From positions 1-24,393 of IMG/VR virus record IMGVR_UViG_3300027586_001229: a stretch of 24,393 bases of DNA; one strand, 5' to 3'. Shown piece after piece: positions 1-24,393 of this stretch. The notes beneath the pieces were generated by a model, which did not search any database, had not been told where the DNA came from, and worked only from the letters and a program-made list of their open reading frames with translations. How positions within the stretch are numbered: the first letter of the stretch is position 1; each line of letters begins with the position of its first letter. The translations under genes were made by a program, and so were the position numbers. This DNA is from a virus. Its lineage: Duplodnaviria > Caudoviricetes.

Positions 1-243
1 AATATATTTTGGTATTTTTTTCTCAAGATCAATAAATACTTCAAAAACTTCAGGGCTTTCATCCTTAAAAATTTTTTTAGATAAGTAGTTAAAGTCTGTA
101 GTCATTTCAGAAGTTTTTTCTTTAATAAAATTATCTAATATATAAAGAATTTCTTTTGATACAAAGTTATCAATAATAACAATATTGTCTTTTGATTGAC
201 CAATTATCTCAAAGCGACTTTCTATTTCTGTTTGTGTGAGCAT
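1..243 (-). CDS. Partial CDS (5' part), probable 2OG-Fe(II) oxygenase N-terminus
   Basis: Read manually: MLTQTEIESRFEIIGQSKDNIVIIDNFVSKEIL..., open to the window edge. IVIIDNFVS resembles the N-termini of the oxygenases at 293 (IKIIESFVD) and 14786 (FVIENFIT). Catalytic residues lie outside the window. Confidence 0.6.
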   Translation of the reverse strand, partial: MLTQTEIESRFEIIGQSKDNIVIIDNFVSKEILYILDNFIKEKTSEMTTDFNYLSKKIFKDESPEVFEVFIDLEKKIPKYI

Positions 244-249
244 ATATAA

Positions 250-286
250 ATTATAGCACAAACAATATTTCTTTATATGATATACT
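250..286. promoter_or_regulatory. Divergent pair of extended -10 promoters (leaderless)
   Basis: TGCTATAAT on - (250-258) and TGATATACT on + (278-286), each 6 nt before an ATG with no SD. Confidence 0.7.
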
Positions 287-292
287 TAATAA

Positions 293-871
293 ATGAAAGA
301 AGCAATGGATATAAAAATAATAGAAAGTTTTGTAGATCAGGAAGATGCTGACACACTAATAGACTATATAGAGACTAATAAACTAAATAAAGATAAGTTT
401 GTGTATACGGAATACCTAAAAACAGAAGAATCTCAGCAAGCCCAATCTCAAGTTCCAGAGCGATTTTCAATCAATGACCATGCAGAAGTAAAAGATATAT
501 ATATAAAGTATGCTAAAAAGTTTATTCAAGAATGTAAAATTTTTTTTGATAACTCAGAAGGCATTGGACTTTATGCACAATGGCTCACTATGTATGGAAT
601 TGGAAATGAACTACCAAGGCACAGAGACAACCACGAAGGCGCTGAAGAAATTGATTTTAGTGCAGTAATATATCTAAACGATAACTTTACTGGAGGAGAA
701 TTGCTATTGGAAGACTTCTCTTATTTGCATAAACCTAAAGCACTTAGCATAATAATATTTCATCCAACCTACTGGCACGAAATAAAGCCAATACTTAGTG
801 GTAAAAGATATGCTATGCCAATCTGGGGTACTCTAAACGATAAGCATAAACTTGATTTTATCAATGACTAA
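293..871 (+). CDS. 2OG-Fe(II) oxygenase (P4H-like)
   Basis: HRD...SAVIYLNDNFTGGEL...WHEIKPILSGKRY: HxD..H iron triad plus 2OG-binding Arg. Confidence 0.9.
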   Translation: MKEAMDIKIIESFVDQEDADTLIDYIETNKLNKDKFVYTEYLKTEESQQAQSQVPERFSINDHAEVKDIYIKYAKKFIQECKIFFDNSEGIGLYAQWLTMYGIGNELPRHRDNHEGAEEIDFSAVIYLNDNFTGGELLLEDFSYLHKPKALSIIIFHPTYWHEIKPILSGKRYAMPIWGTLNDKHKLDFIND

Positions 872-880
872 TGCTATACT
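852..880 (+). promoter_or_regulatory. SigA-type promoter
   Basis: TTGATT-17 nt-TATACT with a TGn extension; SD AGGAGG follows, before ATG 907. Confidence 0.55.
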
Positions 881-906
881 TGATATAACTAACTAGGAGG
901 ATTTAA

Positions 907-999
907 ATGATTCATGTACTTATGCTTATTCCCGCTTTTATTGCAGGATACCTTGCTTGCTATTTCTTTATGACCTATGGCGTAGACCAGGAGGAGTAA
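907..999 (+). CDS. Small single-TM membrane protein (30 aa)
   Basis: MIHVLMLIPAFIAGYLACYFFMTYGVDQEE; strong AGGAGG SD; TAATG overlap with the next gene; not in the ORF track. Confidence 0.7.
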   Translation: MIHVLMLIPAFIAGYLACYFFMTYGVDQEE

Positions 1000-1217
1000 T
1001 GGATCAGTATTGGTCGTGGCTTCTTGCTGCCATTGGAGTTTCTGGAATTTTTCTTGTAGGCCGTAAAACAATTTGGGGCTGGCTTGTTCTTTGTGTTAAT
1101 GAATGTCTTTGGATTATTTACGCACTAACAACTAAGCAGTATGGGTTTATCTTTGCTGCGATTGCATACGGAATTGTGTATGTTAAGTCTTTTATACATT
1201 GGAGAAAAACAGAATAA
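999..1217 (+). CDS. Small 3-TM membrane protein (PnuC/SemiSWEET-like half transporter?)
   Basis: Likely start at ATG 999 (GGAGGAG SD, TAATG coupling); three hydrophobic helices and a GRKTIWGW motif. Family assignment tentative. Confidence 0.6.
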   Translation: MDQYWSWLLAAIGVSGIFLVGRKTIWGWLVLCVNECLWIIYALTTKQYGFIFAAIAYGIVYVKSFIHWRKTE

Positions 1218-1218
1218 T

Positions 1219-1356
1219 TTATTCTGATTCTTTTTTTGGATGCTTTGGTGTATAAGGCTCTATTTTAGATTTAACTCTTCCATCTTTGTATAGTCTAACA
1301 ATCCATCCATCTTTAATTTGCATTGGATTAAATGCATATGATTTTTTCTTTGGCAT
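1219..1356 (-). CDS. Small basic hypothetical protein (45 aa)
   Basis: MPKKKSYAFNPMQIKDGWIVRLYKDGRVKSKIEPYTPKHPKKESE; starts 2 nt after the upstream stop and fills the gap exactly. Confidence 0.7.
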   Translation of the reverse strand: MPKKKSYAFNPMQIKDGWIVRLYKDGRVKSKIEPYTPKHPKKESE

Positions 1357-1358
1357 TA

Positions 1359-1691
1359 TTAGTCCTTAAATAGGTTAGTAACTCGTGTTTGTTTTGAATA
1401 ATCTTTTGCTGAAAAGAATATTGATTCTGTTTTTGTAACAGGTATGCAGTTAGGAACTGGATTACCATCTGCTCCTGGCTTCATTCCACGCTGAACATAG
1501 CCTTCCCAACACGGATCAGCCTTACCAATTGATGAGTCATACATCGCCATAGCAACTTCTGAATCAGTTTCTTCTTCTTTAGAACAAATTGGGCAGTCTG
1601 GGCAATCTACATTTAGTTCTTTGCAGGTTTCGCAACCGCATCCTTGGTATGTGCTTGTTGGCATCATTGAGTCATCAGATTTATTGGTCAT
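1359..1691 (-). CDS. Cys-rich hypothetical protein with CWxGY...VPNC module
   Basis: CGCETC-x5-CPDCPIC cluster, then DPCWEGYVQRGMKPGADGNPVPNCIPV; leaderless promoter 6 nt upstream. Confidence 0.75.
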   Translation of the reverse strand: MTNKSDDSMMPTSTYQGCGCETCKELNVDCPDCPICSKEEETDSEVAMAMYDSSIGKADPCWEGYVQRGMKPGADGNPVPNCIPVTKTESIFFSAKDYSKQTRVTNLFKD

Positions 1692-1697
1692 TATGCT

Positions 1698-1720
1698 AGT
1701 ATACCAGAATATGGTACAAT
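1698..1720. promoter_or_regulatory. Divergent pair of extended -10 promoters (leaderless)
   Basis: TGGTATACT on - (1698-1706, 6 nt to ATG 1691) and TGGTACAAT on + (1712-1720, 7 nt to ATG 1728). Confidence 0.7.
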
Positions 1721-1727
1721 TAGTATT

Positions 1728-2801
1728 ATGTCAAAAAATTGGGAAATTTCTGAGCATGAGGTGCCAGAAACATCAATAAAATACTACTCATTGTCCAATT
1801 TTGAGATTTCAGATAACCCAGAACTAGAAACTAAATATATATATGGTAATTCCTTTATAATAGATATTGATGGCTATCAGTATTTTCATTTTTTTCAGGA
1901 TAAAATTGGTCAATACGAATTCTTAAAGAGGTATGTAAAAGATCTTAGGCTTATTCTAGTTGGATCCTGGGATCATGAATATCCACCATCTAGCGCAGGA
2001 ATTGGTAGCATGGTTGTTACAGATGCTCTTTCTATATACAATATAAAAGAAGAAGATAAAATATTTTTAAATAGAGATAGCGCTTGGTTTGAAAAAACAT
2101 TTTATGCTAACAAAATTTTTAATAGATTTTTGCCAGTGGAGGCACCTGGTAATCATTTATTTCAAATATCAAAAGAAGAAAATAAAGAATACTATGCTTA
2201 CAATATTGAGACAGCAAAAATTATAAGAGAACTTTATTTGAACAGAGCAAAAGAAAAAGAAGTAAAAATATTTGTATCAAGAAAAAATATGAGTAATTTA
2301 ATTAGAAAAATGAAATCTTTAATAGATAAAAAAGAATCAGTTGGTCTAAACCTAGAAGAGGAAGACAGTTTAAATAAACAGATGAGAGTCTTTGGTCCTG
2401 AAGATAAAGATGCAATAAAAATAATTAAACAAAGATTCATTACTGAAGAAGATGAAGAGAAACTAGAGTCATTCTTTTTTGATAAAGGGTATAGGATGGT
2501 AGATCCATTTACTCTGACATTTAGTCAGCAAGTAGACCTGTTTACTAGAGTAACACATGTTGCATCTGTTAGAGGCAGCGGACTATACAACACTATATTT
2601 TGCAATCCAGATGTAAAAGTATTTGTCATAGATATAAGCAATGAGTATCATTTTGAATATAGATCTATTATAAATGTTGCAACAGAAAATGTTTATGAGG
2701 TACCAGTTAGATCACCTATAATTGACAGAACACCACAAGAATTGTTTTCTGTAGACAACATCATTAGAGTACTTGAAAACCACTACATAGATAAACTATA
2801 A
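1728..2801 (+). CDS. Glycosyltransferase family 61 (DUF563)-like
   Basis: YFHFFQD, KIFVSR, and LTFSQQVDLF..VTHVASVRGSGLYNTIFC match the GT61 pattern. Confidence 0.8.
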   Translation: MSKNWEISEHEVPETSIKYYSLSNFEISDNPELETKYIYGNSFIIDIDGYQYFHFFQDKIGQYEFLKRYVKDLRLILVGSWDHEYPPSSAGIGSMVVTDALSIYNIKEEDKIFLNRDSAWFEKTFYANKIFNRFLPVEAPGNHLFQISKEENKEYYAYNIETAKIIRELYLNRAKEKEVKIFVSRKNMSNLIRKMKSLIDKKESVGLNLEEEDSLNKQMRVFGPEDKDAIKIIKQRFITEEDEEKLESFFFDKGYRMVDPFTLTFSQQVDLFTRVTHVASVRGSGLYNTIFCNPDVKVFVIDISNEYHFEYRSIINVATENVYEVPVRSPIIDRTPQELFSVDNIIRVLENHYIDKL

Positions 2802-3839
2802 CTATACTACTGAGTTTTTTATTACTGAATCCAGTACAAAGTATTTATCTAAATGCAAACCCTTTGTCTTTGGCATTGCAGAAGACTCGCTAAAACATAT
2901 TTCGTTTACATTCAAATCTCTTGCTTTCAGGTATTTTGTAAATTCGTACCCCCAAAAGTTTTGAGTACTAATTATATTTACAATAGATTTTGGAGCCATA
3001 TAAACTCCAGGAAACATGTTGCTTCCATCCATCCCAGCCAGGTGTGTGGCTTGGCTCATGAGAGAAAACTGTTCAATAAGGTTCATAGATCCCATATTTA
3101 CGACCTTGTACCCATTAGATACAAAATATTTTATTATATCCCTTTCATCATAGACCCTATCAGATTCTTTGTTATCAAAATAGGAATGATCAAATGAGAG
3201 AAACTCAGGATCTTTTTCGTCATATGGCATTCTGCTAGAGTATATCTTTTTAAATTCTGAATTATTTTTTAATGGTAAAAACTTATCTATTATTTTTTGT
3301 ATATATTGAAACCTAATTGGAATAAGTTCTTCGTGAGAGAAATCGAATAGATCTTTTTGTATTGAAAATGGAGTTAGTCTATCGTAGTCCCACATAGATC
3401 TTGTAGGCATAAGTACGACCTCTTCAAACTGAATAGTATCTTCAACCATATCTAGTATTGTGTTTGATTTGTTATACATTCTTTGAACCTCTAAAACAAA
3501 TAGGTTCTTTGGATTCTTTGACTCTCTAAAAAATTGTCCAAAATCTCCATCGTTTGTATCTTTTGCACAAAATACTATGTTTATCTCAGGATCAATAGCC
3601 TTCAAATATTCGTATGTTCCAATAATGTCTACAAGTGTGTGATAGTACTGGCTACATGCTGGAGCAAGAAAAGACTTTCCAGGAACATATATCTTATTTT
3701 TGCCAGAAGTTGGAGATGTTGTGTAATTATGTATGTGAATTATTTTTAGGTTGTCATCTGTTGAGTTTGATAGTGATACAGAATCAAAAGAATACTCTAT
3801 AAAATCCCTATGACCATAATAGTTGCCTTCAAAATCCAT
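2802..3839 (-). CDS. Glycosyltransferase family 61 (DUF563)-like
   Basis: YYHTLVD, KKIYSSR, and MNLIEQFSLMSQATHLAGMDGSNMFPGVYM match the GT61 pattern; paralog of the convergent gene. Confidence 0.8.
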   Translation of the reverse strand: MDFEGNYYGHRDFIEYSFDSVSLSNSTDDNLKIIHIHNYTTSPTSGKNKIYVPGKSFLAPACSQYYHTLVDIIGTYEYLKAIDPEINIVFCAKDTNDGDFGQFFRESKNPKNLFVLEVQRMYNKSNTILDMVEDTIQFEEVVLMPTRSMWDYDRLTPFSIQKDLFDFSHEELIPIRFQYIQKIIDKFLPLKNNSEFKKIYSSRMPYDEKDPEFLSFDHSYFDNKESDRVYDERDIIKYFVSNGYKVVNMGSMNLIEQFSLMSQATHLAGMDGSNMFPGVYMAPKSIVNIISTQNFWGYEFTKYLKARDLNVNEICFSESSAMPKTKGLHLDKYFVLDSVIKNSVV

Positions 3840-3845
3840 ATTTTT

Positions 3846-3854
3846 ATTATATCA
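3846..3854 (-). promoter_or_regulatory. Extended -10 promoter (leaderless)
   Basis: TGATATAAT 6 nt upstream of ATG 3839; no SD. Confidence 0.65.
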
Positions 3855-3889
3855 TATAGTGTATAATTAGAAGGTATCGAAAGGGTTTT

Positions 3890-4990
3890 ATGAATATTGT
3901 TATACCTATGGCAGGCCTTGGTTCCCGCTTCCAAAATGCTGGGGTGCTAACACCAAAGCCACTAATAGTTGTCAATGGTAAAACTCTTATAGAACACTCA
4001 GTAGAATCTTTAGAAATTGAAGGCAGATACATTTTTATTACAAGGATATACGATGATCCACAAGACAATGAAACATTAACATCAATACTAAAAAGATTAA
4101 AGCCCGACTCAATTGAAATACAAATAGACAAGATGCAGTATGGTGCTGCCGATGCCTGCCTGTATGCAAAAGATTATATAAACAATGATGATGAGTTAAT
4201 TATTACAAATTGTGATCAACTTCTATCTTGGAATTCAGAAAATTTTTTATCAGAAATAAGAGACTCTGACTATGATGGTGGAGTTGTACTATTTAAATCA
4301 AAAAATGATAAAAATAGTTTTGCAGAAGTTTCTGCAAATAGGGTCATAAGGATTGCAGAAAAGGATCCGATTAGTGATAATGCCCTTGTTGGTATTCATC
4401 ATTGGAAGCACGGACACGACTTTGTTGTTTCTGCTGAAAGACTACTAAAAGAATACAAAAGTTTTGGACTAAAAGAATGCTATATTTCCAACACATATAA
4501 CTATTTAATTAATGAAGGTAAAAACATACTACCTCATAAAATTGAAAACAATATGTTTATTCCGCTTGGAACACCAGAAGATGTAGAGATCTATCTGGCA
4601 AAGATTAAAGAGTTCTATACTGAAAAACCAAAGACAATATTTTGTGACATAGATGGAACAATAATAAAACATGCTCACAGATTTAGTCATATAGGTAAAG
4701 AGGATCCACAAGAACTTGATGGAGTTATTGCAAAATTTAATGAGTGGGATTCAAAAGGTCATAAAATTATTCTCACAACTGCAAGGAAAGAGTCTGCAAG
4801 GTACATTACCGAAAAGCATCTAAGCGACCTTGGGTTTTGCTGGGACTATTTGCTAATGGGAATAACTAGCGGAACAAGATTTTTAATTAATGATAAACTA
4901 AATAAATCTGATCCAGACAGGGCTGTAGCAATAAGCCTTATTACTGATAAAGGGTTCGTAGATACCGACTGGGAAGGTTTTGGGCTATGA
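3890..4990 (+). CDS. Sugar-phosphate nucleotidyltransferase fused to C-terminal HAD-like phosphatase
   Basis: IVIPMAGLGSRF...PKPLI, NCD, AEKDPIS and LGTPED (NTP_transferase), then TIFCDIDGTI, IILTTAR and INDK (HAD motifs). Confidence 0.9.
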   Translation: MNIVIPMAGLGSRFQNAGVLTPKPLIVVNGKTLIEHSVESLEIEGRYIFITRIYDDPQDNETLTSILKRLKPDSIEIQIDKMQYGAADACLYAKDYINNDDELIITNCDQLLSWNSENFLSEIRDSDYDGGVVLFKSKNDKNSFAEVSANRVIRIAEKDPISDNALVGIHHWKHGHDFVVSAERLLKEYKSFGLKECYISNTYNYLINEGKNILPHKIENNMFIPLGTPEDVEIYLAKIKEFYTEKPKTIFCDIDGTIIKHAHRFSHIGKEDPQELDGVIAKFNEWDSKGHKIILTTARKESARYITEKHLSDLGFCWDYLLMGITSGTRFLINDKLNKSDPDRAVAISLITDKGFVDTDWEGFGL

Positions 4991-5319
4991 AATTATCAAG
5001 AATAGAGGATACTGATCGTGGATGGTTTGTAGGCAATTTTGAAAAAGCAGCATTTCAAACTGATGCCTGCGAAGTTTCCTATAAGTTTCATGTAAAGGGA
5101 GAGCATTGGCCACTGCACTATCAAGAAAAAATAACAGAAATAAATCTTTTAGTGTCTGGAGAAATGATAATACAGGGCCAAAAATTAATTCCTGGAGATA
5201 TTTTTATTATGTATCCATACGAAATTGCTGACCCAGAATTTTTGACTGACTGTGGCATTGTATGTGTTAAATTGCCTGGAATACAAAACGATAAAGTTGT
5301 AGTTGAAAGAATAACATGA
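4987..5319 (+). CDS. Cupin (RmlC-like) domain protein
   Basis: GWFVGNF, HYQ...TEINLLVSGEM and PGDIF..PYE; ATGA-coupled to both neighbours. Confidence 0.75.
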   Translation: MKLSRIEDTDRGWFVGNFEKAAFQTDACEVSYKFHVKGEHWPLHYQEKITEINLLVSGEMIIQGQKLIPGDIFIMYPYEIADPEFLTDCGIVCVKLPGIQNDKVVVERIT

Positions 5320-5783
5320 GAGTAATAGCCCATAGGGGTAATCTAGATGGACCAGATCCAGAAAATGAGAATAAATATTCATATATACAATCATGCCTAG
5401 ACCTAGGCTTTGATGTAGAAATAGATATCTGGTCTATAGATGGACAACTATACCTTGGTCATGACAAGCCACAGTATGCTATTGATAAGCCATCAGTGGC
5501 CTCTGTAGGGCTTAATGGTTGGTTTCATTGTAAGAACCTAGGGGCTTTAGAATACTTTAAAGATAATCTTAATAGTCTTAATTATTTCTGGCATCAATCA
5601 GATGATTATGCTATTACTAGTAATGGATACTTTTGGACATACCCTGGAAAATTAATAGGAGAACAATCAATAATAGTTTTACCAGAGATTATAGAAGCAT
5701 CTGAAGTTGTAAAAATGTTAGCAGCAAAACCGTATGGTGTATGTACTGATTATCCAAAACAATATAGAAAAGCAGGCCACTAG
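5316..5783 (+). CDS. GDPD/PLC-like phosphodiesterase-fold protein
   Basis: IAHRG, EN, DVEIDIW, LGHD and GVCTD motifs. Confidence 0.8.
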   Translation: MRVIAHRGNLDGPDPENENKYSYIQSCLDLGFDVEIDIWSIDGQLYLGHDKPQYAIDKPSVASVGLNGWFHCKNLGALEYFKDNLNSLNYFWHQSDDYAITSNGYFWTYPGKLIGEQSIIVLPEIIEASEVVKMLAAKPYGVCTDYPKQYRKAGH

Positions 5784-5798
5784 TTAAAGTGACCTGCT
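5764..5798 (-). terminator. Intrinsic terminator at convergent junction
   Basis: Minus strand: AGCAGGTCAC-tttaacta-GTGGCCTGCT (10 bp including one U-G pair), followed by TTTCTAT. Confidence 0.7.
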
Positions 5799-5811
5799 AG
5801 ACTACTTAGAA

Positions 5812-6111
5812 TTAAAGGGCTACTGAATTGCCCTTACCTCCGCCAGATGACTTCTTTGCAGGAGCCTTCTTTGCGATCTTCTTAACTACTTTGGCAGATC
5901 TAACTGCCTTGTCAACCTCATCAACGGATGGCATCTTGCCAAACGCCTTGTCATTAGGGTTGGCTGCTCTTAATGCTACAGGAACAAGTGCTCCAAGTAG
6001 TGCGTATGCAAGTGTCTTTGGGTCAGTTACACCAGATGCATACAACGCTGTTGCTGCTCCGATTACTGATCTTCCATATGATGCTAGTGCTGCTTTAATT
6101 TGTTCATTCAT
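5812..6111 (-). CDS. Holin-like membrane protein
   Basis: Two hydrophobic segments (SYGRSVIGAATALYASG; LAYALLGALVPVALRAANPND..FG), basic C-terminal tail, AGGAGG SD. Confidence 0.6.
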   Translation of the reverse strand: MNEQIKAALASYGRSVIGAATALYASGVTDPKTLAYALLGALVPVALRAANPNDKAFGKMPSVDEVDKAVRSAKVVKKIAKKAPAKKSSGGGKGNSVAL

Positions 6112-6122
6112 TTTTATTCCTC

Positions 6123-6281
6123 CTAGGATATGAATTTAGTTAGTACTGTAAAACCAATCCATAGACCAATAATTCCTGCGACTCCCGCAAAAACTGGTGG
6201 TGCTGGTACTGGCAATTTGAATGCAGCAAATACTACGCCACATCCAAAACCTGTTAGTGTTGATAGAAAAACATCTCTCAT
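6123..6281 (-). CDS. XapX-domain (DUF1427) small membrane protein
   Basis: Read manually: MRDVFLSTLTGFGCGVVFAAFKLPVPAPPVFAGVAGIIGLWIGFTVLTKFIS; LPxPAPP between two TM helices. Confidence 0.85.
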   Translation of the reverse strand: MRDVFLSTLTGFGCGVVFAAFKLPVPAPPVFAGVAGIIGLWIGFTVLTKFIS

Positions 6282-6442
6282 CTGTAAACCTTCTCCATTA
6301 ATTGTTTGTGGTGATCTGAACAGACATCTACAATTTTAGACTCTGTAGCAAATATTTTTTCTGCTTCAACCTCACAATGCAAGACATGGCATGAATAAAA
6401 AGCATCATATGCTACATCTTCTCGTGATTTGAACTCTATCAT
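6278..6442 (-). CDS. Small putative Zn-binding protein (54 aa)
   Basis: MIEFKSREDVAYDAFYSCHVLHCEVEAEKIFATESKIVDVCSDHHKQLMEKVYR; Cx4C..CxxH; ATGA overlaps at both ends. Confidence 0.75.
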   Translation of the reverse strand: MIEFKSREDVAYDAFYSCHVLHCEVEAEKIFATESKIVDVCSDHHKQLMEKVYR

Positions 6443-6855
6443 ATATCTATTTTACCATAATCCTCTGGCAATAATGACTTTAATTCTTTGTACGCTGATG
6501 AGATACGCTTCATGGAATTATAGTTAGGCTCAGCAGCCATAAGATCGCTATACTCATCAAAATACAAGATCTCTGGCTCAACACTGATAATAAATTTATC
6601 AATTCCTTCCTGAACAGACTCTATATATTCAAATGCCATGTCTCTTGATTTAGAAACAAAGGATAAGAAGTCGTCGTTTTGTAGTCCTGGCTTTTGTATT
6701 TCAGTTTTAAGTTTTTCAAATACAACTGCTTTATCGATGTGAGCCTGTAGATTTTTTTCTAACAATTCTATATTCTTAATTCTAAGTCTCATATTGTTGA
6801 AGGCAAGAAATAAAAATATAATTATTGCAAGACTATATCCTATAATATCAATCAT
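6439..6855 (-). CDS. Hypothetical protein with N-terminal TM helix
   Basis: 138 aa ORF with TM helix then helical region; GGAGG SD; ATGA coupling. Confidence 0.8.
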   Translation of the reverse strand: MIDIIGYSLAIIIFLFLAFNNMRLRIKNIELLEKNLQAHIDKAVVFEKLKTEIQKPGLQNDDFLSFVSKSRDMAFEYIESVQEGIDKFIISVEPEILYFDEYSDLMAAEPNYNSMKRISSAYKELKSLLPEDYGKIDI

Positions 6856-7088
6856 TCTTCTTTTCCTCCCTCTCTTACTAATAGTACAATTGCACCATTG
6901 TCCTCTAGTGCTTTTTTAACTTTAATCATATACTCAACTGCATAAACTTTGTCTTCTCCAGTAAGTGACATGAAGTCTTTTTCCGATGCCCGTACCGACA
7001 AAAAATGTTCGTTGTCAACTATTGTAAGGGAAAACCCTTTTGGTCCAGACAATGATCTAATTGCTCTCTTCATTGAATCTGTATACAT
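6852..7088 (-). CDS. Hypothetical protein
   Basis: 78 aa ORF tightly packed in the minus-strand operon. Confidence 0.75.
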   Translation of the reverse strand: MYTDSMKRAIRSLSGPKGFSLTIVDNEHFLSVRASEKDFMSLTGEDKVYAVEYMIKVKKALEDNGAIVLLVREGGKEE

Positions 7089-7655
7089 CTATGACTCTAT
7101 GTATCTATTAGGAATGATGTCAAATATTAAATGAATTCTTTGGCTTGGTCCAGAGTTGTTAACTGAATGATCTTTGGTATTATTAATTTCCCAAAGTTCT
7201 CCTTCTTTCATATTAACTGAATGATCTTGAACTGAGAATGTAACATTTTCGCTAGTAACTATAGGCAGATGATGTCTTCTTGATAACTCAAGATATGTCC
7301 CATAATCTCTGTGAACTGGAATATCCCCTTCATTAACAAGTCTAACAATAAGAACTCTTCCTGCTTTGCCATCGTGCTTTAGTTCCATTTCTTTTACAAT
7401 AGGGCCAACATAATTCCAGAATACTGGATCATCAGCAAGCACAACTGGGTGATATCCATCTGAGATTTCCCAATTCAAATCAAAGTCCTGCAAAAGATAT
7501 GTTTCTGTATCCTTATGTATCCTATGTAGTTCTTGTCTAGATGTGTCTATCTTCCACTCGTCCGAATACTTTAATATGTGCTCACGAAGTTCAGCAATAT
7601 CATAGTATCCGTGCTGAAGCATTGTAAATTCCTCATGCTCTTTTAGCATTAACAT
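7089..7655 (-). CDS. Aspartyl/asparaginyl beta-hydroxylase-like 2OG-Fe(II) oxygenase
   Basis: IPVHRD, RHHLPIVT and GELWEINNTKDHSVNN...RIHLIFD. Start could be 7658, 7655 or 7649. Confidence 0.88.
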   Translation of the reverse strand: MLMLKEHEEFTMLQHGYYDIAELREHILKYSDEWKIDTSRQELHRIHKDTETYLLQDFDLNWEISDGYHPVVLADDPVFWNYVGPIVKEMELKHDGKAGRVLIVRLVNEGDIPVHRDYGTYLELSRRHHLPIVTSENVTFSVQDHSVNMKEGELWEINNTKDHSVNNSGPSQRIHLIFDIIPNRYIES

Positions 7656-7788
7656 CACCTATTCTCGATCCTATCCAAACCAACAGTCCATGCCCTAGTG
7701 GGCAGTCAAATGACATAAAAACTTCTTCTGGAGTTTCTGTAGATATATATGTTGAGCATGTATAGCATTTATATATGTTCTTGTTCAT
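7633..7788 (-). CDS. Small Zn-ribbon-like protein (51 aa)
   Basis: MNKNIYKCYTCSTYISTETPEEVFMSFDCPLGHGLLVWIGSRIGDVNAKRA; CxxC..CxxxH; GGAGG upstream; fills an otherwise empty gap. Confidence 0.6.
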   Translation of the reverse strand: MNKNIYKCYTCSTYISTETPEEVFMSFDCPLGHGLLVWIGSRIGDVNAKRA

Positions 7789-8071
7789 TTTCCTCCATCG
7801 TCAATGATTGCCATGTACTAGCCCATTGTACCTTATTTCTATGTCTATTGAACTCTCTAGATATAGATCCATTTTCTAGATATATACCGCCCCAAACTCC
7901 CCATTCTTTTTGAGATACGCCAACAGCAAAACACATTTTGTTTACTGGGCATTCTGAGCAGAGTTTGTCTACTGCTGGTCTTAGTTCTTCTTGATCCTCA
8001 TACTTATCAAAGAATATGTTAGTGTCATAGTCTAAGCAGGAACCTTTTTCTTTCCAATCATGCTTAGCCAT
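7769..8071 (-). CDS. whiB: WhiB-family Fe-S transcription factor
   Basis: Four Cys (C..CSECPVNKMC) plus the GVWGG turn. Confidence 0.92.
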   Translation of the reverse strand: MAKHDWKEKGSCLDYDTNIFFDKYEDQEELRPAVDKLCSECPVNKMCFAVGVSQKEWGVWGGIYLENGSISREFNRHRNKVQWASTWQSLTMEENEQEHI

Positions 8072-8073
8072 AA

Positions 8074-8283
8074 CTACCTCACAAACTTATCAGGAATCTC
8101 CCACCCAACAGTTGAAGGAACAAAACGACTTTGAATATACCACTTACCTTTTATGTAAGCACCTGTATTAGATGTTCTGCCCTTTTCTGAAGGGAGAGAA
8201 TTAACTACTGTCCAGCCATCCCAGGACATAGTTTTGTTTTTTGATACAATTTTTTCCATTTGATCTAAATCTTTTACAATCAT
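8074..8283 (-). CDS. Hypothetical protein
   Basis: 69 aa Trp-rich ORF within the operon. Confidence 0.75.
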   Translation of the reverse strand: MIVKDLDQMEKIVSKNKTMSWDGWTVVNSLPSEKGRTSNTGAYIKGKWYIQSRFVPSTVGWEIPDKFVR

Positions 8284-8295
8284 TTTAACCTTTTC

Positions 8296-8646
8296 TTAGT
8301 ACCTAAAAATCCCAGTCTCAATATTTTTGAGTTGGGCACTACTAACCAATTTTGAAACTGGTTCTTTTGGATTTGAAAAGAAAGCAAAGTAGTCAACATC
8401 ACTTAAATTTTCTTCAATCCAGGATGGTGCAACTTTGTAGAACTTAATTTTTTTTCCACGGGACTTCATTCCACGCTCTGACAAATTAACAAACTCCATA
8501 ACCATCATATTGACATTGCTTGGTCCAGCACTGTAAACATAAAAATAAGGATCATCATTTTTTAACGCTGACATAGATACACCCATAGCACGAAGAAAGA
8601 CTTGGTAGTCATCAAAGGCGTTAGTTCCCTGTACTGCTACTATCAT
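8296..8646 (-). CDS. Hypothetical protein (possibly SLOG/YspA-like fold)
   Basis: MIVAVQGTNAFDDY N-terminus recalls the DUF2493/SLOG 'IIxGxRxFxDY' pattern; function tentative. Confidence 0.6.
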   Translation of the reverse strand: MIVAVQGTNAFDDYQVFLRAMGVSMSALKNDDPYFYVYSAGPSNVNMMVMEFVNLSERGMKSRGKKIKFYKVAPSWIEENLSDVDYFAFFSNPKEPVSKLVSSAQLKNIETGIFRY

Positions 8647-9040
8647 TTGAATCTCCTTCCTTTAGTTGGTCCATTATAAAAAGCATCTTGTCTAATTGTA
8701 CCTTATTCATACTCATCGTGTCAACTAGCCTTGCAGACTCAGTATCAATATCATTTCCATCCATATCTGCAACATAAAATAGATTGTCTCTAACAAAATA
8801 TGCCTGCCTGTCTAAAATAATAACACGGACATTTGTTTTTCTTTCATGCTTTGATGTTTGAGTTTCTTTCCTTTTTCTTTGGAATGCCTCATCTGGAAGG
8901 ATTGGCTTTACTAATTCAAAGATGTGGCTTTGGCTGTATCTTAGTTTAATTGGACTTTTCTTGTAGGAATCGTAACTGGACAATTTCAAGAAAATAAAAA
9001 TCACTAAGAAACTAAACATTGATCCAAGAAAATAACTCAT
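8621..9040 (-). CDS. Hypothetical protein with N-terminal TM helix
   Basis: 139 aa; AGGAGG SD; own promoter upstream. Confidence 0.8.
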   Translation of the reverse strand: MSYFLGSMFSFLVIFIFLKLSSYDSYKKSPIKLRYSQSHIFELVKPILPDEAFQRKRKETQTSKHERKTNVRVIILDRQAYFVRDNLFYVADMDGNDIDTESARLVDTMSMNKVQLDKMLFIMDQLKEGDSNDSSSTGN

Positions 9041-9058
9041 TATTTGCCTCCTAATATA

Positions 9059-9067
9059 ATTATACCA
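9059..9067 (-). promoter_or_regulatory. Extended -10 promoter
   Basis: TGGTATAAT, followed by SD AGGAGG and ATG 9040. Confidence 0.65.
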
Positions 9068-9397
9068 TTAGGAATCTAAAAGTATTCTTATGATTTCTTT
9101 TAGTGTGTACTGGTGATTTTTGTTTAACTTGGCTACTTCTTCCTTGTCTAATGCTTTAGGTGTTAGCCTAACCATAGGATTTTTATCAGTTACATCCATA
9201 TCTAGGAAACCGTGCTGCCACAAAGCCATAGTCTCTACTGAAAAATATTTAGAAAATTCATCGTGAAGTGATGGGTTAATTGTTTTCATTTTATCTGTAA
9301 AATTATACAACATCTCTCCACTTTCAATATCAATACCAGCAATTTGTAGAGCGCCTTGTAAAATTAAATCCTCAATCATCTTATCTTCTTCAGACAC
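9068..9397 (-). CDS. Hypothetical protein (paralog of 9390-9611)
   Basis: LILQGALQIAGIDIESGEMLYNFTDK motif; GTG start with GGAG SD. Confidence 0.8.
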   Translation of the reverse strand: MSEEDKMIEDLILQGALQIAGIDIESGEMLYNFTDKMKTINPSLHDEFSKYFSVETMALWQHGFLDMDVTDKNPMVRLTPKALDKEEVAKLNKNHQYTLKEIIRILLDS

Positions 9398-9611
9398 GGA
9401 GTCTCCAATTCATAGCCTTTGGCCCTTGCTTAACCATCTGAAACATATGATGCTTATACTGCTCAGTAAGATCAGCGTACAGTTCTGGATTAACTAACTC
9501 AAGTTTATCTGTAATTGAGTATAGCATTTCTCCTTTATCATCAATACCAGCCATCTCAATGGCTCCTTGCATTATTAGGTGCTCAACCATTGCTTGGCTT
9601 TTTAGATTCAC
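9390..9611 (-). CDS. Hypothetical protein (paralog of 9068-9397)
   Basis: LIMQGAIEMAGIDDKGEMLYSITDK motif; GTGA coupling to thioredoxin. Confidence 0.8.
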   Translation of the reverse strand: MNLKSQAMVEHLIMQGAIEMAGIDDKGEMLYSITDKLELVNPELYADLTEQYKHHMFQMVKQGPKAMNWRLRV

Positions 9612-9862
9612 GATACCCTCGCAAATTTTAGAAACTCTTCTTTATTTTTGGCGCCGTTCATTCTGTCAATCTCCAAACCATCTTCTAAAAGAATGTATGT
9701 TGGGATAGACTTTATTCCAAATCTTTCTAGCAGTTCAATTTCTATGTCTGCATCTACAAAAACAAAGTCTATAAAACCTTCTCGTTTTAACTCTTCTGCA
9801 ACTGGCCTAGTTCTTTCACAAGGGTTACACCAGTCAGCAGTAAAGTAAAGAACATGATTCAT
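9608..9862 (-). CDS. Thioredoxin
   Basis: FTADWCNPC active site; IKSIPT cis-Pro motif. Confidence 0.92.
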   Translation of the reverse strand: MNHVLYFTADWCNPCERTRPVAEELKREGFIDFVFVDADIEIELLERFGIKSIPTYILLEDGLEIDRMNGAKNKEEFLKFARVS

Positions 9863-10266
9863 TTTCCAGAAATCTTTCTAGCCTTTGCAAGTGCCACAAA
9901 GTCTTTAATCTTTGTCTCTCCCATATATCCCCAAGCGTGTCCATCGTTAATCATCTTGTCATTGATAGACTCTGTGTCTCCATCAAGATAAACCCAACCA
10001 AGAATACGACCATATTTTTCTGAAGAGTCCATTTTTTCTGTCTTGATTACAACAGACTTAGCCCCATCGATAGCATGCTTTAAATAAGACTTTGCTTCCA
10101 GTCCTAAAGCCTTTTCAACCTTGTCTGTAGTGCGAGACTCAGGGGTATCAATACCAGCCAGTCTGACTCTTGAACTAAAAGAAATGTCAAACCCTAAATC
10201 AATTTCGACATCAATGGTATCTCCATCAACGACCTTTGTTACTTTCTTTACATAATATTCAAACAT
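9859..10266 (-). CDS. Staphylococcal nuclease (thermonuclease) family protein
   Basis: VVDGDTI, RVRLAGIDTPE and KYGRILG; likely start at ATG 10266 (TAATG coupling). Confidence 0.92.
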   Translation of the reverse strand: MFEYYVKKVTKVVDGDTIDVEIDLGFDISFSSRVRLAGIDTPESRTTDKVEKALGLEAKSYLKHAIDGAKSVVIKTEKMDSSEKYGRILGWVYLDGDTESINDKMINDGHAWGYMGETKIKDFVALAKARKISGK

Positions 10267-10469
10267 TAGTTTCTCCCCCATCTAACTTTATTCCAACCAC
10301 GCTCATGGAAGTAATAAAGGATTGTTTTTGTAACTACCTCGAAACTTGCGATTGCACCTGCTGTAACTGGCTCTTTGGTTATAAGCCAAGCAATAGCAAA
10401 TGTATCTGCTGTTCCAATTATACGCCATGTAATGGCCTTTAGTGCTGATCTTTGTTTAGATACATTCAT
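10266..10469 (-). CDS. DUF2061 family small membrane protein
   Basis: RSALKAITWRIIGTADT...KTILYYFHERGWNKVRWG; likely start at ATG 10469. Confidence 0.88.
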   Translation of the reverse strand: MNVSKQRSALKAITWRIIGTADTFAIAWLITKEPVTAGAIASFEVVTKTILYYFHERGWNKVRWGRN

Positions 10470-10558
10470 GATGGCCACTCAATTTTGCTTGGCTTAGTGA
10501 TGAAGTTCCAGACTTTAGATGCCCATCTCTTTACGTTTTTGCGTAGCGCTAATAGCAT
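10466..10558 (-). CDS. Possible 30 aa bridging peptide
   Basis: MLLALRKNVKRWASKVWNFITKPSKIEWPS; overlaps the kinase 3' end and stops in an ATGA overlap with DUF2061. Confidence 0.3.
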   Translation of the reverse strand: MLLALRKNVKRWASKVWNFITKPSKIEWPS

Positions 10559-11276
10559 GAATGTCTGCCCCCAAATCTACTTGCTCAATCTTGTATCCAA
10601 CATCACGACCATATACAATGTTAGTAATGTTAGGTAGTCTTAGTACTAATGCCCCGTCCATAAATTCATCCTTGGCAATATATTCTTTTACTTGATCAAA
10701 TTTAAGTGGATCTTTTTCGCTTGTGTTGTAGGTATTACGGACTCCAAGTAGGACTTGGTCAGTTCTATTCACCGCTTCCTTGTAAAGGGCGTGGTGGCCT
10801 TCGTGCCAAGGCTGGTACCTACCCAGCATAAGAGTTGTAGGTGCAGACCAATCATGTAGGCCAAACTTATTAATAATGTAAGATGACTTTGATTCACAAT
10901 CTTGACCATGGCTAATAAAAGATACATCAAACTCTGTTGGTCGCTCAAACATTTTATTTGTGTCTTCAAACCTACCCTCAGAAATAGTATCCATAAATAT
11001 TAATATGTCTGGTTTGCCAAATGCTGTACGAGTTAATTCAGTGGGGCACACAAAGTCAACAATGACTGGAGCAACACCCTGCTTGGCAATAAGTCTTGCC
11101 ATCTCACCCATACGACGAGCCTGCTCAAGTCTATCTTCTGGTGTAAAACCTAAATCTGAATTAACAGTTGCACGAACCTCATCTGCATTAAGATGAATAG
11201 CGTTAATGCGTTCTTTAAGTGCCTTTGCTAATTCTGTCTTGCCAGAACCTGGTAGGCCTATAATCTGAATAATCAT
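10515..11276 (-). CDS. Adenylylsulfate-kinase-like P-loop domain fused to HIGH-type nucleotidyltransferase
   Basis: GLPGSGKT, LNADEVR and LGFTPEDRLEQARR (CysC-like), then GRYQPWHEGH and ISATQKR (HIGH/KMSKS-like). Confidence 0.85.
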   Translation of the reverse strand: MIIQIIGLPGSGKTELAKALKERINAIHLNADEVRATVNSDLGFTPEDRLEQARRMGEMARLIAKQGVAPVIVDFVCPTELTRTAFGKPDILIFMDTISEGRFEDTNKMFERPTEFDVSFISHGQDCESKSSYIINKFGLHDWSAPTTLMLGRYQPWHEGHHALYKEAVNRTDQVLLGVRNTYNTSEKDPLKFDQVKEYIAKDEFMDGALVLRLPNITNIVYGRDVGYKIEQVDLGADIHAISATQKRKEMGI

Positions 11277-11278
11277 TT

Positions 11279-11509
11279 TTATTCCTTAACTAATTTATCT
11301 CGTTCATCAACAATACTAATCATAAACGACATCATGCTATTATATCCATCTGGGATAGCCATTATTTTATTGTAGTGATGTCCGCAAAACAATAAGTCTC
11401 CAGTAATTCCAGTAACCTTTACCAAGGCTTCTGCGTTACACCTATCACATCGATCATTTGGTGATAGTAGCCATTCTTGCTTTACTTCATCTTTGATCAT
11501 TGTAAACAT
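11279..11509 (-). CDS. Small Zn-finger protein (actinobacterial type)
   Basis: DRCDRCNAEA...LLFCGHH; likely start at ATG 11509 or 11500. Confidence 0.8.
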   Translation of the reverse strand: MFTMIKDEVKQEWLLSPNDRCDRCNAEALVKVTGITGDLLFCGHHYNKIMAIPDGYNSMMSFMISIVDERDKLVKE

Positions 11510-11510
11510 A

Positions 11511-11696
11511 TTATACCTTCCGATTGTCAGTGGAATAAAATCCACTACCGTTGAATACTGCTCCTACATTAGAGTATACACGAGTTAGATCCAAATTGCA
11601 AGTCTCACACTTGTAACCTGGATCATTTTCAGAAATAGATCGCTCTTTAAGAAAATTGTCATTGCATTTGGTGCAATTATATTCGTAAATAGCCAT
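11511..11696 (-). CDS. FmdB-family zinc-ribbon protein
   Basis: MAIYEYNCTKC...CETC...RVYS...FNGSGFYSTD. Confidence 0.9.
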   Translation of the reverse strand: MAIYEYNCTKCNDNFLKERSISENDPGYKCETCNLDLTRVYSNVGAVFNGSGFYSTDNRKV

Positions 11697-11701
11697 AGAT
11701 G

Positions 11702-11809
11702 TTATTTTTTCTTTTTTGCTTTTACTGTCCAGTATGGCAAGTTGAGGTTATCTCCGCCCCACTCATATCCAAGTGCTTTTACAACAAACCTAATTATTTT
11801 AATACGCAT
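11702..11809 (-). CDS. Small basic protein (35 aa)
   Basis: MRIKIIRFVVKALGYEWGGDNLNLPYWTVKAKKKK; TAATG-coupled to the endolysin stop. Confidence 0.7.
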   Translation of the reverse strand: MRIKIIRFVVKALGYEWGGDNLNLPYWTVKAKKKK

Positions 11810-12459
11810 TATAGTGCTACCTGAGCCCTTCCTCCGCCACCAGATGATTTCTTTGCTACTGGGGTTGATGTTTTCTTTGCAGAATCTGCTGATGTTGCCT
11901 TAACTGGTGTAGGTGCTGCTGCTAACTTATTAAGTAGTGAAGCATTTTCCTCGCCAGTATAAACTGGACGACCCCAACCAACTACAGCATTTACCAACTT
12001 CTTTTTGTTGTTCTTTACATAACCACGAGTCTTCTCAACACACATTCCTCCGTTGCGCTGGTCTCCCTTTGCAGTTCCTGAAGTGTTTCCCTCAATAACT
12101 TGGATAGTTCCATCGCCATTGTTCTTAATACAAATACCAACATGTGAAATACGATTTACACCATCTTCTGGAAAATCAAAAAAGATCCAGTCTCCTGCTT
12201 GTGGATCATCATTGCGAGCATCTGACCAACGCTTTTCTTTCTTAAACTGATCTGATGCTGCTACTGTTGATGCTGACTTAGGGAATGATTTTACTCCCGC
12301 TGTAAATGCACACCAAGAAACAAATGATTGGCACCATGGTTGGAAATTAACCTTCATCCATGCACCATACTTTGTTTCGTTATCTTTAGGGCCTTCAATT
12401 GTGCCCAATTCTTTCTTTGCAACCTCAATGATTGCTTCTACTGATCCTTTTATTGACAT
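11809..12459 (-). CDS. CHAP-domain peptidoglycan hydrolase (endolysin)
   Basis: PWCQSFVSW (Cys), SHVGI (His) and IEGNTS; low-complexity A/K/T/S tail. Confidence 0.9.
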   Translation of the reverse strand: MSIKGSVEAIIEVAKKELGTIEGPKDNETKYGAWMKVNFQPWCQSFVSWCAFTAGVKSFPKSASTVAASDQFKKEKRWSDARNDDPQAGDWIFFDFPEDGVNRISHVGICIKNNGDGTIQVIEGNTSGTAKGDQRNGGMCVEKTRGYVKNNKKKLVNAVVGWGRPVYTGEENASLLNKLAAAPTPVKATSADSAKKTSTPVAKKSSGGGGRAQVAL

Positions 12460-12743
12460 TACATTTCCTCCTTGTTAGTTTCTACAAAAGACATATGGCT
12501 CATATCGTGAGCAGTTGATGCTTCTGGGCTTCCTGACTCCTGTGCAAGTTTTTTATAAGCAGCACAGAGTTGTTGGTATTTCCCATACATAAACGCAAGT
12601 TCTGAATTAAGAGTTTCTATAATATGTTGCGCTGCATTCATGACTCCTTCATTACTAGCCAGAAGTTCTGTAATGTATTCAACAGTTTCTGCTGTAGATT
12701 TTACACGAGCATCATTCATATCTGCAGGATTATTGTTTTCCAT
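12459..12743 (-). CDS. Hypothetical coiled-coil protein
   Basis: 94 aa helical ORF; TAATG-coupled to the endolysin. Confidence 0.7.
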   Translation of the reverse strand: MENNNPADMNDARVKSTAETVEYITELLASNEGVMNAAQHIIETLNSELAFMYGKYQQLCAAYKKLAQESGSPEASTAHDMSHMSFVETNKEEM

Positions 12744-12744
12744 T

Positions 12745-13413
12745 TTATTCCGTTCCGTCTGTATAGACTTTTTTGATCATATTGTGGTACCAGTTTGGCA
12801 ATGCGTATCTGATTCCTTTTGTTACACTACTAATTTCATGAACAAAAACATAGTTTGATGGGAAAAATATTGCGCTACCCGCTTCTGGTTTTATAGAAAC
12901 TCCGTCTTTTCCAATGTGCGGAAACGATATAACTCCACCCTCATAGTCATCATTTAGATATAAAACAACTGATAAAGTTCTGCTACTGCTTCCGTGGTCT
13001 GTATGTGCTGGAAGATATCCAGACTCTTCATACTTAAGAATACTCATATTGTCTTCTTTACCTTTTAAATTTCTTCCTGCATAAGGATAAACTTCTTTAG
13101 AGTAATGATTAAATGCAGTGTCAAGACCATTAAAAAGTCTGTCTGATATTAAAGAATACTCACCAAAATAAGGATCTGATTGGCTCATATCCTCTGTTCT
13201 TGGAAGCCATCTTTGCTTACAAAAGTGTAGGTCTCCATGATCCCAATTATGCCAGGGCTTCACTACGCTATTGTCTAGATTGTGTGAACCGTTTTGAATT
13301 GCTTCGGCAACAGCATCATTGATTTCTTCAATGTCATTAATAATTTTATAAGGATCTTGTATTAAGTTTGTATAGTAGACTAAGCCATCGCCAAGTATTT
13401 CATATTTAAACAT
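12745..13413 (-). CDS. 2OG-Fe(II) oxygenase (P4H-like)
   Basis: HTD...LSVVLYLNDDYEGG...FPSNYVFVHE...GIRY. Confidence 0.93.
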   Translation of the reverse strand: MFKYEILGDGLVYYTNLIQDPYKIINDIEEINDAVAEAIQNGSHNLDNSVVKPWHNWDHGDLHFCKQRWLPRTEDMSQSDPYFGEYSLISDRLFNGLDTAFNHYSKEVYPYAGRNLKGKEDNMSILKYEESGYLPAHTDHGSSSRTLSVVLYLNDDYEGGVISFPHIGKDGVSIKPEAGSAIFFPSNYVFVHEISSVTKGIRYALPNWYHNMIKKVYTDGTE

Positions 13414-14237
13414 TACATTTGCTCCTTCTTTTCTACATTGTACACTCTTTTGTCATCTTCTGTCAAGCCTTCGTCTGTGCTAAACACTGGCTCTGGGAGT
13501 CCAGGAACAGACCTAACATGACTAACATACAGATCTTGCCAGATTGCTAGTCTTTGCTGTTGAAAAGCAAGAAAATCTTTATCTCTAATAAAATCATTAC
13601 CGTATAGGTTTTTCCAGTGGTCTTTTCTTATTAGGTGAAAAAATACTGCTTTATAGTTTTCAGATGGATCACTAGAACCCCATGCTGGTCTATAATGAAA
13701 GTCTAATTCTGGCTGAACAATAATTGCATCATTTGGTTTAGTGATAAATTCTTTATCATGTGCAACAAATCCCCAGTCACGGTTGCCACCTATATGAAGA
13801 TCTACCATGTAGCATCCTGGAGACCAATCTAGGTGAACTTGTAAGAATGGTTTTCTGCCTTCTGCAGTTATTTGATGATGTGCGTACAGGTAATAGCCTA
13901 ACTCAACATCCTCTGTTCCAAGTATTTCTTGAGTTCTTTTTACTGCTTTATCAAAGAAATAGTCTGGTATTTGAATTGCATCTTCCCATTTGTTCATTTG
14001 CTTTGTATATGCAATATCTTTTATATCTTTTGCTTCTAAAATTCCTTTTAGTTCTTCAAAGTCTGACTTCTCAAAAAATCCATCAACTAAAAATGGATCA
14101 AAAAATAAAACATTTTTTCTAAACATTTCTTCAAATTTTAAGTAGTGATCTCTTGAGCAGTGCGTCCACTGAATCATGCTCTCATCTGGATGATTTTCAA
14201 GCATTGCAAAGGTTGTTTCTCTAAAGTTAATTGTCAT
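13413..14237 (-). CDS. Divergent 2OG-Fe(II) oxygenase-like protein
   Basis: LQVHLD...YMVDL...FHYR...VFFH double-stranded beta-helix pattern. Confidence 0.6.
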   Translation of the reverse strand: MTINFRETTFAMLENHPDESMIQWTHCSRDHYLKFEEMFRKNVLFFDPFLVDGFFEKSDFEELKGILEAKDIKDIAYTKQMNKWEDAIQIPDYFFDKAVKRTQEILGTEDVELGYYLYAHHQITAEGRKPFLQVHLDWSPGCYMVDLHIGGNRDWGFVAHDKEFITKPNDAIIVQPELDFHYRPAWGSSDPSENYKAVFFHLIRKDHWKNLYGNDFIRDKDFLAFQQQRLAIWQDLYVSHVRSVPGLPEPVFSTDEGLTEDDKRVYNVEKKEQM

Positions 14238-14240
14238 TTT

Positions 14241-14786
14241 TTAATCCAAGTCTGGGTCAACATGCTCTAGTTGTGTCGTGTGCATGTAAAGTAGAGTTGA
14301 CCTTGATCCACTTTCCAATGGTGTGATTCCGTGTGCCCAGGTTTCTCCTCTGCTTAAAAAGAAAACTCCTGAGTATTTTTTTGGCTTATAATTAAACCCT
14401 AGTTTTGGGAAAAATATTTCTCCGCCTTCAAAGTCTTCATCAAGATAGATGCAAGTACTATACTCAATGAATGGTTCTGGGTCTTGATCATCAACATGTG
14501 GAAGACCATAACCACCAGGAAGCCAAGTAGAACCAAAACATTTAAAAGTTTTTATGTCTTTGCTTTCTTCTGGATTTGCTTTTTGGTGAACTTCATTTGA
14601 TAAAATTGCATATTTTTTTTGTATTGCTAAGGTTCTTTCGTTGTATGGGTATCCAGTTCCACCAAACCTTGTCTTGTAGTATTCTGGGTACGGATTTACT
14701 TCAGAAGGATGTCTTAATTCCTGAAGCAAAATCTCAGCATCTTCTGGAGTGATAAAATTTTCAATTACAAATGGTTCTGTTATCAT
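14241..14786 (-). CDS. 2OG-Fe(II) oxygenase (P4H-like)
   Basis: PHVD...CIYLDEDFEGGEIFF...AHGITPLESGSR; AAGGAG SD. Confidence 0.92.
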   Translation of the reverse strand: MITEPFVIENFITPEDAEILLQELRHPSEVNPYPEYYKTRFGGTGYPYNERTLAIQKKYAILSNEVHQKANPEESKDIKTFKCFGSTWLPGGYGLPHVDDQDPEPFIEYSTCIYLDEDFEGGEIFFPKLGFNYKPKKYSGVFFLSRGETWAHGITPLESGSRSTLLYMHTTQLEHVDPDLD

Positions 14787-14802
14787 TTTTTCTCCTTAAT
14801 TA

Positions 14803-14811
14803 ATTATACCA
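14803..14811 (-). promoter_or_regulatory. Extended -10 promoter
   Basis: TGGTATAAT, followed by AAGGAG and ATG 14786. Confidence 0.65.
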
Positions 14812-14817
14812 TATTGA

Positions 14818-15660
14818 TTAGTACATGCTTTTCCCAGATCCGTGGAATCTTTCTGAGGCCATCGAATCAAGGTTCATAACTGGGTCATACTCTATATCAT
14901 TTCTTTCAAATGGAAGTCTTGAAAGTCTTTGGAAATCATATCCAACCAGATTGCTTAGGATTCCAACATCTACTGGTATTGGGAACAGTCTGCTTGGTAC
15001 AGACTTTAGTGTATCTATGACTATATTATAATTGCTACTTGGTGAAAATGGTATAAAATCGTTATCATATATGCTTCCAGATGTCTGATACCAGGCAGTT
15101 GCTAAAGCGTATACCCTGACATTGTTAACTGCACAAAACAAGGAATATGCCTCTTCTATTCCATGGTGCTTAAAGAGTGAAAGGTTTGGCATGCTTTTAA
15201 ATCTATCTGTTGACATAAATATTAATTCTTTTTTGATCCAGTTTGTCATAGTTGTTGTTTCTATTTTATGCATATTGTATTTTGTATAAAATTTGTAATC
15301 TGACAAGTCAAACTCTAAAGAATGGTTTCCAGATATAGCAATGTCCCTTCCTCCATGCCCCATTACCATTTCCATATCCCAGTTTTTTTCTAGGTATACT
15401 TCTCCGTCTATGTACATAAAATATTCTGCAGAGGAACCAGAGACAGCATCTTTAAGATACTTAAACTTAGAAGTCATAGCATCCCATTGCAGGTGTCTAT
15501 ATTCTACATTGTTAAACTTTTCTTCTCTGTTTAGGTTAGTCTGATCATAAACTGTTACAGATATTTTATTAGTACCGCTTTGGTTGTCTATAAGTTTTTT
15601 AACAGAATCTGGAAGACCTTTACTTTTAAATCCATAAACAAATACATCAATTGTGCTCAT
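14818..15660 (-). CDS. GT-A fold glycosyltransferase-like protein (GT60-like, degenerate)
   Basis: IDVFVYGFK, VYDQT, EYFMYIDGEVYLEKNWD and FKHHGIEEAYS resemble GT60 YxLQIDSHxxFxxxWD and FxGEE motifs. Confidence 0.55.
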   Translation of the reverse strand: MSTIDVFVYGFKSKGLPDSVKKLIDNQSGTNKISVTVYDQTNLNREEKFNNVEYRHLQWDAMTSKFKYLKDAVSGSSAEYFMYIDGEVYLEKNWDMEMVMGHGGRDIAISGNHSLEFDLSDYKFYTKYNMHKIETTTMTNWIKKELIFMSTDRFKSMPNLSLFKHHGIEEAYSLFCAVNNVRVYALATAWYQTSGSIYDNDFIPFSPSSNYNIVIDTLKSVPSRLFPIPVDVGILSNLVGYDFQRLSRLPFERNDIEYDPVMNLDSMASERFHGSGKSMY

Positions 15661-16323
15661 TTAAAGTAAAGGTATCCAGTGCTGTTCAACAGTCATATTG
15701 TTTGATACAAGAGACTCAAGAGGCTCAATATCATATGCTACGGTAATTCTAGAACCGCTCCATTGCCAGTCTCCCATTGCATGTGGATGTCCCATTTCTG
15801 AAACAATCATTCTATTATTTTTGTTAACATTGTCAACAATCTGATTATCATCATTAAATAGTTTATAATGAGTAATTGATGGCTCAGCGTTTACACAATA
15901 GTATCCATGGAAATGTGGAGCAAATGGGCCACCGTGATCGTGCCAGTTTAATTTTCCAACCTCTGAATTGTTAATGTTAAACCAGCCTTGTACATAATAC
16001 TGCTGCTTATCAAAATCAACATCATAATATTTGCATGCTTCTTTTACTGTGTCAGATACTGCCTTGTACAAAGTATTAAGACCTGTATGATAAAGTTGAA
16101 ATACATTATATTCTCTCCACTTTACTGTTGACAGACTTCCAGACTCAATCCAAAACTTATCATCATTTTCCATTGTATCTACACCACGAAGTTGTGCTGT
16201 TTCTATTAACTTGTATTTTTCTTCTAAAAAGTTTTGAAGATCTGGCAAGTCAACATCAAGGTGTCTTTCAAAAAACTTGTGTGGCTTTGATGGCGTACCA
16301 CCATTGTTATTATTATTAATCAT
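15661..16323 (-). CDS. 2OG-Fe(II) oxygenase-like protein (TIGR02466-type)
   Basis: GWFNIN...WHDH...HGYYCV...HPH...RITVAYD. Confidence 0.75.
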   Translation of the reverse strand: MINNNNNGGTPSKPHKFFERHLDVDLPDLQNFLEEKYKLIETAQLRGVDTMENDDKFWIESGSLSTVKWREYNVFQLYHTGLNTLYKAVSDTVKEACKYYDVDFDKQQYYVQGWFNINNSEVGKLNWHDHGGPFAPHFHGYYCVNAEPSITHYKLFNDDNQIVDNVNKNNRMIVSEMGHPHAMGDWQWSGSRITVAYDIEPLESLVSNNMTVEQHWIPLL

Positions 16324-16351
16324 TTTTTACCTTTCGACTATAACTATTATA

Positions 16352-17092
16352 CTATACTTTCCCTGGCTTTGTATATTGCTTTTTTCTCCAGGCAAATTTT
16401 TTATAATGTGCTGTAATATGAGACCTTCTGTTTTCAGAAATAAGATCATGCTTTTCATATGTTTCTTCTGTTGTGTCTACAGTTAACTCCCAAGGCTCTC
16501 TTTTTATTGGTATTAATTGAGACACTGGAGTTCCAGCAGGGATTGTTCCTTCAAAATCTCTTTTAATAAAGAATGGTAAAAATACTGGCAATCCCCATAT
16601 GTCTGCGTCAACTAATCCAGAAGGTACCCAAAAAGGTAGGTCTGGTCTGTTTAATGGCATTGTCATTAGCAAAGAATAGTTTTCTGGTGTTTCATAAAAC
16701 CACTGCATCTTAATTCCAAATTGTATTGGATGAACATCAAGAGGTATTGCCATATCTACAAATGGTCTCTTGTCCATTAGCATAAAATCTTTTGTCCAAG
16801 AAAGTCCTGGCTTGCCATCTTTGTCTATTTCAACAGTAAGATCATCTTCAAGGCAGTACTGGTAGCCAAGAGTCATGGCATCCATAAATGGCATACAGAG
16901 TTTAGTAGAAACATTTGATCCATCTCCACCTCTGTCGTTTATTGGACCTAACTCTGCAAGGTCGTTTGTGTTCACATGTCTTCCAAGATCTCTATACCAT
17001 TGAGGAATTTTTTTGTAGGCAGGTTCGGGAGAGATAAGTCCTGGCTGATTACTAATAAACTTTAGTTCTTGAACTTCTTCTGAATTTTCCAC
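16352..17092 (-). CDS. Conserved phage protein (DUF6065/dUTPase-like beta fold?)
   Basis: PEPAYKKIPQWYR, TKLCMPFMDAMTLGY, SGLVDAD and IPAGTPVSQLIPIKRE; GTG start coupled to the upstream TAG. Confidence 0.65.
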   Translation of the reverse strand: MENSEEVQELKFISNQPGLISPEPAYKKIPQWYRDLGRHVNTNDLAELGPINDRGGDGSNVSTKLCMPFMDAMTLGYQYCLEDDLTVEIDKDGKPGLSWTKDFMLMDKRPFVDMAIPLDVHPIQFGIKMQWFYETPENYSLLMTMPLNRPDLPFWVPSGLVDADIWGLPVFLPFFIKRDFEGTIPAGTPVSQLIPIKREPWELTVDTTEETYEKHDLISENRRSHITAHYKKFAWRKKQYTKPGKV

Positions 17093-17748
17093 TACTCAAA
17101 CTCTTTTCTTATTTTATCTAACTGGTCATCTGTTACACTAAAACTAATGCAGAACATTGGTGAACCAATATCAATAATACCATACCGATGATCCTGCATA
17201 TGCTTTCCTTCTTTTTTTATATTAAAGTTTATAAAAGGTGTGTCAACATACATTTCTTTATCCTCTGGTGGGCTAAAATTTTTGTAAGATTCTTCAACAA
17301 TGAATGGTGAAAACTCATCATTTGTATTAGTTATTCTAATATCTGAAGAGAATCCTATTATCCAAGGCATATAAAATCTATATGTAGCAAGGAAACATTC
17401 ATCATTGCTTATTTGTTGTGGTGACGGATAAAATTGTCTTTGATGACATTTGTCTAAGGCATACAAGGACCCATCCTGTCTTGGCCTTACCCATATCTCT
17501 GCGTGTGTTTTTTGAACAATTGTTACAATATTATTATTTATTGAAACAAGTTCTGGCTTTGGATAAAGGTTAGAGACATATCTATTAATGGGCTTTACTA
17601 ACATTGATTTGTATTTAGGTTCTAGTAGATCATATCTCGCCCACTTCTGTGGCACAAAAGATTGTTCTTCTAGTTCAGGGAAAGAAAGATTTTCTGAATC
17701 AACCCAAAATTCAGAACCCTCTATATAGTTTTTTGTTTTCAAACCCAT
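17092..17748 (-). CDS. Hypothetical protein (possible diverged paralog of 16352-17092)
   Basis: 218 aa ORF; FYMPW..SPF..INFNIKK..IDIGSPMF pattern. Confidence 0.7.
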   Translation of the reverse strand: MGLKTKNYIEGSEFWVDSENLSFPELEEQSFVPQKWARYDLLEPKYKSMLVKPINRYVSNLYPKPELVSINNNIVTIVQKTHAEIWVRPRQDGSLYALDKCHQRQFYPSPQQISNDECFLATYRFYMPWIIGFSSDIRITNTNDEFSPFIVEESYKNFSPPEDKEMYVDTPFINFNIKKEGKHMQDHRYGIIDIGSPMFCISFSVTDDQLDKIRKEFE

Positions 17749-17749
17749 G

Positions 17750-19171
17750 CTATCTTACAATCTTTGTGTTGTAGGCTTTTTCCCATTCAAGAATATCATT
17801 CTCATCATTTAGCAATGGCTGTCCCTTAATGTTTAGGCTTGTATTCAAAAGTATTGGCACACCAGTTTGTAGATAGAATTTATTTAAAACTCTATATAAG
17901 CCATAGTGATCTTCCTTCGTTACTGTCTGAACTCTAGAAGTTCCATCGGCGTGGACTACAGAAGGTATTTTTTCTGGCTGTAAACATTTTACTGTGTACT
18001 GCATATATGGACTTGCAAAATCCATATCAAACCATTTGTGAGCGTGATCTGCTAAAACTATAGGAGCAAATGGCCTAAACAATTCTCTTTGTTTAATTAA
18101 ATTAACCTTGTCTTTGATGGCTGGATCTCTTGGGTCTGCAAGAATAGATCTATTTCCAAGTGCTCTTGGACCATATTCTGCTCTACCTGTTGCTACTGCT
18201 ACTATGCCATCTTTTAATATACCGTCCACAATTTGCTGAACAGGATACTCTCCTCCAAGATCGTAGCCAAGATAAGGAGTCTTCCAATCAAGATGCTTTC
18301 CGTATAGGGCTGCTGCTGCGCCTAAAGAACTGCCAGCATCTCCTGGGTTTGGCATGATCCAAATCATATCAAATATATTCCACAGCAGTGTATTTGCGGA
18401 TGAGTTTAGTGCACATCCACCCATGAATACTAAATTATTTTTGCCAGTTAAACTTTTTGCCATACGCATGAATTGATTTAGCCTTTGCTCGTATACCATT
18501 TGTACTGCTGCTGCTATATCAAATTTATCTTGTTCTGAAATCCAACCCCAGTCAGTTATTCCTTTATGAAAGTTATATTTTTGATTATCGTATGAGGGGA
18601 AATATTCGTTAACTTTTTTATAGTGCTTTGTCCAGTCTCCGTATGCAGCCATACCCATCATAATGTATTCTTCTTGGTTGGGCATAAGTCCAATCAATTG
18701 AGTAAAGGCTGAATAGAATAATCCAAAACTAACTGGATAGTTCTGCTTATATTTTAGTTTAATGTTGTTGCCTTCTCCAACCCAAACTGTAGAAGTATTG
18801 TATTCTCCCATTGCATCCAAAACAACAATTACTGCATTGTTAAAATCACTTGTAAAGTATCCTGCTGCTGCATGTGAATAGTGATGGCTGAATGATTTTC
18901 TAGGAATTCCTGGTATATTAAATCTAGGTTTCCATTCTCCTGCACCACCCTTTAGAGCCAGTCTAGAGGCCTTTAGAAGGGGTTTTTCATAGTAAGCAAT
19001 ATGATCTGGTCTACCATACTGTAGGGCATCTTTTACTAAACTATCATTCACATACCAATCATTTTTTTGCTTACTATATCTTTCTGCATGCCCCGCAAAA
19101 AGTATATCCCCGTCCTTAATTAAAGAAACAGATGCGTCGTGAGATGTTTCATTTACTCCCAGTATTATCAT
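17750..19171 (-). CDS. Carbamoyltransferase (NodU/CmcH/TobZ family)
   Basis: HDAS, HHYSHAA, MGMAAYG, GGCALN, PGDAG, EYGPRALGNRSIL, RELFRPFAP, HADGTSRVQTV and LNTSLN motifs. Confidence 0.96.
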   Translation of the reverse strand: MIILGVNETSHDASVSLIKDGDILFAGHAERYSKQKNDWYVNDSLVKDALQYGRPDHIAYYEKPLLKASRLALKGGAGEWKPRFNIPGIPRKSFSHHYSHAAAGYFTSDFNNAVIVVLDAMGEYNTSTVWVGEGNNIKLKYKQNYPVSFGLFYSAFTQLIGLMPNQEEYIMMGMAAYGDWTKHYKKVNEYFPSYDNQKYNFHKGITDWGWISEQDKFDIAAAVQMVYEQRLNQFMRMAKSLTGKNNLVFMGGCALNSSANTLLWNIFDMIWIMPNPGDAGSSLGAAAALYGKHLDWKTPYLGYDLGGEYPVQQIVDGILKDGIVAVATGRAEYGPRALGNRSILADPRDPAIKDKVNLIKQRELFRPFAPIVLADHAHKWFDMDFASPYMQYTVKCLQPEKIPSVVHADGTSRVQTVTKEDHYGLYRVLNKFYLQTGVPILLNTSLNIKGQPLLNDENDILEWEKAYNTKIVR

Positions 19172-19251
19172 TAATATATAAACTTTCTAGGTTTCTTCAT
19201 CATTTTTTTAATCTTATACATAATTATCATTTTTTTTATTTTTTTAATCAT
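19171..19251 (-). CDS. Lys-rich 26 aa peptide ending FIY
   Basis: MIKKIKKMIIMYKIKKMMKKPRKFIY; ATGA overlap with the upstream SGNH gene and TAATG overlap with the carbamoyltransferase. Confidence 0.8.
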   Translation of the reverse strand: MIKKIKKMIIMYKIKKMMKKPRKFIY

Positions 19252-20099
19252 TTTGTCTCCACATATTTACTATACATAAAGTCTGACCAAAAATCATGGA
19301 ATGATGTTCCTGGATGAATTTCGTCTGATGCAACCAAAGAGTACTTTTTATCTTGCTTCTTTTTTGCTTTATCATAATTATATATAGACTCTATCATTTT
19401 TTCTTCGCTATAGATATTGTATGATTTAAAGTTTTTTAACAACTCATCAAGTATATTTACCTCATTTTTATTAAGTTGATCTCCCCAGTCTGCTCTTAGT
19501 TGTTTTGTTCCAGGATAGAACTTTTCTTTTTTCTCTGGTAGCATTTCACTTCCAATAAGAGTTGCATCTTTATACCATGTTGTTGTTATTAATTCTATAT
19601 TGTTTGAATAGCAATATTGCTCTAAGTAAAAATAGCATCTATATATTAATGTATTTAAACTATCAATGCAACCATCTTGAGCATACTTAGAGTCTCTCCA
19701 AGGGTCTGGAAGCATTAAAAATATTGTCTTTGGATTTCCATATTCACTACAGTACCTAAAAATTTGATCAATGCATTCTGTAACGCTCATTCCAGATGCT
19801 GCCACATTATAATATCCACCTATATTATTATCTTTAAATATTTTTGAATATAGTTTTTTTGGCCAAGATTCATCATGATCTAATGATTCACCAGCAGTAA
19901 TTGAACAACCAGCAAAAAGTATTTTATTTTTATTTAATTCATCTTTAAAGTTATCAGAATTGTTAACAAATTCACGCAGTCCTGGAGAAAGAGCAATCCG
20001 TAAGTACCTATCTCTACCAGTTTTAGATATTCCATAAGGGTGGTCATCGTTAAACATTGATGTGCCAACTTGCGCTTTAGTCTCTATATTGTTTGTCAA
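19248..20099 (-). CDS. SGNH/GDSL-fold protein
   Basis: FAGCSITAG (Ser), YNVAASG and SDEIHPG (DxxH); TTG start in a TTGA overlap. Confidence 0.8.
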   Translation of the reverse strand: MTNNIETKAQVGTSMFNDDHPYGISKTGRDRYLRIALSPGLREFVNNSDNFKDELNKNKILFAGCSITAGESLDHDESWPKKLYSKIFKDNNIGGYYNVAASGMSVTECIDQIFRYCSEYGNPKTIFLMLPDPWRDSKYAQDGCIDSLNTLIYRCYFYLEQYCYSNNIELITTTWYKDATLIGSEMLPEKKEKFYPGTKQLRADWGDQLNKNEVNILDELLKNFKSYNIYSEEKMIESIYNYDKAKKKQDKKYSLVASDEIHPGTSFHDFWSDFMYSKYVETK

Positions 20100-20173
20100 T
20101 ATACATACTTCTTTCTCTTAAGTCTTTTCTTGTTTCTTTTTTTCCATAAATAGAATTTAATCTTTGATATCAT
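20096..20173 (-). CDS. Lys/Arg-rich 25 aa peptide ending YVY
   Basis: MISKIKFYLWKKRNKKRLKRKKYVY; TAATG overlap upstream and TTGA overlap downstream. Confidence 0.8.
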   Translation of the reverse strand: MISKIKFYLWKKRNKKRLKRKKYVY

Positions 20174-21096
20174 TATATCATACCTAATTCTTTTGATATT
20201 TCATAAATATTTTTTGCAAAAGACATTTGGCCAACAAGTCCGTAGTGTTGTTCATCTGCTGCATCAAAAAGAAACTCTCGACCTGTGTGGGGCTCAACTT
20301 CTAATTCATAGTCCAGACGATGCAAGAACTGTGGATTTCCATCAGAGTCATATATTGGTATGAAGTTTTTTAATTTTAATTTAGAGACTAGATAAGATGT
20401 TGGTGCATCCCAACTTGTCATAAATAAAGATATATTGTTTATAGTACAATAATATGATAACCTTTGAATAGATCTGACATACTCTAAAAGAAAGTCGTGT
20501 AGATCTGTCTGATTTGCAGAATGTTTTTCTTTATTGTCTGAGAAAATAGTTCTAAATGATTTAGATTGGCTATCCCAAGACTTCATTCGTCCATAGTCTG
20601 GCAATAAAACATATACAGTGTTTGGATTTCCAAAGGTATTGCAGTAGGTAATTATGTTATCTACTATATGGTCTGCTCCTTGACCAGGATATCCTAAAGA
20701 ATTAAAGGGTCCAATGTTTGAGTATATGCTCTCTAATTTTTTATACAGATGGTTATCCCAGGTGTATCCTTCTGGGAGTGCCTCTCCAAATGTTGCAGAG
20801 CATCCAGCAAATAAAATATTTGTTTTATTTTTATCAAGGGGATTAAACTCTTCACACCTGTGGCCGTGGCTATTTAGTTTATAATATATTTTGTGCCCTT
20901 TGTAAACAGACATACAAGAATACTCTTCTAGGTCTGAAGGATCTACTCTTGCTCCTAAATATATTATTGTGTTTCCTTCTACTTTTTCATAAGAAGGGTC
21001 TATCTCTGCAGCATTTATATAATTATCAAAAAAATTATTTGATATATTTTTTATAGATGACCTATCTTTTATTAAAAAGCCAATTTCTTCTATCAT
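20173..21096 (-). CDS. SGNH/GDSL-fold protein
   Basis: YKLNSHGHR, FAGCSATFG, NSLGYPG and ADEQHYG. Confidence 0.8.
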   Translation of the reverse strand: MIEEIGFLIKDRSSIKNISNNFFDNYINAAEIDPSYEKVEGNTIIYLGARVDPSDLEEYSCMSVYKGHKIYYKLNSHGHRCEEFNPLDKNKTNILFAGCSATFGEALPEGYTWDNHLYKKLESIYSNIGPFNSLGYPGQGADHIVDNIITYCNTFGNPNTVYVLLPDYGRMKSWDSQSKSFRTIFSDNKEKHSANQTDLHDFLLEYVRSIQRLSYYCTINNISLFMTSWDAPTSYLVSKLKLKNFIPIYDSDGNPQFLHRLDYELEVEPHTGREFLFDAADEQHYGLVGQMSFAKNIYEISKELGMI

Positions 21097-21102
21097 ATTA
21101 CA

Positions 21103-21111
21103 ATTATACCA
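21103..21111 (-). promoter_or_regulatory. Extended -10 promoter (leaderless) heading the SGNH/carbamoyltransferase operon
   Basis: TGGTATAAT 6 nt upstream of ATG 21096. Confidence 0.7.
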
Positions 21112-21115
21112 TTTG

Positions 21116-21188
21116 CTGGGGTGGCAGGCATCGATCCTGCGACATCCGAATTAACAGTTCGGCACTCTACCATCTGAGTTACACCCCA
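21116..21188 (-). tRNA. tRNA-Asn (GTT)
   Basis: Acceptor stem TGGGGTG/CACCCCA with discriminator G; D arm ACTC/GAGT; anticodon arm CCGAA-CTGTTAA-TTCGG; T arm GCAGG-ATCGATG-CCTGC. Confidence 0.93.
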
Positions 21189-21191
21189 ATA

Positions 21192-22265
21192 TTATATTTT
21201 TTTATAACCAGTTGGACACTTAGGCTTTAGCGCAGTAATCTTCTTAATAGTCTTTCCCTTAATGCAAACAATAGCAGTTTTTTTTGCTATAACTAATAAT
21301 GGTGTTTCTGATTTTTCTATAACTATATTTATTTTTTGCTGTTCAATGATTATAGGATTTTTATGTTCAACTTCTTTTTTATTTTTTTCAATATTATCAA
21401 GAAATTTATTTGCCTCATCAATTAAATACTGAAAAGCCCAGGCGGAATAGTATTGTCCTCCAGCATTTTCCATCCAAAACTTATTGTTCCACATAGGATC
21501 ATCTTTTGAAAGGTTTGCGCTTGGTCCCATAGCGCCTGAGAGTGCGCCAACATATACCCACTCACCATTAATATTTGTCCAAATAGGACTTCCAGAGTCT
21601 CCTCCACCATGATAAACATTGTCAGGTAGGTTTGTTTGTACAATCATGCCTAACTTATAGTAGGGCTTAGTTTGCAGAATTCCTTTTTCTTCCGCTCCCT
21701 GCCAAAGAAACTGACTTCTTGCATAGGTTTTAGTCTTCATAGGTGATGGATCAACATATCCACCGTAGTTTGAATATCCATATCCTAATGATAAAAGTTC
21801 TGCTCCTCTATTAATTAGATCAACAGTCTCTTCCATTGTTGAAATTCTAAATGTTTGAGAACTTAATGGTTCTTCTAGCACCAAAACTGCAAAATCATAA
21901 AGTGGTCCATGGCTATTTGGTCCAGTTTTATCATAAAAAGAATCCTCATAGTAATCTGGTCTATACTGTGCAACAACTTTTGCAGTTTTTGTTCCATTTA
22001 AATATATTCTTGTTCCTGGAAGTGCAACCCACAGTGGATTTTTTTCTGATAGGGGGCCATTTGGCATTCGATTTATGCAGTGACCAGCGGTTAAAACAAT
22101 TCTTGGAGCAATTAGGGCTCCAGAGCAACCTTGTCTCTGACTCTCGTTTGAAGGTATAATAGCAACAACTTTTGGATCACTATCTGCCTTTTCTCCACCC
22201 ATAATTGCATTTGCAGGTGGTGTGACAAAAGTAAAAATTAGCAGCAAAGTTATAAATTTTTTCAT
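21192..22265 (-). CDS. Secreted trypsin-like (S1) serine protease
   Basis: Signal peptide ending ANA, then IMGG mature start; TAGHC, YDFAVL and GDSGSP catalytic triad motifs. Confidence 0.92.
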   Translation of the reverse strand: MKKFITLLLIFTFVTPPANAIMGGEKADSDPKVVAIIPSNESQRQGCSGALIAPRIVLTAGHCINRMPNGPLSEKNPLWVALPGTRIYLNGTKTAKVVAQYRPDYYEDSFYDKTGPNSHGPLYDFAVLVLEEPLSSQTFRISTMEETVDLINRGAELLSLGYGYSNYGGYVDPSPMKTKTYARSQFLWQGAEEKGILQTKPYYKLGMIVQTNLPDNVYHGGGDSGSPIWTNINGEWVYVGALSGAMGPSANLSKDDPMWNNKFWMENAGGQYYSAWAFQYLIDEANKFLDNIEKNKKEVEHKNPIIIEQQKINIVIEKSETPLLVIAKKTAIVCIKGKTIKKITALKPKCPTGYKKI

Positions 22266-22266
22266 T

Positions 22267-22449
22267 TTATTCTTTTATCCTTACTACTAGTTGACATGGG
22301 TCGCCTCCTGCTTCCCATTCTTGTTGCTCTTCTTCACTCATATATGGATCTCCATCATGAGTATTACAAAACGGTTCTGTTATCCATCCCCGCTCAATTC
22401 CATTTTCAAGCCAGATTTGAAACTCTAGGCTATCTTCTTCTGTTATCAT
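22267..22449 (-). CDS. Small acidic hypothetical protein
   Basis: GIERGWITEPFCNTHDG...GGDPC; ATGA-coupled. Confidence 0.8.
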   Translation of the reverse strand: MITEEDSLEFQIWLENGIERGWITEPFCNTHDGDPYMSEEEQQEWEAGGDPCQLVVRIKE

Positions 22450-23333
22450 AATATAAGTGTACCCTGTGTGTGGTCATCTGTCAACTTCTTAAGTGAAGAT
22501 AAAAACAAATTAAATACCAAATCGTGATGAATTATTCCTGGATGGTGCCCATCTCTTCCAGAAACAAGAAAGTCACTATCCTGACTATCTATACTATCAT
22601 AATCAAATAGTTTTGCATATTGCTCTAAAGATTTATTTTCGTCAATAAATGTTATTGGAAATATTGATTTTACTCTATTAATAGTAACAGAATCCCAGGA
22701 ATATGAAAGTAATTTTATGTTATGAGAAGCACAATAAATTTCTAAGAATCTATATAATAACTGAAACTTAAACATTAAATAAAAATCTTTGTCATCTTCT
22801 ATAGAGTTAGTTTCGTAGTCTAAATGTATTTTATTTATAAACTGATCAGTTTCTGGCAAGTAAACAACTTCACGAGAAAAATCTGCGTGTGCAATAAATA
22901 TGTAGTCTGGGTTGCCAAACTTATTACAATATTTTAATATATTTGAAACTATTCTTTCTATTCCTGCTCCAGGAATTCCTATTGATTGAAAAGGGCCTTT
23001 ATTTTTAAACGGCAAAGAGTTGTAAAGTTTTTTGGTCCAAACATATTTTTCTGGTAAGGAATGACCAAATGTGCTTGAGCATCCTGCAAACAAAACATTT
23101 GTTTTATCTTTATCAATTTTAACAAAGTCATCACACCTATGTGCAAAATTATTTAATTTATATTCTACCCTTGGATCTATTTCTAATTTTTGATCGTGCT
23201 CTTCTGCGTATGTTAGGTGGTAAGTTGTATTTTTTTCAAAGTATGTTGTTGAAGGCTCAAGTTCATAAGATATTTCTGGGTGAAGGTAAAATTTAGAATC
23301 TTCTGGAGCAGCATCATAAAAACTTATTTTCAA
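22446..23333 (-). CDS. SGNH/GDSL-fold protein
   Basis: YKLNNFAHR, FAGCSSTFG, SIGIPGAG and RDGHHPG; TTG start abutting the upstream stop. Confidence 0.8.
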   Translation of the reverse strand: MKISFYDAAPEDSKFYLHPEISYELEPSTTYFEKNTTYHLTYAEEHDQKLEIDPRVEYKLNNFAHRCDDFVKIDKDKTNVLFAGCSSTFGHSLPEKYVWTKKLYNSLPFKNKGPFQSIGIPGAGIERIVSNILKYCNKFGNPDYIFIAHADFSREVVYLPETDQFINKIHLDYETNSIEDDKDFYLMFKFQLLYRFLEIYCASHNIKLLSYSWDSVTINRVKSIFPITFIDENKSLEQYAKLFDYDSIDSQDSDFLVSGRDGHHPGIIHHDLVFNLFLSSLKKLTDDHTQGTLIL

Positions 23334-23858
23334 CTATAAACTCACAATATCAACTGGACCCATGCAGGATGGATTAAATTTAATAGCAGCATTTACTGCT
23401 TGCATTACTCTGTTCCTTGCATTTTTCTGCTTATCTGTTGCGTACAGAACCCCATAAGCATACTCTGATCCAGACCCCATAGCCAGATATGGAAGCATGT
23501 ACTTAGATAAAGACATATCTCCAGAACTGTGTTCATAGATTTGTCCACGGACACAGATAATTAATCCAAGGTCTCCTTCTTTAGATGTGTCAACCCAGAA
23601 CTCATTGTAAAATTCACGAAGTTCTTTAATAAACTTTGTATGCATAAATCTATCTGTATCTTTGAGAGTGGGAGCAGTTGGTTTAAAATTGTGACGAATT
23701 CTTTCTCCGTCCATTGATCCTGCATAGCCAATTAAATAGGGACCAGTCTTCCAAACTTTTGGTGCTTCAAGTGCTAGAATGGTTCCATCATCTGATGCAC
23801 CACGATCTCCAGCCATATAAATTTTGTCTTCATGTTTTAAAACAGCAATAACGGTCAT
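23334..23858 (-). CDS. Ntn-hydrolase, HslV/proteasome-beta-like peptidase
   Basis: True start M-TVIAV (N-terminal Thr nucleophile); AGDR, PKVW, IGYAGS and AMGSGS motifs; GGAGG SD. Confidence 0.85.
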   Translation of the reverse strand: MTVIAVLKHEDKIYMAGDRGASDDGTILALEAPKVWKTGPYLIGYAGSMDGERIRHNFKPTAPTLKDTDRFMHTKFIKELREFYNEFWVDTSKEGDLGLIICVRGQIYEHSSGDMSLSKYMLPYLAMGSGSEYAYGVLYATDKQKNARNRVMQAVNAAIKFNPSCMGPVDIVSL

Positions 23859-23863
23859 GCGAA

Positions 23864-23911
23864 AGCCCCTCCAGATAGGTATAATTAAGTATACCATTGC
23901 CTAGAGGGGCT
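23864..23911. repeat. Imperfect inverted repeat covering promoter and SD
   Basis: AGCCCCTCCAG (23864-23874) / CTAGAGGGGCT (23901-23911), with inner GGTATA/TATACC. Confidence 0.8.
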
Positions 23912-23916
23912 GTCAA
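23888..23916 (-). promoter_or_regulatory. Near-consensus SigA/sigma70 promoter
   Basis: TTGACA-17 nt-TATACT with a TGG extension. Confidence 0.85.
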
Positions 23917-23932
23917 CTAGGGGTAATAATGA

Positions 23933-24217
23933 CTAATTAGCCTTTTTATCTACCGTTTTAAAGGCATCATTTATTTCTGATAATGATAGCCTTCCATCGT
24001 CTAAAAAAGCCCTTGCCAGTCTTTCAATAACTGTGGCTACGCCTAAGAGTCCTGCAAGCATAACTGCCTGTGCAGTTTCAATTCCTACTACGGCTCCTGC
24101 TCCCAAGACTGACAGTCCTGATGCTGCGAATACCGCAAGAATTCTCATTAGAATATTTGTTATTGCTTTCTGTGGATGCTCCTGCTTTGGGGGTTCTACT
24201 ATTTTTTTAGTTGCCAT
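23933..24217 (-). CDS. 2-TM membrane protein (holin-like)
   Basis: Two hydrophobic helices, then DDGRLSLSEI; AAGGAG SD. Confidence 0.7.
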   Translation of the reverse strand: MATKKIVEPPKQEHPQKAITNILMRILAVFAASGLSVLGAGAVVGIETAQAVMLAGLLGVATVIERLARAFLDDGRLSLSEINDAFKTVDKKAN

Positions 24218-24218
24218 T

Positions 24219-24392
24219 TTATTTCTCCTTTCTTAGCGGGATAGTAATTAGCCACACTATTGTTACTGCCATTACAGCAATACCAACAATGTCTCTTGCT
24301 GATCCCGTCAAAGTTAGCCATGCGATAAAGAAGCCCAGGAGGGTGAATGCTTGTGCAATTAATTCCATACCTGCGTCTTTAAACCATTTAGT
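24219..24392 (-). CDS. Partial 2-TM membrane protein (3' part)
   Basis: ...TKWFKDAGMELIAQAFTLLGFFIAWLTLTGSARDIVGIAVMAVTIVWLITIPLRKEK*; open to the window edge. Confidence 0.7.
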   Translation of the reverse strand, partial: TKWFKDAGMELIAQAFTLLGFFIAWLTLTGSARDIVGIAVMAVTIVWLITIPLRKEK

Positions 24393-24393
24393 T

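What the first reader, a model, noticed from the sequence alone, without database searches (positions are those of the whole stretch)
17750..21111. Candidate tyrosine-peptide carbamoyl shuttle: [SGNH + cationic peptide ending aromatic-aliphatic-Tyr] x2 coupled to a carbamoyltransferase
Seen: behind one promoter lie SGNH (21096-20173), peptide MISKIKFYLWKKRNKKRLKRKKYVY, SGNH (20099-19248), peptide MIKKIKKMIIMYKIKKMMKKPRKFIY and a NodU/CmcH carbamoyltransferase. All four junctions are stop/start overlaps (TAATG, TTGA, ATGA, TAATG), so the two unannotated peptides look real. They share size, charge and a terminal (F/Y)(I/V)Y. Established: in MBOAT-SGNH envelope acylation (DltB-DltX-DltD and related PatAB-type systems), a small protein with a C-terminal hydrophobic-hydrophobic-Tyr-x-x-Phe motif carries the acyl group on Tyr to the SGNH serine. 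In the saxitoxin cluster, the carbamoyltransferase SxtI neighbours the small SxtK (ending PFIYTLF, from memory) and the GDSL protein SxtL. Inference: the carbamoyltransferase loads carbamoyl from carbamoyl-AMP onto the peptide Tyr, and each SGNH passes it to its own acceptor (virion glycan, host envelope polymer or modified DNA base). This would be an MBOAT-free, soluble phage version; the peptides lack a TM helix and the xxF tail.
Basis: partly seen in the sequence, partly recalled or inferred. Interest (0 to 1): 0.9.

Follow-up and report, generated by a model that had tools for sequence, protein, structure and literature searches.

The report
Tyrosine-ended phage microproteins beside carbamoyltransferase
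A lake-type phage carries two overlooked 25-26-residue genes ending in a fixed tyrosine, wedged between a carbamoyl-adding enzyme and esterase-like enzymes; the trio recurs in many phages and probably hands a carbamoyl group from enzyme to enzyme, which is untested.

Summary
Both micro-ORFs and all four overlaps are there. A basic peptide ending (F/Y)(I/T)Y-stop lies near the carbamoyltransferase (CT) in 68 of 80 related viral loci, with 0 matches on the opposite strand; Tyr and stop codons vary while Tyr stays. A longer-tailed form (DPFIYx) occurs in 88 of 97 distant loci, and bacterial CT loci carry membrane DUF5989 peptides ending APFIYTLF. The CT keeps its catalytic His and Fe ligands; the SGNH-like proteins keep Ser-Asp-His but replace the block III Asn. 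Best reading (0.55): CT carbamoylates the peptide Tyr, and divergent SGNH paralogues pass the group to cytoplasmic acceptors, probably glycans. Corrections: the [SGNH+peptide]x2 parse is not established, one promoter is not shown, and a DNA-base acceptor is unlikely. Against: 12 of 80 loci lack a nearby peptide, known CTs act directly, and the tail also fuses to unrelated proteins. I found no such system in print; this scan reported the same system earlier on other DNA.

The parts
21115..21188 (-). tRNA-Asn(GTT) directly upstream of the cassette
   Evidence: ARAGORN
21103..21111 (-). extended -10-like site TGGTATAAT, 6 bases before the SGNH1 ATG (candidate leaderless promoter; function untested)
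   Evidence: 6 matches in the window, 2.5 expected
20173..21096 (-). SGNH-like protein 1 (307 aa): GCS block I, block II Gly, P-D-x-x-R in place of block III Asn, D-x-x-H
20172..20180 (-). second -10-like site TGATATAAT overlapping the SGNH1 stop and peptide 1 start; same letters in relative L081
20096..20173 (-). peptide 1 (25 aa, net charge +12, ends Y-V-Y-stop); nearest relatives mostly precede an SGNH gene
   Evidence: 7 synonymous and 4 conservative codon changes against L081
19248..20099 (-). SGNH-like protein 2 (283 aa, TTG start): S66, G103, P131/R135, D259, H262
   Evidence: Atlas model matches Lipase_GDSL and DUF6071 clusters
19171..19251 (-). peptide 2 (26 aa, net charge +11, ends F-I-Y-stop), stop overlaps the CT start
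   Evidence: 4 synonymous and 0 amino-acid codon changes against L081
17750..19171 (-). NodU/CmcH/TobZ-family O-carbamoyltransferase (473 aa, short form); H11, H96, H100, D119, D278 align with GdmN H27, H133, H137, D156, D333
22446..23333 (-). third SGNH-like paralogue (295 aa) with no adjacent peptide; possible further client of the same relay

Best explanation
A soluble carbamoyl-tyrosine relay. (1) The CT makes carbamoyl-AMP from carbamoyl phosphate and ATP (established for the family; catalytic residues shown present here). (2) Its Kae1-like domain puts the carbamoyl group on the hydroxyl of the peptide's last Tyr, giving an aryl carbamate (inferred). (3) The charged tail moves to an SGNH-like protein and carbamoylates its Ser (inferred from PatB/DltD; triad shown present). 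(4) Each SGNH paralogue passes the group to its own acceptor in the infected cell's cytoplasm, most likely a sugar or hydroxylated residue of a phage-made glycoconjugate (inferred from neighbours; acceptor unknown). One conserved loader, a generic carrier and a variable set of deliverers would let the phage change what it decorates by swapping small peptide-SGNH cassettes.
For: Peptide near the CT in 68 of 80 close loci, 0 on the opposite strand, and in 88 of 97 distant loci, 0 on the opposite strand. Tyr is the only invariant column in 47 aligned peptides; its codon is TAC 26/TAT 20 and the stop TAA 40/TGA 4/TAG 2 in 46 peptides; Phe replaces Tyr freely two positions upstream (17 of 46) but never at the end, which points to the hydroxyl. 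49 of 55 distinct peptides directly precede an SGNH or CT gene; one precedes an SGNH about 45 kb from the CT, next to a sugar-nucleotide epimerase (L114). The isolated phage RsoM2USA has three SGNH-like genes, an unannotated 36-aa DPFIYK peptide and the CT in a row; 11 other isolate CT loci have neither peptide nor SGNH within 3-4 kb. Fusions: CT-GDSL in 2 of the 13 long CT homologues scanned; SGNH-tail in P0201, a cluster of 12 sequences. CT 85% versus SGNH 25% mean pairwise identity in the close clade, with 1-4 SGNH matches per large contig. Four of four bacterial CT loci opened carry a membrane peptide ending APFIYTLF, which fits the FXYXXF acyl shuttle; free O-acetyl-Tyr alone can donate to PatB (PMC12148441 passages), so the xxF tail is not chemically required.
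Against: No carbamoylation, binding or translation was measured. 12 of 80 close loci have no peptide within 4 kb, 7 of them no SGNH either; four of these (L009, L012, L015, L035) hold under 2.3 kb upstream and L040 under 0.9 kb, but three contigs of 44-54 kb carry CT and SGNH with no peptide found (the peptide profile is insensitive: it missed known peptides in G007 and G009). Characterised CTs transfer directly to the final hydroxyl (GdmN passages; phage 5hmC enzyme). The SGNH-like proteins keep the block II Gly typical of hydrolases (65 of 69) and lack the block III Asn (PMC12148441), and the comparable SxtL is proposed in print to be a decarbamoylase. The tail is also fused to unrelated proteins: 11 aldolase-like PF08013 proteins, a radical-SAM-like and a HAD-like protein. 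Sequence links between the peptide groups are weak: window group versus DPFIY group 39% probability; no DUF5989 hit for the window group. The peptide-bearing CTs form one clade (support 85, quick tree), so co-occurrence is close to a single evolutionary event. A relay needs no membrane crossing here, which removes its known purpose.
Confidence: 0.55

Rival explanations
1. The peptide is a non-covalent accessory subunit or docking tag (an activator or adaptor whose aromatic C-terminus binds a pocket on the CT or SGNH); the carbamoyl group goes from CT straight to the SGNH Ser or to the acceptor.
For: Same co-occurrence and fusion data. The tail fused to unrelated enzymes suits a recruiting tag. 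The short CT lacks about 100 residues of TobZ/GdmN, which a partner could replace.
Against: A binding tag would be expected to accept Phe at least sometimes; the last aromatic is Tyr in all 47 and all 41 aligned peptides while the upstream aromatic alternates. The bacterial counterpart matches the proven acyl-shuttle motif.
Confidence: 0.2
2. The CT carbamoylates its acceptor directly; the SGNH-like proteins are hydrolases (decarbamoylases or esterases, as proposed for SxtL) and the peptide regulates or inhibits one of them.
For: Direct transfer is the rule for characterised CTs; SxtL is proposed as decarbamoylase (passages; untested there); block II Gly retained; 7 of 80 loci have neither partner nearby.
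Against: A nearly invariant CT with several very divergent SGNH paralogues fits specificity residing in the SGNHs; CT-GDSL fusions; it leaves the invariant Tyr unexplained.
Confidence: 0.15
3. The cassette modifies DNA bases, like the phage 5-hydroxymethylcytosine carbamoyltransferase.
For: A phage CT of this family does this in vitro (PMC8670742 section 12); 2OG-Fe(II) oxygenases lie downstream.
Against: That enzyme works without partners and pairs with a thymidylate-synthase homologue; 0 of 5 large related contigs (4 complete) have PF00303, while the control rang in 10 of 14 genomes. The isolate CT that does sit beside thymidylate synthase (Xp15) has no peptide or SGNH and lies outside the clade.
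Confidence: 0.05
4. The micro-ORFs are spacer or translational-coupling frames whose product does not matter.
For: They are short, A-rich and fill the gaps between genes; no translation data exist; the exact sequences are not in the protein collection.
Against: Synonymous excess against L081 (11 to 4 codons), codon-independent Tyr, invariant D-P-x-x-Y in distant phages, in-frame C-terminal fusions, 0 opposite-strand matches.
Confidence: 0.03

Closest known systems
DltB-DltX-DltD (teichoic-acid D-alanylation) and PatA-PatB (peptidoglycan O-acetylation) acyl-tyrosine shuttles
   Same: A microprotein or C-terminal tail with aromatic-aliphatic-Tyr encoded with an SGNH protein that has a Ser-Asp-His triad (PMC12148441 passages).
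   Different: No MBOAT among the neighbours scanned; loader would be a TobZ-type CT; group would be carbamoyl, not acyl; no transmembrane helix; motif ends at Tyr (window group) or Tyr+1 (distant group) instead of FXYXXF; SGNH block III Asn replaced by P-x-x-x-R.
SxtI-SxtJ-SxtK(-SxtL) type bacterial loci: carbamoyltransferase + SxtJ-family + DUF5989 (+ SGNH/GDSL)
   Same: CT beside a small protein containing PFIY near its end and, in some loci, an SGNH gene; CT-SxtJ and CT-GDSL fusions exist. SxtJ and SxtK are listed as unknown function in the papers' tables.
   Different: DUF5989 has a transmembrane helix (max KD17 2.8-3.3) and a TLF tail; the phage peptides have neither, no SxtJ-family hit came up among the neighbour families scanned, and the window peptides do not match PF19451.
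TobZ/GdmN/NovN/NodU O-carbamoyltransferases
   Same: Full-length homology (E 8e-52 to GdmN) with general-base His and four Fe ligands conserved.
   Different: About 100 residues shorter, no dimerisation domain, and tied to a peptide and SGNH genes; known members act directly on the final substrate.
Phage 5-hydroxymethylcytosine carbamoyltransferase (PMC8670742)
   Same: Phage-encoded member of the same CT family using ATP and carbamoyl phosphate.
   Different: 63 kDa, works alone on 5hmC, pairs with a thymidylate-synthase homologue, which was not found in 5 related contigs.

Membership tests
TobZ/NodU/CmcH O-carbamoyltransferase | Carbam_trans_N + Carbam_trans_C domains above cut-off | tested here: met
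   114.6 and 180.1 bits
TobZ/NodU/CmcH O-carbamoyltransferase | General-base His and His-His-Asp-Asp iron ligands | tested here: met
   H11, H96, H100, D119, D278 align with GdmN H27, H133, H137, D156, D333; conserved in 74-78 of 78 rows
TobZ/NodU/CmcH O-carbamoyltransferase | ATP- and carbamoyl-phosphate-dependent transfer activity | not testable with these tools
   needs enzymology
SGNH/GDSL hydrolase superfamily | Block I nucleophile Ser after the first strand | tested here: met
   G-C-S; Gly and Ser in 69 of 69; aligns with GDS of solved GDSL enzymes, best E 7.9e-5
SGNH/GDSL hydrolase superfamily | Block II Gly | tested here: met
   G103 in 65 of 69
SGNH/GDSL hydrolase superfamily | Block III Asn | tested here: not met
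   P131 (63 of 69), D/E/N132, R135 (68 of 69); no conserved Asn. Filed as SGNH-like, not as a canonical member
SGNH/GDSL hydrolase superfamily | Block V D-x-x-H | tested here: met
   D259 69 of 69, H262 68 of 69
SGNH/GDSL hydrolase superfamily | SGNH fold | tested here: inconclusive
   Atlas model of SGNH2 (pLDDT 0.56) matches Lipase_GDSL clusters at TM 0.52-0.54 by query, 0.67-0.71 by target; no model of my own could be made
MBOAT-SGNH acyl-tyrosine shuttle (Dlt, Pat) | MBOAT partner | tested here: not met
   none among 32 window proteins or 38 neighbour-family representatives scanned; whole genomes were not searched for it
MBOAT-SGNH acyl-tyrosine shuttle (Dlt, Pat) | C-terminal FXYXXF hexapeptide | tested here: not met
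   peptides end at the Tyr: [F/Y][I/T/L/V]Y-stop; only the first half of the motif
MBOAT-SGNH acyl-tyrosine shuttle (Dlt, Pat) | Membrane-anchored carrier | tested here: not met
   max KD17 0.09 and -1.15 for the window peptides, at most 1.25 in 47
MBOAT-SGNH acyl-tyrosine shuttle (Dlt, Pat) | Covalent acyl-Tyr intermediate passed to SGNH Ser | not testable with these tools
   needs mass spectrometry
DUF5989/SxtK (PF19451) | Profile match above cut-off | tested here: not met
   no PF19451 hit for 47 peptides; 0 of 2 complete related phages over cut-off; reverse search only weak for the DPFIY group, best E 0.004 among 4 targets
Phage 5hmC carbamoyltransferase system | Co-encoded thymidylate-synthase-like hydroxymethylase | tested here: not met
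   0 of 5 related contigs, 4 complete; the window's own record is only 24 kb

The most novel reading that the evidence does not exclude
Aquatic phages run a membrane-free carbamoyl relay in which a 25-residue free peptide, reduced to a bare C-terminal tyrosine, is charged by a TobZ-type enzyme as an aryl carbamate and feeds a swappable set of SGNH-like transferases with an Arg in place of the block III Asn. This would extend the acyl-tyrosine shuttle to a new loader, a new group and the cytoplasm, and would imply that bacterial DUF5989/SxtK proteins are the membrane-bound form and their GDSL neighbours transferases rather than hydrolases.
Probability: 0.5. Interest if true: 0.86.

Novelty: new variant of a known kind. 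Interest (0 to 1): 0.72.

Why it matters
If true, it adds a new chemistry (carbamoyl-Tyr) and a new loader to the acyl-tyrosine shuttle, shows that the shuttle can work without a membrane, gives a job to a very common, unannotated phage microprotein family and to the unexplained DUF5989/SxtK and SxtJ genes, and explains why hundreds of aquatic phages pair one conserved carbamoyltransferase with several fast-changing SGNH-like genes. The system is small, soluble and testable with three proteins and a synthetic peptide. Even if the mechanism is wrong, the conserved Tyr-ended microprotein is a real, missed gene family.

Tried and rejected
No RNA holder was listed for the region. Pfam, PHROGs and NCBIfam name neither peptide and give no significant hit for the window's SGNH-like proteins. 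An SGNH-anchored scan with the 69-row alignment could not be run for lack of a conserved stretch; the 3-row alignment gave only 15 loci, so SGNH genes far from a CT are barely sampled. tblastn of a DPFIY peptide against isolated phages found nothing although RsoM2USA has one: too short a query. A DNA pattern for the tail in five peptide-less contigs matched at chance level (5 matches, 9 for the control) and the four stretches opened held no peptide. An amphipathic-helix signal was not above shuffles (0.56 against 0.52 +/- 0.16), so I do not claim membrane binding. P0025, a CT ending in GFIY, is a singleton at the place of the normal last strand, and P0174 looks like a read-through of two genes: neither is counted as a fusion. 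Mantel test of peptide against downstream CT was null (rho 0.09, p 0.2). In the tree four rows (L127, L130, L132, L140) were the wrong ORF through a script error and are discounted; the tree is the quick version. The genome-contig scan gave only 3 short MAG contigs that look like binned phage. The GT60 lead for ORF 15660-14818 was only weakly supported (33 residues, E 0.008).
Full report
Setting. The window is a 24,393-base virus record that is its own whole assembly. It encodes WhiB, glycosyltransferases of family 61, a nucleotidyltransferase, 2OG-Fe(II) oxygenases, a CHAP protein and an APS-kinase-like protein. Close relatives are IMG/VR contigs, the complete ones 109-119 kb. An actinobacterial host is my inference from WhiB; 'freshwater' is recalled for this phage type and was not tested.

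Observation. The five ORFs and four overlaps are as described. Additions: a tRNA-Asn lies just upstream; a second -10-like site overlaps the start of peptide 1; the gene run continues past the CT; and a third SGNH-like gene at 23333-22446 has no peptide. A single dedicated promoter is therefore not shown.

Are the peptides real? A scan with the CT found 573 viral loci, of which the best 80 (83-91% identity, 58 distinct CT proteins) were returned. Without asking for Tyr, I collected 89 distinct basic, short, intergenic ORFs: 46 end in Tyr, with I 37/T 8/L 1 before it and Y 28/F 17/D 1 before that; only 13 of 519 long ORFs end in Tyr. The Tyr codon is TAC in 26 and TAT in 20, and all three stops occur. 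A stop-anchored search finds the peptide on the CT strand in 68 of 80 loci, two or more in 8, and 0 on the opposite strand; 54 loci have peptide and SGNH, 14 peptide only, 5 SGNH only, 7 neither (Fisher p 0.011, loci not independent). L081/L082 carry the window's exact arrangement; against L081 peptide 1 differs by 7 synonymous and 4 conservative codons and peptide 2 by 4 and 0. The 47 aligned peptides are 25-31 aa, net +7 to +12, without a hydrophobic segment.

Wider family. Scans with two distant CTs (P0007, P0003; 47-53% to the window CT) returned 97 loci (80 of 407 and 17 of 17); 88 have a frame ending D-P-(F/Y)-(I/T)-Y plus at most one residue, 0 on the opposite strand. In 41 aligned members D, P and Y are invariant while the N-terminal part ranges from basic to acidic, so the tail, not the charge, is what is kept. 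The isolate RsoM2USA has three SGNH-like genes, an unannotated 36-aa DPFIYK peptide and the CT. Of 12 isolate CT loci that I opened (from 60 listed of 144 records), it alone has both partners; the other 11 have neither within 3-4 kb and fall outside the short-CT clade (support 85, quick tree). The link between the window's group and the DPFIY group is positional and motif-level; the profile match is weak (39%).

The enzymes. The CT matches GdmN, NovN-type and TobZ structures and keeps the general-base His and four iron ligands described for GdmN (PMC9633730, passages). The SGNH-like proteins keep G-C-S, block II Gly and D-x-x-H but have P-x-x-x-R (Arg in 68 of 69) where the family's Asn lies. 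Support for the fold: profile hits to solved GDSL enzymes over blocks I-II, 4 of 69 members hitting Lipase_GDSL_2, and the Atlas model. None of the window's three has a hydrophobic segment, so the system looks cytoplasmic. Mean pairwise identity is 85% for 23 CTs and 25% for 69 SGNH-like proteins from the same phage group. All 5 large contigs searched hold SGNH genes, including the two complete genomes whose CT has only a peptide beside it; in one, a second peptide precedes an SGNH about 45 kb away, beside a sugar-nucleotide epimerase.

How the cassette is built. Of 55 distinct peptides, 25 precede an SGNH and 24 the CT; 22 follow an SGNH. Similarity among peptides tracks the downstream SGNH (rho 0.52, n 25) more than the upstream one (0.28, n 22); linkage alone can produce either. 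Eight of the ten nearest relatives of peptide 1 precede an SGNH; the nearest relatives of peptide 2 mostly lie between SGNH and CT. Order is fluid, so I would not insist on [SGNH+peptide]x2.

Fusions. Among the 13 long CT homologues scanned (of 150 listed), 2 carry a C-terminal GDSL domain and 1 an SxtJ domain. A search for longer proteins with the DPFIY profile gave 56 hits among 7,999 scored candidates; in 46 the motif is within 3 residues of the C-terminus; 2 are SGNH-like (one a 12-member cluster) and 11 are PF08013 aldolase-like proteins. Radical-SAM-like and HAD-like fusions occur in the loci. A portable, C-terminal tail fits a carrier that works in trans, but equally a docking tag.

What is known. 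PMC12148441 (passages) shows acetyl-Tyr on PatA's FXYXXF motif, transfer to PatB, donation by free O-acetyl-Tyr, and summarises DltX; the word carbamoyl does not occur in it. Four bacterial plasmid CT loci that I opened (of 15 listed) each have a 49-69-aa membrane peptide ending APFIYTLF, three annotated DUF5989 with an SxtJ-family neighbour, one with an annotated SGNH gene. PMC2684587 and PMC2679770 (passages) list sxtI as carbamoyltransferase, sxtJ and sxtK as unknown and sxtL as GDSL lipase proposed to decarbamoylate; PMC10157211 (passages) notes sxtJ, K, L-like genes in another cluster. PMC8670742 (passages and section 12) shows a phage CT acting alone on 5hmC, paired with a thymidylate-synthase homologue; that partner was found in 0 of 5 related contigs. 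My searches (listings only, apart from the papers named) showed no paper on a carbamoyl-tyrosine carrier or on these phage peptides, and DUF5989 returned 0 papers; the library lacks most subscription papers, the primary DltX paper was not read, and no supplements were opened, where DUF5989-type motifs might be listed.

Mechanism. Shown: real Tyr-ended microproteins tied to one CT clade and to SGNH-like genes; intact catalytic residues; no membrane segments. Inferred: carbamoyl-AMP to peptide Tyr to SGNH Ser to acceptor. From my own knowledge, aryl carbamates readily carbamoylate serine hydrolases, which makes the second step plausible, but carbamoyl-enzymes usually turn over slowly, which makes the last step the doubtful one; the Asn-to-Arg change may be an adaptation (speculation). 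Neighbours are oxygenases, glycosyltransferases and sugar-nucleotide enzymes in the close group and radical-SAM proteins in the distant one, so a phage-made glycan or hydroxylated protein is the likeliest acceptor; it is not identified.

Earlier notes of this scan. One search listed eight reports of the same idea on other genomes (four on phage PFIY-type peptides, four on bacterial DUF5989-type loci); one search listed six on a neighbouring hydroxylase-glycosyltransferase cassette. They are not counted as evidence. What this window adds is the shortest form, ending at the Tyr itself, in two copies.

Verdict. A real and widespread feature; works most likely like a DltX/PatA tyrosine shuttle (0.55) but is not a member of that family (no MBOAT found, no FXYXXF, no membrane anchor). 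New variant of a known kind; interest 0.72.

Noticed in passing
window 23333-22446 (-): Third SGNH-like paralogue (30% identical to SGNH2) with no peptide beside it; same position in L081.
   Followed up: partly
window 17748-12745 (-): Run of genes straight after the CT: unknown proteins, a DUF6065-like/phrog_7084 protein, a 280-aa protein with a D-x-E motif and weak likeness to a GT60-type neighbour, and 2OG-Fe(II) oxygenase-like genes; candidate makers of the acceptor.
   Followed up: partly
window 22265-21192 (-): Trypsin-like protease with an N-terminal hydrophobic stretch and a basic C-terminal tail, directly before tRNA-Asn.
   Followed up: no
window 1728-5783: Two convergent GT61 glycosyltransferases, a nucleotidyltransferase-HAD fusion and two unnamed ORFs: a second sugar-modification block.
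   Followed up: no
window 11276-10515 (-): APS-kinase-like domain joined to a C-terminal domain with an RYQPWHEGH motif that looks nucleotidyltransferase-like (recalled motif).
   Followed up: no
L158:10-792, L162:43-864, L130:3112-3495; P0191 and ten similar proteins: The DPFIY tail is fused in frame to the C-terminus of radical-SAM-like, HAD-like and aldolase-like (PF08013) proteins.
   Followed up: partly
L118:3038-3148 (Ralstonia phage RsoM2USA): Unannotated 36-aa DPFIYK peptide between SGNH-like (DUF6071) genes and before the CT in a cultured phage; DUF6071 appears to be an SGNH-like family.
   Followed up: partly
L232:3842-3991: Unannotated 49-aa DUF5989-like ORF ending APFIYTLF directly before a plasmid CT.
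   Followed up: partly
L230 (Xanthomonas phage Xp15): CT beside thymidylate synthase and dCMP deaminase, the arrangement of the 5hmC-carbamoylation system.
   Followed up: no
L006:3095-3258 and L025:2322-2509: Two different peptides in tandem before an SGNH, as if a peptide-SGNH cassette had been inserted between a peptide and the CT.
   Followed up: partly
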